From positions 96,001-160,000 of the IMG/VR virus record IMGVR_UViG_3300015214_000001: a DNA stretch of 64,000 bases. One strand, written 5' to 3'. A program made the position numbers and the translations under genes. The notes below the pieces were generated by a model that was not told the DNA's origin, did not search any database, and saw only the letters and a list, made by a program, of their open reading frames with translations. Shown in pieces: positions 1 to 64,000 of this stretch. The stretch is from a virus (lineage: Duplodnaviria > Caudoviricetes). How positions within the stretch are numbered: position 1 is the first letter of the stretch; each line of letters begins with the position of its first letter.

Positions 1-2
1 AC

Positions 3-140
3 TATGGGCATGAACAATGGTTACAAAATGAGATCAAACGAATCTTAGGTTCGCAAATCAATATTGTTGGGATAACCGATGTTCAAGTGACAGAAGAAAA
101 TTCATCTACTTTAGAGATTTGGGTGTACTTCAATACATAA
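3..140 (+). CDS. 3' end of a hypothetical protein truncated by the window start
   Basis: Frame open from position 3 (YGHEQWLQNEIKRILG...WVYFNT) to TAA at 138-140. Confidence 0.5.
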   Translation, partial: YGHEQWLQNEIKRILGSQINIVGITDVQVTEENSSTLEIWVYFNT

Positions 141-254
141 CCCATATTGGCTGTTGCAATCCCGTATTAGGGTTGCTATACTGATGATATAAAAATACTA
201 AAACGACACCGCTATTTAATAGTGCTTGTCGTTTTTTCGTAGAAAGGAAAATTA

Positions 255-3200
255 ATGTGTAAATCATGTGGAAACCCTAGTCATATATCAGATGATGACT
301 ATGTTCACTTGCATGTTCATTCTGGCTACTCACTATTAGATGGACATGCGGACTTTGATGTAATGATGAAACATATCAAAGATATTGGTCAAAGCGCAAT
401 ATCTTTGACCGATCATGGTAGTATGTATGGAGTTATGGACTTCATTAAGGCAGCAAATAAATATAGTATAAAACCAATTATTGGAATGGAGGGGTATCTT
501 GCATTAGCATCTGCTCAACGGCAGGATAAAGAGCTTGATAGAAAATCTTATCACCTGTTGATGTTGGCCCAGAACTATACAGGTTATCAAAACCTGATGA
601 AACTAACAACAAAGGCATGGAATGAGGGGTTCTACCATCGGCCTCGCAATGATAAAGAACAACTTCTAACCCACAGCGATGGGTTAATTGTGTCATCTGG
701 GTGCTTAGGTGCTGAGTTGCCTAGTATGATCTTGCGTGGTGCTACTGACCAAGAGTTATCTAATACGCTGAATTGGTGGAAAGAAGCCTTCCCTAACCGT
801 TTTTATTTGGAGCTACAGAGGCGACTGACTAGCGTAGATCAACATCAAGTAAACAAGAAGATGGTTGAATTGAGCAAAATCCACAATGTGCCTCTCATTG
901 CTACTACAGATGCACATTATGTTATGCAAGGTGATGCTGGAATTCATGACTTGAAACTCTGCATTCAAACTGGTGCATATCAGTCAGATGAGAAGCGAAT
1001 GAAGTTCGATGAGGATACCTATTATCTGACTGAAACAGCTTTGATGACAGAATATTTCAAAGAAGTGCCATCAGCTATTATCAATACGCGGATGATTGCC
1101 GATATGTGTAACGTTGAGATGCCACACGAAGGCTATCATTTGCCTATTTATCCTGTTCCAAATGGATATAACGCAGAGACTTTTTTAAGAATGCTGTGTA
1201 ACATCGGGGTTTCTTGGCGTTATGGTTCACAAGCTAACGAAGAAGAAGTTCAGAAGCGCTTAAACTACGAGTTAGACATCATCAATAGGATGAATTTTAA
1301 CGCATATTTCTTGCTTGTGTGGGATTTGTGTGAATACGCGCGGGATGCCGATATTTGGTGGAATGTGCGGGGCAGTGGTGCAGGTAGTTTGGTAGCTTAC
1401 GCTTTAGGCATCACGGGGATTGACCCATTGGCACACGGTCTTTATTTTGAACGTTTCTTAAACCCTGATCGTATTAGTATGCCTGACATTGATCTTGATT
1501 TTCCTGATAATCGGCGGGATGAGTTGGTCAAGTATCTTGTGCTAAAGTACGGGGATGATCGTGTCGCTGGTATTATTACTTTTGGAACGATGGGTGCGCG
1601 TGCAGCAGTTAAGGATGTTGGTCGTGCGCTTCATGCAAACAAGGGTATCGTAGACCGTTTCGCTGCCTTGATGCCTAAAAATGCAACTATCGCAGAAGCC
1701 TTGCAAGAGGATCGCATTATCGAATATATGAAACAACACCCTGAATTATATGATGTTGTCAACAATGCCAGTGAAATAGAAGGATCGCCAAGACATACGT
1801 CTGTTCACGCTGCGGGATTTGTGGTTACTCCTAAAGCTATGGATGAATATATACCGATGACAAAATTAACTAAAGGGCAGTTTGTATCTGCTGGTCTTAA
1901 GTTAGTTACTCAGTTCCCTATGGCATGGATAGATGAGATGCGGCTGTTAAAAATTGATCTGTTAGGCTTATCAACTTTATCAGCAATGAGTGAAGCATGT
2001 CGTGTAATTGCTGAACGACATGGAGAAGAACTCAACATCGACAATATCCCATATAAGCATACTGGTGACAAAGATGCAGATGCTCGGCTTGATGAGGCTT
2101 TCGCATTATTAGGTCGGGGTGAAACTGCTGGCGTTTTCCAAGTAGAAAATAGTGGATTAACCCAAATGATGAGGTTGTTAAAACCTAAATTATTTGACCA
2201 TATTGTTGCTATGATTAGTCTTTATCGACCTGGCCCAATGGGCGTAGATGCTCACAACACATATGTAAGGCGGCTACATGGTGAAGAAGAAACAAGTTAT
2301 TTGCATGAGAAGTTAGAACCTATCTTATCAGAAACTTATGGATTGATTGTTTATCAAGAACAGATCATGCGTATCGCAAGTGAGTTGTTTGGTTATACGC
2401 CTGGTGAGGCTGACCAAATCCGCAAGGCTGTTAGTAAAAAGAAACTTGCTGACATGGAGAAGCATGAGCAAACATTTTTAAAAAATGGCCCACTAAACGG
2501 AATACCAGAAGAAACAGCTAGGCTTATTTGGGCTGAAATCGCATACTTCGCCAATTACGGGTTTAATAAAGCACATGCGTCAGACTATGCTAAAATCTGT
2601 ATGCAAACTGCGTTTTTAAAAGCTCAATATCCTGTTGAATATATGTATGCCTTGATGACATCCTATTCTGATAAACCTGATAAGTTAGCAAAATTATCAG
2701 CATCTTGCCAAGAAATGGGATTAGTGGTCTTATCGCCATCAGTGAATGAATCTCATGACAACTTTACGATCATATCAACTGTTGATAGTGGCGGCAATAA
2801 AGTAGAGGGTGTTCAATTTGGATTTACCCAAGTTAAAGGGTGCGGTTCGAGCCAGTCAGCTATCATTTTAGAAGCACGAAATGAAAAAATATTCAACTCT
2901 TTTGCTGATTTCATGGAACGGGTGAATATTCGTAGCATTAACCGTAATTCAATGGAAGCATGGATTAAGGTTGGGGTTTTCGATGTTTTTGGCGATAGAG
3001 ATGAATTGCTTAACGCCTTAGATAAAATAAGAGACTATTCTGCTTCAACATGGAAGTCAATTGGGCATGTCAAGCAAACGGGACAGATGAGCTTATTTGG
3101 AGAGGAATCAGTTCAACCAATCTTGCTAAGTCAATTTGTTGATAAGCGCGTAGAGCGCTCAACTGATAGGGAACGATTAGAGTGGGAAAAAGAGTTATTA

Positions 3201-3584
3201 GGGATGTACATTACAGCACGCCCTACAGATCGTTATCGTCAACAGTTTGCAAGACGTGGTGCATTCGAGATCGCAGAGATCATAGGAGAAGAACAGGGCT
3301 ATAGCGAGTATGAAGGAACTAAAGTCACCATTGCAGGTGAAATAAAAAAACTGCGTGTAGTTACTGATAGAAAGGGAAGGAAGATGGCATTTCTATCAGT
3401 CGAAGATTTCCATAGCTCACAAAAGACTATAGATATAACTGTATTTAGCAGTTTATATGAAAAACTAGACAAATTAGTCACAGAAAACAGCATCATATTG
3501 ACATCAGGTAAGGTTGATTCATCTCGAGGATCAATTAATATACTAGCTGATAACATTATTTTAGCTGATGATTTAGAGAATTAA
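255..3584 (+). CDS. dnaE: DNA polymerase III alpha subunit (family C)
   Basis: PHP motif HLHVHSGYSLLDG, RGSGAGS, catalytic MPDIDLDF, KIDLLGL, YGFNKAH, C-terminal OB fold; no intein visible. Confidence 0.97.
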   Translation: MCKSCGNPSHISDDDYVHLHVHSGYSLLDGHADFDVMMKHIKDIGQSAISLTDHGSMYGVMDFIKAANKYSIKPIIGMEGYLALASAQRQDKELDRKSYHLLMLAQNYTGYQNLMKLTTKAWNEGFYHRPRNDKEQLLTHSDGLIVSSGCLGAELPSMILRGATDQELSNTLNWWKEAFPNRFYLELQRRLTSVDQHQVNKKMVELSKIHNVPLIATTDAHYVMQGDAGIHDLKLCIQTGAYQSDEKRMKFDEDTYYLTETALMTEYFKEVPSAIINTRMIADMCNVEMPHEGYHLPIYPVPNGYNAETFLRMLCNIGVSWRYGSQANEEEVQKRLNYELDIINRMNFNAYFLLVWDLCEYARDADIWWNVRGSGAGSLVAYALGITGIDPLAHGLYFERFLNPDRISMPDIDLDFPDNRRDELVKYLVLKYGDDRVAGIITFGTMGARAAVKDVGRALHANKGIVDRFAALMPKNATIAEALQEDRIIEYMKQHPELYDVVNNASEIEGSPRHTSVHAAGFVVTPKAMDEYIPMTKLTKGQFVSAGLKLVTQFPMAWIDEMRLLKIDLLGLSTLSAMSEACRVIAERHGEELNIDNIPYKHTGDKDADARLDEAFALLGRGETAGVFQVENSGLTQMMRLLKPKLFDHIVAMISLYRPGPMGVDAHNTYVRRLHGEEETSYLHEKLEPILSETYGLIVYQEQIMRIASELFGYTPGEADQIRKAVSKKKLADMEKHEQTFLKNGPLNGIPEETARLIWAEIAYFANYGFNKAHASDYAKICMQTAFLKAQYPVEYMYALMTSYSDKPDKLAKLSASCQEMGLVVLSPSVNESHDNFTIISTVDSGGNKVEGVQFGFTQVKGCGSSQSAIILEARNEKIFNSFADFMERVNIRSINRNSMEAWIKVGVFDVFGDRDELLNALDKIRDYSASTWKSIGHVKQTGQMSLFGEESVQPILLSQFVDKRVERSTDRERLEWEKELLGMYITARPTDRYRQQFARRGAFEIAEIIGEEQGYSEYEGTKVTIAGEIKKLRVVTDRKGRKMAFLSVEDFHSSQKTIDITVFSSLYEKLDKLVTENSIILTSGKVDSSRGSINILADNIILADDLEN

Positions 3585-3630
3585 TTGTCTAGGCTAAATT
3601 GAAATAATATTTACGGGAAGGTATAATGAA

Positions 3631-4575
3631 ATGACAAGCAAAACATTTGAGGTTTCTGCATCGGATGGCAGTGGTTCATATATTGTCGTGTATGGCCTCA
3701 ATCAGTATAATCAAGGCTCTGGACATAACAATGAATTAGATTGGAGTTGCACTTGCCAATCATGGAAAATGCGCCACAAGAAACATGGCGGTTACTGTAA
3801 ACATATTCAATCCATTATAGAGAGAGAAAATGCTATGCCTAATGATAATAACAATGCTAGACCAGAGATATTTTACCCAGTTCTTGGTGGTGACTGGACA
3901 CTTTTACGATTAGCAATGATGCAGATAGCTACATATGGCAAACACATTGATGCAATTGACCGTTCTTTAACAATTATGCGAAATATTATGAAACCAATAA
4001 ATCCTTATATTTTGCCAGATATTCCTATGGTGAAATATGAAGGGCATGATGTGATTGAAAATTATGGCGACATCGTGATTAAAGGGGTATATAAGCGAGA
4101 AACTACCCATCGTTCATCTGGCGCGTTATCTCCTGGCGAATACACTACATGGTTATACTACCAACGTATTCGAGATAGTGACACAGAGGAATTATGTAAT
4201 GATCTAGGCATTGATCCCAATGGTAACTTTTTATTGAGTGACGCATGGGCTAATCCTGAAATTTGTTGTAAAACTTGCGATCAACCTATGACGCTGTTAT
4301 ATAACATTCATAAAGAGGGCAATGCTTATGTCTGCACTAACAAAGATTGCTTGGATAGTGTCAATTATAGACAAATGCCTAAACCTCAACCTATTATTGA
4401 GGAAAATAGCATTTCTGAACCAGAAGAAACCCCGCGCTATGAAGAAAACATTGATGAGCCACCATATCATGCTGATGAAGAAGATTATATGCCACCATCG
4501 CCACCATCTATTCCGCAACAAAGTCAGCGGAGATCGCCTCCACCTCCACCTCTGAACAGAAAGCAGACACAATAA
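3631..4575 (+). CDS. SWIM zinc-finger protein with a second Zn ribbon and Pro/acidic tail
   Basis: CTC...CKH (SWIM pattern); CKTC...CTNKDC. Confidence 0.7.
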   Translation: MTSKTFEVSASDGSGSYIVVYGLNQYNQGSGHNNELDWSCTCQSWKMRHKKHGGYCKHIQSIIERENAMPNDNNNARPEIFYPVLGGDWTLLRLAMMQIATYGKHIDAIDRSLTIMRNIMKPINPYILPDIPMVKYEGHDVIENYGDIVIKGVYKRETTHRSSGALSPGEYTTWLYYQRIRDSDTEELCNDLGIDPNGNFLLSDAWANPEICCKTCDQPMTLLYNIHKEGNAYVCTNKDCLDSVNYRQMPKPQPIIEENSISEPEETPRYEENIDEPPYHADEEDYMPPSPPSIPQQSQRRSPPPPPLNRKQTQ

Positions 4576-4997
4576 TGAGTGAATATAAGACCGTGAAGCA
4601 AAGTGGCATTGATTATTTGATTGCCAAATTGAACAACAATCGCTATAAACTATATGTTCGTGTTGACCAGTCGGGTGCTGATCGAAATGCTGAGAGAGAC
4701 AAAGATAATAATTGGTCTTTCTCTGGTGGGATTAGAGAGTTTGTCGGCATTGATGGCGCATGGCGCTTATTTATTGTGACATATAAAAACACAGGCATTG
4801 CGAATTCATATGCTCAATGTCTAAGTGTGTTTGATGGGAATGAGCATATGAATAAGAGGGATGATGAAGAATGGCGTTTTATACATGAGCAACTGCAACT
4901 TGAACAAGATAGGGTTGTTCAAAAGCTAATCCAAAGCGCATATCCATCTATCGAGAATGTTAAAACAGATAATGGCATTGTCTATTATGTCTGTTGA
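4575..4997 (+). CDS. hypothetical protein
   Basis: 140-aa ORF coupled to the upstream gene (TAATG overlap). Confidence 0.7.
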   Translation: MSEYKTVKQSGIDYLIAKLNNNRYKLYVRVDQSGADRNAERDKDNNWSFSGGIREFVGIDGAWRLFIVTYKNTGIANSYAQCLSVFDGNEHMNKRDDEEWRFIHEQLQLEQDRVVQKLIQSAYPSIENVKTDNGIVYYVC

Positions 4998-5000
4998 TTA

Positions 5001-5022
5001 AAAACGTGGAGTTCCACGTTTT
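5001..5022. promoter_or_regulatory. 22-bp palindrome AAAACGTGGAGTTCCACGTTTT (copy 1), putative operator
   Basis: Recurs at 14221, 30402, 30886, 50585; here just upstream of TTGTTC-N17-TAATAT. Confidence 0.7.
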
Positions 5023-5098
5023 CGTGAACGCTTGTTCTGACGTGATAGTTGTGGTAATATGAAAAACATCACAGCTATCACGAACTAGGAACGCAGGA

Positions 5099-6454
5099 AT
5101 GAGTAAAAATAACATTAATAATATAGATATTGAAGAACTGAGTAGACTACACGTTAATCGCGGTGGGCAACTTACTTGGCATCAAATAGCCGAATACTAC
5201 CAATTGCTACCAGAGTGTAATGGCGAAATGTTAAGAAAGCGCGTTCAACGTTATGAGAAAAACCTTCAACCACATGGCGAAGATACTGACTATAGCTCAA
5301 AAAGGCGAATGAACTATCGTGGGATAGAGAGTGAAGATGTTATTATTGCCCGTGAAAACAATGATACCCAAGCATATTACTACCGCGAACCTGATGAACC
5401 CCCTTACAAAAAAAAGCAAAGCGTGACTTATGAGGGCGGTTTGCCATATACAGTCGATCAACCAGTGCATGATAATTCGCAATATTCCCCCGCAATTGAT
5501 ATTCCACGCGAAGCAGCTGCATATATCCAGTTACTTGAGCGTGAAAACTTAAGACTACGCAATAAAAAAGCCTATGATGAAGAAATGCTTTATGAGCCAT
5601 ATCCAGAACACCTTGATGATACGGATGTATGGGAAGCGTTTCAAGAACAAGCAACTAGCAAATCAGAATCATCATTTATGTTTTGGAGTGATCTGCACCT
5701 TCCTGATGAAGATGCACAGGCGATAGACTTAGCACTAAAATTGCTGACTATTACAAAGCCTGATGCGCTAATATTTGGCGGTGATGTTTTCGATTTCGAT
5801 TCGTTAGGCGCTTATGCTAAACAGCGTCGGCGTAAAACAAAAGACGCTTTAAAAGAAGTTAAAGATCGCTGGTGGCGATTACAAGATGCTATTGACCGTG
5901 CTAATCCTAATATTGCTAGGGTAATGTTTAGAGGCAATCATGAGGATCGGCTTGATCGTAATTCAGTAGCTATTAACAACCCTTTCCCAGATACGATGGA
6001 TGAAGCATTTGTTGAAATGGTGCGTGCTGATGATAGGGTTTGGTGGCTAGGAGATAAGCAAGAGACCCACTTCGGCAGGGTATTTATGCAACATGGGAAG
6101 CGCGTCGGCCCAAATGCTGCTGCAAATGCCAGTAAGGACTTCAATGGTAACGCCTCAGCGTTGATGCAAGGTCATAATCATCACTACGGCATGATTGTTA
6201 AACGATCTAATAGGGTAGATGATTTTTCAGATTATGAAATGCAGGCAAGCGTTTCAATCGGCGCTTTATGTAATATCCCTGCTCACTACATAAGAGATAC
6301 CAGAATGTCAACATGGACACAAGGTATTGGCTATGGACATAATGTTGATGGTAGAACCAATATTCAAAATATCTGTTTCCATCGTTCTGCTAAAAAGTTT
6401 TTGTGGACTGGATTTGGAAAAGATATTGTCAAAAGCTACACAAGACATATCTAA
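5099..6454 (+). CDS. calcineurin-like metallophosphoesterase with N-terminal HTH-like region
   Basis: SDLH, GGDVFD, GNHE, QHG, GHNH motifs. Confidence 0.85.
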   Translation: MSKNNINNIDIEELSRLHVNRGGQLTWHQIAEYYQLLPECNGEMLRKRVQRYEKNLQPHGEDTDYSSKRRMNYRGIESEDVIIARENNDTQAYYYREPDEPPYKKKQSVTYEGGLPYTVDQPVHDNSQYSPAIDIPREAAAYIQLLERENLRLRNKKAYDEEMLYEPYPEHLDDTDVWEAFQEQATSKSESSFMFWSDLHLPDEDAQAIDLALKLLTITKPDALIFGGDVFDFDSLGAYAKQRRRKTKDALKEVKDRWWRLQDAIDRANPNIARVMFRGNHEDRLDRNSVAINNPFPDTMDEAFVEMVRADDRVWWLGDKQETHFGRVFMQHGKRVGPNAAANASKDFNGNASALMQGHNHHYGMIVKRSNRVDDFSDYEMQASVSIGALCNIPAHYIRDTRMSTWTQGIGYGHNVDGRTNIQNICFHRSAKKFLWTGFGKDIVKSYTRHI

Positions 6455-6548
6455 TGCCTGAAAACCTTAATCATATCTTAACTTGTATTGTTGCGTGATA
6501 TGGAATATATTTAAATCATACTAACAACAATATATAAGGAGGAAAGAT

Positions 6549-6875
6549 ATGGCAACACAAGAACAAATTGAAGAATGGCGCGAAGAAAACAAAGACACCT
6601 TGCTTATCGTGGCGCTGAAATTCGCGTTTGGCGAAGCGCCCGACAATATTTTTGATGAGGAATTAACCGATGAAGAATTAGACGCGGCACTAGATGTCGT
6701 GTTTTCCCGCACTTCATCAATCCTTGATAACCCTCGCATGGACGAGGTAATTGCTCGTTTTGTTGATGAGCATCCAGAATTGGATAATGCCATCGGCGAA
6801 GGCATTGATGCGACTGCCCCAACAGATGATGATTGTGGATGGGAAGGGAGCAACGATGGCGAAGAAGTCCTCTAA
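6549..6875 (+). CDS. small highly acidic protein
   Basis: AAGGAGG SD; about 32 D/E vs 6 K/R in 108 aa. Confidence 0.75.
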   Translation: MATQEQIEEWREENKDTLLIVALKFAFGEAPDNIFDEELTDEELDAALDVVFSRTSSILDNPRMDEVIARFVDEHPELDNAIGEGIDATAPTDDDCGWEGSNDGEEVL

Positions 6876-6948
6876 TCCTCAGCAAGACAAAAAGAAAAAA
6901 GAACAGATTGAGCGCATTATCCGTGCGCTTCAAGAAAAAGGCAAGTAG
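6856..6948 (+). CDS. 30-aa basic peptide MAKKSSNPQQDKKKKEQIERIIRALQEKGK
   Basis: GGGAG SD before ATG 6856; terminator-like hairpin follows. Confidence 0.45.
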   Translation: MAKKSSNPQQDKKKKEQIERIIRALQEKGK

Positions 6949-7018
6949 GGAAGGGGGCTAATAGCCCTCTTTTTATATGCTATAATGCCTTTATGAACTT
7001 AATTGAAGGTATTGCTCT

Positions 7019-8296
7019 ATGACAATAATTGGCAATCTAAAAATCCCCTCTCTATATGCTGCAAGAAATTACCAGCCATTTAAAACTGCGATTGACGTTA
7101 ATCATGACGCATCATCGTTACATAAAAACGTTGAGCGTTTAATAGATTCTCGAAATAAGTTCCTAAAAGAGTTAATTTCAAATAACTTAGAGCTGATAGA
7201 AGCAGGACAGTCTATAAATAGCGATTATGAATTCTCTATTTCCGTTGCATATGATTACTCTCTCTATGTGGGGAAATCAAGCATGGATGCTTCAATTGAG
7301 CCACTGTTAAGCATATTATCACCATCATTTGAAATTCATGTTAAAGTTACCATATCACCTAATGATAAAAAGATTGTTCCACAAGCATATCAACATTTAG
7401 TAGAAGAAGAATATGTATATAAGGGCGCTGAACACTTCCCATATATTTATGGTGTTGTGAAAAGCGGGGCTTCTACTGAAAATTCCGACTTGCAATTAGA
7501 ATTGCCCGACGATAATATTGCAAAAATTATTAATGATGTGATTTACTGCTTGCATGATCGCTATGATAATCGCTTGCAGTTGGAGCATTATATGATTCAA
7601 GGTAGATTACTTCATAACAGTGAAAATGTACCACCACCTACCCCTTTTATAGGCACGCTGGACTTAATTTCGCTTGAGGCTGTTCGGAACTATCATTATC
7701 GAAACTGGCATGAATTAAATGATATGTCTTTTGAAACACCACTTGAGCAGTCTGTATTAAACTTGTCATCAGCGATTGCTCGCATCCATAATGCCAATCT
7801 TGAAAATGGTGTCAAACATTATAGTTATCAATTTGCTATACGAGTGCCATATGATTACCGCCATTTCATTGGTAAAACGGCTCATGATTACACATATCAA
7901 CAGATTGATAATGCTGATGAGTACATAGAAGAATTACGCTTTACTGTTCATGTTAAAATCTATTCAGACCTATCAATAGATGAATATCTAGTTGCTGACA
8001 ATCAAAATGTTTACACCAACAGCATTAGTATTTGGGGTGATTTGTCGCCAGATGGATATTATCTATCATCAGCAATCTTGTTAGATTGCCTTATTTATGT
8101 CTTTAGTGATTATTATCGGCCAGATGTTGAATATGTCTATAACGCTTTACAACAGATAGACCAAGATGCCTTATCATATTATGGTTTACCATCGCCGCTT
8201 ACTGGCGAATCGAAAGAGGCTATATATTCCATTCCAAATAATTACGAAGGTGGTCTGAATAAATTGCGTTTAATATATAAGGAAGGGATAAAATGA
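7019..8296 (+). CDS. hypothetical protein with an internal two-domain duplication
   Basis: ARNY..YEFSISVAYDYSLYVGK..IHVKV is echoed by VRNY..YQFAIRVPYDYRHFIGK..VHVKI. Confidence 0.75.
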   Translation: MTIIGNLKIPSLYAARNYQPFKTAIDVNHDASSLHKNVERLIDSRNKFLKELISNNLELIEAGQSINSDYEFSISVAYDYSLYVGKSSMDASIEPLLSILSPSFEIHVKVTISPNDKKIVPQAYQHLVEEEYVYKGAEHFPYIYGVVKSGASTENSDLQLELPDDNIAKIINDVIYCLHDRYDNRLQLEHYMIQGRLLHNSENVPPPTPFIGTLDLISLEAVRNYHYRNWHELNDMSFETPLEQSVLNLSSAIARIHNANLENGVKHYSYQFAIRVPYDYRHFIGKTAHDYTYQQIDNADEYIEELRFTVHVKIYSDLSIDEYLVADNQNVYTNSISIWGDLSPDGYYLSSAILLDCLIYVFSDYYRPDVEYVYNALQQIDQDALSYYGLPSPLTGESKEAIYSIPNNYEGGLNKLRLIYKEGIK

Positions 8297-8544
8297 TTTT
8301 AGTTGTCTATGGAAACAATACTTGCCATCAGGTAGCATCAACCCGACGCATATTAGGAGCTTTAAAAGTTTCATATCAGTATGTTGATATAAATGATAGT
8401 GAGGAAGGCAAGAAAATAGTATCTCACATCAACAATGGTAATTTATCAGTGCCACTAATCCAGTTTCCAAGCGGCGATGTATTGGTTGAACCTACCCCTA
8501 CAGCACTAACTCGAAAATTACGTGACGAGCATTTGATTCGATAG
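8293..8544 (+). CDS. glutaredoxin/NrdH/mycoredoxin-like protein with a single active-site Cys
   Basis: VYG...CHQV, YVDI, NNGNLSVP, LVEP; thioredoxin-fold signature. Confidence 0.8.
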   Translation: MILVVYGNNTCHQVASTRRILGALKVSYQYVDINDSEEGKKIVSHINNGNLSVPLIQFPSGDVLVEPTPTALTRKLRDEHLIR

Positions 8545-8574
8545 GAAGTGTGTGATATAATCTTTAGATGTAAG

Positions 8575-8648
8575 GCTCTTTTAGCTCAGATGGATAGAGC
8601 GCCATCCTACGAAGTTGGAAGTCACAGGTTCGAGTCCTGTAAAGAGCT
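8575..8648 (+). tRNA. tRNA-Arg(ACG), 3' CCA not encoded
   Basis: Acceptor GCTCTTT/AAAGAGC, D arm GCTC/GAGC, anticodon loop CTACGAA, T arm ACAGG-TTCGAGT-CCTGT; upstream TGnTATAAT, downstream terminator-like hairpin at about 8656-8697. Confidence 0.93.
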
Positions 8649-8718
8649 ACTACTAAGGCAAGAATAAACCTTATCTGGTGAGTGCTTGCCTTTTTTGTTG
8701 GATTAGAAAAGGTTAGAT

Positions 8719-9057
8719 ATGGGAAATTTCAATCTGTGGGAATTAAGTCATATCCAAGTTTCAACTTATTATGATCGACCCGTTTTATACACGGCAAAAA
8801 ACAAAGGAATATATTACCTTTGCTTGCTGTGGAATGAAGATATTATTGAGGGAAAACGAGAAGATACCTTTCTTGTTGTGCCTATGAGCCAACTTCGCTT
8901 GTTTGATGTTCACGATAATAACATCTCCTTAAGGGATGCTATTTTAAAACCAGAAAAAGGGATATTATATCTTGTCACTGGCGATAAAGTTATTGAATGT
9001 ACACCATCAGAGTTAAATGACAACGATCTGCCAGATGCAGATCAATTCTTTATTTAA
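8719..9057 (+). CDS. hypothetical protein (resembles DUF6575)
   Basis: YYDRPVLY...YYLCL...LP pattern, recalled not searched. Confidence 0.5.
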   Translation: MGNFNLWELSHIQVSTYYDRPVLYTAKNKGIYYLCLLWNEDIIEGKREDTFLVVPMSQLRLFDVHDNNISLRDAILKPEKGILYLVTGDKVIECTPSELNDNDLPDADQFFI

Positions 9058-9133
9058 CTATAAAATTCCCCTTGCTATTTGTACATAACTGCTCTATGCT
9101 AATATTGCACCCAAAAATAGAAGTGGAGCAGCT

Positions 9134-10630
9134 ATGTACATCAAAACTTCAAACAATTTTGATAAGAAGATGAAAGAATTATTGCCAAGCTCAATATTTA
9201 GTTTGGCTAATGCGATTCGCCAAGATCATAAAGGTAGCTTGTTTGTGGTCGGCGGTGCAGTAAGAGACTTACTGTTTAATGAATTTCATGGAACACTTTA
9301 TATACCTAAAGATATAGACATTGAAGTGCATGGGATGAATGTCGATGATTTTATTCGGGTACTTATGAAATATGCTAATAAAGTTGAGATGGTAGGCAAC
9401 TCCTTCTCAATTATTCTGGCGCGTTTTGGAGACACATCAGTAGAGTTCTCTTTAGCAGACAAATCCTATAGCATTAAAGATGCCGCGTTACGTCGAGATT
9501 TTACGGTTAATGCCGTGTTATATAGCTTGCACTCACATGAGGCATTTGACCCTTTAGCATCTCAATCGGGCAACACTGGCGGTATAGCTGACATTAAGCG
9601 CAGAAAATTAACACTTACACATGAAATGGCGTTTAGTGATGACCCATTGCGTGTACTTCGTGCTTTCCAACTCATAGCGCGGTTCGATTTATTCTATGAT
9701 GAGCCTGTTTTGATAAAGGCCCATCAGGTTGTAGATCGTTACTGTGAATTGCTCTATGACCGCGTTCGTGAAGAATGGGTTAAATGGGCAACTAAAAGTG
9801 CCACGCCCTCACTTGGGTTGGAGTTTCTTTTAGATAGTGGATGGATTAAACACTATCCTGAGTTGCAAGCATTAGTTGGTGTGCCACAAGATAAAACATG
9901 GCATCCAGAGGGTGATGCTTGGAATCACACTATGTTAGTGGTAGACGGAATTAATATGCAATCCAAGAAAAATAATGCCAGCAATGAAGATTTGCTGAAA
10001 AGAAACTTTAGCGCATTATGTCATGATATGGGGAAAGCAATTGATACTTATATTAGAAGTCCATCGCACGATATTCAAAAGCATCATTTAGAAGTATCTA
10101 GTGATGATGTTATTGAGTTACTAGCAAACTCATGGCGTTGGCACTCAGCAGGTCATGAAACATCTGGTGTTATTCCTGCAAGAAATTTCATGGAGCGTCT
10201 ATTTAAACCTAATGGCATGAAGCATGAAGTACCCTTGGTAGAGCATGTGGTTCTTTTAACAAGATTACACATGAAACCACATCATTTGCAAAGCTCAATG
10301 CCTAAAGAAGCATTCGTGAGGCGACTTGCAAACGAGATTGATTTACGTGAATTAGGTTTCTTAGTCGATGCTGATGCCAACGGTAAAGGCAACGGCGAGT
10401 GGCAACCGTCAGTAGATATGAAAAACATCATGACTGTTGCTGATAAGGTACGAGTCGCAGATAGTAAGCCTGAGCCAATCTTGAAGGGGAAACATCTTAT
10501 TGATTTTGGTATGAAACCATGTAAACAATTCAGCGATATATTGGCTCAAGCGTTTGATGCTCAATTAGATGGATCATTTGACGATTTAGAGGCAGCTTTG
10601 ACTTGGTTAAAAACTAACTTTAAAATTTGA
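9134..10630 (+). CDS. cca: class II tRNA nucleotidyltransferase with HD domain (CCA- or CC-adding)
   Basis: VGGAVRD, DIDIE, RRDFTVNA, DDPLRVLR, WHPEGD..HT, HDMGK. Confidence 0.92.
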   Translation: MYIKTSNNFDKKMKELLPSSIFSLANAIRQDHKGSLFVVGGAVRDLLFNEFHGTLYIPKDIDIEVHGMNVDDFIRVLMKYANKVEMVGNSFSIILARFGDTSVEFSLADKSYSIKDAALRRDFTVNAVLYSLHSHEAFDPLASQSGNTGGIADIKRRKLTLTHEMAFSDDPLRVLRAFQLIARFDLFYDEPVLIKAHQVVDRYCELLYDRVREEWVKWATKSATPSLGLEFLLDSGWIKHYPELQALVGVPQDKTWHPEGDAWNHTMLVVDGINMQSKKNNASNEDLLKRNFSALCHDMGKAIDTYIRSPSHDIQKHHLEVSSDDVIELLANSWRWHSAGHETSGVIPARNFMERLFKPNGMKHEVPLVEHVVLLTRLHMKPHHLQSSMPKEAFVRRLANEIDLRELGFLVDADANGKGNGEWQPSVDMKNIMTVADKVRVADSKPEPILKGKHLIDFGMKPCKQFSDILAQAFDAQLDGSFDDLEAALTWLKTNFKI

Positions 10631-10653
10631 TAAATGTAAATTAGGGGAAGAAA

Positions 10654-11301
10654 ATGAGCTTAATTACAATTGGTGGTGACAATATTCCTAAAAGAGATAA
10701 TGCAATTGATGAGTTTATGCGTTATGTTGCCAAAACTTATTTACACGTAGAAAACAATGCCTCGATTGCATTATATAATGTTTCTCCTCTGTTGGAACGT
10801 TATATCAAATCAGATAAAGTCAATGAACCCAAACAGTATATTATGGGAAGTGGGTTTATTGATGAAAATGAAGGGATATTTAGCGTCGTAGCATTATCTA
10901 TTGAGCGAATTAAGTTTGCTAAATTCCAACAATCACAGCACCCATACAATAATGTGTTAGATTCTGTAAACCCATATGCTCGTAAGATATATGTTATCCA
11001 GCATTTTTACTTTGAATGCCTTGTAGATGAAATCAGCAATGATATGTTCAAAATATTCTCTCTAAATCAGCATGAGATTAACCCTAAAGTGCTTGCTGTA
11101 ATGAATTGCAAAGGCAACGAATACGATGACTTAGATGCAGCAGGTGATGTGATCGACTTTTGCACGCACCCTATTTATAATGATGATAGCGTGGATGAAA
11201 TGGAGATAATTGATGAAGTTAGCAATGCGTCGGGGACTATGTACTTATATGAGACAATAGCATCGTCGTTATTCAATGGTCATGGTTGGTGGTCACATTG
11301 A
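10654..11301 (+). CDS. hypothetical protein
   Basis: 215-aa ORF with SD. Confidence 0.7.
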   Translation: MSLITIGGDNIPKRDNAIDEFMRYVAKTYLHVENNASIALYNVSPLLERYIKSDKVNEPKQYIMGSGFIDENEGIFSVVALSIERIKFAKFQQSQHPYNNVLDSVNPYARKIYVIQHFYFECLVDEISNDMFKIFSLNQHEINPKVLAVMNCKGNEYDDLDAAGDVIDFCTHPIYNDDSVDEMEIIDEVSNASGTMYLYETIASSLFNGHGWWSH

Positions 11302-11304
11302 TTT

Positions 11305-11345
11305 ATACACGCAGAGAAGATGAGCTTCTCTGCGTGTATTTTTTT
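11305..11345. terminator. intrinsic terminator between convergent genes
   Basis: Perfect 15-bp stem ATACACGCAGAGAAG/CTTCTCTGCGTGTAT plus T tract. Confidence 0.85.
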
Positions 11346-12429
11346 AAGAAACTTCTGCGCCAGAATCCCGTAGTTGCTGAACAACTTGGTTCAATATGCC
11401 AATTAATCGTGTATGACAACTATCTGATGGGTTATATTTGACTGTAGCGCTTACTAATTCTGAGTTGCCACTGTTATTTTGTGATGTATATGTAAAGACA
11501 TCTGATCTAATCCACCCAAATAAATCATAATTTGTCTTATTGGGTTGACTGTTAATACGTATTGGATACCAAATTCCATCTGAGCGTTTCTCTTGACGAG
11601 CTACATTCAACAAACACTTAGTTTTATTCTGAATAATCCCAATTACAGCAGTTGATGTGCTAGGGTATCTTCTAATATTTGTGTGTGTGCCATTTGATGT
11701 TGCTATAGCTACTTGCCAATTGGGATCAGAAAATGGAACGTCTTTAGGGTAACTCACTGTAATATCTCCTATAGGTGGTAATTTCAACCATGGAATAACT
11801 TCTCGTCTTAAATCTTGTGATGATACCTTTTCACGCGCAATGAAGCTACGCCAATTATTCGGCTTCGTTGGATCATGCCAAGAGACTAGTCCATATCCCT
11901 TTGCGTAGAAATAACGCTCAAAGTTAACGCCTGGTTTATTGCCAGAGGGATCATGCAAATAACCCCACAATTCCAACACATCATTTAAAACGATGCCACT
12001 TTCAAAGCGATATTGTTTATGTATCGCTTTCACTTCAACCCAATGAGGAAATAAGTAAGGTGGTTTACCTTGAACGTTATTACCATTAGACTTATACCTA
12101 AAAGTGATCGTGGGGGAGGCAAGATGGCGAGTGCCTATCGAGGCGTATCTTGGTATCCAGCGCTGACCATACCGTCCTTCTTCACTGGATTGGTATAGCT
12201 GGCCTTGCTCGGGCGATATATCTGTGCCACGATAGATATATGTTTCATCATGCCATAGTTCTTCCCAGTTATATTGATGTGAATCGGGGCCACCTTTTAC
12301 ATGATAAAAACGCTTCCCTTCATGTTGCGTTTGCATACGCTCAGTGCCTTCACCTGGCCCACCATAAAATTTATAATTCACATCGTAAATTCGCCCATCA
12401 CCTTTTATATACTGTAGGAGATCAATCAT
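11344..12429 (-). CDS. SH3b-domain protein, candidate lysin
   Basis: C-terminal TNIRRYPSTSTAVIG..W..FGWIRSD (bacterial SH3); N-terminal domain unrecognised. Confidence 0.55.
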   Translation of the reverse strand: MIDLLQYIKGDGRIYDVNYKFYGGPGEGTERMQTQHEGKRFYHVKGGPDSHQYNWEELWHDETYIYRGTDISPEQGQLYQSSEEGRYGQRWIPRYASIGTRHLASPTITFRYKSNGNNVQGKPPYLFPHWVEVKAIHKQYRFESGIVLNDVLELWGYLHDPSGNKPGVNFERYFYAKGYGLVSWHDPTKPNNWRSFIAREKVSSQDLRREVIPWLKLPPIGDITVSYPKDVPFSDPNWQVAIATSNGTHTNIRRYPSTSTAVIGIIQNKTKCLLNVARQEKRSDGIWYPIRINSQPNKTNYDLFGWIRSDVFTYTSQNNSGNSELVSATVKYNPSDSCHTRLIGILNQVVQQLRDSGAEVS

Positions 12430-13318
12430 TGTTACCCTCTTTATTTGATATATCTTTTGGCTTTACTGGGTGATTTGTGATCGGATCAATGTCATCAATA
12501 TCATTAATTCTGAATTGATCTTCCATCGTCCTCGCAATGCGTGACAGTTCCTCTAAAGCATTATCAACGTTTTCTTGATAGTTTTTATCGTTAATTCTGT
12601 CTGGCTCTATGCGCTGTTTCTTCAATATGTCAGTTAATAGCTCAATTTCGTGTTTTCTGTCTAGTCCAGCACGTCTTAATGCACGAACTTCAAACTCTAA
12701 ATCTCTAATGCGTGCTTCGTGATATACTTTCTCACTTTGCAACTTTAATTTTTCCGCACCAACTTCGGTTAGTTGAAGTTGCAATCTTTCTACTTCTGAA
12801 CGAAGGTGTGCCACTTGAACATTGAGCCTAGATATTTCATCTTGCGATTCGGAGAGTGCTTTCCTAGCCCATACTGATGTCTCTTTGGCTTCTCTAACAT
12901 CACTTCTTAATCGTTGTATTTCTGCTTCTCGAAAGTCATCTCGCGCACGCAATGACCCTAACTCAATAAGTTGAGCATTATTTTGTTGCCGTATATTTTC
13001 TAGCTCTTGCTTAGTCACTTGAGCTTCTGCACGTAACGTTTCAATACTATTTTTTGCCAACTCACTAATAAATGCTTTTGCTTGTAGGCTCAAAGATTCT
13101 TCTTCTTTTTCTATGTTAGTTCTGTGTGAGTTCAGTTCAGCCCCTTTTTCCAATGAGCTTGAAATAAGTTTTATGACGGCAGGTGACACCGACTTTAGTA
13201 TCTTATATATTGCCCATCCGCAAGCTAAAAACAATGTTCCCCAACTCATCTCAGGTGGGATTTTTTCTAACAAAGAAACTAACTCTATTTGCAACAAAAC
13301 TCTATAATTAATTATCAT
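12422..13318 (-). CDS. membrane-anchored coiled-coil protein (possible holin/spanin-like)
   Basis: Hydrophobic segment WGTLFLACGWAIY then long heptad region; overlaps the SH3b gene by 8 nt. Confidence 0.5.
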   Translation of the reverse strand: MIINYRVLLQIELVSLLEKIPPEMSWGTLFLACGWAIYKILKSVSPAVIKLISSSLEKGAELNSHRTNIEKEEESLSLQAKAFISELAKNSIETLRAEAQVTKQELENIRQQNNAQLIELGSLRARDDFREAEIQRLRSDVREAKETSVWARKALSESQDEISRLNVQVAHLRSEVERLQLQLTEVGAEKLKLQSEKVYHEARIRDLEFEVRALRRAGLDRKHEIELLTDILKKQRIEPDRINDKNYQENVDNALEELSRIARTMEDQFRINDIDDIDPITNHPVKPKDISNKEGNND

Positions 13319-13466
13319 TAGTTTGCTCTCTCATGTTCAACATCCGTAAAGTAATATGTTGGTGTTCACGAGCCGATAAAGGATCGAGTATTTTTTTATT
13401 ATTTAAGTTAATATAGTGCTATTTAACACCACTTAAGAGTATTTTATCAGACTTTATAGGGTGATT

Positions 13467-14174
13467 TTAGCGCTTTTTACTTCTTAGCCGTTGTTTAGAG
13501 CGCGATTTTGCTTTTGAAGCAGGTGTTTTTGTTCGCTTTAAATGTTCACGTTGGTTGCGTCGCGCTATTTTACTCTGTCTAGTTCTTGATAATCGACGTT
13601 TATATTGTGTTGGGTATATTTCCTCACCCGCTAAAATTCGTTTAATATCTCCCGCCTTACCAGCCTTTAAATGTTCGATATATTCCAGTGGCGATGTGGC
13701 ATACCCTTCTTTCCAATGTTTACTTAATGGACTATACCATGATGGACTCATGCGATGGCTATAAATGTAATTGGTTAATGGCTGGCGACGCGAGATCATC
13801 TCAGCAATCCACGCTTCCTCTAAGCGATTTGCGTCGCCCAGTGAAATGACATTCCATTGATCCAATATAATCAGGTCAGGCTTAAGATTAGCCCCTTTAA
13901 GCCGCAATATCCTTTTTATCTTATAAATATTTGAACCTGATTTCTTCTTTTGAACATTGTGGTCATAATCAACCTTAACGCCGAATAGCCGTTCAACTAA
14001 TGACGTGTTTTCTTCCTCAAACTTATTTGCCTCATTGATGTGTTGCGTTAGCCTGCTCTTAGGTCGAGATGAGCGTCCAACATAAAATACTTCTTTTGTC
14101 TGTGGATCAACTAGACCGTAAATGGTTACTTGTGTTGTTTTTAATCCTAGCTGACTAATATCTATCATATCCAT
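13467..14174 (-). CDS. GIY-YIG nuclease-family protein
   Basis: TIYGLVDP..VFYVGRS..PKSRL..H; conserved Glu and Asn (LEEAWI, LTN); basic tail. Confidence 0.8.
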   Translation of the reverse strand: MDMIDISQLGLKTTQVTIYGLVDPQTKEVFYVGRSSRPKSRLTQHINEANKFEEENTSLVERLFGVKVDYDHNVQKKKSGSNIYKIKRILRLKGANLKPDLIILDQWNVISLGDANRLEEAWIAEMISRRQPLTNYIYSHRMSPSWYSPLSKHWKEGYATSPLEYIEHLKAGKAGDIKRILAGEEIYPTQYKRRLSRTRQSKIARRNQREHLKRTKTPASKAKSRSKQRLRSKKR

Positions 14175-14220
14175 GATTAATCTCCTATATATCTCAATTG
14201 TATCACGCTAGATACCACTA

Positions 14221-14242
14221 AAAACGTGGAGTTCCACGCTTT
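14221..14242. promoter_or_regulatory. 22-bp palindrome copy 2 (1 mismatch), in a divergent intergenic region
   Basis: AAAACGTGGAGTTCCACGCTTT. Confidence 0.65.
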
Positions 14243-14247
14243 TATAT

Positions 14248-14667
14248 TCTCATAATTCATCAATGTAATAATTGAGCAATTCAGTCTATAATCTAGTGAT
14301 TAGAGGATATAAGGAGTTACGAGTGAGATACCTAAGATTTGATATGTATATTAATGATGTGGAACATCTACTTTATGAAGGGAAAAACTTTGAAGATGCT
14401 TTGTGGTCATCTGATTTGATTGATGACCGAATTGCTGATGATATTCGTAACGAAGGAGTATCAAACATCCCTCTTGAATATCGGTCATCAGAAGTCCTAG
14501 ATATATTGCGCGATTGGTCAGGATTTGATGTGGAAAGTAATATGACTGTCAATTTTTGCATGTGTATTTGGGACGATGATCCAGATGTTGATGATGCTCA
14601 TATCATGAGCGCAGCTACATTAAGCGATTGGCAAAGTCTCTCATAATTCTTTAATGTAATAATTGAG
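14248..14667 (+). repeat. 29-bp direct repeats (14248-14276, 14639-14667) flanking a small gene
   Basis: TCTCATAATTC(AT/TT)(C/T)AATGTAATAATTGAG, each followed by TATAAT or TATACT. Confidence 0.75.
14323..14646 (+). CDS. small acidic hypothetical protein
   Basis: AAGGAG SD before GTG 14323, same frame as ORF 14272-14646. Confidence 0.65.
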   Translation: MRYLRFDMYINDVEHLLYEGKNFEDALWSSDLIDDRIADDIRNEGVSNIPLEYRSSEVLDILRDWSGFDVESNMTVNFCMCIWDDDPDVDDAHIMSAATLSDWQSLS

Positions 14668-14814
14668 AATTATAGCTTATACTTTAGTTATTAAACGAGG
14701 TAAAGGAGGTGATTATAGAAGAAGGAATGATCGAGAGAGATTTTGATCCAGTGGAGGTGATTGACTTCGGATATTAATTGCCTCCATCACATAAATAATA
14801 AATATATATTTTTT

Positions 14815-14845
14815 AAGCGCCTTTTTAGGGCGCTTTTTTGTTTTT
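14815..14845 (+). terminator. intrinsic terminator
   Basis: AAGCGCC/GGCGCTT stem plus T tract. Confidence 0.75.
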
Positions 14846-14889
14846 ATGTCAACCTATTACATATTGTAAGAGGTTGGTTTGACTGGTAA

Positions 14890-15996
14890 GTGGTTGGCGT
14901 GGTAAACTATCCATTATGTTGCTTAACAGGATTTCATTTAAACATGAATAGGATAGTACAAGCTGATATAGTTGTTGCATCAACCCCAACGAAAAATCAA
15001 ATAAAGCTATCTCCCCAAGATTTTTACAAAACATTGCCACTCAAAGATAATGTAAGTAAGCAGATCAAGACGCGCATTAACCGCTTTAATGCGTGGCTAG
15101 TAGATAGTGGAAAGAACCTTTTTAACATGACGCTTTCCGAATATCGAGATTCATTGATTGAAGAAGGGCTATCAAACAAGACGATTTTAGCATATCTATC
15201 TACTATTCGGAGTGAATATGAGCGCGTTATTGAGAACCGAGAAATGCTATACCGTTATGCTGATGCTAATTTGCCTGATGGCACAAGTATGGCAGACCGC
15301 AAGGCATTTGTTGATGAAGTTGTTCACCGTATTAATCGAGCATTGAACCCTAAAAATTCAAAAGTAGATATTATCCATGAGCAAGATATGGCTGATGATA
15401 AACACATCAGACTAACAGAAGATGAAATTTTTCATTTACTAATGAGTCCAGACGTTAATACGATAACTGGAATTCGTGATCGCGCTATTATGGCACTGGC
15501 ATTAGCTTCTGGCTGTCGAGTGTCGGAGCTAGTCTCTGCAACAATTGATGATGTATTTAGTAAATATGGAAACTCACCTGCATTTCGTGTTTTAAGAGGG
15601 AAGGGTAAAAAGCAAAGATTTATTCCCTATGGTGGGTTAGTTGAATTGATCGACTTTGTAGATCACTGGCTAAATGTAGCTAACATTCAATCAGGCGCGG
15701 TTTTTAGGCGTGTGTTTAAAAATGATAAAATAGGTTGCAATCCATTGACTACCTACTCAATAGAATTAATATTATCGAAATATACTTTTATGCGGGATGG
15801 GAATTTACTTAACCCCACACCACATGATTTAAGGCGCACTTATGCGTTGCACAATTACTTAAATGGAATGGCGATTACTGAGATACAACAAAATTTAGGT
15901 CATGCCGATCAAAAGACGACGCTAGAATATATCGGCATCCTTAGTGCCGAGTTGCGAGCGCCACAACATATGTATGGATTAAATAAGCCTGAATGA
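14890..15996 (+). CDS. tyrosine recombinase/integrase (true start probably downstream)
   Basis: GCRVSEL, GKGKKQR, PHDLRRT, LGH, TTLEY catalytic residues. Confidence 0.93.
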   Translation: MVGVVNYPLCCLTGFHLNMNRIVQADIVVASTPTKNQIKLSPQDFYKTLPLKDNVSKQIKTRINRFNAWLVDSGKNLFNMTLSEYRDSLIEEGLSNKTILAYLSTIRSEYERVIENREMLYRYADANLPDGTSMADRKAFVDEVVHRINRALNPKNSKVDIIHEQDMADDKHIRLTEDEIFHLLMSPDVNTITGIRDRAIMALALASGCRVSELVSATIDDVFSKYGNSPAFRVLRGKGKKQRFIPYGGLVELIDFVDHWLNVANIQSGAVFRRVFKNDKIGCNPLTTYSIELILSKYTFMRDGNLLNPTPHDLRRTYALHNYLNGMAITEIQQNLGHADQKTTLEYIGILSAELRAPQHMYGLNKPE

Positions 15997-16012
15997 CAAA
16001 GGCATTATGAGG

Positions 16013-16046
16013 CAGACCATTTTAACGGTATTGTTAAAATGGTCTG
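16013..16046. terminator. hairpin between convergent genes
   Basis: Perfect 14-bp stem CAGACCATTTTAAC/GTTAAAATGGTCTG. Confidence 0.65.
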
Positions 16047-16052
16047 ATGGGA

Positions 16053-16640
16053 TTATCGTGGGTAGTAAATGAAGTTATACAACCCAAAGTGATCTTCACG
16101 CCATACAGTTGGCGGCAATGCTTCCTTTAGGCGATTACGGTAGTCGTTTAACTCTATATGAACTGCATTTGATAGTGAATAGGCAGCGTCAACCGCAGGT
16201 AATTCATCATGTAAAAGATACCCCACAAATACCAGTTTCTCAGATAGGCGAATATCCTCAATCGGGATTACCCAAATATCATTGTCGTTAACAAACTTCA
16301 TCGTAATGTCATCATATAGGCGTGATGAGTTTTCTACATAAATAGACCTATTGCAGAATGGACAATTATTAAATCCTTCAATGGACTGATACGCAATTGA
16401 AGATGTCTCTAGCGAACAGTTGGTAAGATCAAATATTGTGTCAGCTTGCGGGTTACTTGCACAGGCCCTAGTTCTAACTGTTGTATATAGAACCTTTTCT
16501 AATGTAGGAAAACCAACAATTGATAATGGGATTCCTAGTCGTGGCGAACCAGAAGGGCTAAGGTTAATAGTATTAAACTTTTGGCTATTATTTGTCATTG
16601 TTAATCCCCCACATTGTATTTTTAACATCATCAGAGACAT
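16053..16640 (-). CDS. hypothetical protein (start probably 16598)
   Basis: ORF with CPFC motif. Confidence 0.6.
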   Translation of the reverse strand: MSLMMLKIQCGGLTMTNNSQKFNTINLSPSGSPRLGIPLSIVGFPTLEKVLYTTVRTRACASNPQADTIFDLTNCSLETSSIAYQSIEGFNNCPFCNRSIYVENSSRLYDDITMKFVNDNDIWVIPIEDIRLSEKLVFVGYLLHDELPAVDAAYSLSNAVHIELNDYRNRLKEALPPTVWREDHFGLYNFIYYPR

Positions 16641-16926
16641 TTTGTAATAATAGCGCCATCTGTAAATTGGAGTGAAACCCCTCTACACGTCTTTTCGCTT
16701 CCTGATGTCTTAATTTGTCACCTTTGATCTTCATATCTGCGCGGACATCAAATTTCAGGTATGTGTAGTTTGGGATGAAGTTATCAGGCTTATTCTCTAT
16801 GAACTTAACCCAACATTTGTGAGTAAGTGCCATTGCTTTCAATTCCCCTAAAGCGCGTTCACGATTAATTGTCGGAATTGAGATTTCAAATAGAACGTGC
16901 GGGGGTGTAATTAGTTGTTTGCTCAT
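16588..16926 (-). CDS. hypothetical protein
   Basis: AGGAG SD, 112 aa. Confidence 0.65.
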   Translation of the reverse strand: MSKQLITPPHVLFEISIPTINRERALGELKAMALTHKCWVKFIENKPDNFIPNYTYLKFDVRADMKIKGDKLRHQEAKRRVEGFHSNLQMALLLQNVSDDVKNTMWGINNDK

Positions 16927-16938
16927 TATTAGCTCCTG

Positions 16939-17784
16939 TTAAATAGATAACCCGCGCCTAATACGCGATGTAGCAATTGCAATATCATAAGGGATGGATA
17001 AGGTTTCCTCATTCCAAATAGCGCTATTTGTAGCAAGCAATCCAGATCGAACCATGTCATTCATAGGCTCATCTAATTGACCGATAGCCCATAGTTGCGG
17101 GTCACTCAATTTAGAGTGATGTTTTCTGCCATCTATGATGTTATCATCTCTTACTTCCCAATCTAAATCTAGTGGGTCAGCATTAGCGCCAATGAATACA
17201 CTTTCTGTTGGGCCTATCCTTCTTCTATCCTTAATACCTGTTCTCATGCTATATACTGAACCGAGATTGTTATGTCTGATTAAAGATGGGATCGTATGCC
17301 AACAATGCAATTTGTTTAATTTAAGGTAAGTTTCTAAAGCCCCATCGTCATGAAAATATTCATGACGAATATTCCATGATGCCCATTGAACAAAGTCATC
17401 AATTTGCTTAACTGGTTGTATAAGCGCACAAGCATTATGCACTAGATCAGTAACCAACCAATGCTTATCATGCGTATGACTTTGAGACATGACAGGGAAA
17501 TTATCACATAGAGATGCGGTACTTCCTAAGGGTAAGTATGCTAAAATGCTCGGAATACTTGCTAAGAAATTGTGGCATGGAATAATGTCATCTTGTAAGA
17601 CCATATGATAGTCTGCCGATGGATCATATGATGACCATGCACGTAATGATGTTTCAAGTATTCCTTCTGAGCGCTTATCTTCAATGACCTGCATCGAAGA
17701 AGTTTCTTCACCTAACAGCTTCAATGTTTCTTCTAGGCGACTCTTTCGCAGTGGGTGAGTAAATAATGAGATTGATAGCTTCAA
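16939..17784 (-). CDS. GT-A fold glycosyltransferase, paralog 2
   Basis: HMVLQDD, HDD, PSLIRH; clear paralog of 18790-19623. Confidence 0.75.
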   Translation of the reverse strand: MKLSISLFTHPLRKSRLEETLKLLGEETSSMQVIEDKRSEGILETSLRAWSSYDPSADYHMVLQDDIIPCHNFLASIPSILAYLPLGSTASLCDNFPVMSQSHTHDKHWLVTDLVHNACALIQPVKQIDDFVQWASWNIRHEYFHDDGALETYLKLNKLHCWHTIPSLIRHNNLGSVYSMRTGIKDRRRIGPTESVFIGANADPLDLDWEVRDDNIIDGRKHHSKLSDPQLWAIGQLDEPMNDMVRSGLLATNSAIWNEETLSIPYDIAIATSRIRRGLSI

Positions 17785-17826
17785 GTGATATACCTTATAT
17801 GTTTATTTACTATCAATCTCATTATA

Positions 17827-18788
17827 TCATGTGAGAGCCATTCTATACCATGTTACACTTTGTCTATAGCTTAGTATGGAGATGTTACTGCTGATTAAAT
17901 TATCCACACCAAAGTGAAAAATTGTATTTCCAGGGCTTGCTCTAAATGGGATACTTCCGCTTAGCGTCGCTATATATCCATTCTGCGAGTAATCACTCCC
18001 ATTGTAGCTATGTCCCATAATAGCCACATCATCAGTTGGATATGGTGTTATATTGCCGCCATCCCCCATGTCTTGAATTGTAAAAGTCAAACGTGCTGCG
18101 GCTGACTGTTGTCCTATTCCAGCACTGCCAAAATCTAAGAACACAGTAACATTAGCAATGCCGATGATGTTTGCACCTAATACAAGAACATTACTAGGTG
18201 TTCTTGGACATGCTTGCCAGAAATTATTATTAGCAGACACATAGTAATTTGTGATGTCGTCGTTGCCAGTTATTGTTGGGGTGGAATATACATCGAGTAG
18301 ACTAGGTATAGATAAAGCATGTCGCCAGTCCCCAGGTTCTTCATCTGGATCATATGGGTCTAATACAATCGGCGTATCATTATATGTGTGCATTGCTGTA
18401 ATTTGGTTGAATGAGTTGACTACATAGAGGTCATTGTTATAGACCAGTGTTTGACCTTCAATCGGAGGCTCTGATATACTAAAGCTGCCTATATCAGAAA
18501 TCCAAATATCCTCTAAGTCAGAACCTTTCAATTGCCGATTGTACCATGTCGTGCCATTATAAAGTAACGCATCGTTATACGACGGATTGCTGATTTCAAC
18601 ATCGGTTAAATCGGCTAAAGAGGAAGCGCCGCCACTACCCCCCCCGTAAGGGGAATTACTGAGCCGTCATCGAAAACAGCCCATACGCCTTTATTGCGAA
18701 TGAATATCCTCGCTTGCCCACTACTAGGGGTAGATGGTGTATTGCTAATGTTCGGATATTCAATATATGTATCAGTTAACTTTGCCAT
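17827..18788 (-). CDS. fibre/receptor-binding paralog C, frameshifted at G8 (18638-18645)
   Basis: MAKLTDTYIEYP..GQARIFIRN..FDDGSVIPLTGG, then in another frame SGGASSLADLTDVEISNP running into ORF 17827-18531. Confidence 0.75.
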
Positions 18789-20466
18789 GCTACTGTTCTC
18801 CTCTAGGCTTTTTAATCATAGCTTCTTGGTATGAAATTCTTAAACTATCATCATTCCATATTAAACTGTTTATTGATTTTAACATAGTTTCTTGTTTAGA
18901 ATCGAGAACCACTTCGCCAATTGCCCATCTCTGACCTATATTTAGTTCTGTATAAGGTCTTGTGTAATGAACATTATAATTCGCAGTAGACCAATCAACT
19001 TGCGTAATATCTACGCCTTTACCGATCCAGTTAAACTCAGTAGGAAGGGCTGACCGTTTATCTTGTATCCCACTAACCATACTATGGACTGAACCTTGAT
19101 TGTCATGCCTAACTAACTGGGGAAGGGTATGCCAGCATGTTTTATCATGTTTCTTTAGATACATATCTAACCTTAAATCGTCATGAAAATACTCAGGCCT
19201 AACATGCCGATTATTCCACTCCACAAAATGCTTTATCTGGCTAACAGGCTGCAATAATGCACAAGCATTATGTACAGCACTAATAACAAGCCAATGTTTA
19301 TTTTTACGAACAACATCGTTCATAACTGGAAAATTATCACAGAAAGATACAGTTGCATCTGATGGTAAGCTGCCGATAACTGATGGGAGATGCTTTACAA
19401 AATTGTCACATAGCAATGCGTCATCTTGCAAGACTAAGTGATATTGTGCGCTAATATCAAAAGATAACCAAGCGCGAGATGCTGTTTCCCATATCCCATC
19501 GCAGTTTCTATCTACAACAATACTTACTTGCCCTATATCAATCTGCGAGGATAGATCATCAATTAAGGCAAGTAAGCGGCTGTGCCGACTAGGGTGCGTC
19601 ATAACTGCTATAGAGAATAACATATATCTTATGGCGTACCTGGATTATAAACAGTGTCATCGCTATACCACATAATACTTGTTCTATAACCACTTATTTC
19701 GATGGTTTGGCTGCTTGAATAGTTGCTCAGTGAAAAATAAATAATTTCATTCGGGTCTCCACCAATAAATGGGACGCTGACAGATATGGGATATAGCTTT
19801 TGCTTTAAGGGTGATCCAGAGTAGCTATAATCACGCAACTCAAACACAGGCACTTCATTACTAAATGTAACAGGAGAAGGGGTATTCTGTGTATGAACAT
19901 TTAACGTTATATCATATATAGATTCATCCTCAGTCAAATCTATGAATAATAATATACTCAACACACCAGAGCGCATAGCTCGCTGATTATTGCTGCTTGA
20001 TTTAACCGATGTCAAAAACGCAGTAGATGATGCGCCGCTATTTAAAGGCTGTATGTTTGATCCATATGGAGAGCATGAATAAGAGCCATTGTTAGTATCT
20101 ATTGGTAAGAATACTCGCCACAGCGGGTTCATGCTATCTTCCATAGAAGGAACTATAATTGGCGAACCGCTATATATATAATTAGCAGATAATGTCCAGT
20201 AGTGCGGCATCCACACGCCACCACCTTGACTGCCATAGAACATCAACATTTTTCCAGAATAACTGTTACTTGTATTTGTTGTGTCAGTTAGTTCAGACAA
20301 GCTGGTCTGAAGGTAGAGGTTTCCAGATTTCCACTTTTCATCTGCTTCATCATATATCAACACCTGTCCATTATATGGTTCGGTTATTTCAACATCGGTT
20401 AAATCGGCTAAAGAGGAAGCGCCGCCACTACCCCCCCGTAAGGGAAATTACTGAGCCATCATCGAA
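18593..20466. repeat. about 82-bp near-identical direct repeat (18593-18674, 20386-20466) containing the poly-G tract
   Basis: Differ only by tract length and 2 substitutions. Confidence 0.9.
18790..19623 (-). CDS. GT-A fold glycosyltransferase, paralog 1
   Basis: HLVLQDDA, HDD, PQLVRH. Confidence 0.75.
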   Translation of the reverse strand: MLFSIAVMTHPSRHSRLLALIDDLSSQIDIGQVSIVVDRNCDGIWETASRAWLSFDISAQYHLVLQDDALLCDNFVKHLPSVIGSLPSDATVSFCDNFPVMNDVVRKNKHWLVISAVHNACALLQPVSQIKHFVEWNNRHVRPEYFHDDLRLDMYLKKHDKTCWHTLPQLVRHDNQGSVHSMVSGIQDKRSALPTEFNWIGKGVDITQVDWSTANYNVHYTRPYTELNIGQRWAIGEVVLDSKQETMLKSINSLIWNDDSLRISYQEAMIKKPRGEQ

Positions 20467-20580
20467 TATAGCATTAACGGTTTTATTGTTTCTGATATAA
20501 AGGCGGGCCTGCCCACTATCTGGGGTTGATGGGGCAGAACCAATGGTAGGGTATTCTGTATAATCGTTTGTCAATCGCAT
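19629..20580 (-). CDS. fibre/receptor-binding paralog B, frameshifted at G7 (20431-20437)
   Basis: MRLTNDYTEYP..GQARLYIRNNKTVNAIFDDGSVISLTGG*, continuing in another frame SGGASSLADLTDVEITEPYNGQV into ORF 19629-20363. Confidence 0.75.
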
Positions 20581-20659
20581 ATGTATTCTCTCTAAGTTAG
20601 TATATAGAACCAATATGCTAATTATAACATATCTATATTATATAACTTCATCGAGAAGT

Positions 20660-21589
20660 CTAAAAATAATCATTTCTACCTAAATACCAGTCTATATGAA
20701 CGCGGTATTTATTAATTTTCATTTGTGCGCCATTGAAATTACTAAATGAAAAGTACGCGATTGTATTATTACTATTAATTGCAAATGGAATTGTAGCATT
20801 AATAGGTATTATTGTTGGACTATGGGCGGGATTTCCACCTGCATTATAAGGAAAGCCTCCATGCACTCGTTGAGCATTGCTAAATGTGACAACGCCACCA
20901 TCACTGCTATCTTGTAGATGAAAATCTACACTAAACATCGGATTATTATTGCTGTCACTATCCACTTCCATGCTTAATGTAGCTATGCCGTAGCTCATTA
21001 TATTATCGCCACCCCTGACTGGCGAACACCAAAAAGCCATATTATTACCATCAATAAATTCATCATCGCCATCTGATGGCGAGTTAGTATAATAAAAATC
21101 ATTTGATGATAAATTGGTGTCAATTTGCAACTGAACGCGCCAATCTGTTTCCATGCTATCATAACTCGGGATTGATAGTGGGCTGCCCATATAGATATAT
21201 GATCCAAACAGAGACATCCTTTTCAATACATAAGCGCTTTCATTATCGCTGTAAATTAACGCTGAACCATGTGGTCTAGGAAACGACACTACATCATTTA
21301 AATCATCAATTCTTCGCGGAGTAGTTTGTGCTATCCATGTAGAATTGTTGTCATCATAAGTTAATACATCGTTTGTTGCAGGTGAAGATATGTTGACATC
21401 AGTCAAATCTGATAGTGCCGTTGCGCCACCACTCCCGCCACCAGATAAAACTATATTTGAACCATCATCAAATATAGCATTAACTGTTTTATTGTTTCTG
21501 ATATAAAGGCGTGCTTGTCCAGCATCTGGGGTTGATGGGGCAGAATCAATCGTAGGCAATTCAATTAGTTCATTTGTAAATTTAGCCAT
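20660..21589 (-). CDS. fibre/receptor-binding paralog A (intact)
   Basis: Same N-terminal module, LSDLTDV..DVLTY..W fibre repeats, beta-rich C-terminal domain; paralog of 32675-33622 in the tail cluster. Confidence 0.75.
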   Translation of the reverse strand: MAKFTNELIELPTIDSAPSTPDAGQARLYIRNNKTVNAIFDDGSNIVLSGGGSGGATALSDLTDVNISSPATNDVLTYDDNNSTWIAQTTPRRIDDLNDVVSFPRPHGSALIYSDNESAYVLKRMSLFGSYIYMGSPLSIPSYDSMETDWRVQLQIDTNLSSNDFYYTNSPSDGDDEFIDGNNMAFWCSPVRGGDNIMSYGIATLSMEVDSDSNNNPMFSVDFHLQDSSDGGVVTFSNAQRVHGGFPYNAGGNPAHSPTIIPINATIPFAINSNNTIAYFSFSNFNGAQMKINKYRVHIDWYLGRNDYF

Positions 21590-21667
21590 TCCTATAATAG
21601 CTCCATATTATCTTTTTAACGATATATGAAGCTATTATACCATCTATATTTATAAATAGTTTACAAG

Positions 21668-23233
21668 TTAGAAGCTATCCCAACTGGCTTTAAACGCATT
21701 TGAAACCATTGTACGCTCTTTATTATCGTCTCCGATAATTTTTATGCCTTCTTCTTCTGTATATGATGAACGCTTCATATAACCAGTAACGGCATCAATA
21801 TAAGCAGAAAACCCGCCATCTTTTGTTCTGAACAAATATTTAGGGATGTTGGCTTCTAAAATTTGCTTTTCATATTGTTCTGCAAGCACAGTATCAACGC
21901 TGATTGCAGGCATCTTTCCTTGATCTTTTAATTCATGGATAACGTCCAACCACCAATCATGATTTTTAGGCTCTACTTCATCTCCGCGACCAGTGTATTT
22001 ATATCCAAGCAGAGTAACCTTTAAATCACTTTCTTCTGCTTGGGTAAGTAACTCTGCAAATTCTTCACGAGTATGCAACCCCATAACGACATGAATGTTA
22101 ACAAATTGAGATGCTCTCCATCCCGCTGGTTTGATTTTTTCTTCCACTAGCTTAATGGCTTGTGGGGTATCGGCGCTATAAGCAAATGATCCGATTAAAT
22201 CAAGAATTGTTTCTCTTTTCTTGCTATCCTCTAACCACTTCAAATTGCGTGTGGTGAAGTTAGGAATAATCCCCTTACTACGAATGTATTTCAAGATCGG
22301 TATAAAACTAGGGTGGAGTGTCGGCTCACCACCTCCAATGGCAATCTCAAATACCTGATGTTCTGCCATCGCATCAACCAAACTATAAATATCACTTGCT
22401 AATGCGTGACTGCCTTTGCGAGTTGATCCCATGTAACAAAATGGGCAATCATATGGACAATAGTCAGTGATCTTCATATCAACCAGTTCAGGCGCAAATG
22501 CTTTATCTGGAACTAGAGCAGGGTAGTTATTACTATCATATTCTCTAGTGAAATGGTGCAGCAAGCTATCATCATCTTGGAATGAAAAGCTAATCTTTGA
22601 ACCATTGTAAGGGTTAAACAGCGTCCAGTAATTACTGACCTCATCATACCGAGCTATTACGCCATGTGATGGCTCTGATACTGGCATTCGGATATTAGGC
22701 TTACCATTTGTAACATAATCCATATCTCCACCATTATCGTTTCCGCCGATAATATGAACATCAGGACGTAGAACAAGATTTGTTAGCTCTTTGAAAAACT
22801 GCTCATGATAATGTGACGACTTAGACCCAATAGCTTTAGGTAAACTCACCACAGATTGATGGTCAATGTAAGCATCAATCTCGCCATGCTTGTCTCTATC
22901 CAACAACAAATTGAAGGTCTTTTTCATGATTTTATCTTGTTGCTTTTCTGGCAGATGCCTAATAGCTTGATACAAAATAATAGCAAGGTAGTGTTTCTTT
23001 TCTCTGCTATTATCTAAGATAAATTCATCCCAACCAAATTCACCTTCTACGCACTCACCATTCACAATGTCACGATCATATTCAGCGTGTGATCCATTGA
23101 AAATGAGACTATGGCTTGATGAGCTATTGGTCGCAAATCCTGACTGCCTGATATTGTGTATCAAGATATGTATATTTTCATTGACAACTTGTTTTGAAAT
23201 TTCTTGTTCGATGCTCACTCTGAAATGCTCCAT
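21668..23233 (-). CDS. radical SAM protein with N-terminal GFATNSSS domain
   Basis: CPYDCPFC, GGGEPTLH, NFTT. Confidence 0.9.
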   Translation of the reverse strand: MEHFRVSIEQEISKQVVNENIHILIHNIRQSGFATNSSSSHSLIFNGSHAEYDRDIVNGECVEGEFGWDEFILDNSREKKHYLAIILYQAIRHLPEKQQDKIMKKTFNLLLDRDKHGEIDAYIDHQSVVSLPKAIGSKSSHYHEQFFKELTNLVLRPDVHIIGGNDNGGDMDYVTNGKPNIRMPVSEPSHGVIARYDEVSNYWTLFNPYNGSKISFSFQDDDSLLHHFTREYDSNNYPALVPDKAFAPELVDMKITDYCPYDCPFCYMGSTRKGSHALASDIYSLVDAMAEHQVFEIAIGGGEPTLHPSFIPILKYIRSKGIIPNFTTRNLKWLEDSKKRETILDLIGSFAYSADTPQAIKLVEEKIKPAGWRASQFVNIHVVMGLHTREEFAELLTQAEESDLKVTLLGYKYTGRGDEVEPKNHDWWLDVIHELKDQGKMPAISVDTVLAEQYEKQILEANIPKYLFRTKDGGFSAYIDAVTGYMKRSSYTEEEGIKIIGDDNKERTMVSNAFKASWDSF

Positions 23234-23324
23234 TATTTTCGGATGATTAATTATAGCAAGAACAACTATTTAAAGATAGGTTAAATACGCTATAATAAGT
23301 TAAATCACTTCAACAGGAGATATT

Positions 23325-23843
23325 ATGTTTACTAATAAAACGCTAAAATATATAGGCTCAACATTGAGAACTAAAAACTACTCATCTTATACCCCTATCG
23401 GGGTTGCTGTTAAAGAGGCGGATCGGTTATACGCAGATTTAAAGTCTCGAACAGAACGGTTAATAAAAAAGCTCACATCAGACCTTTCATTAATAGAAGA
23501 TCATTATGATATGAATGAGTTATACAAAATGTATGGGGACTTAGATCGCACATTAAATCGCATTCGATATGTCGAATCGCCATTAACGATGTTTAACCCT
23601 ACTCGGCAATTTACACGTCTTTATGATGACCTAATTCAAGCTGTTGATTTGTATCAAGGAAACCCCAAACAGCGTGCTGAAAGTGTCCATGTCATGTTAC
23701 TGCGAGCAGCCGATCAGAACAGACCTGAGTTATTACTAGATACAGCATTGAAGCATAGCAACAATTCGCCCGTCAATATTGCACGCGAAATTAGTAAACG
23801 CTTGAAAGATTATGAAAAACAATATCAGCGGGAATACTTATAG
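23325..23843 (+). CDS. helical protein, leader-motif paralog 1
   Basis: AGGAG SD; starts MFTNKTLKYIG. Confidence 0.75.
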   Translation: MFTNKTLKYIGSTLRTKNYSSYTPIGVAVKEADRLYADLKSRTERLIKKLTSDLSLIEDHYDMNELYKMYGDLDRTLNRIRYVESPLTMFNPTRQFTRLYDDLIQAVDLYQGNPKQRAESVHVMLLRAADQNRPELLLDTALKHSNNSPVNIAREISKRLKDYEKQYQREYL

Positions 23844-24139
23844 CTATAGATAAACAGGGCAGGGTAAAGTTATCTGTGTGGTTTAGCGAAATCGCACTTA
23901 TTATTGTTTATAGCTTTTACCCTTATGGTTTGTTGATGATGAAACCCCGCATGAGAAGAAATGGCGATTTCAAATATAGCGAATTAAACCCCTATTTTGT
24001 AGTTACTTGGTATACTGCCAATTATACCAAGTAACTTTTATATGTAATATTGGAGCAGGGCAAGCAAAAATAAAAATAATCTCTTGAGTAACTGATATAA
24101 TTCATAATGATTGGCGGTCTCATATTATCGGAGATTAGA

Positions 24140-24653
24140 ATGAGAATTACTAAACGAACAATGAAGTTAATAGGACGAAATGGAGATGGCAGTAAAAGCT
24201 ACTTTAAAGCGGTTGATATAACGCGGTTAATTGGAGAGATGGAACGCAACGTATCTACACAACGACAAGATATGAGAATCCTTGCATCCATTATATGGAA
24301 TACGCCTGAATACGCATATAATGGGAAGGCACGCATTCACATCAATGATGCGCTTAGTAGTATTAATGACATCTTGCAAAAAGTAAAAAAACTTACCCAC
24401 CCCAACGCATGGGCAAATTCTACGCAATCGACTAGACACACATCATAAAGTGTTATTGAGCCTGATTAGTCAATTCGATAGAACGCTGGTGCGTCAAGTT
24501 GATACAACAAGCAATGCAGTTATCAAAGCCCTAGATAGCAATAGTCGAACGGCCTTAAATGCAATATTATTAGAGAATAAATTAATGAGTCCTTACCAAA
24601 TAGCTTTCCATTGGTTAAGAGAATTAAAAGATTACGAACGCGAGACAAAATAG
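24140..24653 (+). pseudogene. leader-motif paralog 2, split by a frameshift at A7 (24385-24391)
   Basis: Starts MRITKRTMKLIG; removing one A joins the two ORFs (QKVKNLPTP...SPYQIAFHWLRELKDYE), matching paralogs 1 and 3. Confidence 0.65.
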
Positions 24654-24685
24654 TTTAAAATTATAAACAAGAGGTTTTTATAATT

Positions 24686-26239
24686 ATGAAAATCACAAGA
24701 AAAACACTTAAGTATGTTGGTAAAGCGTCTTTGTTGGCAAAAGAAGCAGCGCAGAACTGGGATAGGCTGGCCAACAATATTTTGTCGCAATCCGAGAACA
24801 TAGAGCGCAAGATAAACTCTGATCCAGCGTATCAACAGTCACGTCAGTTGGCTGGCGACATCCAAGCATTATATAGACCGTTGGTGCAAGAATTGAATAA
24901 GCTATCCAATCTTGAAAGACCACCCGTTATCAAAAAGCGTGGCTTTTCCCCGCGTGGTGGATCATTTATGGATATTCAACAACAATATAATTTCCTGCAA
25001 AGTTGGTCTTTAAAAATAGCTAGTCGGCTAAGTGGTTATGAAAAATCACTTATAACAAAATTGTCAAATCCATCTATTAGCCAGAGAGACATAGAAACTG
25101 TACTATATCAAGAAGGATCACCCTATTTCATAGCAACTCAATTTTTGCACCACTTAGAACACTACTGGAAACTGATAAAGAATGAAATGCACCTGTTACA
25201 AAATAGATCATCTCGTTCTATCAATAGCATAAAGAACCGACAAGGGTTTGATGATACCTTAAATGCCTTGTATAAAGTACAACAAAAAGGTGATGCGCTG
25301 GTTAATAGTATTAGACGAAAAGCAAATCCCGCATATATGCACTCTAGTGATTTTAAGCGAGATATGCAAGCATATATGAATATTTACAAGGAAGGTTTAC
25401 GTGCGATAGATAGTATGGTGCGTCATAAAACAGGTGATGATCGCATTGACCAAGCAGTGGCGCGATATTTCAATAATTTCAGCATAAATGAAATCACTCG
25501 ATACAGGGATGCTTGGTTACGCGATGCTAATTCTATTGATCCTGATGCTAAAGACAAAGATACCTGGAATATGATTGATAGAATTGTTAGAAACATGGAC
25601 AATCAAATAACATTTGATGCGGCGATACAAGAGATCATTGACTTAAGTAGTCATGTTCGTAATCGTCAACGGCGGGACTACTATCGTTCTCTTTCAAATG
25701 TTAAAAGAGGTCGCTATAGAAAGCGTAATGATAAGCGGATTAATGACCTAAAGGTCATGGTTAGTAACTTCAAGAAAACGCTAAATGATGTTACACGCAG
25801 AGTAAATAACATCAACACTAATGCTCAACGAGATAAATCATACTTGGCAGGCGAAAATCTTAGGCGAGATATATTTGATACGATAGGCGTTGCTCATGGT
25901 GGGTTGAATAACATACTGAATAACTCGAAGTTATATCACTTAGATGACAATAGCTATGGTAGAGATCACGTTGCACTAGATATTGACGACGCTATACGCT
26001 TTTACATGGAAGATACATCTAAGGGTAATGTAGATAGATTTATAGCTAAGACGCGAAATTCACACGATTCTGGGAAATTATCTATGCGTGATTTTAGCAA
26101 TGAACTATATGAATTGCTTTTTGATAGAATAGAATACATATATACAGCATTGCTTAGGTCTGAACAAGAAGTTAGAAATGAGGAAGCGGAAGCGCAAAAT
26201 TTATATGATAGGATGCACGGAAAAACTTCTGGAAGATGA
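24686..26239 (+). CDS. leader-motif paralog 3, about three tandem helical domains
   Basis: Starts MKITRKTLKYVG; first domain resembles paralog 1; repeated DPAY/NPAY/DKSY segments. Confidence 0.75.
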   Translation: MKITRKTLKYVGKASLLAKEAAQNWDRLANNILSQSENIERKINSDPAYQQSRQLAGDIQALYRPLVQELNKLSNLERPPVIKKRGFSPRGGSFMDIQQQYNFLQSWSLKIASRLSGYEKSLITKLSNPSISQRDIETVLYQEGSPYFIATQFLHHLEHYWKLIKNEMHLLQNRSSRSINSIKNRQGFDDTLNALYKVQQKGDALVNSIRRKANPAYMHSSDFKRDMQAYMNIYKEGLRAIDSMVRHKTGDDRIDQAVARYFNNFSINEITRYRDAWLRDANSIDPDAKDKDTWNMIDRIVRNMDNQITFDAAIQEIIDLSSHVRNRQRRDYYRSLSNVKRGRYRKRNDKRINDLKVMVSNFKKTLNDVTRRVNNINTNAQRDKSYLAGENLRRDIFDTIGVAHGGLNNILNNSKLYHLDDNSYGRDHVALDIDDAIRFYMEDTSKGNVDRFIAKTRNSHDSGKLSMRDFSNELYELLFDRIEYIYTALLRSEQEVRNEEAEAQNLYDRMHGKTSGR

Positions 26240-26323
26240 TTTAATATACATCGTTTTTCATAGTTGACATAGCATCATATGACATGCTAAACTGCATGGT
26301 AAATAATAAGAAAGGTATTTACC

Positions 26324-26632
26324 ATGCAGAATTGTGTTAAAGTAATGAAATTGTCAGCAGGCACAACACGGCGAATTAGCGCATCAATCCACAACGATCA
26401 AGGTAATTGGTCTATTGTTTTCTCAAAGCTGACAACAGCTACAAATGGATCAGTCACCCATAATGTAACGCATCCACTGCCCCACCCGACTGGTGAAGGG
26501 CATTACCGTTTGTTAGGATGGGATGGACACATCCTCAAAGTAACTGAACATACATCTGATGGGAATGTATGTAATGAGATTTCAATGTCTCCTCAATTCA
26601 GCGAAGGAGATAAGCATGTCGAAATCAAATAA
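26324..26632 (+). CDS. hypothetical protein
   Basis: TTGACA promoter and SD upstream. Confidence 0.6.
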   Translation: MQNCVKVMKLSAGTTRRISASIHNDQGNWSIVFSKLTTATNGSVTHNVTHPLPHPTGEGHYRLLGWDGHILKVTEHTSDGNVCNEISMSPQFSEGDKHVEIK

Positions 26633-27227
26633 ACCAGCGTCAACCATCGGAAACTCTCAAGATTTTATCGACAGCTTATTCGCGCAAGTGGATAAATCAA
26701 ATTCATCTATTAAGGGTGAACAAGCCGCGAAACGCAAAAAGAAACATACATATAGCGTTGAAGGCTTCCCTGTGCAAAAAGAACAAAATAAACGGCGCTC
26801 ACGGGAAATGTTAAATCAAGATTTGAACAACCTGCTTGATAGTGCTGTAACGTTCCCATGGGTGTGGCATGAGGTAACTCCACCTGAAGGGTATGTTGTA
26901 GGCATTGTGACTAAATTTCAGGCAGTGGCCGAGAACCACACTAAGCTGGTTCTTCAAAATAAATATAAGGAAGAATATGATATTGTGTCTGATTGGGATA
27001 AACTTCCGCGCCGAATTAGCATTGTGGAAACAATCACCTTCATTCCGTACCATAAAGCTCTAAACACACTGGAACTGATTGAGACAACAACCGTCATTGC
27101 GAAGCAACTTCGCAAAAGTTTTTCTTCTTTGCTTAAAGATGAGACAGGAAAAACTCAAACTTTCTCATCACAAGCTGAGGCTCGCCAAGCTGTAGAAACA
27201 GCCCTACGCACTTATTATCGCATTTAA
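26616..27227 (+). CDS. hypothetical protein
   Basis: AAGGAG SD before ATG 26616, in frame with ORF 26559-27227. Confidence 0.65.
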   Translation: MSKSNKPASTIGNSQDFIDSLFAQVDKSNSSIKGEQAAKRKKKHTYSVEGFPVQKEQNKRRSREMLNQDLNNLLDSAVTFPWVWHEVTPPEGYVVGIVTKFQAVAENHTKLVLQNKYKEEYDIVSDWDKLPRRISIVETITFIPYHKALNTLELIETTTVIAKQLRKSFSSLLKDETGKTQTFSSQAEARQAVETALRTYYRI

Positions 27228-27303
27228 CCACGTTGAAGCACGCTGTTTATCTCTTGTATTGAAGATCAATAGCGTGCTTTATTGTATATTCAGGAGCTTT
27301 ACG

Positions 27304-28747
27304 TTGACAAATAACCCTCAATATGAAGATTTTCTGCGTTCTAAGAAACGTTATACAATAGCAAGAGGCTTTGAGGTTGATCCAGCACGACTAAACCCGA
27401 TGTTAAAACCATTCCAGCGAGACATTGTTCAATGGGCTTTATTGTTGGGGAAATCGGCTATTTTTGCTGCGGTTGGTCTTGGTAAAACATTTATGCAACT
27501 TGATTGGTCACACCGCGTAGCAAGTCAATTCGGGGGGGGGTGTTTTAATACTAGCACCTCTAGGTGTAGCGCATCAGACGACAGAAGAAGGTAAGAAGTT
27601 TGGGTATCATATACCTTATGTCCAAGATCAAGATGAGTATGATAGGTGTGGTAGCTTAGTTGCTATTACGAATTATGATCGAGTTGATAACTTTTTGCCT
27701 CATAAGTTTATCGGTGTTGTGCTAGACGAATCCTCAATTCTTAAGAATTACTCAGGATCAACCAAGAACAAAATCATTGATATGTTTAAAGACTTACCTT
27801 ACAAGTTATGTTGCTCTGCCACCCCTGCACCAAATGACCACGTAGAATTAGGAAACCACGCTGAATTTTTAGATATTATGAGTAGTCAGAGCATGTTGGC
27901 TACATATTTCATCAATGACCGCAGTAAAACAGGTGTGTATCGGCTCAAAAACCACGCTAGAGATGCCTTTTGGGAATGGTTGACATCGTGGGCTGTTTGT
28001 ATTCGCAAGCCATCTGACTTAGGAGAAGGTTATAGCGATGAAGGTTACATATTGCCTGAATTGCGTTATGTAGATCACCATATCGGCTTTAATGATATGA
28101 CCATTCAGGAAGCATGGGCAGAAGGAAAATTACTTCCTGATACAGCTCCTAGTAGCTCAGAACTGGGACGAGTTAAGCGAAAAACAATTCAAGAGCGCGT
28201 GGATGTAACAAAGAGCATTGTTGAATCTTATGGCAATAAGCAGTCGATTATCATTTGGTGCTTATTGAATGACGAACAGGACGCACTAGAAAAAGCCCTA
28301 CCCCACGCCATATCGGTTCGTGGCAGTGATAAGCCACAAGAGAAGATTAGGAAGTTGCGCGAATTTAAGGATGGCAACTGTCCAATCATATCTAAGACAT
28401 CTATTGTTGGCGCAGGCATGAATTGGCAACACGCACCAATAACAATTTTTGTGAGTAGCAATTATAGTTTTGAAAGCCAACATCAGGCTATTGGTAGAAA
28501 TTACCGATATGGGCAAACCGAGAATGTAGATGTTCATATCATTTATTCAGAAGCAGAAGGTAATGTATTCACTGCATTAGCTCAAAAGCAAGAGCAATTT
28601 AATGCAATGCAAGAAGAAATGACAACAGCAATGCGTCGATATGGTTTGTTTAGAAGTTCTAAGACAGCACCTATTTATAATCCGCTTGGCGATCAAGAAA
28701 TGATAATTCCCTCTTGGTTGACATCACATATTGAATTTGCAGAATAA
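27304..28747 (+). CDS. SF2 (SNF2-like) helicase, frameshifted at G9 (27532-27540)
   Basis: Walker A GLGKT before the tract; VLILAP, DESS, SATP, GMNWQ, QAIGRNYRYGQ after it in another frame; G8 restores one ORF. Confidence 0.85.
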
Positions 28748-28756
28748 GGAGATTGC

Positions 28757-29692
28757 ATGATGCCGTACACAGTTCTCAATCAAAAGCAAGGTAAAAACTG
28801 GACATTATTTTTAGGTGATAGTTGCGTTGTCACAAAGGGGATACCTGACAATTCGGTAGACATGAGCATATTTTCACCACCATTTGATAGCCTATTTGTA
28901 TTTTCCGATCTTATTGCTGATATGAGTAATTCATCGGGGGATGAATTTACTAAGCATTTTAGATTTTTGGTTAAAGAACTACTCAGGGTCACTGCGCCAG
29001 GTCGCTTATGTGTCGTTCACTGCATGGATTTGCCTATTTTTAAACATGCTTCGGGAAAGTCGGGATTACGTGATTTTCCAGGTGAAATTATTAGGGCATT
29101 TGTAGAAGAAGGATGGGCATATCATAGCAAGGTTACTATTTGGAAAAACCCAAAGACTGAAATGCACAGAACAAAATCACATGGCCTTCTGCACAAAACA
29201 TTTGAGGGCGATTCCGCGTCATGTCGTCAAGGCGTGCCTGATTACCTAGTTGTTTTCAAAAAACACCCCACAGAGGGACAAACCCGAGTTATTAAGGATT
29301 TAAAGGTTGGAGAATACATCGGCACAGATGCACCGCCAACCACCCTATCAAAGAGAGAACACTCTATTGCTGTGTGGGAGCGATACGCATCACCTGTTTG
29401 GTTTGACATAGACCAAGGCAGGGTATTAAATGTACTACAATCAAAAAGTAACCATGATGAAAAACACATTTCACCCTTACAGTTAGATGTTATTGGCAGA
29501 TGTATTCATTTGTGGTCTAATGAGGGTGATGTTATCTTTAGTCCATTTGCTGGAATTGGTAGCGAAGGCTATGAGGCTATCCGATTGGATAGGAAGTTTG
29601 TCGGCATTGAATTAAAAGAAGAATACTATAATGTCGCATGTCAATATTTAGAAAAGGCTGAATTGGAACGCAACACCCCTATGTTGCTGTAG
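28757..29692 (+). CDS. DNA methyltransferase (N4-C/N6-A family)
   Basis: FSPPF catalytic motif, SPFAGIGS SAM-binding motif, GIELK. Confidence 0.92.
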   Translation: MMPYTVLNQKQGKNWTLFLGDSCVVTKGIPDNSVDMSIFSPPFDSLFVFSDLIADMSNSSGDEFTKHFRFLVKELLRVTAPGRLCVVHCMDLPIFKHASGKSGLRDFPGEIIRAFVEEGWAYHSKVTIWKNPKTEMHRTKSHGLLHKTFEGDSASCRQGVPDYLVVFKKHPTEGQTRVIKDLKVGEYIGTDAPPTTLSKREHSIAVWERYASPVWFDIDQGRVLNVLQSKSNHDEKHISPLQLDVIGRCIHLWSNEGDVIFSPFAGIGSEGYEAIRLDRKFVGIELKEEYYNVACQYLEKAELERNTPMLL

Positions 29693-29716
29693 GGGTGTTA
29701 TATTGGAGGCAAGAAT

Positions 29717-30016
29717 GTGAAAAACTGGATGAAAGAAGCGTTCATAGAAGGAATTTATAGATTGGTTAATCCGTTTCGCCAATCGAGTTTTGATCTCTAT
29801 GATATAGAAGAATTTGATATAATGACCGAAGAAGAAATAGAGAGACTAGTCTGGTCTGATACCATAGATAACTTATATGGGACAATTTCAGAATATGAAC
29901 GAGGAAGAAAAGACAACACATCCCAATGTGTATATTGCGGGAAAACAATATATATTGGCGAGGAAACTTGCAGTTGTTGTGAAGAAGAACTTTCATTAGG
30001 AGAAAGAGATGAGTAA
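29717..30016 (+). CDS. hypothetical protein with C-terminal Zn ribbon
   Basis: CVYC...CSCC. Confidence 0.6.
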   Translation: MKNWMKEAFIEGIYRLVNPFRQSSFDLYDIEEFDIMTEEEIERLVWSDTIDNLYGTISEYERGRKDNTSQCVYCGKTIYIGEETCSCCEEELSLGERDE

Positions 30017-30396
30017 TGGTTGACATAAAAACGCTATTGCAAGACTTATCACCTGATGAGCGACAAATTGTGACAGATTATAGCAATCACAAGAACTTTG
30101 AACTCCTTCTTGATGTCCTAGATATATATCCGCTAATTGATGTCAACAAAATGATAGATACTGCGCGTGCTTTCCGTTGGAAGCAACGTCATGATAATGT
30201 AGAGCTTGAGTTTTCCATCAACCATGATGGGTGCTATATTCATATCGGCGTTAGTGGTCTTGATGGCAATCATGAAACTTTTCTATTTGATGGGAAAATG
30301 TGGATGTGGAGGCACGCCCCGTTATCTTCGTTTAATCCAATTGCACAAGGTCAAATGCTAGTGAAAATGATTTTAGCAATTCGAGACGCAAGCTAA
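30016..30396 (+). CDS. hypothetical protein
   Basis: TAATG coupling to the upstream gene. Confidence 0.65.
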   Translation: MVDIKTLLQDLSPDERQIVTDYSNHKNFELLLDVLDIYPLIDVNKMIDTARAFRWKQRHDNVELEFSINHDGCYIHIGVSGLDGNHETFLFDGKMWMWRHAPLSSFNPIAQGQMLVKMILAIRDAS

Positions 30397-30501
30397 TTTG
30401 AAAAACGTAGAGTTACATGCTTGAGTAATGCCAGCTATTGTCTATATCTCATAAATTGATACAATGGCTGGTATTACTGGATTTATATAAGGAGAAAGCA
30501 A

Positions 30502-30870
30502 TTGTATCAATTTGAATGGGGAGAAGTTGTAAATAAATGGAGTGATAGTCATGTTATAGGATTGGTTGAATTACGCAATACTATAGCAAAAACGCCATAT
30601 AAGAGGTTAGCTCGTTTTGAAGCGACAAGAATAGGTAAGCGCAAGACAATTGATTTAGCAATAGAAATTCACGAAAAACATTTTGCAATAGGTGACGTGG
30701 AGATTCGCTATTGCTTTAAACCTAACCCCATTTATGTTGAAAAGTTGAGGATTGACATCAATGATAAGAAATCAATCGAAGCAGTTGTTATAAAAGAACT
30801 TGATCGCATCTATGCAGCTTTAAGGGAAGCAAGTTTAATCCTTATCAAAGATGTAGATCAAGAGAAATAA
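30502..30870 (+). CDS. hypothetical protein, tandem paralog 1
   Basis: Shares RKTIDL and YVEKLRIDINDKKSIE with 30986-31360. Confidence 0.75.
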   Translation: MYQFEWGEVVNKWSDSHVIGLVELRNTIAKTPYKRLARFEATRIGKRKTIDLAIEIHEKHFAIGDVEIRYCFKPNPIYVEKLRIDINDKKSIEAVVIKELDRIYAALREASLILIKDVDQEK

Positions 30871-30885
30871 CTATATTGCATCTAA

Positions 30886-30907
30886 AAAACGTGGAACTCC
30901 ACGTTTT
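30886..30907. promoter_or_regulatory. 22-bp palindrome copy (reverse orientation); degenerate copy at 30402-30423
   Basis: AAAACGTGGAACTCCACGTTTT just upstream of TTGTCT-N16-TACAAT. Confidence 0.7.
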
Positions 30908-30985
30908 TAGTAATATTGACTATTGTCTATATCTCAGGAGTTGATACAATAGTCAATATTGTTGAATTTATAGAAAGAAAAGCTA

Positions 30986-31360
30986 ATGTATAAAATTGAA
31001 TGGAAATATGAAACACCTTTAAAGCGAGATTTTGGCGAGCAATTGAACGCGGGTTACGTGTCATTTAGTAACCCACATGCGAAGATTACTGGACACCTTG
31101 CGTATTTTCGCGTGGATAAATTTAGTAATCGAAAGACGATTGATCTGTTTATTAACTATTACCCAATACGCTTTCAGAACGATGGCATAAAGGGAGAAGT
31201 TCGTTGTGATCCTTTAGCCTTCTATGTTGAAAAGTTGAGGATTGACATCAATGACAAGAAGTCAATCGAAACAGCAATCGCTAAAGAAATGAAACGCATC
31301 CAAGCGTTTTTAATAAAAATGAGTTCATTTGTCATCGAAGCATTAGACGAAAAGGAGTAA
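30986..31360 (+). CDS. hypothetical protein, tandem paralog 2
   Basis: Paralog of 30502-30870. Confidence 0.75.
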   Translation: MYKIEWKYETPLKRDFGEQLNAGYVSFSNPHAKITGHLAYFRVDKFSNRKTIDLFINYYPIRFQNDGIKGEVRCDPLAFYVEKLRIDINDKKSIETAIAKEMKRIQAFLIKMSSFVIEALDEKE

Positions 31361-31366
31361 AACATC

Positions 31367-31744
31367 ATGCCAAAAACACAAAGTACAACCCGAGAAGGGT
31401 TCATCGTCACCGTTTCGCATTTTGGCGACGAACTGCGATCTGTTGGAATTTCACACCCTAACAGACCAGCATTATTATTGGCGAATGCGGTTATCACAGA
31501 AATTAGGGCAACTGAGCTTGAAGCATACATCAATTGCGGTATTTGGATTAGTGAAAAGATTGCAAGTGATAAAGCCTTATCTGTCACAGTTGATACTGAA
31601 CATAACTTAGACATTATCCCTTATTCAGCAAGTGAAACAGAATTAATTGCTGAATACCTTGTTCCATTTGCAAAACAAAATTTTGCAGAATTTAAAAGAG
31701 AATGGGATAAAATGGTTGATATTGTTAATTCTCTCAATATTTAA
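31367..31744 (+). CDS. hypothetical protein
   Basis: AAGGAG SD. Confidence 0.7.
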   Translation: MPKTQSTTREGFIVTVSHFGDELRSVGISHPNRPALLLANAVITEIRATELEAYINCGIWISEKIASDKALSVTVDTEHNLDIIPYSASETELIAEYLVPFAKQNFAEFKREWDKMVDIVNSLNI

Positions 31745-31841
31745 CCCCCCCCACTAATTAGGGGTATCGTTAGTCAAACTCATATTGACGTGCTATCATT
31801 CTATTCATCAATATGAGTTTTTAATTACAGGAGATTAAACT

Positions 31842-32246
31842 ATGATCGCAGGACAACAAGCAACAAAAACATATATCAAAGACGCAGTGGTATATGCGCG
31901 ACCTACAAAAAACTTTCGTTTTTCATATGGGGGGGGTAAACCTTTACATTTGAAGCGTGGGTATGAACTCGCGCACACACCTGATTTTCAAGGCGCATGG
32001 GGTATTGAGACTCTAGCTTTTCATAACACCTACACGATCAAAAGCGTAGATGAAAATGGGGTAATTGAGTGCTTCAAACATGCTACTATTCAAGCCTTTA
32101 TCGCAGAAGAAGATGGTACACTTGAAACACTGGAAGGCCCAAGCGCATTTAAAGTCGGTGACTTTATTGCTATTGGATCAAAAGGTGAGATGTGGGTTGT
32201 TGGCGCTAAAGTTCGTGAGCAGTATAAAGAAGTTGCAGATAATTAA
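31842..32246 (+). CDS. PGDYG-like domain protein
   Basis: TLEG...VGDFIAIGSKGEMW pattern; in-frame G8 tract at 31929-31936. Confidence 0.55.
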   Translation: MIAGQQATKTYIKDAVVYARPTKNFRFSYGGGKPLHLKRGYELAHTPDFQGAWGIETLAFHNTYTIKSVDENGVIECFKHATIQAFIAEEDGTLETLEGPSAFKVGDFIAIGSKGEMWVVGAKVREQYKEVADN

Positions 32247-32264
32247 GGCCGTATGATATATTTA

Positions 32265-32296
32265 AAAAGCGCCTATGGCAGATCATAGGCGCTTTT
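32265..32296. terminator. bidirectional terminator ending the tail operon
   Basis: AAAAGCGCCTATG/CATAGGCGCTTTT between convergent genes. Confidence 0.85.
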
Positions 32297-32300
32297 GCTT

Positions 32301-32657
32301 TTATAACGCTTTAGTCATCGGAGTGACAAACCACTCGCTACCAGATGATATGATGTGATACACAAACTCATCTACCCCACCCACATTTAAAGTCGCAGTG
32401 AAACTTTTACCAATATCTTCTGGGTTTCCAAATATAGCAGATAATTCACCTTTTGTCGGCGGCGTTGACGTTATTGCCTCTGAGTATATGTGATTGATCG
32501 GTTGCCATTTCATCATATCGCTAACGACATAAAGCGTCTGTGTATTGTTATCCCAATACCATGCTTGCCTTGATGGTGGTGTAGAAGGAAAGTCATCATT
32601 GCCATGTCGATTAGCATGTATTGTTACTTTTGGCAAAACCTCATATTTTGAAAACAT
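32301..32657 (-). CDS. small tail-associated protein
   Basis: Last gene of the tail cluster; FP..P...W...TLYV...W motif. Confidence 0.5.
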   Translation of the reverse strand: MFSKYEVLPKVTIHANRHGNDDFPSTPPSRQAWYWDNNTQTLYVVSDMMKWQPINHIYSEAITSTPPTKGELSAIFGNPEDIGKSFTATLNVGGVDEFVYHIISSGSEWFVTPMTKAL

Positions 32658-32674
32658 TTCTTGTTCGCCTTGAC

Positions 32675-33622
32675 CTAAAGTTGTTCTCTAGCGCTATACC
32701 AAGTGATATTCTGCGTGTAGCTTAATATTGAAAATGAGTTTGACGTGTAATTTGCTATGAATAGGTATAAACCGACATCATTTTGTTGGCTATAGAATGG
32801 AACGTTAACATTAACTGCATATTTATATTGCTCGGCATATTCAGGGTACTCAGGAGGATAATATTCCGCAACATAATTGACTAGTTGAGCATTACTCATA
32901 TCAATATCCGAGTCGTGATCTTGTATTTTAAAATATATCCCAAATGTGACTGAGCTTCCACCACTAGGCAATGATAAAAGTATGTTTGCCTGTATATTGC
33001 CAAAGTTAGTATAGGGTAATATAGGCCCATTCCCGTCATCAGGCATTGCACGCCATACAGTAGTACCATCTATTTCTGTAATAAACGTATTGTTTGAACC
33101 GTTGATAATTGAATGCCTTAAAGTACCGTTATTCGAATCAGGCTGTAACACAACCTTCCAGTTCTCATTCATGCTATCATACGTAGGGATAGAAATTGGC
33201 GATGATCCGAAGTTATCGTAATAACCGCTGCCTAAAATATATCTATTACTCCACCCATTAGATATAGAGTCTTGCGTGACAACTAACGCCTCACCAATTC
33301 TAATAAGTGTAGTTGCCACGTCATTAAGCTCTTCTAGTTGGTTTGGTGGCTTAGGTGTGTTATACCAAGTATCAGTAAGAGCGTCATAACTTAATATATT
33401 TCCATCTTGCGGCGATGCGATGTCTACATCATCTAAATCAGCAAGACTTCCCCCACTTCCGCTCCCCCCACCACTGAGGTTAGTCACTGTCCCATTGTCA
33501 AAAATAACATTTACAGTTTTATTGTTACGAATAAACAACCTAGCTTGTCCCGCGTCAGGAGTTGGTGGATTAACGCTTTGCTCTGATAACTCGATATTGA
33601 TGTCAGTTACTTTTGTTGTCAT
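32675..33622 (-). CDS. fibre/receptor-binding paralog D (intact; G6 in linker)
   Basis: PTPDAGQARLFIRNNKTVNVIFDNG, LADLDDV..DGNILSY..W. Confidence 0.75.
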   Translation of the reverse strand: MTTKVTDINIELSEQSVNPPTPDAGQARLFIRNNKTVNVIFDNGTVTNLSGGGSGSGGSLADLDDVDIASPQDGNILSYDALTDTWYNTPKPPNQLEELNDVATTLIRIGEALVVTQDSISNGWSNRYILGSGYYDNFGSSPISIPTYDSMNENWKVVLQPDSNNGTLRHSIINGSNNTFITEIDGTTVWRAMPDDGNGPILPYTNFGNIQANILLSLPSGGSSVTFGIYFKIQDHDSDIDMSNAQLVNYVAEYYPPEYPEYAEQYKYAVNVNVPFYSQQNDVGLYLFIANYTSNSFSILSYTQNITWYSAREQL

Positions 33623-33637
33623 TTTATATTTATCCTA

Positions 33638-36166
33638 TTAGCTAATTGCTGTCCATGTAACTTGTTGATTAAATGTAATGCTTATACTATCACTGCCATT
33701 ATTGACAACATAGAAATAATAAAATCTTGGGTTCAATTCGCCACCAGACCATAATGCAATTTGATTGCATTGTAATGGGTATGTATTATCTGCTGGCGCA
33801 TAGTCGTTATTATGATGCGCCGCGATTTTTGTTCCACCTGATGGCGTTACATTCAAGTTATCGGCAGTAACATCTTGGTAGAATACCTCAAATTCTGCTG
33901 AACTATTGCTTACAGCGCTTATTGATAAGTTAAAGTTACCGACTGCGCTCGATGCTAAAACAGGGTTGATTGATGTAAGCACAAACTCATCAATATCATA
34001 CTCATGTGTTATGTTTGCAGTCTCTAAATGCGTATCAGCATAGGGGTCAAATGATAGCACTGCACTACCCGATTGCGGGATAACAATTGACCTTGAACGC
34101 ACTACCGCATATGTTGTTCCAGCTTCAACCAAACTTACTCTACTCGCTAGTTGATTAATAGCTTCTTGTGCATTATCTGGATTTTCATTATTGATCCAAT
34201 CATTCAAATCGGTGGCTGTATGCGCGATGCGAACTGTATTATCAAAATCAAGAGCCGATTTAATGATTAATTCACCACCTGGCTCAATTGTAATACTTCC
34301 GTTTTCTGTATAGTCTACTGCACCATAATAAACCACTTGATGGTTTGCAAGAATTGTATAATCATCATCAATTAGCGTATTAGATGAGAAGAACCCTGTT
34401 AATGCTTGTGAACCACTTTCAATCGTTTTTACCCTAGACGCAAGTTGATCTAAACCACCTTGTACATAATCGGGGATATTTCCAGTTTCCCAATCTGTAC
34501 TTTCATCTGGCGTATAGGTAACAGTGGTTGCATCACCCCCACCTGTATCATTTTCAATAACTTCTACTCTGGCGGCTAACTCATCTAAAGCCGAACCGAT
34601 GATATTTGGCACAGTATCCCAATTATCATCATCATCAGGTGCATATCGAATAACAGACGCGCCTAATGCGATCACACTGGCTAGGTTATCTAGTGCTTCT
34701 CTGACATCATCAGGCGCTCCAACGATATTGACCCAATCCGCTGGCGTTGTTGGTGCGTAAGAGACAGCTTGTGATGTTCCATTAAAAGTAGCGCTAACAA
34801 TAAGCGCCTGTATGTTGCCTGGTGGGTCATTCTTGACGATATTAATGCCGTTACCTGGCCATATTTTCCCTTCGAGGAAATTGGATTGAAAGTCAGTGGC
34901 AGATACTCTTACTGTGGATAGCTGAGACTCGATGTTTGTTGTTCTGCCTTCTAGGGTGTGTGTTCTTAATGCTAGTCTATCTAATGCCAATTTAACATTA
35001 GCTGGTGAGACACCACCCCAATTGACTTGATTAGCATCTGTATAAGTTACATTAGCCGCATCAGGGTTTGTTGTACTTGACTCCACCGCTTTCAATCGGC
35101 TGGCTAACTGGTCAAGCGCATTATCTGTATCGCCAGGATCAATTCCACCATTCCAGTCTGATAAGTTGGCTGGTGTATAAACAACATCAGCGGCATCAAT
35201 AGCTAAACGATTAATCGTAATTGTTCTGTTAGAGCCAGCAGATTCTACTAGCTGAATACCTGTTCCAGAAAGTAGTTTTTGTCCCAAAAATCCAGATGTT
35301 GAATCGTTAGATGATGTTCTGACAGTACCTTCACCAAATGACTCAACGATTTTCAAGCGACTGGCTAATTGGTCAAGTGCATTATTTGTATTGCCTGGAT
35401 CAATCCCGCCATTCCAGTTAGCTGGCGTATTAGGAACATAACCAACAAATGAAGCATCTAACCCGTTCTGAATGCGATTTGCTAAATAATCAAGCGCCGC
35501 TTTAACTTGCTCAGGGTCAATGCCACCCCAGTTAGCTAATGTGGTAGGAGTAAATGACACCTGTTCAGCAATTGGAGCAACTGTCCCTGCTTCAATTAAT
35601 GTCACACGGCTGGCTAACTGGTCAAGCGCATCATTAACTTCACCTGGGTTAATATCCCCGTCCCAATTGGTTATATCATCAGCCGTGTAATTAACAACAC
35701 TGGCATTGATAGGGAAATTATTTTCAACAACCCTGAGCCTTGCAGCTAATTGGTCTAAACCAGTTTGAACTTCTGCTGGCGCGGGTAAATTCCAATTTGC
35801 AGAAGTTAGAGGGGTATATGTGGTTTCAAGAGCAGAGCCACCCTCAGCATTAATAGTCAATAGCTCATTAGTTGATCCTGACTTTACTAATGAAACGTTA
35901 TTACCTGCAAGTAACTTTTGCTCTAAAGTGCCAGGTGTTTCATCAGCAGTGCTAATTGCCACTGTATTTGCACCCGCAGAAGCAATTGCCGATATTTGAA
36001 TAGATCGGTTGCCACCTTGCGTAATAATATCAAATGACACATTATCGCCAGCAAGTATTTTATCAATAAGATACCCTGCTGTTGCATCATCATTATCTGT
36101 TTTTACGCTCTCGTTATACCTGAGAACATCAACAGCGCTATTCGGCTTTAATATTGATATAGCCAT
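33638..36166 (-). CDS. long repeat-rich tail fibre protein
   Basis: 10 copies of Y-x-P..W..P..ALDQLAxR and 4 copies of D..G.L..KLL.G; C-terminal domain resembles paralogs A-D. Confidence 0.75.
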   Translation of the reverse strand: MAISILKPNSAVDVLRYNESVKTDNDDATAGYLIDKILAGDNVSFDIITQGGNRSIQISAIASAGANTVAISTADETPGTLEQKLLAGNNVSLVKSGSTNELLTINAEGGSALETTYTPLTSANWNLPAPAEVQTGLDQLAARLRVVENNFPINASVVNYTADDITNWDGDINPGEVNDALDQLASRVTLIEAGTVAPIAEQVSFTPTTLANWGGIDPEQVKAALDYLANRIQNGLDASFVGYVPNTPANWNGGIDPGNTNNALDQLASRLKIVESFGEGTVRTSSNDSTSGFLGQKLLSGTGIQLVESAGSNRTITINRLAIDAADVVYTPANLSDWNGGIDPGDTDNALDQLASRLKAVESSTTNPDAANVTYTDANQVNWGGVSPANVKLALDRLALRTHTLEGRTTNIESQLSTVRVSATDFQSNFLEGKIWPGNGINIVKNDPPGNIQALIVSATFNGTSQAVSYAPTTPADWVNIVGAPDDVREALDNLASVIALGASVIRYAPDDDDNWDTVPNIIGSALDELAARVEVIENDTGGGDATTVTYTPDESTDWETGNIPDYVQGGLDQLASRVKTIESGSQALTGFFSSNTLIDDDYTILANHQVVYYGAVDYTENGSITIEPGGELIIKSALDFDNTVRIAHTATDLNDWINNENPDNAQEAINQLASRVSLVEAGTTYAVVRSRSIVIPQSGSAVLSFDPYADTHLETANITHEYDIDEFVLTSINPVLASSAVGNFNLSISAVSNSSAEFEVFYQDVTADNLNVTPSGGTKIAAHHNNDYAPADNTYPLQCNQIALWSGGELNPRFYYFYVVNNGSDSISITFNQQVTWTAIS

Positions 36167-36480
36167 TATTCTATCTCCGCATAGCTAACCCAATAACCAA
36201 TCGCACTAGGTTGATCGCTCTGCCCAGTGACACTACCATTAGCTATCAATGTTAATTTCGTGTCAAATGTTAAGCTCTCATCTGGTTTAAGGTCTACGTT
36301 GATTATCCGAACAGGATTTATGTTTCCATCATATAGTGATATTCTTACATTTGCATCCTCAGTAGCATGGTTATTATGAAATATCATACTAAAGACGATA
36401 CGTGTATTGGGGCTTGATAATAAAATCGTGCCAGAGCTAGTTGATAGTGATCCGTGACTCTCTTTTAGTTGTATCGCCAT
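36166..36480 (-). CDS. small virion structural protein
   Basis: Beta-rich, within the tail cluster, translationally coupled. Confidence 0.55.
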   Translation of the reverse strand: MAIQLKESHGSLSTSSGTILLSSPNTRIVFSMIFHNNHATEDANVRISLYDGNINPVRIINVDLKPDESLTFDTKLTLIANGSVTGQSDQPSAIGYWVSYAEIE

Positions 36481-36483
36481 GTT

Positions 36484-36963
36484 TTACCATCCTAATATTG
36501 CGAATATCATCGCATCTTGACTTTCAGAACCACCGCTACTAGGCTTCCAGTCGATGCCCGTTGTTGTTGAGCTATCTGCTGTCAACACCTCGCCATTTGA
36601 GCCAACTCCAATTGATGATAAGTTTGTACCATCGTAGACAAGAACCGCGCCTTTAGAAGTAGTTGTTACATTAACCCCATCTAAATCATTTAATTCTAAG
36701 GAGTCGTTTACCCAGACTGTGCCGTTATAGCGTAAAATCTGCCCATTAGCTGGAGTTGTTAACGTGACATCATTCAAATCACTTAAAGATGTAGCGCTCC
36801 CACCTCCACCAACAGGGATTATCGAGTTGTCATCTAACCTAATATATAAAGCACTATTTTTAATATATAAATGCGAAAATCCAGCCAGCGGTATATATGA
36901 AGAGTCATCTGGTCTGTTTTGTAAGTTTAAAAATTCTACATTCGCTTCACTAATTCTTGCCAT
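36484..36963 (-). CDS. fibre connector protein
   Basis: LSDLNDV..NGQILRY..W repeat; GSNGEVLTADS...W motif. Confidence 0.6.
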   Translation of the reverse strand: MARISEANVEFLNLQNRPDDSSYIPLAGFSHLYIKNSALYIRLDDNSIIPVGGGGSATSLSDLNDVTLTTPANGQILRYNGTVWVNDSLELNDLDGVNVTTTSKGAVLVYDGTNLSSIGVGSNGEVLTADSSTTTGIDWKPSSGGSESQDAMIFAILGW

Positions 36964-37005
36964 AATTTCACCTAATGATTTGTTTCATAGGAATGGTCTA
37001 TGTGT

Positions 37006-37671
37006 TTAATAATCCTCAGTCATAACATTTCCATCAGCGTCTACTAATACTTCCCCATCTGCTGTTAATATTAAGTTTGCAGGGAAGTGTATGGCCCATT
37101 TCATACCAAGTGTTTCATTGCTATCTACTACTAATGCAAGATCATCATTACCAACTGGTAAACGGTTAAATAAACTGCCGTTACTAGCCATAATGTCGCC
37201 TTTAGCTTGGGTGAATTGTGCGACATCGACCAGATCACCAAGTGCGCTTACTTTTATTGCGGGTATCCATTGCCCTGATATGATGTCATACGCAATAGTT
37301 CTACCATCTGCAACGCCTGTTACGTTCACATCCAATAATTGACTAAAGTTTCTGGGAATAGCACTTGCTTGCCATAAACCAGTCGCACTGTTATAAGTCA
37401 GAACTTGCCCATTTTGTGCTGCTATGACATCAACGTCTGTCAGATCATTTAGCGTGGTTGCGCCACCCCCCCCCCCACCTGATGAAAATTGTATCCAAGC
37501 ATCGCCATCAGCATTGGTAAGATATAAAGCGCCATTTCCATCCGTGCCACCATCAGCAGCCCAATATACATCCCCGAAGCCTTCGGGGACAGGTGGTAAC
37601 GCAACATCCTCACCACCATCTAGCCGCGATTTATGTAATGTATTAAATGGCAAACTATCGTGAAAAGGCAT
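37006..37671 (-). CDS. fibre connector protein with in-frame G11 tract (37466-37476)
   Basis: SSGGGGG linker followed by LNDLTDV..NGQVLTY..W repeats. Confidence 0.65.
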   Translation of the reverse strand: MPFHDSLPFNTLHKSRLDGGEDVALPPVPEGFGDVYWAADGGTDGNGALYLTNADGDAWIQFSSGGGGGGATTLNDLTDVDVIAAQNGQVLTYNSATGLWQASAIPRNFSQLLDVNVTGVADGRTIAYDIISGQWIPAIKVSALGDLVDVAQFTQAKGDIMASNGSLFNRLPVGNDDLALVVDSNETLGMKWAIHFPANLILTADGEVLVDADGNVMTEDY

Positions 37672-37731
37672 GACATGACCACCTAAATCTTTTTATTTAA
37701 TAGGTATTGTAGCATGGTTTGAAGCGGGTTT

Positions 37732-38616
37732 TTAAATATATACAACATTTCCAGTTAAGGGGTCAACAACAACTTCACCGTTAGCAGTAACTATATTATC
37801 TAAATTGCTACCATCGCCGTTACCCCCACCAAGCGCTAAGTATTCTTGTAGCGGGATAACGTTTCTTCTTGTTATCTCCGACATGCCATGTGTTAATTGA
37901 ACATATCCAGTTCTAAAACACCCATTGTCAGCATGAGGAACATAGTCACCTGTTTGGCTGTCTAAGGTTAGAACTTGCGAAAAACTTAACTGTGACGGAA
38001 ATATCTCACCATACTTATATTCAAGCTGTTCAGTTTCAAAGTTGACTTGCACTAAAACATATCGGCTACGCAAGTTAGCGATTGGCACTTGGGCATTATG
38101 TGGTGCGATTCCCCAATCAACTGTTTGCATTGTGTTAATGTACTTAAAAACATCATTTAACCGATATGCCCCTTGTATGACCTTAGCTTTCATGCTTGGT
38201 GGAAATGTAGCTGTTAGTAGACCTGGCGCTAATTTTTCATAATAATAAATTACTTCATCTTCTTGCGTCACGCCGTCAAAGAATTGTTGAGCAAAGCGGC
38301 TGTCAAGCTGTATAATTTCCCACTCGCCGCTTAAGGCATCTTTTCTTACGCGAATAGGGGTATTATATCGAATTTGCCATGACGCTAATGCTCCAGGCTG
38401 CATATTCGCTTCGCCTTGATAACCTGTGCCACCTGCTTCATGGAAATAATATCTATTTGGTAAGTCACTGCGATCAGTTGGCACTTGAACATGAACTTGA
38501 CCATTTTCATCCATATACCCAAGTCGTGCAGAAAATGGTTTACGAATAGCATCGCCTAAAACATCATCTAGGCTTCTTTTAAATCTATTAAGATCATCTA
38601 AATAATCGTCTGGCAT
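37732..38616 (-). CDS. tail tip/baseplate-associated protein
   Basis: Position after the hub gene; C-terminal IVTANGEVVVD..GNV motif shared with 37006-37671. Confidence 0.55.
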   Translation of the reverse strand: MPDDYLDDLNRFKRSLDDVLGDAIRKPFSARLGYMDENGQVHVQVPTDRSDLPNRYYFHEAGGTGYQGEANMQPGALASWQIRYNTPIRVRKDALSGEWEIIQLDSRFAQQFFDGVTQEDEVIYYYEKLAPGLLTATFPPSMKAKVIQGAYRLNDVFKYINTMQTVDWGIAPHNAQVPIANLRSRYVLVQVNFETEQLEYKYGEIFPSQLSFSQVLTLDSQTGDYVPHADNGCFRTGYVQLTHGMSEITRRNVIPLQEYLALGGGNGDGSNLDNIVTANGEVVVDPLTGNVVYI

Positions 38617-38620
38617 TTAT

Positions 38621-41600
38621 TTATCCCCCTTGTTCTGGCATTAGAACGCCTTTTAATACGCGGAATTTTCCACCACCGTCAATAGAAGAATGCCAATCAC
38701 CTAAAACATTTACTGTATTACTGGGGTCTAAAAACCCATCAGTAGAAATCTCTAATCTATTGATGCCCCAAGCAATACCAAAATCACTAGCAATTCTCAG
38801 TCCTCGCAAATCAGTTGCATCAGTGGTAGGTATAAACCAGCTACTACCAAAGTCTTGAGAGAAAGCTAACTGACGCACACCGAATGTATTTCTTTCAAAA
38901 ACTGCGTTAATCGTAGCATTGTCTAAAGGGTCGATAGATAACGCATAAGGCGCAGTTGGCACGGCTCGCGTTTGTGGACTTCCATCTGCGCTATATGTAA
39001 TATCTTCATAATAAGGTACAGTTGTTATATTAAATACACGGAATAGGTCTAATTCTTCCATGATGTAGTTATCTATGGTAAAGTCCCATAAACGCAATGA
39101 TGGCATCGGCGTTCCAAAGCCATTGCTAGATTCTGCTGGCATTTCAAACTTTAATACAACGCGGCGTATATCCTTCATCGCATCTGGGCTTAAATCAGTT
39201 GCATATGTGTTGTAGACATGCAACGGGTCATAGGCATCTGCTGTATCTATGCCCCACCCAAGCCATCCAGCATTTAATGGTAGGTTATCTTCGATTCTAT
39301 AAAACACATTTCTAAGTATGCCGTCACTATCATATAGCTCTAGGAATACGGTATATATACCAACCCAATAGGGATTCATACAACTTGAACCAGTAGTTGA
39401 ATTATATGCGAACCTGCCACCAGTAGAGAAACGCCCCATATCTATTGAACCCCTAAAATCAAAAGTGAAATGTATTTTCACAATTGGAGTCCCACCATCA
39501 AAATCAGATGGCGCACGCACACCACGAAGATTAGGTATCCACCCATCATCTAAAAAGTACGATTCCATATCACCACTGGCGCATATGCCGTATTCCCTGC
39601 CAGTTGGTGTCGGCACACGCCAATCAGTGTATCCAGCAAATGCAGGAAGTTGCGGATCACCTAACCCCAAACCGCTATCAGGCGATCCGCGCCTTGTTAC
39701 GGCAACATCGCTAATATTTAGCCCTCCTGTTGCAGTATGCACTAACGTTGGCACTCTACTCCCTTCTACGCCATATGCTGTTTGAGTGCCTAGTTCCCTA
39801 ACTAATTCTCCTAACTGGCTATTTGTACTACCTTCTGATGCAGTGATACGAGTGGCATAGATAGGCCCTCCTGCGTATGTAGCTTCAACTGTAGGCCATG
39901 AAGTATCACCGATTGGGCTATCAACTGCAAAAACCCAATTTGTAACAGGTGTTGTGAAATACCCTAGTCTATATCCACCTGATGCGCTGCTATATCCAGA
40001 TGACACTAACATGCTTCCTTGAAATGCAAAGTCTATTTCTTTTCTTACAGGAGATAATGAAGCTGTTGGTAAAATATCTCCCATAGCCGTAACACTCCAA
40101 GATGAACCATTAGTAGTTCTATAACAGTAATTACCCCGCGCTGACTGCACAACGCAAGCAACATATCCATTGATCTCAGGGTTGGATCGAATGCGAATTG
40201 ATCCATGAATATCTGATGGCAAAGAGTTTTGATATTGTAAAGTCCAAGTAGGGCTTTGAGCTAATGCGTTGGGTGTATAGTAAATTAATAGCGTGTCAAA
40301 CACACCAGAATTAGAAGCACTTTCTCTGGCTGCGGCAACCCACATCCCTAATGGCCCTTGAGTAAATCCAGATAATGGATAAGCACTAAAGAAGTCAAAT
40401 GCAAAGTCATTAACTCTGACTAGCGCATTTCCATTTCGCATTGAGCCAATATCTACCCAGTTCTTGCCGTTCTTATTACGCGCAAATCGCCCAACAGCAT
40501 TAACAGCAAATAACGCCCCTGTTTCATTCATGATCTGTTCTAAATTGCGATCATCATCATTAATGGCAGTATCTACCAATATGGGAGGCGTAATAGGTGG
40601 ATATGTTGCCCCACCACCTTTATCTAAAATGAAAGTCTCACCTGGTTGCCCAAAAGTTTCTGGTTCAACCGTTAGAATTACGTTTTTTGTGAATACCCCA
40701 TTATCGGATTCTTCCCATGAACGCTCAACTGATACTGGCAATGTGCGAAAGTTAACAAGTTGCTTTCTGGGATTCCAATTTTCTCTAAGATTGAGCCTAG
40801 TCCATAGCATCAACGCGGGATCAAAAAAATCCATATTGCGTTTTAATGATAACGCAATTTCTGGTGTTGGGTTATTTCTTTTTGCCAACATATGACCTGA
40901 TATTTCATTTGTCCTATCTTGGTTGCTTAATCTAAATCCAGGCTGACCTTGTAATATCCCATTATTAGATTTAATGATAATGCTATCTTCATCCTGACTT
41001 CCATTTGCTTGCATTTGGTAATAACCAGGTGCAATTGAGCCAAATGATGCAACGAAGTCCTCACCGCCACCTTGATAAGACATAGAAAATATTTTCAATG
41101 TGCCAACTGGATTAGCATACTGCTTAGGCATTTCAACTGGTGAAACAATATCCACTATGCCAGTTTCTTCATTTGCAGTTATGGTCATTCTGACATCAAG
41201 GCTATCTCGATATGCGCTGCTCTCCACCATTGGATCACGCCTTAGATACAGTGATCCATCAGATATACACCCGATGTTACCTGCGATAACAGAAGCTACC
41301 TGCAATAGATATTCAGCGATTGAACTGCCATTAAATCCCCAGTTCAATTTCCTTTCGTTATCTGGCTCATTTGTTTCAGGATTAACATCCCAATAAAAGC
41401 GATAGTCAAACAACTCTAAATATGTACAATGGTGACGCAAGATATACCAAGCTACAAATTGAGGGATACCTAGCCCCTCACCTATATCTGTCCAAGATGA
41501 TGGCGCGGGGACTTCAACTACAGCTTGACTAACCATCGGTATTTCTTCCATCCTTTGAAATGGGCCTAATACATCGACTGTTGTAGCTTTCTCTCCACTT

Positions 41601-42580
41601 AACAGATCAATCGTGTGTGTTTCAGCGCTGGCAAAACCAGCGAAAGTGGTAATTATGGAATTATCTGACACTGGTATGCCATCAATATACACCGTTTCAG
41701 TATAAAAAATAGGAACACCTGGTAAAAATGTATCTTTATCTAACTCACCAACGAAAGTGACATTTTGTGATCTTCCCTGCCTATTTTGAGTATCAGAGTT
41801 TATCTGAAATGCCATTTGTTCAGATAGGGGTGGGAAGTCATCACCATTAACCCATATGGGCCTAGTTGCTATACTGCTTTTCCCACTGCTATCTGACACA
41901 GTACAGCGGATACGATGAAAACCTTGTGGCAGACGAATAGTAATAACGGGTTCATTGATTGTCCCGCTGACAATAACTGCACCCGTTGGAAGTTGCCACG
42001 AGTACCCCGTTATTAACTTTCCTTGCCAGCCAAAACTATTAGTAGCACTAAATGTGAACTCAGCTACCCCACTGCTGTTGGCCCACGCTTGCCGCCATGA
42101 ACCAATATTGGCAACTGGATTAGGATTGCTACCACTACCATCATAAGGTAGATCAAACTCTTTATAAAATTGACCATCAACAATGCGGCTAACCAGCGAC
42201 CATAATGGTTTTACACTATAAACCATTATTTCTTGTCCAGCATCAAAGGCAGATATTTGTCCCTGTCCGATACCTGGATCACCTCTTGATTTTCCGTCAA
42301 TATATAATTGCAGTTGATTAGCTGTTCCACGCCTAACTACACCATAGGAAACAAGATCACGATTTACCCCTGCTCGAACAATCCATAACATACCAGCTTC
42401 AATGTCTTGATAGCGGCCTCCGTTCCAAGCAACGCTTAATCTGCCGATAGGATATTGCAACGGCGTTTCAGTCAAGTATCCTCTGGCAATCATTTGTGCA
42501 GGCCAATAGTTATAAGTTGGCACAACAACTTGGTTGCCAGAGTTGCGGACTAAATTTAATAATGGGCCAGGAATAGGCAT
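38621..42580 (-). CDS. large tail tip/hub protein with PKD/Ig-like domain
   Basis: 1319 aa, two genes after the tape measure; ITGYSW..CTVSDSSG; SQDFGSSW Asp-box-like motif. Confidence 0.7.
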   Translation of the reverse strand: MPIPGPLLNLVRNSGNQVVVPTYNYWPAQMIARGYLTETPLQYPIGRLSVAWNGGRYQDIEAGMLWIVRAGVNRDLVSYGVVRRGTANQLQLYIDGKSRGDPGIGQGQISAFDAGQEIMVYSVKPLWSLVSRIVDGQFYKEFDLPYDGSGSNPNPVANIGSWRQAWANSSGVAEFTFSATNSFGWQGKLITGYSWQLPTGAVIVSGTINEPVITIRLPQGFHRIRCTVSDSSGKSSIATRPIWVNGDDFPPLSEQMAFQINSDTQNRQGRSQNVTFVGELDKDTFLPGVPIFYTETVYIDGIPVSDNSIITTFAGFASAETHTIDLLSGEKATTVDVLGPFQRMEEIPMVSQAVVEVPAPSSWTDIGEGLGIPQFVAWYILRHHCTYLELFDYRFYWDVNPETNEPDNERKLNWGFNGSSIAEYLLQVASVIAGNIGCISDGSLYLRRDPMVESSAYRDSLDVRMTITANEETGIVDIVSPVEMPKQYANPVGTLKIFSMSYQGGGEDFVASFGSIAPGYYQMQANGSQDEDSIIIKSNNGILQGQPGFRLSNQDRTNEISGHMLAKRNNPTPEIALSLKRNMDFFDPALMLWTRLNLRENWNPRKQLVNFRTLPVSVERSWEESDNGVFTKNVILTVEPETFGQPGETFILDKGGGATYPPITPPILVDTAINDDDRNLEQIMNETGALFAVNAVGRFARNKNGKNWVDIGSMRNGNALVRVNDFAFDFFSAYPLSGFTQGPLGMWVAAARESASNSGVFDTLLIYYTPNALAQSPTWTLQYQNSLPSDIHGSIRIRSNPEINGYVACVVQSARGNYCYRTTNGSSWSVTAMGDILPTASLSPVRKEIDFAFQGSMLVSSGYSSASGGYRLGYFTTPVTNWVFAVDSPIGDTSWPTVEATYAGGPIYATRITASEGSTNSQLGELVRELGTQTAYGVEGSRVPTLVHTATGGLNISDVAVTRRGSPDSGLGLGDPQLPAFAGYTDWRVPTPTGREYGICASGDMESYFLDDGWIPNLRGVRAPSDFDGGTPIVKIHFTFDFRGSIDMGRFSTGGRFAYNSTTGSSCMNPYWVGIYTVFLELYDSDGILRNVFYRIEDNLPLNAGWLGWGIDTADAYDPLHVYNTYATDLSPDAMKDIRRVVLKFEMPAESSNGFGTPMPSLRLWDFTIDNYIMEELDLFRVFNITTVPYYEDITYSADGSPQTRAVPTAPYALSIDPLDNATINAVFERNTFGVRQLAFSQDFGSSWFIPTTDATDLRGLRIASDFGIAWGINRLEISTDGFLDPSNTVNVLGDWHSSIDGGGKFRVLKGVLMPEQGG

Positions 42581-42589
42581 ATTAACTTC

Positions 42590-44215
42590 CTATGAAATAT
42601 CATATTTTTGCATTAAATAGTCAAATATAGCTGTTCTCTTAGGCGCATCTAGGTTAGGCGCATAGACGATGATCTCGCTGATAATGCCATTGAAGTAAGC
42701 AGATGCGAATGATGAGCATCCAATGGCTAATCTGCTTGAAAATATATTCATACTTGCGAGACTTGATGTAATGGTATTGATATGAACGCCATTTCGATAT
42801 AAATCAAAAACACCGCTATCTCTAAGTTGAAACAATAATACCTGTGGTGTGTTTGTCGCATTGTTAGAAAAACTTATGCCAGCGCCAGAATTAACACGCA
42901 CCCCTACGCTTGTAAAAGGGGTTAATTGCGTTTTATGTTGCCATTCAGGGGTTGACACCAATACACCACCTTGCAGAGAATTAGATGACATAAGTGTTTC
43001 GTTACCTGGTACACTAGCACTATTTGTTGGATGACACACGATAAAAACGGAATGTTGCGATCCAGTTGTTGATGTTAACCCCGTTGCGAAAAGATTGTCG
43101 TCTAACCCGTCAAAAGTTATACCTGGTAAGCTATTTATTGCACTAGCTGTATAGATGGGGCGCATTGTTATATCCGATTGACTTAATCTAAGATTTTGCG
43201 TACTTGATCGTTCTCCCCATGTAGCAACTGGGTCAGCATCTTGACACAAAATGGTAGCATTAATGTCGCTATACGCTCTCTCTGAGGCATTAAGGTATAA
43301 GTACGGGTTGTAAGCAATTGGGTTAAATGGCTCAACTTGTAAAACATCGCTTTGTATTGCGTCTGTCGCACCAGCAGTTGACGCAGTGAATATAGAATCA
43401 AAGAACGTGGCATTTGAAAATGGTGTAATGGTTAATATAATAGCTCCGCCATTAGTTTGAGGTGGTATAGATGGTGGGTAAATTGCTCGGATATTTGTTA
43501 CATTACTCAGTGGCGGTTGAATTGCCGACCATGTTTCGCCATTATCAGTGCTATATTCAATGTTTATTGATGTGTTAATACTATTCAGCGCCACATTTGC
43601 TGGAATATCCCAGATGAGAGTTGATGTAGATAGCGTGTAATCATCACCGCTATTACGCAAATTAGCAGTAATAGTACCACTAGCCGACTGGAAATACTCA
43701 TCTTGATATTGAACCAATATTGTTAAGTTAGGCCCTTCTGGGGCAGGCTTAACCGCAGTAAATGTAACCATCAAGTCGCTATACCCCCCTGCTTGAGGGG
43801 TTGCCTCAGATGAGACATCAGCAAACTTAGCCCATGTGTGATAAACTTCCCATTGCCCTGATGCGCGGTTGAAAGTCTGCACAGTAATTTTGTTAGACAT
43901 TGATTGTTGATAAAATGGGGTTGCAACTGAGCTTGAAAAAAACTCATCACGGATATATTTCACCATTAGCGGAGATAGATTCACTAAGGGCCATTTAAAA
44001 GTAACCCCGCCGTATGCCCATCTCTGTTGAGTTGGCGTATCAACATATCGCGCATGATAAATAACATCTGCTTCATTACCTGGTCTAATCCAAACGCGCC
44101 CGTTACGCATGTCAGATTGCAGTGGCAATGAAGCCATATTATGCCCATTCAGGTATAACTCAGACCGAGATACCCAACCTTTCATCATGAAAAAGCCATC
44201 TATAATTGTCGGCAT
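42590..44215 (-). CDS. distal-tail-like protein with C-terminal LamG/ConA-like domain
   Basis: Follows the tape measure; ITFDGLDD..LYRNG..FNGIISEIIVY..YLMQKY. Confidence 0.65.
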   Translation of the reverse strand: MPTIIDGFFMMKGWVSRSELYLNGHNMASLPLQSDMRNGRVWIRPGNEADVIYHARYVDTPTQQRWAYGGVTFKWPLVNLSPLMVKYIRDEFFSSSVATPFYQQSMSNKITVQTFNRASGQWEVYHTWAKFADVSSEATPQAGGYSDLMVTFTAVKPAPEGPNLTILVQYQDEYFQSASGTITANLRNSGDDYTLSTSTLIWDIPANVALNSINTSINIEYSTDNGETWSAIQPPLSNVTNIRAIYPPSIPPQTNGGAIILTITPFSNATFFDSIFTASTAGATDAIQSDVLQVEPFNPIAYNPYLYLNASERAYSDINATILCQDADPVATWGERSSTQNLRLSQSDITMRPIYTASAINSLPGITFDGLDDNLFATGLTSTTGSQHSVFIVCHPTNSASVPGNETLMSSNSLQGGVLVSTPEWQHKTQLTPFTSVGVRVNSGAGISFSNNATNTPQVLLFQLRDSGVFDLYRNGVHINTITSSLASMNIFSSRLAIGCSSFASAYFNGIISEIIVYAPNLDAPKRTAIFDYLMQKYDIS

Positions 44216-44265
44216 GATTATCTCTTTTTATCAATCATTACCTATTAATTATACATGGCTTTAAG

Positions 44266-47200
44266 TTAGCTTTTGTTGATGCTACTGTTGAATATATCTA
44301 TTAGCGCCTGTTGCAATAAGTGGAAGTTAGCCATAACTTCATCTCTAGTTATGTTGCCTCCGATTTGGATATTATCAATATTTAACCCCACTGGTGTGGT
44401 GTTTTTATACAAAGCATTTGCAAGGCTTTGTATAACGGCATCGCTTGGATTTCTAACAGCAGGATAGTCAATAGGTTGACCTATCCTATTATATGAATTC
44501 TCGAATGCAGACGCGAAAGCACTCATGGCTTCATTTGGAATACCCCTACTCTTATCAAAAGGAACAACAATTTCAGGGTATTTACCTTCACCTGCAACCA
44601 TAAGTGTTGGCTTATCAACATAAGCCCCTCTAGCAGCCAATAACCCCCTGCCAGACGTAACCTTAACACCACCCGTAGACTTAGTAGATGACTTGGAAGT
44701 TGATGTAGATGAACTTACCTTCATCGAGTTTTGCAATTGTCTTGCTTGATCGGCAATTGCATTAAATCCAGTAGATGTGATTTGAGCAATATTTTGCATC
44801 ATCGTTGAGTGTATTTGGATAACTGAATTAGCGCCTGATGCAGTTGTGCGCTCAACACCCTTCATTAAATCGCGGGTTCTGTTTTGCAGACCTTTAGAGA
44901 ATTGGCTAATATAGTCATCCCACAACTTAGCTATGGTTGCTTGTTGTTCTGTAATTCGTTCTAATTCATTGTTAAAGCGTTCTTCGTTTAATTCAATTAA
45001 TGCTTGCTGATTGGTCTGCTCTAATTCATAAATGGTTTCAAAATGCTTCTGAGTTAACTCTAACACCTTAGATTGATGAGCAGACTCATTCTCTAAGATA
45101 GTATCAAAACTTTGCAATGCAGCATCGGCGCGATCTGTTGAAAATTGGCGCTCATCATCTAATTGTTGCGTCCTAGATTGTGAACCAATTTCTTGCAAGC
45201 TATTCTGATGCTCACTTACTTGACTGGCTTCTTGCTCATTAAAGACAGTCTGTTGAGCAAGAATGTTCTCGTTTGCAAGTGCAGTATTTTCTAATCGTTG
45301 AGAATTCGCAATAGATTCTTGTTCTTGTAACTGGGATAAGGTTGATTGATGGTTATCTAAGACCATCACTTGACCATCTTGTAAGCCACTCTCAATATCT
45401 TTAAACAGATTGGCTGTTTCGCGCGAAAAATCGTCGGCATAAGTCAGATCAATTTTCAATGAATCTTCTAATGCTACGAATTGTTCGTTAATACCTGCGC
45501 TAACGCCATCCATAACAACGTTAACAATATCACTGCCGATAGTTGCATATGCAGGACTATTAATGACCTTTGTAAGATCAACGTGACCAGTTTCAATAGC
45601 GCGGTTAAATTCTTCTAGTGTTTGCGTGACAGCATTAAACTGAGCAATTTGCGCCTCAGTTTCAATACCCCCTTCACGCATACGCTGTAATTCTTTCTCG
45701 AGCGCTGATGCAATTAAGGTGGCTTCTTCTTTGCCGACATCACTACTACCAGTCCTCATAGCATTTTGGAATGCGGAGCGAGCATCAGATATTTTTGTGC
45801 CACGCGAGATGAATTCCATCAAGGCTTCTTCTCGGTTTCGGAAATACTCTAATTCAAGCGCGAACGAATCTTGAAGATGTTGGCGTTGTCGCTGAGTGTT
45901 TTCAGCAAACGCGCGATCTTCTTCGGCGCGAGAACGCTTGTTTTCTTCATATTGTTCACGGCGATGTTTTTCAGCCTCAGACTTTTCTTTCTGGAATGCA
46001 ACTTCTGAGTCACGCATTTGTTCTGCATGGTTTTTCTTCTCTTGTGCAACTGACTCTTCAAATTGCGCCTTAGCTTCTTTCAGACGTTCAACTTGTTCTT
46101 GTCGCATTTGCGCGATGCGCTCTTTATGCTCAGTTGCCATTTCAGCTAAACGCTCTTTATGTTGTTTTGCGTTTTCTGCTTGCTGTTCTTGGAAATCGGA
46201 ACGTGTTTCAGCTAAGTTTTCTTTGTGCGATTCTGCTGCTTCTTGTTCAGTCTTTTCTGCCTCACGACGTAACATAAAGTGCCGCAAGGCATCATTCGCC
46301 ATTTCAGCTTCAAATAGCTGTTCTGCTAGGCTTTTTTGACGTTTCACGCGATCTTTAATGTAATTTTCTTCGATCTTAGCTATCTGTTTTTCGTGTTGTT
46401 CGCGCTGTTTAGCGCGGTTCTCCTGATAGCTTTTGTTAGTATCAGCAACCGACTTGCGATAACTTTCTCTAGTTGTCTCTAGGTTTTTTAAGTGTTGTTG
46501 ATTTGATTTAATTGTACTGTCTTGATACTGTTTATCTAGTTCAACCAAGCGTTTATTATGTGTCGCCTGCATAGACATAACATTCTCTCTGTGGCGAGAT
46601 GATATGTCTAACATTTGCTTATCATGTTCTTCTTGTGCTTTTCGGTCTTGCTCCATCCGTGATTGAATAACGCTACGCATTTCTTCACCGCGTTGCTTTT
46701 CAAGATTGATTAGATCATGACCTAATTCGCGTTGTTGTTTAAATATACTTAAACGATCTTTGCTTAAGTCATCTGTTCTTGAAGCTATTGAATCTTCAAT
46801 AGCAGATGCTTGTCGATCTAGTTCATTTCTGTATTCAGCAAGTGCCAATTTAGCTTGAACAGTTGAGCTTTGCAAGTATTCCATCCGCTTTTGCAACTCA
46901 GCGACTTCTTTATTTGCTTCACTCATTTCCTTGCCAGCTTCACCGTAGATTGTTTCATCCCCGATGGCGTGACCTAAGATAGTCCTGATCTTATCGCTGA
47001 TGCCAGTTAATTTTGTGGAATTTTTATTAACTTCATTGATGTATTCTTGTTGAGCTTGAATTTGCAAGCGTATTGCTTCAACTTCATCATTGATAGCTTC
47101 TCTGGCATTTGAACGACTTAAAGTATCTGTTAATTCGACATTCTCTTGCATCTTACGATTGATAACATCAAGGCTTTTTTTAATTTGATCGGGCGCAGTT

Positions 47201-48225
47201 CCTTGCAACCAATCAACTACTGATACACCCAACTGAATACCATCTATAGCGGCAGTTAAAGGCCCTATTAACTTGGATGCAACTTTAGCAGCTTTACCAA
47301 GTTGTCCTGCGCGTTGCGCTAATTGCCCCATATAAGCCTGTTGCTTCGTTAAAGGGGTATTTGTAGCTTGTAATGCCGCATTTGTTCGCGTTACGTTGCG
47401 TTCAAATCTTTGCATTGAAGCGCTTATATCTCTGAATTGCTTGGTTTGTCCAGCAACCTTATCATATGATGATTTTATCTCACCATATGCGCTTTTTGCG
47501 TTAGATGCAAAATCTATGATTCCCTGAATGGTTGGGATCATAGATTTCAGTGATGTGTCTAAGCCTGCTGTCTTTTTGGTTAAAAGGTCAAAACTTAAGC
47601 CTAAGTTTTTAATCTTTTCCGCATTTGTCTCTGCAAACTTCGTTGTCCACTGTGAATACCCCGATGGAGCATCTGGCGTACTCGGCTCAGACTTTTTAGG
47701 TTCTTTGCTACCACTGCCACCAGCAGGCAAATAACGACCACTGCTATCACGCGGACGCGGAGGCCTTACCTTACTAGCCTCCTTCTGCATTTTTCGGTAT
47801 TCTTCGGTGGTCTGTTTTGCCGCGCCAGTTAAGTCATCTTGAGCTTTTTTAGCTTTATCTAGTGATTCTGGGATTAGCTTTGTTGCTGTTCCTGCACCGC
47901 TATTAAACTTATCTAATTCATTGTTGACATCTTTTAATGTTTCTTCGACATCTTTGTTTGCTGCACTAGTTCTTGAACCGAAATCAGTCATAACCCCACG
48001 AAGTGAGGTTACGCTTTTTTCGATAGTAGACATATCTTTAGCAATCTTGCTAAGAGCTTCTTTGTTGACACCCGTTAGCATATCAGGAAGTGATTTATTG
48101 ACTGCCTTTATGGATTTGCCAACGTTATCAACCTGCTTGCTAAGATTCTGCAATACATTTGCAACTTCTTGCGTTGGGCCAACCTGAATATCAAAGATGA
48201 TTGAGTTGTCGCTTTTATTAGCCAT
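44266..48225 (-). CDS. tape measure protein
   Basis: 1319-aa helical/coiled-coil protein directly after the chaperone pair. Confidence 0.85.
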   Translation of the reverse strand: MANKSDNSIIFDIQVGPTQEVANVLQNLSKQVDNVGKSIKAVNKSLPDMLTGVNKEALSKIAKDMSTIEKSVTSLRGVMTDFGSRTSAANKDVEETLKDVNNELDKFNSGAGTATKLIPESLDKAKKAQDDLTGAAKQTTEEYRKMQKEASKVRPPRPRDSSGRYLPAGGSGSKEPKKSEPSTPDAPSGYSQWTTKFAETNAEKIKNLGLSFDLLTKKTAGLDTSLKSMIPTIQGIIDFASNAKSAYGEIKSSYDKVAGQTKQFRDISASMQRFERNVTRTNAALQATNTPLTKQQAYMGQLAQRAGQLGKAAKVASKLIGPLTAAIDGIQLGVSVVDWLQGTAPDQIKKSLDVINRKMQENVELTDTLSRSNAREAINDEVEAIRLQIQAQQEYINEVNKNSTKLTGISDKIRTILGHAIGDETIYGEAGKEMSEANKEVAELQKRMEYLQSSTVQAKLALAEYRNELDRQASAIEDSIASRTDDLSKDRLSIFKQQRELGHDLINLEKQRGEEMRSVIQSRMEQDRKAQEEHDKQMLDISSRHRENVMSMQATHNKRLVELDKQYQDSTIKSNQQHLKNLETTRESYRKSVADTNKSYQENRAKQREQHEKQIAKIEENYIKDRVKRQKSLAEQLFEAEMANDALRHFMLRREAEKTEQEAAESHKENLAETRSDFQEQQAENAKQHKERLAEMATEHKERIAQMRQEQVERLKEAKAQFEESVAQEKKNHAEQMRDSEVAFQKEKSEAEKHRREQYEENKRSRAEEDRAFAENTQRQRQHLQDSFALELEYFRNREEALMEFISRGTKISDARSAFQNAMRTGSSDVGKEEATLIASALEKELQRMREGGIETEAQIAQFNAVTQTLEEFNRAIETGHVDLTKVINSPAYATIGSDIVNVVMDGVSAGINEQFVALEDSLKIDLTYADDFSRETANLFKDIESGLQDGQVMVLDNHQSTLSQLQEQESIANSQRLENTALANENILAQQTVFNEQEASQVSEHQNSLQEIGSQSRTQQLDDERQFSTDRADAALQSFDTILENESAHQSKVLELTQKHFETIYELEQTNQQALIELNEERFNNELERITEQQATIAKLWDDYISQFSKGLQNRTRDLMKGVERTTASGANSVIQIHSTMMQNIAQITSTGFNAIADQARQLQNSMKVSSSTSTSKSSTKSTGGVKVTSGRGLLAARGAYVDKPTLMVAGEGKYPEIVVPFDKSRGIPNEAMSAFASAFENSYNRIGQPIDYPAVRNPSDAVIQSLANALYKNTTPVGLNIDNIQIGGNITRDEVMANFHLLQQALIDIFNSSINKS

Positions 48226-48250
48226 ATTTCACCTTTGTATCCAAAAGAAA

Positions 48251-48682
48251 TTATTTTCCGTTAATTCGCCTCATATTTCCCTTTGGGATACTATTGCTTT
48301 GTTGTGTATTATTGCTGCCATCGTTAGAATAAGGGTCAATAGCGCGTAAAGCGCTGATACTTGCTGGCTTATTGCCATTCTGAGCAATCCATTGTTCATA
48401 CAAAGCCATGATAGGCGATGTGTTGCTCTTATGAGAATATATGGTATAGGCAAGTGACATATCACCAATCCACTTAGGATCATAGACCATCACTTCATCT
48501 TGGGTATATAAGCGTTGAAACCCACTCATTTTCCAAAGCCAGAAACCTGTTCTTACTATCTCCCAAGGATAATCAAATGCCCATTCCTCTGGCTCACCGA
48601 ACACGTCTTGTTTTTTATCATTAGCCATGTCTTTGAACCAAGCCCTAACCTCATCTCTAAAGTCGGCTTGGCTCTTAGCTAG
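48251..48682 (-). CDS. tail assembly chaperone, -1 frame extension (gpT-like)
   Basis: Frame open from the slippery site (LAKSQADFRDEVRAWFKD) into ORF 48251-48628. Confidence 0.75.
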   Translation of the reverse strand, partial: LAKSQADFRDEVRAWFKDMANDKKQDVFGEPEEWAFDYPWEIVRTGFWLWKMSGFQRLYTQDEVMVYDPKWIGDMSLAYTIYSHKSNTSPIMALYEQWIAQNGNKPASISALRAIDPYSNDGSNNTQQSNSIPKGNMRRINGK

Positions 48683-49113
48683 TTTGGGTCAATGGGTTCT
48701 CCATCTGTGCCTTTTTGGGTCATTTCTTCCCTGACAGGCTTGTATATCTTCTGTAGACTAGCAAGAGCCTCATCCCATTCTTCAAGGATATGGTAGGGGA
48801 TATTTTCAGAGAAATACTCATAGCATATTTCTAATTGCTCACCTTTCTGAACCATATTCCACCAACTCTCAACATTGTGATATTCTTCGGGCAAGTCTGG
48901 CAAGACATCCCAGTTAAAGATCATATTTGTTGTAAAGACTAATCGCCACGCATAATCTGTAGCCACAGAATCATAAGCATTTGGGAATGCAAGTTTAATT
49001 TGATCCTTGATCCCTTGTAATCTTGTGATTGTCGCAATGGTTTGAAAGGCATTGGACTCAATAGTAATTGCTTTGTGGAAAAAAGTTGCACGTTTGCTCA
49101 TTATATACTCCAT
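48679..49113 (-). CDS. tail assembly chaperone (gpG-like)
   Basis: Between tail tube and tape measure; ends GAC CCA AAC TAG. Confidence 0.75.
   Translation of the reverse strand: MEYIMSKRATFFHKAITIESNAFQTIATITRLQGIKDQIKLAFPNAYDSVATDYAWRLVFTTNMIFNWDVLPDLPEEYHNVESWWNMVQKGEQLEICYEYFSENIPYHILEEWDEALASLQKIYKPVREEMTQKGTDGEPIDPN
48682..48688 (-). other. -1 programmed ribosomal frameshift site C CCA AAC
   Basis: XXXYYYZ heptamer in the correct phase just before the stop; -1 frame joins the downstream ORF. Confidence 0.8.
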
Positions 49114-49140
49114 TACGGCTTATCAGCGGTATGTTTAATT

Positions 49141-49512
49141 TTAGCTTTCTTTACTTTCAGTTTGTTCAGCATCAACCTGCTTTGTGGTTTTCCCGCCACG
49201 TTTCGTCTCGGATGTGCTTTCTTCTTGGGTCTTATTTTCTTCTAAATAAGGCGCAACGGCAGCATCCACAATAGCTAACAATTCTTCTGACAGTTCATCA
49301 GAAATGCGAGCGTGTCCAGCAGGAACATAATAGAAGAATTGCCCCTTATGTCCAAAATAAACAGTTGTGGGCGTTGCTTCTGCTGTAGATTGCGAATAGA
49401 AAGCGCCATTGGGGTAACGTGTGGGTGTTTGTGAAATGCGATATTCACCCTTATCTGTGATTTCTCGAACCCCAATGCGCTTATCATCAATAGTTCTGAT
49501 ACTAACAGTCAT
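49141..49512 (-). CDS. hypothetical protein
   Basis: GGAG SD before ATG 49512 (MTVSIRT). Confidence 0.6.
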   Translation of the reverse strand: MTVSIRTIDDKRIGVREITDKGEYRISQTPTRYPNGAFYSQSTAEATPTTVYFGHKGQFFYYVPAGHARISDELSEELLAIVDAAVAPYLEENKTQEESTSETKRGGKTTKQVDAEQTESKES

Positions 49513-49571
49513 TTCAAACTCTCCATAATGAGGCATCAAGGCAAATAACATGATCTGCCTTGATGCAAATA

Positions 49572-50498
49572 CTAACAAACAATAGAGCCAGCGCTTGATG
49601 AAACATAATGTGTTTCATAGAAGATGCCGATGTATTCCCCACCTGCAAACTCTGTAGCAGGCGCTAAAGGACTAATTGTAACTGCGGCAGTTGTAAGTGA
49701 CACTGAATCAGCATCAGCCTTACGACCATTGATGTACGTTTGCAATGAGTCTGTTTCTGAATCGGGCGGCGCACTAATCGGCGCAATTGGCAAGAATGGT
49801 AAAGTAACCGTTTCTGTTGCTTGCGTTGGTCGTGCGATATACCCCACAGTATGAACAGGGTTATCAGTGATGATGTAAACATTTGGGGCCATGTTATTAG
49901 ACAATCCCATATCAGTACAAGCAAATGGCAAGCCCCAAGGGAAACGATCACCAGTAGTCGGCACAACAGTATAGCCTGTAGGCGAGTGAGCTTGGAACGC
50001 AGGCCCAGAAGAAAACCCTTTAGGCGTTGCCCAAGTACGCGGCAATAGAATTGAAATAAATTTATTCGCACCTACCGAGCCAGGGTCTTTTGATTGAATA
50101 CGGAATACAATTAACATCCATGCCTGAGGCGGTGACGATTCCATAATATTATCAGACCAGATTGTTTGACGCGCATTTAATGTTCCGTCAACACGACTGC
50201 CAGATAACATAGCAGATAAGTCAGCATCAGCAGTTGATAAGGTCATTTCAAAAGTGCCGAGTGAAGTGATACCATAGACAAATGCACCAGTCCATACATC
50301 GCCACCCGTGAAGTCGATCACTGTTCTATCTGGCAAAGTTAATGATGCGTCTGTTGCATATCGCACCATATACGGAGACATCATTGTGCCAGGCAACACG
50401 CCAGGGCCAGCCGTTCCGTAGTTATAGCCAGCATCATCAACTAATCCAATAAACACCCTATATAAACCGTGAGCATCACCAGTTCTAATTTGTGCCAT
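49572..50498 (-). CDS. major tail tube protein
   Basis: 308 aa, beta-rich, own promoter and GAGG SD, upstream of chaperones. Confidence 0.7.
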   Translation of the reverse strand: MAQIRTGDAHGLYRVFIGLVDDAGYNYGTAGPGVLPGTMMSPYMVRYATDASLTLPDRTVIDFTGGDVWTGAFVYGITSLGTFEMTLSTADADLSAMLSGSRVDGTLNARQTIWSDNIMESSPPQAWMLIVFRIQSKDPGSVGANKFISILLPRTWATPKGFSSGPAFQAHSPTGYTVVPTTGDRFPWGLPFACTDMGLSNNMAPNVYIITDNPVHTVGYIARPTQATETVTLPFLPIAPISAPPDSETDSLQTYINGRKADADSVSLTTAAVTISPLAPATEFAGGEYIGIFYETHYVSSSAGSIVC

Positions 50499-50584
50499 CT
50501 CTTTTATCCTCTTAAAATTAATTAATTTATATCTTTAGGCACGATATGATTTATATTGTACCAAAGGTTTTAAGGCATTTTTCA

Positions 50585-50606
50585 AAAACGTGGAGTTCCA
50601 CGTTTT
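50585..50606. promoter_or_regulatory. 22-bp palindrome copy (perfect) upstream of the tail tube promoter
   Basis: AAAACGTGGAGTTCCACGTTTT; minus-strand TGGTACAAT at 50563-50555. Confidence 0.7.
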
Positions 50607-51111
50607 ATGGTATGCCTGTTTCGTTATATACGATTTGGTTAATAACCGTTAACTCAATAGTAAAGCCCCAAAATGCACCAGCATCTACGCCATCACGAGT
50701 ATAGAGCGTAACCCCACTACGACGATCTAATCGTGTTCGGTTAACACCTGACAGGCTTGTTTGTGGCCCATCCAGCAATCCTCGCCTGTTAGCTACCTGC
50801 AACATGGGGTGTTCTAAGAAGTAGCGAACAGTTGCCACTGCCACTTCTCTAGCTTCTTGCTCATATCGTTGACTTTCAGTGCCACTAGGATCGCTATAAG
50901 TTTTCCCAATGTAAGCAAGTGAATAGCCTTGTTCTGCGAGTTCTTCACCAGCAGACTCTTGTGGATACGCCTCATCCTCAATAAAGACGAGCCAACAAGG
51001 ACGGTTAGCGAGATCAATGTTAGACCTTGTATAGTGATAAGCATTTGTGATGCTTGGGTGTGCATCAACTAGCATGAGTGCCAATCTTGCTGGAACAGTT
51101 AATATTGACAT
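50605..51111 (-). CDS. putative tail terminator
   Basis: Size and position before the tail tube gene. Confidence 0.55.
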   Translation of the reverse strand: MSILTVPARLALMLVDAHPSITNAYHYTRSNIDLANRPCWLVFIEDEAYPQESAGEELAEQGYSLAYIGKTYSDPSGTESQRYEQEAREVAVATVRYFLEHPMLQVANRRGLLDGPQTSLSGVNRTRLDRRSGVTLYTRDGVDAGAFWGFTIELTVINQIVYNETGIP

Positions 51112-51115
51112 AAGG

Positions 51116-51358
51116 TTATCTCTTTTTCACCGTTTTATTGGGGGAATTTAACAACCTTTGGCTATATGTTTTCAGCAATCGTTTAGTTGCTAAGAGTGTT
51201 CCTACAGCCGCTTGTATCTCAGGTTCTCTTTCAGCTTCTTTGCCGAGCATGGCAATTACCTGATCGACTGTATCACTAACAGTTCTCACGTTGAAAACTT
51301 TTTGCGCTTCTAACTGCCCTTCTAGTTCAGCTTGTTTTACCCTGCTTCTATATGACAT
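51116..51358 (-). CDS. hypothetical protein
   Basis: GGAGG SD. Confidence 0.6.
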   Translation of the reverse strand: MSYRSRVKQAELEGQLEAQKVFNVRTVSDTVDQVIAMLGKEAEREPEIQAAVGTLLATKRLLKTYSQRLLNSPNKTVKKR

Positions 51359-51375
51359 AAATATTTCCTCCCGCC

Positions 51376-52326
51376 TTATTCTAAAATCATGGAACGTTGA
51401 TAAGACTTGATAATTGTTAATACATCGGCTGGTATTCCCATTTCAACACCAACGCTCATATCAGAGACACCCAACCTACCGCCTGTTTGCAATACAGCTT
51501 CACGCCACGTCTTAGCAACCTGTAAGCAGGCTTGGACTATATCCTCAACAACATTCCACCGATGTATTTCAGTCGTTGAAAGATGACTAGTTGCTATTGT
51601 CCCATTAACGCCACGAATAACAGTCACTTTCGTTTTGTCAACACCAGTTACTTGCATAAACTCATCGCCCATCTTTATAAGTCTACCTTCTAAAAACGCA
51701 CGTTCTCCCCAGTTATCGAAAATAGCATCAGGAGGAACTGTGAATGCAATTTGGCGCGTGACTGCATCAATGTTGGCGTTTAGTGATCCATTTATTTTTA
51801 TCCAGAAATCATGGGGGTAAGATCGGCTAGGTCTGCTCTCCGCATATCCCCAAATGCCATCTATTTTTATTACACCTTCGTTAACTCTAGCTGCATAAGG
51901 ATAAGAATATCCCCATCCCCCACCCCATGCTTTAGGGAATTTCAACCCTACTGCATAATGTGGTTTTGTATTCAATGGCAACAAATAATAGTCTTTATCG
52001 GTTAATAGCTGTTCGCCATTTTTTATCTCATTAATGGCAATGAGGTCAGCATCAACAATCAATTCAGCAAATGGAAGTCGTCGCCTAGATAAATCAAAAA
52101 AAGAATTAGGGATAGGATATTCCCTAACTTGTCGGCTCGGGAAAAAGCTACGCCTTGTATAAGTTTCGATATACCTAGTGGCGTGGCGCAGATAATCGCG
52201 TATCTTCTCATCATTAATTTGAGTACGATTATCTTTTAAATTCATGTCCTCAACAATACCACCCGTATTGCCGATGTCTTTTGCTTGTTCAAAGTCACTG
52301 ATAAGTGCATATGTTAGGCTGCTCAT
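51376..52326 (-). CDS. head-tail adaptor/connector with an inserted domain
   Basis: ATRYIETYTRRSF..WGY..DIVQACL..IP.V..I..Y pattern. Confidence 0.7.
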   Translation of the reverse strand: MSSLTYALISDFEQAKDIGNTGGIVEDMNLKDNRTQINDEKIRDYLRHATRYIETYTRRSFFPSRQVREYPIPNSFFDLSRRRLPFAELIVDADLIAINEIKNGEQLLTDKDYYLLPLNTKPHYAVGLKFPKAWGGGWGYSYPYAARVNEGVIKIDGIWGYAESRPSRSYPHDFWIKINGSLNANIDAVTRQIAFTVPPDAIFDNWGERAFLEGRLIKMGDEFMQVTGVDKTKVTVIRGVNGTIATSHLSTTEIHRWNVVEDIVQACLQVAKTWREAVLQTGGRLGVSDMSVGVEMGIPADVLTIIKSYQRSMILE

Positions 52327-52328
52327 AT

Positions 52329-52751
52329 TTAACCCCCAGTGACGCTTGTGTGAGTAAAAAACGCATAGGCGCTAATTGCCCCTTCAGTTCCACCTGATAA
52401 TCTTGCTCTGAAATAAGTATTTCTAAGTACAGGTATCACGTATGATGTGCCATCAGAAGGGGTTACTGACGCATTTATTGTCGCTTGATCGCCCATTTCA
52501 AACCCTTCTATCGGAAACCAGACCTCACCATCGGGACTTGTTTCAAAGTTAACAGTGCCATCGTAGCCTTCCAATGTTTCAAACCACACCCATACTGCAT
52601 TAAAATTGCCATTAGACAGCAACATCCCGTTTAATGGGTGTTCTGGATTTGTTAATGGAATAGGTGGATCAGGCTGACTGCCATCATAAGGTGTTTCGTT
52701 GTGTAATGTAAAAACTGTACCATTTGATGCTGATTTGATAAATTCTGACAC
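52329..52751 (-). CDS. virion-associated beta-sandwich protein
   Basis: AGGAG SD before GTG 52751; ETSPDG.W..YFRARL. Confidence 0.5.
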   Translation of the reverse strand: MSEFIKSASNGTVFTLHNETPYDGSQPDPPIPLTNPEHPLNGMLLSNGNFNAVWVWFETLEGYDGTVNFETSPDGEVWFPIEGFEMGDQATINASVTPSDGTSYVIPVLRNTYFRARLSGGTEGAISAYAFFTHTSVTGG

Positions 52752-52831
52752 GACATATCTCCTGAAATTAAAACAGCCGATAGCCGACAATTTCTGTGGC
52801 TATCGGCTGTTTCGCTTAATTGTATAAGCTA

Positions 52832-53692
52832 TTAAGAAACGTTCGGGTTTTCACCTACCATAGAAAGGTAGTCAATACTTCCCTCAACTTCACCCGCCGC
52901 TAATGTGTGCAATGAACCCCACGGGGTTATTTGTACATTTAAGGCGATGGCTTCTTCGATTATATGGATTAAGCGATTGCCAACATAGAACAAAGCATCG
53001 CCAGTAGGTGTGATAACAATCCCTAATTGCGTCCAAACATTAAGTTCAACAGGAATACCTGTATCATATGCTTGATTAAAGCCATTTCTTGCGGTGTTTA
53101 AAACCCAATTAGGACTCGCTTCATTTGGATCGAAAGCGAATATTGTCGCATTATCAGCCACAGATGTGACTGCATCAACAGAGTGATCTGAGAATGCAAA
53201 CCCGTCAGTCATAGTAACGTAGTCAGCGATGCCGAACTCAAACACCACATCAGCTAAAGCACCAACCTTGACGTTTGTATTAAAGTAGATATAACCAGCA
53301 TCATTGAATGCGCCAGTGTACCAATTTAAACCCGCTGCAATTGAGACATAATCATCTGCATCTGGGCCAGCTACTAACTTTAATACCCCGCCAGGCTCAC
53401 CCGACAATGTAGCCGCGCTATCATCACCAACCGTTTGACCAAAACCACCTGGATTGACACTAGGTGAATTAACAATAAAGTGGTCAAATAATGCGACATG
53501 GTTTGGTGAACCCAATGCCAATGCAGTTAAACCGCCTTGCCACGGCACAAAAGTTGGGATGCCAGCGCGTGCGCCAAAGACGAATGCTTCGTTGTTAGCG
53601 TCATTTGCGCCAATTTGCCTTTGAGCGATATTAGAGTTATTTTGTTGCCAATATTTTAAATCATTTGTTGCCATAATGCCCTCGCTTGTCAT
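52832..53692 (-). CDS. putative head fibre/decoration protein (lectin-like)
   Basis: Beta-rich, head cluster. Confidence 0.5.
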   Translation of the reverse strand: MTSEGIMATNDLKYWQQNNSNIAQRQIGANDANNEAFVFGARAGIPTFVPWQGGLTALALGSPNHVALFDHFIVNSPSVNPGGFGQTVGDDSAATLSGEPGGVLKLVAGPDADDYVSIAAGLNWYTGAFNDAGYIYFNTNVKVGALADVVFEFGIADYVTMTDGFAFSDHSVDAVTSVADNATIFAFDPNEASPNWVLNTARNGFNQAYDTGIPVELNVWTQLGIVITPTGDALFYVGNRLIHIIEEAIALNVQITPWGSLHTLAAGEVEGSIDYLSMVGENPNVS

Positions 53693-53863
53693 GTCACCTT
53701 ATTTAAATTGCCTTGACCGCAACCCATACGCGGCGGGTATTGCATCGTCAAGGCAAAAATAAAAAGATATAGTTTGCGTTTTTGTGTTTTTGTGTAATTA
53801 TCTGTGCTTGTTTAATATGGAATTGCAGTCGCCTTCTTAAATTTTAACGACTGCAACAACACA

Positions 53864-54328
53864 TTAGTATGCAACAAACACCGCGACTTGTTCGTTATAG
53901 GTTTCATCCTGACCGTATTCGCCTGGGTTTCTTAACTCATGGTTAACCACAGATAAGCCCCAAACAGCAGTGCCACTAGAGAAAACAACACGCGCCTGAA
54001 CATACTTATAGCCTTGAGCATCAATGAATGCACCAGGTGCAATTTCAATTGATTTCCATGCGCCGTCATTAGTCTCATCAACTACAAACGCAGCCTCAGT
54101 AATCACCCTTGCATCAGTTCCAGTTGCATCTTTAGCTTGCCATAACTGTACAGCGACAGTTTGCCCTGTTGTTAATTGGTCAAACCAGAACAAGAAAACC
54201 GATCTATTTGCGTTGCCATGAACGCCACCAGTTGCAAAGGGGGATAACCAAGGGCTATTCAGTGAACCTTGAGCGATTGGTTTGATTAAAGAACGCAATT
54301 TATTACTACCGTCCCAATTGTGTGCCAT
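53864..54328 (-). CDS. putative capsid decoration protein
   Basis: Directly after the capsid gene; LWQAKDATGT..YKYVQARV. Confidence 0.55.
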   Translation of the reverse strand: MAHNWDGSNKLRSLIKPIAQGSLNSPWLSPFATGGVHGNANRSVFLFWFDQLTTGQTVAVQLWQAKDATGTDARVITEAAFVVDETNDGAWKSIEIAPGAFIDAQGYKYVQARVVFSSGTAVWGLSVVNHELRNPGEYGQDETYNEQVAVFVAY

Positions 54329-54395
54329 TATATTTTAACTCCTATAGACAGTTGTTGATAAGATGATAGTGGGGCTTTTACACCCCACTGGTTAA

Positions 54396-57380
54396 CTAGT
54401 TCATGCCGATTTTCAAGACTTTCAACGCGGCTGGTTGCCAGACTTGACCGCCGACACGCGCACGAGCAAGGAACAACACTTGATTTCTCATTGCATAGTA
54501 GCTGTCATCGAAGCGTTGGATAGAGAATTCAACGCGCTTGCCAATTAAATAACCTCTTTGCAAGTCACCGAAGATAATCGGGAAGTTGCCTTCTACTGCG
54601 TCATCAGCCCATTCATTGTACACAATAGGGCGACCATATAAGAGTTCAGGCATTTGATGGCCATACATGCCGCTGTTGCGATCAAAGAATAAAGGATCGC
54701 CATTAGCATTCTTTAATTCCATCAATTGACGACCAGTATCTTGGCTCATGTACCACTTTGCATTTTTTCTATAACCCGCTGGTAAATGCTGGTACATCCT
54801 GACTAGCGCATCAGTGTTGGTCAACCCATAAATACTGCCTGATGGAACATAACCGCCGACTGTAGCAGTGCCTAGTGACTCATGACCAGTAACTTGCTCG
54901 TTAGTAACAATACCTTGAGGTTTACCTTGCCCATCACCACTCCAGACAAAAGTGTCATAATCGACTGCCATAGCTTCCGCAAACGTTTGACTAATGTAGT
55001 CTTGCGTGTTGAAGCTCGCGTCCTCTAGCATGTTATTTGACACAACGTCATGTAACATTGCTAAGTGGATAGGAAGTTTCAACTGCGAAAACGTGCTGGA
55101 TTCTGTGCTATGAACTAATGTTGGATCAGCAACTTGCTCATCGCCTGGCCAGCGAACAACAGCGCTACCAGCACGACGCGCATCAGTAGTGATAACATTA
55201 GGCTGGATTAACGTATCGGACGTTGTAGTACGAGTGCGACATTCTGCTGCCATCGCGGTAGCAGCCATGATGTTGGTATTCAACTCATCTGCCCAATCGG
55301 GAGGAACAGCAAAACCACCAGATGGATCAACGCTACCAAAATAGCCCTTAACTGCTGGATCGCCTAACCAAGAAGTACCACGAACATCAGAGTTATTCAT
55401 TGTGCCTTTAGCGTATAAAATACGCTTTTCTGTTTCGCTCATGGGGTTTAATCCACCGCGCATCCATGATTTAAACGCACGAGTATAAGCGCCTTCACGG
55501 TCTGCCTCATCCGTGATACTTCCAATTCTTGAGAACCCACCGCGCTGATTTGGAGCTTCTGCTTGTTCAGCTTTAATTGCGCGTTGTCTCCAATATTCAG
55601 CGCTATTTGTGTCAACGCTTTTAGCAGCTTTAGCACGATAACGCTTTTCGCCTAATACATCGCTCAAGATGGCTTCATCTTCATCAGACGCAAACCCTTC
55701 TTGTTGCTTTAAGCGTTTCAACGTCTTGCGGTAAGCAGCGCGACGCACAGAAGCGATAGCTTCATCTTCATCGTCACTTCTATAGCCGCCATAAGATGCA
55801 ACAGCTTCTTCGAGATCATCTTCATCAAAATCTTCTTCGTCGTCAAAATCTTCTTCAATCACGTCAATATCCTCATCACGCCATGCACGCCTTTGTGCAT
55901 TCTTGCGACGCATTGCGGCACGCTTAGAAGCAAGATTTTCAACATCTTCCACTGTAGCGCCGTCAATTTCAATGTCAGCTGGTTCAATGACATCTGTTTG
56001 TGTTTTACGACGTAACGCAGAGCGCTTTCCATTCGCATATGCTTTTTCAGCAATCAGTTCAACTAATGCGGCATCATCTGTGCGAGCAGCTTCATTGTCA
56101 TAGCGTAATTCTTCAATTTCGCTACGTAATGCAGATTGGTCATTACGAATTTCATCCAGTGAAGTCAAGATTGCCTCATTAACATCAGCGTTTCTGCGTG
56201 CATAACCACGTCTTGACCTACCATAGCGTTTTTCACTGGCAAAATCGCCTAATGGTTCTTCATCCCCAACGCCACCGATAGTAGATTCGTAATCCCCCTC
56301 AATAGTCGCTTCTAAGTCATTTGTCGCAGGAGCTAATTGCTTTGCGCGTCTCAACGCTTTTTGGCGAATTGCGCGGTAATACTTGTTGAATTCTTCGTCA
56401 AATTCTTCTTCCAGATCAACATCTTTTGAACGTGAAACGCTACGGAAGCGACGAACCATTTCTTTTTCAGCTAAATCAGATGCCAGCGCTTCGATTTCTT
56501 CTTCTACTTCAACTGACATGATTGCTTCTAATTCTTGCGCTTCTTGATTTTTCCTACTACGTGCTGAACGATTAATCTTCATTACAGAACTCTCCTGTGT
56601 CATTTCATCTTCAAGGCCAGCTAATGTTTCCTCATTCTCGGATTGCATTTTTGCCAGCGTTTCGTTAATTGTTTCTTGATAAGCATCTTTAGTAGGCCGA
56701 TGCGGGCCTGTTCTTTTAGAAGATTTACTGTCCTGTACTCTAACCCTATTCTCGAGTCCTCTTACAAAGTCAATATCTTCTTTAAGTACCGATTTAAAGG
56801 CGCGATATGATACTGATGGAACAAATGTTCTATTAGATTTCATCGCACGCACAGCCGTCTTACTAGGCTGTGCTGGTGTAGGGGTAATACTTCCCTCAAT
56901 TAATGGCCATACGGCAATTTCGCCACTATCTGCGATTTTAACAAGGTGATCGACACTTCCTGAACTCCATCCGAAATCAGCAGATTTAACCATGTCATAC
57001 ACAGCCCGAGAATACCTATCTCTTAAATCTAGCTGTGCAGTAACCCACAAACCCAACTCATCAGTTACTACAGACTTGATCTTGCCAATCTTTCGTAACC
57101 CCGCCTCACCATCTAAGCCATGATGATACAAGACTGGTCTTTCTACAAACCAATCAAGGCAAAACTCGGTATTAGGGGTGAAATATTCGCCTTGCAAATC
57201 TGTGTCTTGAGGCGAACCCCACGAAACAAGATACCCTTCTACGAAGCCATAATTGCCATCTTCTGATACATATGACTTAATTGCCTTTGTATCACCCGAT
57301 TTATGTATCAAATTTGCTTGGATTGTTTGCATGTTATCTTTAGTCTTGTTATTTTCAGTCATTATGATATGCTCATGCAA
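54396..57380 (-). CDS. prohead protease + scaffold + HK97-fold major capsid fusion
   Basis: N-terminal DLQGEYF..YHHG..WSSG..EGSITPTPA (S78-like protease); charged helical middle; GGFAVP..GDGQGKPQGI..GRPIV..FGD..RVGG capsid domain. Confidence 0.92.
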   Translation of the reverse strand: MHEHIIMTENNKTKDNMQTIQANLIHKSGDTKAIKSYVSEDGNYGFVEGYLVSWGSPQDTDLQGEYFTPNTEFCLDWFVERPVLYHHGLDGEAGLRKIGKIKSVVTDELGLWVTAQLDLRDRYSRAVYDMVKSADFGWSSGSVDHLVKIADSGEIAVWPLIEGSITPTPAQPSKTAVRAMKSNRTFVPSVSYRAFKSVLKEDIDFVRGLENRVRVQDSKSSKRTGPHRPTKDAYQETINETLAKMQSENEETLAGLEDEMTQESSVMKINRSARSRKNQEAQELEAIMSVEVEEEIEALASDLAEKEMVRRFRSVSRSKDVDLEEEFDEEFNKYYRAIRQKALRRAKQLAPATNDLEATIEGDYESTIGGVGDEEPLGDFASEKRYGRSRRGYARRNADVNEAILTSLDEIRNDQSALRSEIEELRYDNEAARTDDAALVELIAEKAYANGKRSALRRKTQTDVIEPADIEIDGATVEDVENLASKRAAMRRKNAQRRAWRDEDIDVIEEDFDDEEDFDEDDLEEAVASYGGYRSDDEDEAIASVRRAAYRKTLKRLKQQEGFASDEDEAILSDVLGEKRYRAKAAKSVDTNSAEYWRQRAIKAEQAEAPNQRGGFSRIGSITDEADREGAYTRAFKSWMRGGLNPMSETEKRILYAKGTMNNSDVRGTSWLGDPAVKGYFGSVDPSGGFAVPPDWADELNTNIMAATAMAAECRTRTTTSDTLIQPNVITTDARRAGSAVVRWPGDEQVADPTLVHSTESSTFSQLKLPIHLAMLHDVVSNNMLEDASFNTQDYISQTFAEAMAVDYDTFVWSGDGQGKPQGIVTNEQVTGHESLGTATVGGYVPSGSIYGLTNTDALVRMYQHLPAGYRKNAKWYMSQDTGRQLMELKNANGDPLFFDRNSGMYGHQMPELLYGRPIVYNEWADDAVEGNFPIIFGDLQRGYLIGKRVEFSIQRFDDSYYAMRNQVLFLARARVGGQVWQPAALKVLKIGMN

Positions 57381-57471
57381 ATTCCTACCTAATAAATAAT
57401 TGATAACTTATGAGATAAACTATGGTTAAAATAATGTTTAATCTCAATAAAATTTATTCTAACACACTTTT

Positions 57472-57771
57472 TTAACCTTTTTTCAATGTTTTAGAAGGTT
57501 TCACATTGCGATATTTGCGCTTATTACATGGTATATTTAAAGATTTCTCTATGTGTCTTATCATCTGCAATGTAGATAGCCGTCTTTGTTCAGCATTTTT
57601 CTTGATTGCATCAACTAATGCTGGATCGCTTTTATCCCCTTCTGATGACAAATAAGCTGTAAGTGTTTCGTCAGCGCGTACACTTTGAAGTAAGGCGCGA
57701 CGTAATAACATATATGTATCTTTATGCTGTTGATCTAAAGGCAACATAATTATCCTCTTTAGCGAAACCAT
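57472..57771 (-). CDS. hypothetical protein
   Basis: Short helical ORF. Confidence 0.55.
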   Translation of the reverse strand: MVSLKRIIMLPLDQQHKDTYMLLRRALLQSVRADETLTAYLSSEGDKSDPALVDAIKKNAEQRRLSTLQMIRHIEKSLNIPCNKRKYRNVKPSKTLKKG

Positions 57772-58319
57772 TCACGGATTGTCGCGTTTACTTTTTTCTC
57801 GGCTCGCGCTATATATTTTTGGACTGGGATATAAGCAGGTTGGTAGCCAGTAATCTTATTAAATTCTTGAATATCGCGGGTATATCGCCTAATAGAGCTT
57901 TGGCTTTTACCTAGTCCGATTAAACCAACCACATATTTTGACGATTCGCTCGTGTTTTCAATTTTTATTGACACGCGACCGTCTCTAACCTTTATTTTAT
58001 ATTCATAACTATCAACAATTTCATTTGTCTGTTCATATGGAACGCCATCCGATAAAATTGCCCACCAAACATACCTTCGTTGCTTCTCAGTTGTGTATTC
58101 AATAGGATATTGGTCTGGATACATGCGCTTTGGCGGTTGCTTCTTTAATTCACGTATCATGGGTCGCACATAGAATACTTCAACGTGTCGGCTTAACTTC
58201 CTCAATCGCCTATTTCTTTCTGTCACACTGATAGAACCTAAATTTGATAGGTTCTTTAGTGATCGCTGTAACGCTTGGGGATTTCTAAAATCAATAAGTA
58301 TCCTGTGTGCAGCCATCAC
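57759..58319 (-). CDS. putative neck/morphogenesis protein
   Basis: Basic, TEKQRRY motif, head cluster. Confidence 0.4.
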   Translation of the reverse strand: MMAAHRILIDFRNPQALQRSLKNLSNLGSISVTERNRRLRKLSRHVEVFYVRPMIRELKKQPPKRMYPDQYPIEYTTEKQRRYVWWAILSDGVPYEQTNEIVDSYEYKIKVRDGRVSIKIENTSESSKYVVGLIGLGKSQSSIRRYTRDIQEFNKITGYQPAYIPVQKYIARAEKKVNATIREWFR

Positions 58320-59458
58320 TTATCCAACCGTTTTATATCTGTAGTATGAAATTCCCTAGTGCTACCATCATTGAATACAACCTTATATAGCGGTCTGTTG
58401 CTTTTACTATCGCGCCTCATACCAATAACTCTGCCATTGCGTTTATCTGATGACTTAACCATATCTCCGAGTTTAAAACGATAGCTAGGCAAAATCACCG
58501 TAGATGGTTTTTGTTTATGTTCTTCAATCGACTTGGTACGTGTTTCTTGTAAGTTGACATTCTTCTTTTGCCAATAACCGCGTAAAGCATCTAAAACAAT
58601 TACTGAATCGCTTTTTTGCATTGCAAGATTTTTCCAACTTGCAATTGTATCTGGATATTCTTTACTTAAAATATCATTGATCCCTTCAATAGCTTTTGAA
58701 ACAGATTCGATGTCAAATTGATCTGCTTCAACTTTTTCCAAGTCAGACTTACATAGCTTAAGCAATTTAATAATTGTGTTCAATTCAGGTATCAAACCGC
58801 GATTAATAGTCGCCTTTAACTTATCAATCGCTTTATTTGTAAAGGTTAAGATGTTATTTCCCGACTTTAATTGTTTGTTGATATTATATACATCAGGAAT
58901 AAATGCAGATTTTCGCTCATCATCATATGCTTGCTTATCTAACAGCCTAGCTACTTCATTTTTCCACTCCCGTTTTAAATGAAGTAATTGAGGCAGAATT
59001 TCATCATATATAGATTTAGAAAATACAATAAGTTGATCGCCTAAAGTATTTGCATATATAGCAGGGTCAACATCTGTTCCGTCGCTGGATTCCCATGCAA
59101 TAATGTTGTTTTTAAAATCTTCATTGTGTTGCAATAAATTAGCGCAATTAGTTAATCTTGCTAATCTTTGCTCTAATTTCTCTAGTCTAGGTGACATAGG
59201 ATTCGGTATGTGATTGCTGATAGTCCCAAATGGCATATGAGGGTGGTATTGGCTATTTAAAACAATAGCTAGATCATCAACAAACCTTTCAAAAGGGCAA
59301 CCTAAGTAAACAGGCATTCCATCAATATCTTCTACTGTAGACTTCGAGCTTGATAATACTTTCCCAGTGCTATGTAGACCATTTGCCCATGACTGCACAT
59401 CTCTAATGGCGCTATCTAATAAATCTATTTGCGTGTTTGAATTGTCACTAATGCTCAT
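58316..59458 (-). CDS. head-cluster protein with C-terminal KOW/SH3-like domain
   Basis: FKLGDMV...GRVIG...YKVVFNDG. Confidence 0.55.
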   Translation of the reverse strand: MSISDNSNTQIDLLDSAIRDVQSWANGLHSTGKVLSSSKSTVEDIDGMPVYLGCPFERFVDDLAIVLNSQYHPHMPFGTISNHIPNPMSPRLEKLEQRLARLTNCANLLQHNEDFKNNIIAWESSDGTDVDPAIYANTLGDQLIVFSKSIYDEILPQLLHLKREWKNEVARLLDKQAYDDERKSAFIPDVYNINKQLKSGNNILTFTNKAIDKLKATINRGLIPELNTIIKLLKLCKSDLEKVEADQFDIESVSKAIEGINDILSKEYPDTIASWKNLAMQKSDSVIVLDALRGYWQKKNVNLQETRTKSIEEHKQKPSTVILPSYRFKLGDMVKSSDKRNGRVIGMRRDSKSNRPLYKVVFNDGSTREFHTTDIKRLDK

Positions 59459-59459
59459 A

Positions 59460-62400
59460 TTAACCTCCTAACAGGTCTTGTTTTATCTTTGCAAATATGC
59501 CTTCAATATCTGGGGCGCTTTCGACCAATGCCGACTTCACTTTATCAGCTAATACCTCGTCTATATGAAGTGTCTCAAAGCGTAAACCCTTGTTAATGCC
59601 ATGTTTCAGCGTTGCTTTACGCCACTTGTTCAGTTCGGCAAGTGCTTTTCGAGTTGTCTCAACATCTTTAATATCAAAAAGTCTTATTTGTCCATCATAC
59701 TTGCCACTTGATATATTATCTTTGATTCGTTGCTCGCTCGATGAAACATCGTTAACAAATTCTAGCAAATCTGCTTGCATTGGTGGCGGCAATTGATTTA
59801 CATCAAAGCCTTGCTGATCTTGGATGTATCGGCTTAGTTTATGGAGGAGATTACTTCGTTCATACCCAATATAAAGCGCGTTCAGTTCTCTTTTTTCAAC
59901 ATCGCTCATCCACTTTTCAGACATATCTTTAACATCATCTTTAACAAATGATTTGCCACTATAATCCTCAAGCATAGTTAAAAATGGGACTTCATTTACA
60001 ACTTCATAATCCCCCCTGCTGACATATAACCCCATAGGACGAATAACCATCGGTGTTTCATGTCGCCTTACAAATGTATTTGGCGGGGCATATGCTAATG
60101 TAATATGTGGTGTAAAATTGCTAATTTTGCTATGTTGTGACAATGGTAAATTTAATGCCTGCATCCGCGTGATGACAGATGCTTGTAATGCTTTTAGATC
60201 ATCGGTTAATTCTACCGACGCATATATAACAGTAGCATCTGGGTTATCGAAAATATCAATATGAGACACGTAGATATTTAATGGAACTAATTCACTTGGC
60301 AATAACCCCATTAGGTGTTTCTCTGCATCACCATCAGCACTTAAGGCATACCCAAGTGTTATATGGAATGTGTCAGGTCTTTGCCATTCGATAGCAGTAT
60401 CATCACCTAATTCTGCGCTTAATTGGTCTTGTAGTTCAATCAAGCGTTCTTCATCACCAATCCACAATGATAAATATAGTTCTTGATTTTCTGACGTGCC
60501 GTCAGTTTGAGTTGCTATATTCTCGTAATAACTGCCGTTATCTGTATCAATATCCAACGTTTGTTCATCTAGCCATTCTTCAAACTCATCTGTTACACCT
60601 TCCACTTCATCGGCTACAGGTAGTGCGCTAGATGGCATAATATCTACCTCTCCACCATATAAAGGTGATAATGGCAATGGATCATTATCGCTGTTGTCAA
60701 TGACTAGTGTTTCCTCTGCTGCGCCGATTGGCCCATCAGTTCTAAGTGTTTGATTCCCCAAATAATCATTAAATGTCAATTGGCCGTCTGGTGAACCACC
60801 TAATGTTTTTTCTAAAAGCATATCTAACTCATCATCACGATTGCCTTGATGAGTAAAGCCACTTGGTGGGGTATCTGTTGGCTCAAGAGTTTCATCTGGA
60901 ATAGCGCGAACGCCATCATTGGCTTCTTCGATATTATCTTTAGACATCAATTCTTGAGCATAAGCATCATCTAACACATTAGCCACGCGCTTATATCCTG
61001 TTGTGGTATTATCTACAGGAATAGATAGTGCATCTTGAACGATGTCGCGCTTTACTAAATCATTATTGTAATACTCTAGTATTCTTTCGACACGTTGAGT
61101 ATCATGGTTCATCAGTTTATCTAACTTGACGCGAACTTCATCCGCATAACCATCAATGATATTGTCATCTGGGGGCAATCCTAGCTCTTGTCTTACTTCA
61201 CTACGTTTTAATATATTACCGCCCCATAATTCCATCACATTGCTGCGCTGTTCACCCACTTCATCTATGTAACCATCAACACCCTTTGGCCCTTCTTCTA
61301 TGTCTAATAGCGAGCGAGCTTCACCACGTTTAATAAGTTTTTCTCGCCATAAATCTTTAACTTGCTCGGCAAAGTCAGCGCCTCGTTCTAATTCTGATTG
61401 ATAACCATCTTCAAACTCTCTACCTTCTGGTACTGGCAAATTTAGTGCGCGTAGTGTCTGCGATTTTAAGGCTAAATCGCTATTCCAAGCATCTAAGGCA
61501 AATTGCTTTGATTGTTCAAGGTCTGAGCGATAGCCATCTGGCATACCAGGAGGCAACTCATGACCAAGCATCCTTAAAACTTCGCTTTTTAAGGCAAGGT
61601 CATTTGCCCATAACCAATCGGCATAAGTTTGTTGGCGCTGTGTAGGTAAATTTCCCGATGAGACAATCCTATCTAAAGGGGTTAATACACCGTCGTGAAG
61701 ATACCACCCATCAAGCTCTTTGACTGGTGGCATCTTCATCCGCACTCTAGCTTCATTGTAAGCCTGTAATTGACTATCAAAGAGGCTTACTTCAACACCA
61801 GCCCTATCGTCGCGATCAGCATCAAGTTCCGATATTTCACTTAAATCTATGACTAGCCGCATCCCATCGCGCAAGCCAAAGTCTCTAGCTAATGCTTCGA
61901 CGTAGCGTTCAGCTAGGGGGATAACGGTGTCATCCCATGCCCTTTTAATTAAGTCGGCATGTCGATCATGAGAACCACCAGAAGGCGTAACTATCAACTC
62001 CCTATCTAAGCCGATAGTTGTCGCAATGCCTTCTAAGGCTGTATCGTTCAAATCAGGAGCGCCAATCTCGCTGGCGCTAATTCCTACTTGCTCAATGCTT
62101 AATTTTTTATCTGTTACCATAGCACGCAAACTGGCATCCATGCCTTGCCAGTTGTCCTCAAATGCACGCTTTAATTTCAGCACATCCGAGTCTGTCATCA
62201 ACATAGAATCTTCTTCGCCTGATGACACTAAAATAAATGGCATCGCGCCACGAGTAAAATACTCTGCCATCCACTGAGCGATAGCAGAGTTAGCTACTGC
62301 TTCATGGATACAGACAGAAACCAATGATGTTCCACGAACGGGGTTAGCTGGATTCCATCGTGTAACATAAATAAATTCTTTACGTGTTAAGTAGGTTCGG

Positions 62401-63050
62401 TCTTTTAGAATGTCGCTTGTGGTGTTATAGCGATTAACGTTAACGCCATCAATGTCACCATAGATAGTCGTTATGTTCGCATCCCACATCGGCTTATCTA
62501 TCACATAAATACCAGCTACAGCGCCATCCTTGTAAGAATAAATCGGATTGCCTTCTCGATCTGCTATAACAGCGCGATTAGTTTTTACTTTATAGGCGAC
62601 AGAAGCTCCATAGATTGATTCGTTCAGCCAAGTTCTTGACAAATACTCAGCGCCATCTTTGCTGAGTATTTTATTTAAGCGGTCAGTTTCAGGTAAACGC
62701 ACCCATTGACCATCTTTTTCAATCTCAGCGACAATGTTTACACGCCTGATTAAATTCGCAACGCGGTTAATAGCCGCGTGCAAATAGACAGACGTTAAAT
62801 ATGCTGTTAAAACTTGGTTTTCAGAATAACCCAAGTTTCCAGCAGAGGCATTAATAAATGAACTAATGTGAGAGCTAAAAACATCAAAGCTCTTTATAGA
62901 TTGAGACGGGTCTATCAGTTTTATACCCCCGCCGCGATTGTCTGTATTATTCTGGTACAGAGCAGGGGAGTTAGGTTTTGAATAAGGCTTCTGAGAAGGC
63001 TTATTATTATCAAATTGTTGCACCATTGAGGTGATCGCTTTTATAACCAT
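59460..63050 (-). CDS. portal protein with tandem repeats and fused 2H phosphoesterase
   Basis: Portal motifs (YLHAAINRVA, NP..GTS, YF..GAMP, NEAR..MPP); two HxT motifs FHITLGY and PHITLAY. Confidence 0.9.
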   Translation of the reverse strand: MVIKAITSMVQQFDNNKPSQKPYSKPNSPALYQNNTDNRGGGIKLIDPSQSIKSFDVFSSHISSFINASAGNLGYSENQVLTAYLTSVYLHAAINRVANLIRRVNIVAEIEKDGQWVRLPETDRLNKILSKDGAEYLSRTWLNESIYGASVAYKVKTNRAVIADREGNPIYSYKDGAVAGIYVIDKPMWDANITTIYGDIDGVNVNRYNTTSDILKDRTYLTRKEFIYVTRWNPANPVRGTSLVSVCIHEAVANSAIAQWMAEYFTRGAMPFILVSSGEEDSMLMTDSDVLKLKRAFEDNWQGMDASLRAMVTDKKLSIEQVGISASEIGAPDLNDTALEGIATTIGLDRELIVTPSGGSHDRHADLIKRAWDDTVIPLAERYVEALARDFGLRDGMRLVIDLSEISELDADRDDRAGVEVSLFDSQLQAYNEARVRMKMPPVKELDGWYLHDGVLTPLDRIVSSGNLPTQRQQTYADWLWANDLALKSEVLRMLGHELPPGMPDGYRSDLEQSKQFALDAWNSDLALKSQTLRALNLPVPEGREFEDGYQSELERGADFAEQVKDLWREKLIKRGEARSLLDIEEGPKGVDGYIDEVGEQRSNVMELWGGNILKRSEVRQELGLPPDDNIIDGYADEVRVKLDKLMNHDTQRVERILEYYNNDLVKRDIVQDALSIPVDNTTTGYKRVANVLDDAYAQELMSKDNIEEANDGVRAIPDETLEPTDTPPSGFTHQGNRDDELDMLLEKTLGGSPDGQLTFNDYLGNQTLRTDGPIGAAEETLVIDNSDNDPLPLSPLYGGEVDIMPSSALPVADEVEGVTDEFEEWLDEQTLDIDTDNGSYYENIATQTDGTSENQELYLSLWIGDEERLIELQDQLSAELGDDTAIEWQRPDTFHITLGYALSADGDAEKHLMGLLPSELVPLNIYVSHIDIFDNPDATVIYASVELTDDLKALQASVITRMQALNLPLSQHSKISNFTPHITLAYAPPNTFVRRHETPMVIRPMGLYVSRGDYEVVNEVPFLTMLEDYSGKSFVKDDVKDMSEKWMSDVEKRELNALYIGYERSNLLHKLSRYIQDQQGFDVNQLPPPMQADLLEFVNDVSSSEQRIKDNISSGKYDGQIRLFDIKDVETTRKALAELNKWRKATLKHGINKGLRFETLHIDEVLADKVKSALVESAPDIEGIFAKIKQDLLGG

Positions 63051-63087
63051 AAGTCACCTGTGACGTTGAGTAAAAAGAAGGTGAAAC

Positions 63088-63999
63088 TTAAACACTTACC
63101 GAGAATAAGACTGTTGATTTGAGATTGTCGGCATTTGTGTTTTCAGTTGATGTAGAAATGACATTCGATTTGATATATTTAATATCCCCTGTATGTCGAT
63201 CTGTTACTGCAATCCCATTCAGATCGCCAATGTCCTTTAATGTCGTCTCTACTGCTTTTTGGTCATCGGCAAATCGCACGACTTCAATCAGGACATAACC
63301 ATCAGGCGGGTTATCTTGTGGCAAACGATAACTGTTATGCGCCACAGAATCAATCGCAAGGTCAATAATAGCATCATTAATGTGATGACCTGTGTATTTT
63401 TTAATGCCAGGCGCTTCATCGCCATGCGTTGCTGATGGTAAAGTTAAGCAGTCAGCAACCTTTTGCAGGGCATTCTCTAATCTATCAAGAGCTTTGTTTT
63501 GCCCGTCAATGATTTCCTCTGCGATCATCTTTTTTGGCTCATCAGCATTTTGTCTCTTACCTGCTTCAATTAGAGCTTGATGTAAAACAATGCGTGCTGA
63601 ACCAATACTATAGGTCGCATCTTGTAACGCACGGAAATATTTCCGCTTAGGCCCCGTTGTTACATTGGCCCATAATGGCAATGCCATTACTTGTAGCATG
63701 TGTTTATTTAAAGGGCTGATTAAATTAGCATAGCTAATCGGGTTAGCAGTAATGTCTTTATGGTCATCCACAATGCGTTTTAGTGTATCATGAACATCGC
63801 GGGTAATTTCGATCATGCTATCAATATCATCAGATGATTTAATAACGATCTTATTGTTTTTACGACTCTTAGTTGCCCCACGACCTCTTGGCTCTAAATC
63901 TGCGCCGAGCGTAATTGCCGAACCAGCACTTTCACCCTGCTCATTGATGAACCTTAGTTCATAACACTTCTGCCCATCAATATCAGAAACGCCAGTTAC
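63088..63999 (-). CDS. hypothetical protein upstream of portal, 5'-truncated by the window end
   Basis: Frame stays open from 63816 to 63999. Confidence 0.65.
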   Translation of the reverse strand, partial: VTGVSDIDGQKCYELRFINEQGESAGSAITLGADLEPRGRGATKSRKNNKIVIKSSDDIDSMIEITRDVHDTLKRIVDDHKDITANPISYANLISPLNKHMLQVMALPLWANVTTGPKRKYFRALQDATYSIGSARIVLHQALIEAGKRQNADEPKKMIAEEIIDGQNKALDRLENALQKVADCLTLPSATHGDEAPGIKKYTGHHINDAIIDLAIDSVAHNSYRLPQDNPPDGYVLIEVVRFADDQKAVETTLKDIGDLNGIAVTDRHTGDIKYIKSNVISTSTENTNADNLKSTVLFSVSV

Positions 64000-64000
64000 C

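Follow-up and report, generated by a model that had tools for sequence, protein, structure and literature searches.

We think it fairly likely that B and C, two putative accessory tail-fibre genes carried by an uncultivated jumbo phage, are varied by poly-G slippage in the manner of contingency loci. Gene B is out of frame in the DNA analysed here and in frame in another sample, which makes it probable that the host-binding fibres vary at random, as is known of Campylobacter phages. The window, by which we mean the whole stretch of 64,000 nucleotides that was analysed, is part of a virus record of 208,458 bp that contains terminal repeats and represents a 208-kb landfill phage with a GC content of 39.5%. 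A DNA-level search of cultured phages gave no match to this phage, and no related DNA was found by megablast against phages or by peptide and DNA pattern scans of viral and metagenome contigs. Terminase_6N and a 541-aa virion protein likewise returned no match when lineage placement was attempted.

The first-pass annotation of this DNA had described four paralogs that have one N-terminal module and a Gly linker in common, and this description was borne out: all four lie on the minus strand and their N-terminal modules are 61–76% identical. The evidence supports A, B, C and D as fibre-like paralogs. Two of them are intact, with the linkers that had been ascribed to them. Fibre A (20660–21589; 309 aa) uses mixed Gly codons and has no G run, and fibre D (32675–33622; 315 aa) has an in-frame run of six G (G6) at 33464–33469. 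Fibre A opens an accessory cluster in which two putative glycosyltransferase genes, GT1 and GT2, alternate with fibre genes in the order A-B-GT1-C-GT2. Fibre D is located in the tail module, adjoining a gene for an 842-aa protein downstream of a tape-measure-like gene.

Fibre gene B (19629–20580, minus strand) is split at a G run. Its N-terminal module (20431–20580) encodes 50 aa from the ATG at 20580 and, with the G7 found in the window (20431–20437), terminates as ACG-GGG-GGG-TAG, the stop codon standing straight after the run. The distal part (19629–20432) is in the other frame, where 267 codons without a stop, ending at 19629, encode a linker, a fibre repeat and a head domain homologous to those of the paralogs. 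Fibre gene C (17827–18788, minus strand) is built in the same way: the N-terminal module (18639–18788) starts with the ATG at 18788, runs into a G8 (18638–18645) and meets a stop seven codons on, and the distal part (17827–18639) is an uninterrupted frame of 270 codons reaching to 17827. Both tracts are out of frame as annotated, and a length of G6 or G9 does join the two frames, giving 335 open codons in B and 328 in C.

In both genes the tract lies in the Gly linker behind the 50-aa module that is also present in the intact fibres A and D, and the two frames rejoin precisely at the tract, in alignment with A and D. The probability of each distal frame staying open by chance is about 2e-8, and none of 20,000 shuffles was open. 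Since the distal frames are intact over 267 and 270 codons, B and C are not decayed. Motifs common to A, D and distant homologs are retained in both as far as the C-terminus.

The two tracts lie within one linker block of 72/73 nt (20386–20457 in B, 18593–18665 in C; minus strand), whose copies differ by one SNP and by tract length. The sequence encoded by the block runs from the end of the module through the Gly linker into the beginning of the LADLTDVEI repeat. Because it is nearly identical in B and C, the tracts are not independent events and point to a common origin rather than to convergent placement. Gene B is itself a mosaic, with a 5' part like A and a linker block like C.

We compared these tracts in two public landfill runs (X1 and X2, as Logan contigs), which were the main test material, and in independent ENA and JGI assemblies; the material consists of consensus contigs, drawn from no more than four assemblies in two studies, and the window may derive from both runs. 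In X1 gene B has a G6 tract and is in frame; X2 and the window have G7. Judged solely from the called proteins, ENA contig 208,473 carries the G6 allele with an in-frame 316-aa B protein (P0004), and ENA contig 205,306 (G7) and two JGI contigs carry a split B (244-aa ORF). Across the four assemblies B is OFF in three and ON in one, and a difference of one base in the tract between otherwise near-identical genomes toggles the reading frame. X1 and the window have all SNPs in common and differ in the tract of B, indicating that this tract mutates faster than point mutations accumulate. The comparison with related genomes that had been proposed as a check therefore supports slippage-driven ON/OFF variation of B. 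The ON allele, G6, is a shorter and less slippery run, an observation that counts against the slippage model.

The stochastic ON/OFF choice that had been proposed for both genes is supported for B and did not extend to C, whose tract reads G8 in the window and likewise in X1, X2 and every assembly examined. No C protein in frame is on record; only split ORFs of 234 aa and 57 aa were found. With G8 in all four assemblies, switching of C is only inferred, and the gene may have been silenced recently. An equivalent tract in the fibre-repeat gene E (37006–37671, minus strand; 221 aa) behaved differently again. In the window it is G11 and in frame (37466–37476), as annotated; in both public runs it reads G5-C-G5 through a synonymous change of GGG to GGC, so that G11 is found in this assembly only.

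Over 20 kb compared among the window, X1 and X2, we found five variable sites. G tracts account for 0.26% of the bases but hold three of the five sites (P = 1.7e-7). Besides the tract of B, these include one at 27532, where the G8 of X2 restores a 480-aa SNF2-like helicase. The three SNPs that distinguish the assemblies in fibre A are all nonsynonymous and all in the head domain.

Long G/C runs are abundant throughout the genome, with 42 of at least seven (about 3 expected) and 39 of at least eight (about 0.6 expected); there is a second mode at 8–9, and 29 tracts are exactly G8. This excess and the open distal frames are more than chance would give, and the excess with its second mode points to tracts that are maintained. 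In 33 of the 42 cases, the B and C tracts included, TA follows directly after the tract, which hints at a constraint beyond plain slippage. The fibre tracts have the sequence G8-TAG in common with tracts in promoters, and we considered whether they contain an internal promoter; this was unsupported, as no −35 box was present and TAGTGG is a poor −10 element.

The assignment of the family to fibres rests on remote homology and on a structure model of middling quality. Neither the fibres nor the glycosyltransferases matched anything in Pfam or NCBIfam. Mtd_N, Phage_tail_C, PTR and S74 domains occur in distant relatives of the fibre family, and the sole tblastn match among cultured phages is an annotated tail protein. 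The model of fibre A (pLDDT 63.5, middling confidence; head residues 122–306 compared) suggests a TNF/C1q-like head. In a Foldseek search this modelled head matched TNF-like lectins, PRD1 P5 and BclA at E 1e-4, and structure comparison on the same model gave C1q-domain phage proteins at E 8e-9 and a resemblance to the Sf6 knob and a cyanophage fibre domain. The best VIA scores, Z 8.4 to the receptor-binding protein (RBP) of phage 1358 and to PRD1 P5, stand close to the background of the tool (7–8). The AlphaFold model of B, built from a single sequence, was unusable (pLDDT 35.8); ESM Atlas feature matches for fibre A were all <0.9 and were left unused, and full-length fibre homologs had diverged too far for their alignment to serve in a locus scan.

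The cluster is tightly packed. GT1 (18790–19623, minus strand; 277 aa) matches phrog_854 at E 1.4e-14; it starts 5 nt past the B stop and ends 1 nt ahead of the C start. Its paralog GT2 (16939–17784, minus strand; 281 aa; phrog_854, E 6.2e-15) comes after fibre C. A PDB sequence search with GT1 gave chance matches only.

On these data we propose that B and C would be accessory tail-fibre (receptor-binding) genes, each predicted to encode a shared N-terminal module of about 50 aa that presumably docks to the tail of the virion, a Gly linker, one or two LxDLxDV repeats and a diverged TNF/C1q-like head. Slippage of the polymerase during replication on the G run that encodes the linker would add or remove one G, presumably in either direction. 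With G6 or G9 the whole fibre would be made; with G7 or G8 translation would end just past the docking module. Progeny would then differ in making B, and probably C, on top of A and D, and the outcome may be bet-hedging on host recognition of the contingency-locus type.

A competing explanation, which we regard as unlikely, is that redundant fibre paralogs are simply being lost, the G6/G7 difference in B being a strain difference at an accidental hot spot of ordinary inactivation, with no adaptive, reversible switching. It fits the OFF state of C in every assembly and of B in three of four; the intact A and D might be enough, and one common 72-nt block brought the tract to both genes, making selection for two separate tracts unneeded. 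A decaying gene would hardly be expected, however, to keep 267 and 270 codons free of any other lesion and C-terminal motifs that match A, D and distant homologs. Gene B is moreover ON against a background identical at every SNP, and runs of G8–9 are over-represented about 60 times genome-wide, unlike accidents.

Homopolymers are prone to error, and the first-pass annotation had named sequencing error as the main alternative, with true lengths that are in frame at both tracts. Against such error, independent assemblers return the same tract state in each sample: two assemblers per sample agree on B, and for C the Logan, ENA and JGI assemblies, which cover at least two samples, all give G8. The Logan contigs have a depth of 15–25x with zero mismatches in 10 kb, and from such long mismatch-free contigs the reads of the landfill runs appear to be accurate, although the libraries of these runs are undocumented. 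Each tract is spanned by 31-mers specific to its copy, which keeps the repeat between B and C from mixing the two lengths, and that the platform can read runs of G8 is indicated by the 29 tracts of exactly this length. In gene E, however, the G11 is reproduced by neither run, which casts doubt on one or more tract calls in some assembly. Assembly error is an unlikely cause of the frame breaks, and we consider it very improbable that both tracts are truly in frame.

Full-length fibres might also be made from the out-of-frame alleles by recoding, either by ribosomal frameshifting (−1 on G_GGG_GGG in C and +1 at GGG-TAG in B) or by RNA polymerase slippage. The C tract is formally an X_XXY_YYZ heptamer in the right frame, and the stop codon immediately behind the B run recalls the +1 frameshift site of prfB, in which a stop codon follows at once after a slippery stretch. 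Yet no stable structure is predicted in the 88 nt past the tracts (z-scores of +0.18 for C and +0.79 for B), and the two genes would require opposite shifts at the same sequence. The natural in-frame G6 allele of B (P0004) makes recoding unnecessary and indicates that the frame break is not fixed. We regard recoding as most improbable, although slippage at a low level may occur.

A broader view is that each tract jointly switches a cassette of one fibre and one glycosyltransferase and that the fibre tracts belong to a genome-wide network of G8-TA tracts that a phage function may maintain or even vary actively. With translation ending early at the hinge, about 800 nt up to the abutting glycosyltransferase gene would go untranslated, and expression of that gene might also be lowered through polarity or lost translational coupling. 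The network would comprise about 40 sequence-defined G8-TA tracts over promoters, DNA-modification genes, a helicase gene and the fibre genes. If true, this would be a viral counterpart of the bacterial phasevarion; we give it a slim chance of being right.

The slippage model has parallels among phages that vary their receptor-binding proteins by other means. Phages Mu (Gin/G segment) and P1 (Cin/C segment) place alternative distal fibre parts on a constant N-terminus by site-specific inversion, which gives alternative host ranges within one stock. The landfill phage likewise has variable distal parts on one N-terminal part, but usable inverted repeats do not flank them and the proposed switch is a change of frame in a homopolymer. 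B and C repeat each other in direct orientation, and a tyrosine recombinase gene lies nearby (14890–15996); we rejected inversion of the shufflon or Gin type because the sole relevant inverted repeat (19 nt with 2 mismatches, 19999–20017 against the linkers) is near chance and its product would be truncated after about 22 codons. In Bordetella phage BPP-1 a diversity-generating retroelement varies the receptor-binding tip Mtd, whose Mtd_N domain also occurs in the distant relatives of the landfill family. Whereas BPP-1 mutagenizes one head, the landfill phage is proposed to make an on/off choice among ready-made heads; a retroelement was rejected here, as a search with PF00078 over the 208-kb record, with positive controls, found no reverse transcriptase.

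The proposed switch has bacterial counterparts as well. In Campylobacter, Neisseria and Haemophilus, surface genes and glycosyltransferase genes contain poly-G/C contingency loci. At such loci a coding G run undergoes slipped-strand mispairing and so toggles a surface-recognition gene, as PMC10877375 also describes, with tract lengths of G7–G9 like those considered here; the carrier in our case is a virus and the product a putative virion fibre.

Among phages, the hypermutable poly-G tracts in RBP genes of Fletchervirus (Sorensen et al. 2021, Cell Rep 35:109214) are the closest precedent, and the annotation had pointed to it correctly, to go by the accounts in papers that cite this work (PMC10877375, PMC11959909 and bioRxiv 10.1101/2025.10.21.683753). 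By these accounts G tracts of 7–11 lie within the RBP genes, several per genome, and changes in length produce subpopulations that differ in RBP expression. The landfill phage likewise has several G tracts per genome, two of them in putative RBP genes, and its progeny would differ in a similar way. In coliphages T2 and T4, short homopolymers undergo reversible frameshifts that serve bet-hedging in many functional classes (Gomez, Barrick & Waters, bioRxiv 10.1101/2025.10.21.683753). Most loci there are runs of at least six, in agt and rIIA for example, unlike the G7–G8 in fibre genes described here, and in the BASEL coliphages such repeats are under-represented in tail-fibre genes (0.77x; bioRxiv 10.1101/2025.10.21.683753). 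The landfill phage differs from Fletchervirus in being an unrelated phage of 208 kb known from sequence alone, in having the tract exactly at the hinge between the presumed docking module of four paralogs and a variable head, in the alternation of fibre genes with glycosyltransferase genes, and in having about 40 tracts, half of them in promoter spacers. The evidence points to B as a probable further case of poly-G RBP variation of the Fletchervirus type, and C may be another.

To our knowledge, random on/off switching of RBPs by poly-G tracts has been demonstrated experimentally only in Campylobacter phages. Its probable use by a jumbo phage from the environment, unrelated to these, suggests that hedging host range through contingency loci is a general strategy among phages. 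Frameshifted fibre genes in phage assemblies should accordingly not be written off as pseudogenes or errors, and predicting host range from one consensus genome can mislead. A common docking module with interchangeable heads would give the landfill phage a modular fibre build.

Fibre genes A, B and C, three of four paralogs (A to D) with a common N-terminal module of about 50 residues, lie in a tightly packed minus-strand row with two putative glycosyltransferase genes, GT1 and GT2. The order is fibre A (20660–21589, 309 aa), the split gene of fibre B (19629–20580), GT1 (18790–19623), the split gene of fibre C (17827–18788) and GT2 (16939–17784). The virus record (208,458 bp, 39.5% GC), of which the window covers bases 96,001–160,000, has direct terminal repeats and is estimated to be complete. 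GT1 and GT2 matched phrog_854 "glucosyltransferase" (E about 1e-14), a family widespread among phages and weakly linked to GT25. Fibre D (32675–33622) belongs to the tail module; next to it is the gene of an 842-aa protein, and upstream lie a gene of tape-measure-like type and one for a virion structural protein.

In fibre B, the module read from the ATG at 20580 enters a run of seven G (G7, 20431–20437) and meets TAG immediately after it; in fibre C, the module read from 18788 enters G8 (18638–18645) and stops seven codons on. In both genes a second frame continues from the tract, and its residues line up one for one with those of A and D across the linker, fibre repeat and C-terminal domain. 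These distal frames are stop-free over 267 codons in B and 270 in C (P about 2e-8 each; 0 of 20,000 shuffles open), and G6 or G9 would unite the halves into 335 and 328 open codons, respectively. All coordinates given by the first-pass annotation were correct, and so were the tract lengths it had read in the window: B and C as above, G6 in frame in D, G11 in frame in the fibre-repeat gene E (37006–37671), and no G run in A. The block around the tract, 72 nt in B (20386–20457) and 73 nt in C (18593–18665), is common to both genes, the differences being one SNP and the extra G. With this near identity and a 5' part that resembles A, B is a mosaic, and the two tracts are not independent, a single recombination or duplication event having brought the tract to both.

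The GT1 start lies 5 nt past the B stop (19624–19628), where we saw no clear Shine-Dalgarno sequence, and the C start lies 1 nt past the GT1 stop (18789). When B is out of frame (OFF), GT1 expression may also be lowered through lost coupling or polarity. The gap between fibre C and GT2 holds an inverted repeat with perfectly matched 16-bp arms and a loop of 31 nt (17763–17825). A second repeat, also of 16 bp and 94% complementary, is found immediately upstream of fibre A (21593–21639); both are possible operon RNA hairpins or processing sites. Directly upstream of A on the same strand, 21668–23233 encodes a 521-aa radical SAM protein with an uncharacterised N-terminal extension of ∼240 aa.

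Tract lengths were compared over 19,991 bases in Logan contigs from two public landfill metagenome runs of separate studies, X1 (2018) and X2 (2019). The B tract (20431), G7 in the window and X2, was G6 and in frame (ON) in X1. The C tract was G8 in all three; its contigs begin just 23–24 nt before the run, and its length is unambiguous because they include copy-specific flank. Three of the five variable sites fell in tracts, though tracts make up only 0.26% of bases (P = 1.7e-7). As a second check, tract states were taken from proteins called on other assemblers' contigs. An ENA contig of 208,473 bp, with the window haplotype of A, encodes an in-frame B of 316 aa reading TGGSGG at the linker, which corresponds to G6; its C and helicase genes are split. 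B and C are both split in an ENA contig of 205,306 bp, which carries a two-SNP variant of A and a fused helicase of 480 aa; in two JGI contigs B, C and helicase are all split. Neither the two runs nor these called proteins include an in-frame C. The comparison covers no more than four assemblies, drawn from two studies, and the window's own source may be among them. Over the 20 kb, X1 and the window agree at every point position yet differ in the B tract. If both came from one sample, the two B alleles coexist there; if not, the tract changed on a background without any SNP in 20 kb. Whichever the sample origin, the tracts mutate far more readily than the remaining genome.

A second natural ON/OFF difference lies within the same 20 kb. 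At 27532–27540 (plus strand), G9 in the window and X1 splits an SNF2-like helicase gene (27259–27594 and 27695–28747), and G8, found in X2 and the 205,306-bp ENA contig, gives a whole helicase (P0272, 480 aa, with Helicase_C). The in-frame G11 noticed earlier in gene E (37466–37476) was present in the window, but both public runs read G5-C-G5, with the C at 37471, a synonymous GGG to GGC change. G11 is either a variant private to the window assembly or an assembly error, and the interrupted run would be a locked-ON allele.

Runs of G or C are also in excess genome-wide, with 42 of at least 7 (about 3 expected under a first-order model) and 39 of at least 8 (about 0.6 expected). Counts for lengths six to nine were 10, 3, 29 and 9, with a second peak at 8–9. 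TA stands directly 3' of 33 of the 42 runs of at least 7 in the whole genome (background 12%; P = 7e-23), and also of 17 of the 23 runs without an upstream TTGACA box. In promoter tracts the TA opens the −10 box (TAGAAT or TAAAAT); at both fibre tracts (18638 and 20431) the G run is followed by TAG, and 31929 is among the further tracts in the window.

The first 50 residues of the four paralogs are 61–76% identical, the distal parts only 31–38%. An exhaustive HMMER search returned 852 relatives, nearly all matching just the LxDLxDV...W repeat, many copies of which occur per long phage fibre protein; the whole architecture was found in a handful of ∼320-aa proteins. Profile matches carried Mtd_N, Phage_tail_C, PTR, head-fibre and S74 chaperone domains, and among cultured phages the single match was to Brevundimonas phage Gurke, in a protein labelled "putative tail protein". 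For A, an AlphaFold model from nine sequences (pLDDT 63.5 overall, 79–87 in the N-terminal module) placed a beta-sandwich at residues 122–306. Foldseek matched it (E about 1e-4) to TNF-like lectins, PRD1 vertex protein P5, BclA, the Sf6 and HS1 needle knobs and a cyanophage short-fibre domain; C1q-domain phage proteins also matched, at E 8e-9. Similarity to the lactococcal phage 1358 RBP (VIA Z 8.4) was close to the tool's background, so the predicted TNF/C1q-like head fold is likely rather than proven. The only point differences between assemblies in the 20 kb, three in number and all nonsynonymous, fall in the A head domain: 20839 and 20857 (C in the window and X1, T in X2) and one in a called protein (P0009), changing Gly to Ser twice and Asn to Tyr. 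This is consistent with selection acting on a receptor-binding surface.

Sequencing or assembly error at the consensus level is unlikely to explain the tracts, given a depth of 15–25x, zero mismatches across 10 kb, 29 tracts reading exactly G8 and Logan tract states confirmed by other assemblers' called proteins. Decay of redundant fibre paralogs is an alternative that accords with C being OFF in every assembly seen, but neither gene shows a further lesion, and an ON allele of B occurs naturally. The out-of-frame alleles might alternatively be recoded: the C run has the form of a −1 heptamer, and the stop lies directly after the B run, as at prfB. Against this, downstream structure is absent (z +0.18 and +0.79), B and C would require opposite shifts, and an in-frame B allele makes recoding unnecessary. 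A diversity-generating retroelement was excluded, also as the source of the fibre A changes, as no reverse transcriptase was found in the genome. An inversion switch is unsupported, inversion sites not being found in the fibre genes despite a tyrosine recombinase gene adjoining the cluster (14890–15996, plus strand; Phage_integrase, E 4e-21).

The best reading is that the B and C tracts form a contingency locus. Of the two genes for which fibre switching was first proposed, B has both alleles in nature (G6 ON, G7 OFF), but C was OFF in every assembly seen. Fletchervirus phages of Campylobacter have poly-G tracts of 7–11 in RBP genes, giving subpopulations that infect hosts without the usual receptor (Sorensen et al. 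2021, as cited in 10.1101/2025.10.21.683753, PMC11959909 and PMC10877375). Contingency loci have been demonstrated in T2 and T4, and homopolymers are reported to be under-represented in tail-fibre genes of the surveyed BASEL coliphages (bioRxiv 10.1101/2025.10.21.683753). A nucleotide search of phages and pattern scans of viral and metagenome contigs found no related genome. The proposed working principle is that of Fletchervirus, in an unrelated environmental jumbo phage; particular to the landfill phage are a tract at the hinge behind a common, presumed docking module, fibre genes alternating with glycosyltransferase genes, and fibre tracts belonging to a set of about 40. We infer that replication slippage would reversibly alter G-run length, in C as in B: G6 or G9 would give a whole fibre, and with G7 or G8 translation would end past the docking module. 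Every virion would then carry A and D, and B or C would be added in subpopulations, with a presumed effect on host range.

Follow-up and report, generated by a model that had tools for sequence, protein, structure and literature searches.

Phage proteins that are carried in the head and injected include anti-restriction and host-takeover factors, and are hard to recognise from sequence. The gp5 protein of phage HK97 is cut at a Lys-Ser bond. In phage T4, the capsid-targeting sequence (CTS) is an N-terminal peptide of ~10 residues, found on otherwise different small basic proteins and portable between cargo domains (Mullaney & Black 1996, via PMC9958956). In large phages, head proteins that are internal or ejected are tandem, fast-diverging paralogues (SPN3US: PMC7411985; T4 CTS: PMC9958956), and the inner-body proteins of SPN3US and the phiKZ group, which carry N-terminal propeptides, end up inside the head (PMC7411985, PMC5694885). 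Targeting peptides are also known for the cargo of encapsulins, native examples being PLTVGSLRRGG and NTGGDLGIRK (PMC7925596). A further class of short N-terminal signals is recognised by ClpX, and includes N-motif-1 (TNTAKI in lambda O, STAKL in Dps, SQNTLKV in sigma-S) and N-motif-2 (MRLTS-5-V in IscR, MKLPI-5-A in IscS) (PMC9775585); the lambda O tag is TNTAKILNFGR (PMC12723719).

Here we describe a ten-residue N-terminal peptide that is common to six proteins encoded in the 208-kb genome of an uncultivated jumbo phage. Three of them (A, B and C) are encoded by neighbouring genes in the window, i.e. the whole stretch of 64,000 nucleotides that was analysed, while the other three (D, E and F) are encoded elsewhere in the same genome. 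The peptide resembles a portable tag for addressing or docking proteins.

Results

The A/B/C locus

Co-oriented ORFs (Table 1) encode three tandem paralogues that have diverged from one another, proteins A (172 aa), B (~170 aa) and C (517 aa), and their N-termini are MFTNKTLKYIG (A, from 23325), MRITKRTMKLIG (B, from the ATG at 24140) and MKITRKTLKYVG (C, from 24686). In a local-pair alignment, which spans the whole ~170-aa module of the three proteins, the A/B/C pairs are 46-73% identical over the first 11-13 residues (6/11, 8/11 and 6/13) and 16-23% identical over the remainder (24/151, 33/144 and 29/134). The leader is clearly the best-conserved part among these paralogues, in agreement with the earlier note, which had described three adjacent, otherwise diverged proteins with a shared leader. 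The later SP..IA...L..Y motif reported there was also recovered, in the form SPxxIAxxx(L/S)xxLxxY, near the C-terminus of A, of B and of the A/B-type module of C. Pairwise BLASTP matches are weak but present (A-C, E 1.6e-5; A-B, E 0.002). At identical residues of the A/B/C leaders the codons mostly differ, indicating that conservation is at the protein level; by inspection, a nucleotide-level cause was ruled out on this ground, and a Tat or Sec signal because a hydrophobic core is missing.

Gene A gave no match in Pfam, PHROG or NCBIfam, and the terminator-like hairpin that separates it from B suggests that A is probably its own transcription unit. The start of B is the ATG at 24140, with GGAG 6 nt ahead and an extended -10 (TGATATAAT) at 24093; position 24107 is not the true start. 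B had been taken as one open frame, but is split by a +1 frame change, with a stop at 24446-24448 and the C-terminal third, including the SP..IA motif, in the +1 frame. The break is bounded by the A7 run and position 24448, and its likeliest site is the A7 run or just after it. The truncated product is recorded from two assemblies, and A matches the merged B with 33% identity over 42 aa (E 0.002). Programmed frameshifting was considered and rejected, because the shift needed is +1 but A_AAA_AAA favours -1, and no stable RNA structure was found downstream of the A7 run (z -0.8).

In C, residues 1-~180 form an A/B-type module, which is followed by ~340 aa of unique sequence, helical in low-confidence models. 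The suggestion that C contains about three domain copies found no support in the comparisons, considering that hhalign of the A/B/C profile against residues 176-517 gave E 0.21 and a probability of 0.3%, and that BLAST and HMM self-matches were not significant; the idea had been suggested solely by length (517 = 3 x 172). The helical character of the three proteins is tentative, the models behind it being of low confidence: the AlphaFold2 pLDDT is 44 for C (and 50 for D with E, both models being too poor for fold searches or to show an exposed tag), and the confidence of the Atlas models is 0.70 for C and 0.46 for A.

A, B and C adjoin helicase and methylase genes, and their surroundings consist of DNA-metabolism and modification genes, not head genes. 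An Rfam search of the locus for a conserved RNA element found nothing.

Table 1. Positions of the features in the window.
Feature	Position	Strand	Description
Divergent radical-SAM neighbour	21668..23233	-	521 aa; unassigned N-terminal domain and radical-SAM core, PF04055 E 4e-12
Promoter-like TTTAAA-16-TATAAT of gene A	23269-23296		
Gene A	23325..23843	+	172 aa, pI 9.3, ORFan; ORF and AGGAG Shine-Dalgarno
Tag of A	23328-23357	+	residues 2-11; ORF
C-terminal motif of A, SPVNIAREISKRLKDY	23766..23813	+	regex SP..IA...[LS]..L..Y; alignment
Terminator-like hairpin, A/B intergenic	24001..24036	+	14-bp stem, then T-rich tail
Gene B, N-terminal part	24140..24448	+	102 aa before stop
Tag of B	24146-24175	+	residues 3-12
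A7 run	24385..24391	+	start of zone with both B frames open
Gene B, C-terminal part (+1 frame)	24387..24653	+	open from 24387; called ORF 24450-24653
Late motif of B, SPYQIAFHWLRELKDY	24588-24635	+	in +1-frame part
Gene C	24686..26239	+	517 aa, pI 9.6
Tag of C	24692-24721	+	
Late motif of C, SPYFIATQFLHHLEHY	25118-25165	+	
Prohead protease (S78)-scaffold-major capsid polyprotein	54396..57380	-	994 aa; PF05065, PF04586

The tag in the rest of the genome

The earlier note had proposed that the whole genome be scanned for the leader. A position matrix was built from the A/B/C leaders alone; both it and the shuffles were in place before D, E and F entered the analysis. Over the 60,511 positions of the proteome, its top three matches were D (30.0), F (26.3) and E (22.0), all of them N-terminal; for two independent families such a placing has a chance of ~0.003. 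When the proteome was shuffled 300 times, a top score of 30 was attained once, and a second-best score of 26.3 not at all. With a matrix from all six tags, a six-frame scan returned six matches of at least 27, the next ones (23.8 at most) being located in junk ORFs. Across the six frames, the pattern T..T.K[LIVMFY][LIVM]G has exactly five occurrences, each at the N-terminus of a tagged protein, and an all-against-all comparison of N-termini gave the tag as the only motif common to different families.

The consensus over the six tags, phi-T-x-x-T-x-(K/E)-phi-phi-G, was drawn after D, E and F had been seen. In it two Thr and one Gly are invariant and their spacing is fixed, and it starts between residue 2 and residue 9 of the protein, the latter being the case for D.

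D and E (166.3-167.3 kb of the genome) are paralogues with beta-rich bodies, which have both kept the motif despite an overall identity of 27-33%. Their genes belong to a long minus-strand block in which the portal and capsid genes are also found, and the small and large terminase genes follow 0.1-1.5 kb downstream of them. The gene after D, which encodes 108 aa, was rejected as a family member (hhalign E 0.22). F (85.4-85.9 kb) is the first gene of an operon including dUTPase, and its product contains the only KTSC domain of the genome (PF13619, E 3.9e-16, 59 bits against a gathering cut-off of 25), a domain that has been called DNA-binding (PMC9503650). The bodies of D/E and F are unrelated to A/B/C, so that the six tagged proteins fall into three families (A/B/C, D/E and F); once the tags are removed, kinship is left only within A-B-C and within D-E. 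All six are small or modular and hydrophilic, with a pI of 9.1-10.0, compared with 19% of the proteome above 9, and in A, B, D, E and F the tag is followed by a polar linker, usually rich in S/T/N/K.

Drawn on a helical wheel, the tag would form about three turns of an amphipathic helix ending at the invariant Gly, with I/L, T, T, L, Y/L and I/V on one side and K/R on the other. We infer from this anatomy a portable docking peptide, by which various cargo domains would be brought to one and the same partner. Portability of the tag is supported in that a matrix derived from A/B/C alone finds the motif at the N-termini of unrelated families.

Each tagged gene has a promoter of the ordinary sigma-70-like or extended -10 type, as have many different genes of this genome. 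The extended -10 TGnTAYAAT was rejected as a timing marker for that reason, and CCACGTTTTT was rejected as a promoter class, being half of a palindromic, terminator-like element.

Searches for relatives

For A and C, tblastn against 50,697 phage records, blastn of the region, word-seeded HMMER on 5.8 billion proteins, and a search of IMG/VR returned self or nothing. A full profile search with HMMER, run on 1.84 billion representatives, gave no relatives of the two proteins, and its only extra match, P0004, was spurious, this being a fibre-repeat protein. No relatives of A and C were found by sequence search of the PDB or in the ESM Atlas (TM at most 0.56, on poor models), nor were relatives of D and F found when searched for. 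Synteny through the radical-SAM neighbour and the large terminase led only to distant or short loci, without tags. A degenerate DNA pattern of the tag had two matches in IMG/VR, one out of frame and the other in a lone, unrelated 78-aa ORF, which begins MKLTNKTLEELG and is not part of a multi-tag system.

The capsid polyprotein

In the polyprotein, residues 688-991 match PF05065 (Phage_capsid, E 1e-47), and the N-terminal 200 aa match PF04586 at its cut-off. All the motifs listed in the earlier note (KAIKS, RAMKS, RAFKS twice, KAAKS and KTLKR) are present. The [KR]-A-phi-K-S motif is found at residues 32, 178, 193 and 634, with KAAKS at 584, at domain borders; in its strict form, [KR]A[LMIVF]KS, it occurs six times in the ~62,900 aa of the proteome, four of them in the 994-aa polyprotein (expected 0.09). 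The loose 4-mer [KR]-[TA]-phi-K, proposed as a core common to tags and polyprotein, has 28 occurrences in the proteome; it is present in the tags of A, B, C and D (K/R-T-L/M-K), but absent from those of E (ATKK) and F (KTLE). In addition, the tags have Thr instead of Ala at P3, and at P1' they have Y, L or I but in no case the Ser that is found in 5/5 of the [KR]-A-x-K-S sites of the polyprotein. Any link of the tag to the prohead-protease sites appears weak, and no sign of the tag being clipped off was seen.

Discussion

The partner of the tag may possibly be the inside of the assembling head, and the tagged proteins may be packaged there; we put this forward as our favoured, though tentative, reading. 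The tag would dock on the scaffold part of the polyprotein or on the inner shell surface, and the tagged, probably DNA-binding proteins would be packaged with the genome and enter the host along with it, the role of the tag being that of the T4 capsid-targeting sequence for internal proteins or of the targeting peptides for encapsulin cargo. The matrix ranks, the shuffles, the six-frame scans, the comparison of N-termini, the unrelated bodies with the KTSC domain of F, the high pI, the codon differences and the location of D/E beside the terminase genes were counted in favour, and the tandem, fast-diverging A/B/C resemble the head proteins that large phages carry inside or eject. Counted against are the location of A/B/C and F amid DNA-metabolism and modification genes, the lack of the [KR]-A-phi-K-S motif of the polyprotein in the tag, the fact that tag carriers are only six, the looseness of the likeness to encapsulin peptides, the promoters, which are of a type found before many different genes, and models too poor to show an exposed tag. 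The more specific proposal is doubtful, namely that an uncleaved amphipathic N-terminal peptide loads several unrelated DNA-binding proteins into the capsid of a phage with an HK97-type protease-scaffold-capsid polyprotein, and is closer to encapsulin peptides than to the T4 CTS.

It is conceivable, if unlikely, that the tag is an N-degron for the host ClpXP or a similar AAA+ protease, which would give DNA-binding proteins a short, timed life like that of lambda O. The core T-L/M-K-Y/L of A, B, C and D matches T-phi-K-phi, and the starts MRITK (B), MKITR (C) and MKLTQ (F) match Met-basic-phi-T-x; moreover, the tag occupies the N-terminus with a linker after it, and A/B/C and F are within non-structural gene clusters. 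However, ClpX motifs are low in information, so that many N-termini match them, and two invariant Thr plus an invariant Gly at fixed spacing far exceed the needs of a degron. The N-motif-1 pattern (polar-T/phi-phi-basic-phi) is matched by A, B, C and D and not by E and F, F having Glu at the basic position and E having Lys at the hydrophobic one, and the motif of D begins only at residue 9.

Docking of the six proteins on some common partner other than the head or a protease, such as a replisome or clamp component, the host RNA polymerase or nucleoid, or a chaperone, we consider more unlikely still. Such a role would suit the anatomy of the tag, a portable short linear motif carried by basic, probably DNA-binding proteins, as well as the position of F at the head of the dUTPase operon and that of A/B/C next to helicase and methylase genes, but no test points to a candidate, and the tag, compared by eye, is unlike the clamp-binding consensus, its Gln not being conserved.

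Following the earlier note, the leader would be a capsid-targeting signal, removed by the prohead protease (here of the S78 type) at [KR]-[TA]-phi-K. The idea of a common address tag is strengthened by the presence of the motif on two further families with unrelated bodies, but removal by the protease is improbable. The enrichment of [KR]-A-phi-K-S at the domain borders of the polyprotein, the Lys-Ser cut in HK97 gp5 and the K/R-T-L/M-K of A, B, C and D are in line with it; against it are the missing core in E and F, the residues at P3 and P1', and the 4-mer itself, which is frequent in the proteome and was defined after the fact to suit both sets.

It is hardly probable, too, that there is no common function, the A/B/C leader being conserved as it would be among any paralogues, and D/E and F matching by chance. 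It should be noted that the motif is short, that the extra independent families are just two, that the refined consensus was drawn with these in hand, and that the unrelated 78-aa IMG/VR ORF has a similar start. Nevertheless, the A/B/C-only matrix and the shuffles had been fixed beforehand, the three top matches were all N-terminal, and both D and E retain the motif in spite of their divergence. Least probable of all is a recognition or modification site of an enzyme, e.g. the radical-SAM protein divergent from A: its gene is 91 bp from A, with promoters back-to-back, and the C-terminus of C has a weak, sub-threshold match to the RiPP precursor family NF041705 (20.6 bits, cut-off 36), but this match is a charged helical stretch and probably noise, the protein has no RRE or SPASM domain and only generic rSAM-core matches in NCBIfam, D, E and F are 34-47 kb from its gene, and no tagged genes lie within 7 kb of that of its nearest relative, Salmonella phage Arash gp146 (31% identity).

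The tag occurs in a phage lineage without cultured relatives and with a different head maturation system. If loading into the head were shown, the principle would be extended beyond T4-like and phiKZ-like phages, and if loading by an uncleaved peptide proves right, sequence could suffice to tell which proteins phages of this kind package or inject. Packaged proteins would be marked by a portable tag, which, as with the T4 CTS, would also give a handle for loading foreign proteins into capsids. Even as a degron or another docking motif, it would still group six ORFan proteins into a co-regulated set open to joint testing.

Comparison with known systems

The likeness to HK97 processing concerns the polyprotein, in which the S78 domain, together with the recurrence of [KR]-A-phi-K-S at domain borders, is consistent with a cut after Lys; the tags do not have that motif. 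With the ejection or inner-body proteins of giant phages such as SPN3US and the phiKZ group, A/B/C share tandem, rapidly diverging paralogy (PMC7411985, PMC5694885). In those phages T4-type proteases cut at A/S/G-x-E and virion mass spectrometry exists, whereas the present phage is unrelated to them, and searches for relatives of its tagged proteins detected none. ClpX degrons have in common with the tag the N-terminal place, the T-phi-K-phi core and the Met-basic-phi-T start, with a phage precedent in lambda O, but they are loose patterns, while in the phage tag the spacing is fixed and Thr, Thr and Gly do not vary, and the degron pattern is broken by two of the six tags.

Like the T4 CTS, the tag is a short N-terminal peptide that one phage has on otherwise unrelated, basic proteins, here six of them from three families. 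The T4 tag ends in an (L/I)-x-E site for the gp21 protease and is removed, whereas no protease site is evident here; the present phage has an S78 (HK97-type) protease fused to scaffold and capsid, not gp21 (S77) and a scaffolding core, and the sequences are unrelated. As for the encapsulin peptides, these are usually C-terminal and have a G-S-L core, absent from all six tags, and the phage, which has portal and terminase genes, has a shell protein of the PF05065 Phage_capsid family. The likeness to the tag (phi-T-x-x-S/T-L-K/R...G) is loose. Like the encapsulin peptides, the tag would be a short terminal peptide that, by way of a flexible linker, fastens unrelated cargo to the inner face of an HK97-fold shell.

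The tag and its carriers

Six proteins of the phage, with bodies of three unrelated kinds, start with the same ten-residue tag (see the table). Three of them, A, B and C, are adjacent tandem paralogues with leaders MFTNKTLKYIG, MRITKRTMKLIG and MKITRKTLKYVG, respectively. In a local-pair alignment, A and B together with C up to residue ~180 form one diverged module, whose leaders are 46-73% identical, compared with only 16-23% for the remainder; the BLASTP similarity is low but genuine (A-C, E 1.6e-5; A-B, E 0.002). Towards its C-terminus the module has, in all three, another conserved island, SPxxIAxxx(L/S)xxLxxY. The shared leader and later SP..IA motif described in the earlier note are confirmed, while the three domain copies it saw in C found no support from hhalign (E 0.21), BLAST or the family HMM. 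Where the leaders agree in a residue, the codons mostly differ, and Rfam gave no match to the A/B/C locus, so the constraint acts on the peptide.

Coordinates of the tagged proteins and of other genes discussed (window positions, unless a genome position or a sequence piece outside the window, L001 or L002, is named)
Gene	Position	Strand	Context	Length	First residue of tag
A	23325-23843		co-oriented with B, C; after divergent radical-SAM gene	172 aa	2
B	ATG 24140		co-oriented with A, C; GGAG ahead of ATG		3
C	24686-26239		co-oriented with A, B	517 aa	3
D	L001:7286-7771; genome 166,286-166,771	minus		161 aa	9
E	L001:7817-8284	minus		155 aa	5
F	L002:7407-7910; genome 85,407-85,910	minus		167 aa	3
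Polyprotein	54396-57380	minus		994 aa	
Portal protein	59460-63050	minus		1,196 aa	

Contrary to the earlier reading, B is not a single frame: a stop lies at 24446-24448, and the last third, SP..IA motif included, is in the +1 frame, which is open from 24387 and directly preceded by an A7 run (24385-24391). Read across this run, B would have ~170 aa, the size of A; the truncated product is recorded from both assemblies of the phage. There was no sign of programmed frameshifting, as a +1 shift would be required and the downstream sequence forms no stable structure. The A-B spacer (23844-24106, 260 nt) holds a 52-aa ORF (23876-24034) overlapped by hairpins and a terminator-like stem (24001-36); since its fold is no better than that of shuffles (z -1.7), the spacer is probably non-coding. 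The charged C-terminal helix of C (residues 488-511; 26150-26221) gave a sub-threshold match (20.6 bits, cut-off 36) to NF041705, a YhhA-family cyclophane RiPP precursor, and the cluster adjoins a radical-SAM enzyme; the match is probably noise.

In a six-frame translation of the genome, the strict form of the leader turned up in just three places. A scoring matrix made from the A, B and C leaders alone and applied to every position of the ~270 predicted proteins (60,511 positions) added three carriers. The best non-self matches, LTAKTLKLMG (30.0, D), LTQKTLELAG (26.3, F) and LTQATKKILG (22.0, E), all fall in the first residues of their proteins, with the background beginning at 20.7; in 300 proteome shuffles, a top score of 30 came up once, and the runner-up always stayed below 26.3. 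With a six-tag matrix, a six-frame scan returned the six tags at 27-34, against at most 23.8 for junk ORFs, and T..T.K[LIVMFY][LIVM]G has exactly five matches in six frames, each at a tagged N-terminus.

D and E are mutual paralogues (E 6e-10), with the small and large terminase genes, just outside the window, immediately downstream. F, the first gene of an operon containing a dUTPase, joins the tag through a linker to the only KTSC domain of the genome (PF13619, E 3.9e-16), a domain regarded as DNA-binding (PMC9503650). Once the tags are removed, similarity remains only within A-B-C and within D-E. An unbiased all-against-all comparison found no other N-terminal motif common to different families in the genome; four tandem ~130-aa paralogues outside the window (genome ~23.1-24.9 kb), whose N-termini are of the type (I/V)RVxAENLVDLVF, are an ordinary paralogue family and not a cross-family tag. 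All six tagged proteins have a pI of 9.1-10.0, compared with a proteome median of 5.6 and 19% above 9. Elsewhere in IMG/VR, a degenerate DNA search for the tag yielded a single isolated ORF (78 aa, L010:319-555) on the 11.6-kb contig 3300024344_000420, whose start, MKLTNKTLEELGF, is similar to the tag of F; the contig has no further tag-like N-termini.

The consensus is phi-T-x-x-T-x-(K/E)-phi-phi-G, followed by a polar S/T/N/K/G-rich stretch in A, B, D, E and F. Predicted structures, which are low-confidence models, place a helix at the tag. Plotted on a helical wheel, the two Thr would share a face with the hydrophobic residues, Lys/Arg would lie opposite, and the helix would be capped by the Gly. 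Portable docking peptides are laid out in this way, and the address-tag proposal of the earlier note gains strength on the point of portability.

The phage genome and its capsid polyprotein

The source contig is a single sequence of 208,458 bp, of which the window covers bases 96,001-160,000, and its class in IMG/VR is that of a complete virus record bearing direct terminal repeats. Its genes include those for a DNA polymerase, a portal, a large capsid protein, tail-fibre paralogues and a radical-SAM protein. The conserved phage proteins share only 26-40% identity with those of any phage on record, and no close relative was found in IMG/VR, JGI metagenomes or GTDB genomes.

Three parts are joined in the product of the capsid gene: an S78 prohead protease (PF04586, 21.0 bits, at the cut-off), a highly charged scaffold-like stretch of ~450 aa and an HK97-fold capsid domain (PF05065, E 1e-47). 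At residues ~200-640 (55470-56760, minus strand), acidic runs alternate with basic clusters (e.g. ..SKR..RRK..) in a pattern that looks repetitive. The polyprotein motifs listed in the earlier note are present. Matches to strict [KR]-A-[LMIVF]-K-S are strikingly concentrated here, with four of the six in the genome: one ahead of the protease domain, two just behind it and one ~50 residues short of the capsid domain; KAAKS adds a fifth site of this kind. HK97 cleavage takes place after Lys, and the sites in the polyprotein are plausibly self-processing sites that would be cut likewise. The tags, however, have Thr for Ala and Tyr, Leu or Ile for Ser; the core is missing entirely from E (ATKK) and F (KTLE); and the loose 4-mer joining tags and polyprotein sites, a pattern drawn to fit both sets, has 28 matches in the proteome. 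The view of the leader as a prohead-protease signal is weakened on these grounds, which leave cleavage of the tag unsupported.

The portal protein carries a C-terminal 2'-5' RNA ligase/LigT-like phosphoesterase domain (~residues 868-993; PF13563, E 1e-10; PF10469; PF02834), a fusion that would put an enzyme domain at the portal. A palindrome, AAAAACGTGGA-NN-TCCACGTTTTT, recurs intergenically on both strands (window 5009, 14229, 30894-30900, 50593, and ~20 further sites genome-wide) and looks like a bidirectional terminator or protein-binding palindrome. An SNF2-type helicase is split by a G9 tract (27533-27541) into ORFs 27259-27594 and 27695-28747, which fits a poly-G switch.

Possible functions of the tag

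One possibility is that the tag loads its carriers into the phage head. The cargo is basic and probably DNA-binding, its paralogues are tandem and fast-evolving, D and E adjoin packaging genes, and the polyprotein would offer a built-in scaffold for docking; precedents exist in the T4 capsid-targeting sequence (CTS; PMC9958956), giant-phage ejection proteins (PMC7411985) and encapsulin targeting peptides (PMC7925596). However, the genes around A/B/C and F are non-structural, the tag has no protease site, and the promoters belong to the general extended -10 type found throughout the genome.

A serious rival to head loading is a ClpX-type N-degron, considering that published examples of N-motif-1 (TNTAKI, STAKL, SQNTLKV) and N-motif-2 (MRLTS-5-V) resemble the tag core and the MRITK, MKITR and MKLTQ starts, although these motif classes are loose and two of the six tags break the pattern. 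Docking onto another partner is a further possibility. There is little to support the idea that the tag is recognised by an enzyme that modifies it, for example the radical-SAM protein encoded next to A. That protein lies far from D, E and F, tagged genes are missing around its closest relative (in phage Arash), and it shows generic core matches only.

Comparison with known systems

The native encapsulin peptide PLTVGSLRRGG (PMC7925596) is loosely like the phage tag, but the tag has no GSL motif and the phage no encapsulin shell, so that an encapsulin peptide was rejected. The tag is like the T4 CTS in being portable and N-terminal, but two defining features of that system, a protease motif in the tag and a T4-type protease, are absent, and the third, presence in the virion, is here conjectural. 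What is new is the sequence of the tag, the lineage of the phage and the setting with an HK97-type polyprotein.

Follow-up and report, generated by a model that had tools for sequence, protein, structure and literature searches.

Why would a phage carry a two-histidine (2H) phosphoesterase on its portal protein, and where, when and on which substrate could such an enzyme act? The question is raised by a gene on the reverse strand of the window (the whole 64,000-nucleotide stretch analysed here), at positions 59460 to 63050. Its source is an uncultivated phage of a jumbo-phage clade with a complete genome of 208 kb. The gene is a single ORF uninterrupted by stops, with an AGGTGA Shine-Dalgarno sequence immediately 5' of the ATG at 63050, and encodes a protein of 1196 aa (P0001) made of five parts: an HK97-type portal, helical repeats, an acidic disordered linker, a 2H phosphoesterase and a helical C-terminal domain. 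Very probably, this phage carries an intact 2H enzyme on the inner end of its portal. We tentatively propose that the enzyme degrades a nucleotide immune signal, a reading to which, with substrate, location and timing all included, we give a probability of about 0.4.

The N-terminal 64 residues (62859..63050; this and all further features of the gene are on the reverse strand) are disordered, with an AF2 pLDDT below 50. The portal core (aa 75-465, 61656..62828) is matched by PHROG portal families and by Pfam Phage_portal (PF04860; aa 92-437, E 2.6e-20, 73.3 bits against a gathering cut-off of 39.1). In a VIA comparison of its model with HK97, GTA and other portals, Z scores were 15-17; the GTA portal 6tba reached 16.5, and 8cez, from HK97, reached 15.8. 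The score above the cut-off, the portal fold and the position in the head module identify an HK97-type portal. The gene sits between the large terminase, two genes upstream, and a protease-capsid polyprotein. Immediately upstream of the portal lies an ORF of 678 aa, which was also considered as terminase and is not recognisable as one; it is the 560-aa ORF, two genes further on, that encodes the large terminase.

The core is followed by five tandem helix-loop-helix repeats of ~43 aa (aa 466-686, 60993..61655), found by sequence comparison and modelled as helices by AF2. They share the motif W-x2-[ND]-L-x2-[KR]-[SG]-x7-L-P-x(4-6)-DGY, and most pairs of units reach z-scores of 5-11 against shuffles. 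In relatives, the repeats are homologous to the terminal crown segment of the portal itself (E down to 4e-11); inside P0001 alone this homology is weak: z reached 3.2 for a single pair out of five, and there was no HMM match. Next come one helix and an acidic disordered linker of variable length (aa 687-854, 60489..60992, from composition and AF2). Residues 701-857 contain 25% D+E and 3% K+R, for a net charge of -34, and residues 695-854 are disordered in the AF2 model. The linker region spans 150 to 375 aa among close relatives, in which the islands AAEE..L (aa 777-782) and YGGEVDIMP...LP (aa 798-812) are semi-conserved, and is shorter in distant ones. The portal core, repeats and acidic linker had been described in the earlier note, and each is borne out by the Pfam match, the repeat z-scores, the charge composition and the AF2 model. 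What that note overlooked is that the 2H domain is not C-terminal. The protein goes on for ~170 residues, which include a conserved all-helical domain (aa 1054-1196, 59463..59891, from alignment and AF2) with an invariant W1143 inside the conserved stretch ELxAW-[EK]-[RK]-ATL-[KR]-x-G...LRFET. Lenient-threshold searches of Pfam, PHROGs and NCBIfam found no family for this domain or for the repeats, and the ESM Atlas gave no usable match; in the VIA search with the full-length protein, coverage was confined to the portal and 2H parts.

The 2H domain (aa 855-1025, 59976..60488) was delimited by Pfam, alignment, AF2, Foldseek and VIA. Its two HxT motifs stand where the earlier note had placed them: FHITLGY at aa 895-901 (60348-60368, His codon at 60365), with H896 and T898 (60357-60365), and PHITLAY at aa 981-987 (60090-60110, His codon at 60107), with H982 and T984 (60099-60107). 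The HITL common to both occupies aa 896-899 and 982-985. The excised domain scored above the Pfam cut-offs for 2_5_RNA_ligase2 (E 7e-13), LigT_PEase and AKAP7_NLS. All four residues are invariant in an alignment of 21 sequences that are 20-43% identical overall, and both motifs were found in 32 of 32 full-length relatives. Even in 47 more distant proteins, mostly non-portal carriers, both histidines and the second threonine are invariant, and the first threonine is kept in at least 90%. The AF2 model (pLDDT 90.3, pTM 0.85) has an alpha+beta fold with the motifs on adjacent strands, which together with the motifs themselves places the domain in the 2H superfamily.

By sequence and by fold, this domain is nearer to LigT/CPDase than to Acb1. 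The Foldseek comparison with LigT and Acb1 that the earlier note had called for recovered the 2H fold, with drCPDase 5h7e (TM 0.73, prob 1.00), 1iuh and E. coli LigT as top matches and Acb1 7t27 at a TMq of 0.52. VIA gave Z scores of 17.4 to drCPDase (170 residues aligned, rmsd 3.4), 17.2 to LigT, 16.1 to Usb1 and 12.5 to Acb1. Profile matches in the PDB reached E 1e-14 for PH0099-like proteins, against E 0.03-1 for Acb1 chains. The best NCBIfam match was TIGR02258 (RNA 2',3'-cyclic phosphodiesterase), at 40.8 bits and below the equivalog cut-off of 65.7. P0001 did not match the Pfam Acb1 family PF23474 at E<=0.1, and the weak matches to it of 19 of the 21 family members (best E 2.1e-6) were always below their PF13563 matches.

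The C-terminal crown of HK97-type portals faces the capsid interior. The 2H domain almost certainly lies inside the capsid as well, because related 2H domains ride on the portal, the prohead protease, the capsid polyprotein and MuF. Since the fusion to the interior-facing portal C-terminus is in frame, about 12 copies per virion would be expected, which supports the number given in the earlier note. With its in-frame fusion of an effector domain to a head protein of the capsid interior, P0001 belongs to the polyvalent/MuF-portal cargo class of Iyer et al. 2017. The profile of this 2H subfamily matched 813 clusters (at 50% identity) with E<=1e-10. Portal fusions make up 128 of the 164 2H-bearing proteins examined, and the others have Mu-like prohead protease, capsid or MuF domains. 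On one NCBI metagenome contig, a similar 2H domain forms the N-terminus of a protease-capsid polyprotein (P0033), adjoining a separate, plain portal of 733 aa without 2H. One further protein (P0067) was considered as a free-standing module of 2H and C-terminal domain and rejected, because its frame runs off the end of a 1.5-kb contig, which makes it a fragment of a longer protein. No short, portal-only relative of P0001 was found, and the fusion is fixed among the known members of its jumbo-phage clade. Among 50,697 phage records, searched by tblastn and megablast for cultured relatives, there was one weak portal match only; the 2H domain alone gave only weak matches to these records, such as Bacillus phage G gp240 (E 4e-3).

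How might the phage use this enzyme? In the reading that we propose, the portal-2H protein would be made with the head genes and built as a dodecamer into the unique portal vertex, which would place its 2H domains inside the capsid. There, the inward C-terminus of the portal would be extended by the five crown-like units, the acidic tether, the 2H domain and the helical tail domain. With its catalytic residues intact, the domain is predicted to be an active, metal-independent phosphodiesterase, and our best guess for its substrate is the cyclic oligonucleotides of CBASS or type III CRISPR, on which it may act as Acb1 does. The enzyme could work after release into the next host, or at a late stage in the cell that produces the virions, when CBASS is reportedly switched on by the assembly of heads and the activity of the prohead protease (Hobbs & Kranzusch 2026 preprint, PMC12991175). 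LigT-like folds have repeatedly been adapted to cut immune nucleotides, and similarity of the 2H fold does not predict the substrate (PMC11410667). On our analysis, a role against CBASS or type III CRISPR is plausible. In its favour, the portal-borne domain is the sole 2H domain in the complete 208-kb genome, where RNA repair is covered by an operon of RtcB and a nucleotidyltransferase. Against it, the domain is nearer to the LigT/CPDase-type enzymes that act on RNA>p, and P0001 lacks the PF23474 match. Counter-defence genes also tend to be patchy, so the universal retention of the domain across a deep clade counts against such a role.

The earlier note suggested that the prohead protease might clip off the 2H module for delivery at infection; on such a model, the module would be free in the head, be ejected with the DNA and act before phage gene expression. 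Three genes downstream of the portal, a polyprotein of 994 aa (54396..57380, reverse strand) comprises a probable prohead protease (aa ~24-182), a scaffold and an HK97-type major capsid protein (aa 688-991). The protease was assigned by weak Pfam S78 and PHROG matches and by its 43% identity to the protease of P0033; a profile of three protease segments had no match in the PDB. Release would fit with the N-terminal position of the same 2H subfamily on protease-capsid polyproteins, above all in P0033, where an A-I-K-S site exactly at the 2H/protease junction would free the domain inside the head. The long disordered linker of P0001 would be accessible to a protease, and other phages do eject head-internal proteins, such as Alt and the internal proteins of T4 (PMC5512222). 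The candidate cleavage motif [KR]AxK[SAG], however, points the other way. Six copies, five of them at domain borders, occur in the polyprotein against 0.14 expected (40-fold enriched; none of 20,000 shuffles reached six), whereas only eight more were counted in the ~62,000 aa of all remaining ORFs of the genome, and none in the portal-2H protein. A relative (locus L005) is alike, with four sites in the polyprotein and none in the portal. A relaxed form, AxK[SAG], turns up repeatedly close to the N-terminus in a set of 45 portal fusions, and not in the linker. Only one conserved site of a similar type was seen in the portal, in the N-terminal region of P0001: by alignment and motif scan it is IDPS-x-[AS]-x-K-[SA], a motif conserved in the family (IDPSQSIKS, aa 46-54, 62889-62915) and a candidate processing site at which cutting would not free the 2H domain. 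Both the motif and the specificity of the protease were deduced from sequence. Clipping of the 2H domain, with the motif absent from the portals of P0001 and its relative, is thus unsupported, though unrefuted, and delivery by this route seems unlikely to us. As the motif gives no support for release, we lean slightly towards action while attached to the portal. A domain tethered in this way, with no release site found, could not enter the next host. It might even be that the 2H domains stay attached throughout: twelve of them, on acidic tethers from a multi-tier crown extended by duplicated crown units, would quench cyclic-nucleotide alarms during head assembly, at the place and time at which the prohead protease reportedly trips CBASS. 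The head-interior fusion would then couple the antidote to the trigger and would not be a delivery device; we regard this strict version, too, as rather unlikely.

A possible, if doubtful, alternative to an immune signal as substrate is RNA. The domain could be a 2',3'-cyclic phosphodiesterase working on RNA>p ends made by host anticodon nucleases or HEPN-type toxins. It could also be a Usb1-like RNase attacking host RNAs, one option in Iyer et al. 2017 (PMC5512222), where an RNase role is suggested by analogy with the PBECR RNase domains fused to MuF/portal. Its closest solved relatives, PH0099, drCPDase and LigT, are RNA 2',3'-cyclic phosphodiesterases or LigT proteins, Usb1 comes next by fold, and TIGR02258 names the same activity. 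That family score is below its cut-off, however, and within the 2H superfamily the fold is no guide to the substrate. No ATP-dependent RNA ligase of PF09414 that could use healed ends was found in the genome; PF09511 (T4 Rnl1) had no match either, an absence that carries no weight as the control likewise matched nowhere. RtcB joins >P/3'-P ends directly, without a 2H enzyme, and cannot use the 2'-P products of LigT-type enzymes; the activity of a CPDase would thus be at odds with the repair system that the phage itself encodes. The healing of tRNA ends, which the earlier note had offered as one role, is weakened by these findings and is unlikely, because the phage has its own RtcB and nucleotidyltransferase operon and no ATP-dependent RNA ligase was found. 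Far less probable is a mainly structural role, in which the extension would serve head assembly, DNA spooling or genome retention and the 2H domain would be kept as a scaffold or nucleic-acid binder. All known members of the portal clade have the extension, as would be expected of a core virion function. The repeats, as duplicated crown units in relatives, suggest an extended internal barrel, and the C-terminal helical domain has no enzymatic signature. Yet the invariance of the four catalytic residues at such low overall identity, nearly matched in the 47 distant proteins, leads us to expect catalysis and not a scaffold. Moreover, the same 2H domain occurs on unrelated head proteins that have neither the repeats nor the tail.

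Should the enzyme be active, each virion would hold about 12 ready-made counter-defence or RNA-processing enzymes, and immune evasion would be carried or timed with no need for a gene of its own. This is a very large class, with hundreds of 50%-identity clusters by this profile, most of them portal fusions. Our literature searches found no assayed member of the portal-2H class and no experiment that tests a 2H enzyme packaged in a head or borne on a portal. P0001 sharpens the question of delivery versus tethered action in the producing cell, and that of the substrate, by being nearer to LigT than to Acb1, by having no protease-site motif between 2H and portal, and by the presence of the RtcB operon.

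Among known systems, Acb1 (T4 gene 57B; FBB1, PDB 7T26/7T27; Burkholderia phage BCSR5, 9Q2G/9Q2Y) likewise has the 2H fold with two catalytic histidines and is a phage-encoded, metal-independent nuclease, to which the P0001 domain has a fold match of Z 12.0-12.5. Acb1, however, exists as a free protein, some 140-165 aa long, whereas the P0001 domain of ~170 aa is a covalent part of the portal and scores higher against LigT/CPDase models. The best matches are ThpR/LigT proteins (E. coli 4QAK/5LDI, drCPDase 5H7E, PH0099 1VDX/1VGJ; E 1e-14, TM 0.73, Z 17), with the HxT motifs in the same strands. The residue that follows motif 2 is Tyr throughout the P0001 family (HITL[AG]Y) but Arg (HITLGR) in the PH0099 and 2fyh sequences aligned with it. 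Unlike ThpR/LigT, the P0001 domain is fused to a virion protein, and no partner ATP-dependent ligase was found. P0033 differs from P0001 in its carrier and in its candidate cleavage site at the 2H junction. A weak 2H match (E 0.03-0.7) was also obtained for gene 18 of Arthrobacter phages of the genus Laroyevirus, annotated as 'RNA ligase' or 'capsid maturation protease' and possibly a further case of 2H on a head carrier other than the portal.

The closest precedents are the portal- and MuF-fused 2H phosphoesterases described by Iyer, Burroughs, Anand, de Souza and Aravind (Iyer et al. 2017, J Bacteriol 199:e00245-17, PMC5512222). Fusions to head proteins appear again in Iyer et al. 2022 (Viruses 14:1977, PMC9503650), and the earlier note was correct that such fusions had been reported. 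As in P0001, the portal precedes the 2H domain, and packaging together with action on host nucleotide signalling or RNA had already been proposed there from sequence. The passages of these papers that deal with the fusion, one sentence and a figure panel, make no mention of the crown-unit repeats, the long acidic tether or the helical domain after 2H. The fusion type is already known and widespread, and to it P0001 adds these unusual extras.

A single unbroken ORF (59460..63050, minus strand), whose first ATG is preceded by an AGGTGA ribosome-binding site, encodes a 1196-aa protein joining an HK97-type portal to a 2H phosphoesterase domain. Pfam recognizes Phage_portal at aa 92-437 (E 2.6e-20) and, at aa 868-993, three 2H models (2_5_RNA_ligase2, AKAP7_NLS and LigT_PEase), all above their curated cut-offs; the excised 2H domain reached a best Pfam E-value of 7e-13. 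The two HxT motifs reported in the earlier note lie in FHITLGY (aa 895-901) and PHITLAY (aa 981-987), with their His codons exactly at 60365 and 60107. The observations of that note, including the fusion, the repeats and the acidic linker, were confirmed, while its interpretation was borne out only in part.

Based on a full-length AF2 model and sequence statistics, the protein begins with a disordered N-terminus (aa 1-64), followed by the portal core (aa 75-465; VIA Z 15-17 to HK97, GTA and other portals) and five tandem helix-loop-helix repeats of ~43 aa (aa 466-686, window 60993-61655, minus strand; most pairwise z 5-11). A disordered linker (aa 695-854) leads to the 2H domain (aa 855-1025); the stretch aa 701-857 contains 25% D+E and 3% K+R, giving a net charge of -34. 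Within this otherwise variable linker, two semi-conserved islands, AAEE..L and YGGEVDIMP...LP (aa 777-812, window 60633-60722, minus strand), could be short linear motifs for binding or processing. The ~170 residues C-terminal to the 2H domain, missed by the earlier note, comprise a short disordered stretch (aa 1026-1053) and an all-helical domain (aa 1054-1196, window 59463-59891, minus strand). The latter holds a conserved ELxAW..ATL..G...LRFET segment and an invariant Trp at 1143, and could be assigned to no family or fold, with searches of Pfam, PHROGs, NCBIfam and ESM Atlas.

The repeats appear, from sequence, to be amplified copies of the portal's own crown unit, because the terminal crown segment (the final ~55 positions in the portal-core profile) re-matches the downstream repeats in four relatives (proteins P0021, P0023, P0027 and P0042), with E-values down to 4e-11. 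This likeness is weak inside the portal-2H protein taken alone. The amplified units might stack into an internal barrel.

Motifs, profile and predicted fold all clearly indicate a 2H enzyme. Across 21 aligned family members, 20-43% identical overall, H896, T898, H982 and T984 are invariant, as are F934, P981 and Y987, and both HxT motifs are retained in 32/32 full-length relatives. Modelled alone (pLDDT 90.3, pTM 0.85), the domain resembled most closely, by Foldseek against the PDB, the Deinococcus CPDase 5h7e (TM 0.73), 1iuh and E. coli LigT, whereas Acb1 (7t27) gave a TMq of 0.52. VIA Z-scores followed the same order (drCPDase 17.4, LigT 17.2, Usb1 16.1, Acb1 12.5), and among PDB sequences the family profile matched Pyrococcus LigT-like proteins at 1e-14 versus 0.03 to 0.96 for Acb1. 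At 40.8 bits, the score for the NCBIfam ThpR equivalog stayed under the 65.7-bit cut-off; Pfam Acb1 had no match in the portal-2H protein at E<=0.1 and weak matches in 19/21 relatives. By these sequence and model comparisons, the domain belongs to a separate 2H subfamily. Its nearer neighbour is LigT rather than Acb1, and it cannot be counted as a proven member of either family.

The fusion is fixed in a jumbo-phage clade. The record is a complete virus genome of 208,458 bp with terminal repeats, of which the window takes up positions 96001-160000; the first 123 bases of the record recur at its end, which fits a complete, circularly assembled genome. A word-index search retrieved 33 whole-protein relatives (990-1650 aa), almost all portal plus 2H, some on 196-234 kb contigs and one with conserved gene order; no short portal-only form was found among the relatives. 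An exhaustive 2H-domain profile search returned 13,581 proteins at E<=1e-3; tightening the threshold to E<=1e-10 and E<=1e-30 left 813 and 116, and nearly all of the top 150 measure 500-1500 aa. The portal profile matched 117 of the 164 2H-bearing proteins examined, and Pfam Phage_portal recognized another 11; further members bear domains of the Mu-like prohead protease, capsid or MuF type. What these carriers share is an orientation toward the inside of the capsid. In P0033 (locus L004, 10001-12847; NCBI GCA_054403375.1 contig), for example, the 2H domain is N-terminal on a protease-capsid polyprotein, and the separate portal is plain (733 aa). Unlike the portal-2H protein, P0033 lacks the conserved C-terminal helical domain. 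A weakly similar 2H segment also occurs in cultured Laroyevirus phages, in the gene that follows portal and MuF (in Arthrobacter phage Edmundo, gene 18; locus L007, 5752-6864); depending on the record, this gene is called 'RNA ligase', 'aldolase' or 'capsid maturation protease'.

Release of the 2H domain by the prohead protease, as the earlier note had proposed, is unsupported. The neighbouring 994-aa polyprotein (window 54396-57380, minus strand) combines a probable prohead protease (aa ~24-182; weak PHROG and Pfam S78 matches, and homology to P0033, whose protease is 43% identical), a long charged scaffold in the middle and an HK97-type capsid protein. It contains six copies of [KR]-A-x-K-[SAG] (aa 32, 178, 193, 584, 600 and 634), five of which fall where domains meet; shuffled versions are expected to hold 0.14, and six were reached in 0/20,000 shuffles. 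The remaining ~62,000 aa of genome ORFs hold only eight, and four sites are retained in the polyprotein of a relative (locus L005). Since the HK97 capsid protein is cut at a K-S bond, this motif is a reasonable candidate cleavage code. A motif scan found it neither in this portal-2H protein nor in the portal of the same relative. In 45 portal fusions scanned, a relaxed form recurs near the N-terminus and not in the linker; it forms part of a conserved IDPS-x-[AS]-x-K-[SA], which in this protein occupies aa 46-54 (window 62889-62915, minus strand) in the disordered N-terminus. Under the specificity that we infer for the protease, this suggests trimming of the portal N-terminus, as known from phage lambda gpB, and gives no sign of 2H release. 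P0033 differs: its 2H/protease junction coincides exactly with an A-I-K-S site. Two unassigned ORFs (678 and 356 aa; genome 159088-162429, minus strand, partly window 63088-63999) separate the portal from the large terminase (560 aa, genome 162491-164173); a KAYKS motif occurs in the 356-aa product, at aa 89.

The 2H/LigT-like fold does not reveal the substrate (PMC11410667). Degradation of a nucleotide signal is our leading, still tentative reading (probability about 0.4), as this fold has repeatedly been recruited against immune nucleotides (PMC11410667), and it fits the precedent of Acb1. A 2026 preprint (PMC12991175) reports that CBASS is activated by phage prohead proteases at a late stage of infection, so that an enzyme in the head module would be timely even if never released; the 2H domain would then act on the signal while still tethered. 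RNA-directed activity, as an RNase or otherwise, is a possible second choice, and Iyer et al. 2017 (PMC5512222) proposed an RNase role. No 2H domain other than the portal-borne one occurs in the genome. Outside the window, an RtcB RNA ligase (E 1e-45; Pfam E 1.3e-44) overlaps a nucleotidyltransferase (phrog_388; genome 170438-172761, minus strand; locus L010, 11438-13761), and the pair resembles an RNA-repair operon of the phage; a gene for a DUF4942 protein is found close by. RtcB acts directly on >P/3'-P ends in ligation but does not accept 2'-P ends, which makes LigT-type healing needless and even counter-productive. Together with the finding of no PF09414 ligase in the genome, this weakens the tRNA end healing suggested earlier. 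A purely structural role of the 2H-bearing extension ranks last.

The fusion class is already known from sequence, and the novelty here is modest. Iyer et al. 2017 (PMC5512222) and 2022 (PMC9503650) describe 2H domains fused to MuF, as the earlier note stated, or to portals, and infer that these domains are packaged and injected and then act on (oligo)nucleotide signals or RNA of the host. Our literature search found no experimental test of a portal-borne or packaged 2H enzyme. Particular to the present case are the fixation in a jumbo-phage clade, the apparently amplified crown units, the very long acidic tether, the LigT-like rather than Acb1-like domain and the extra conserved tail domain.
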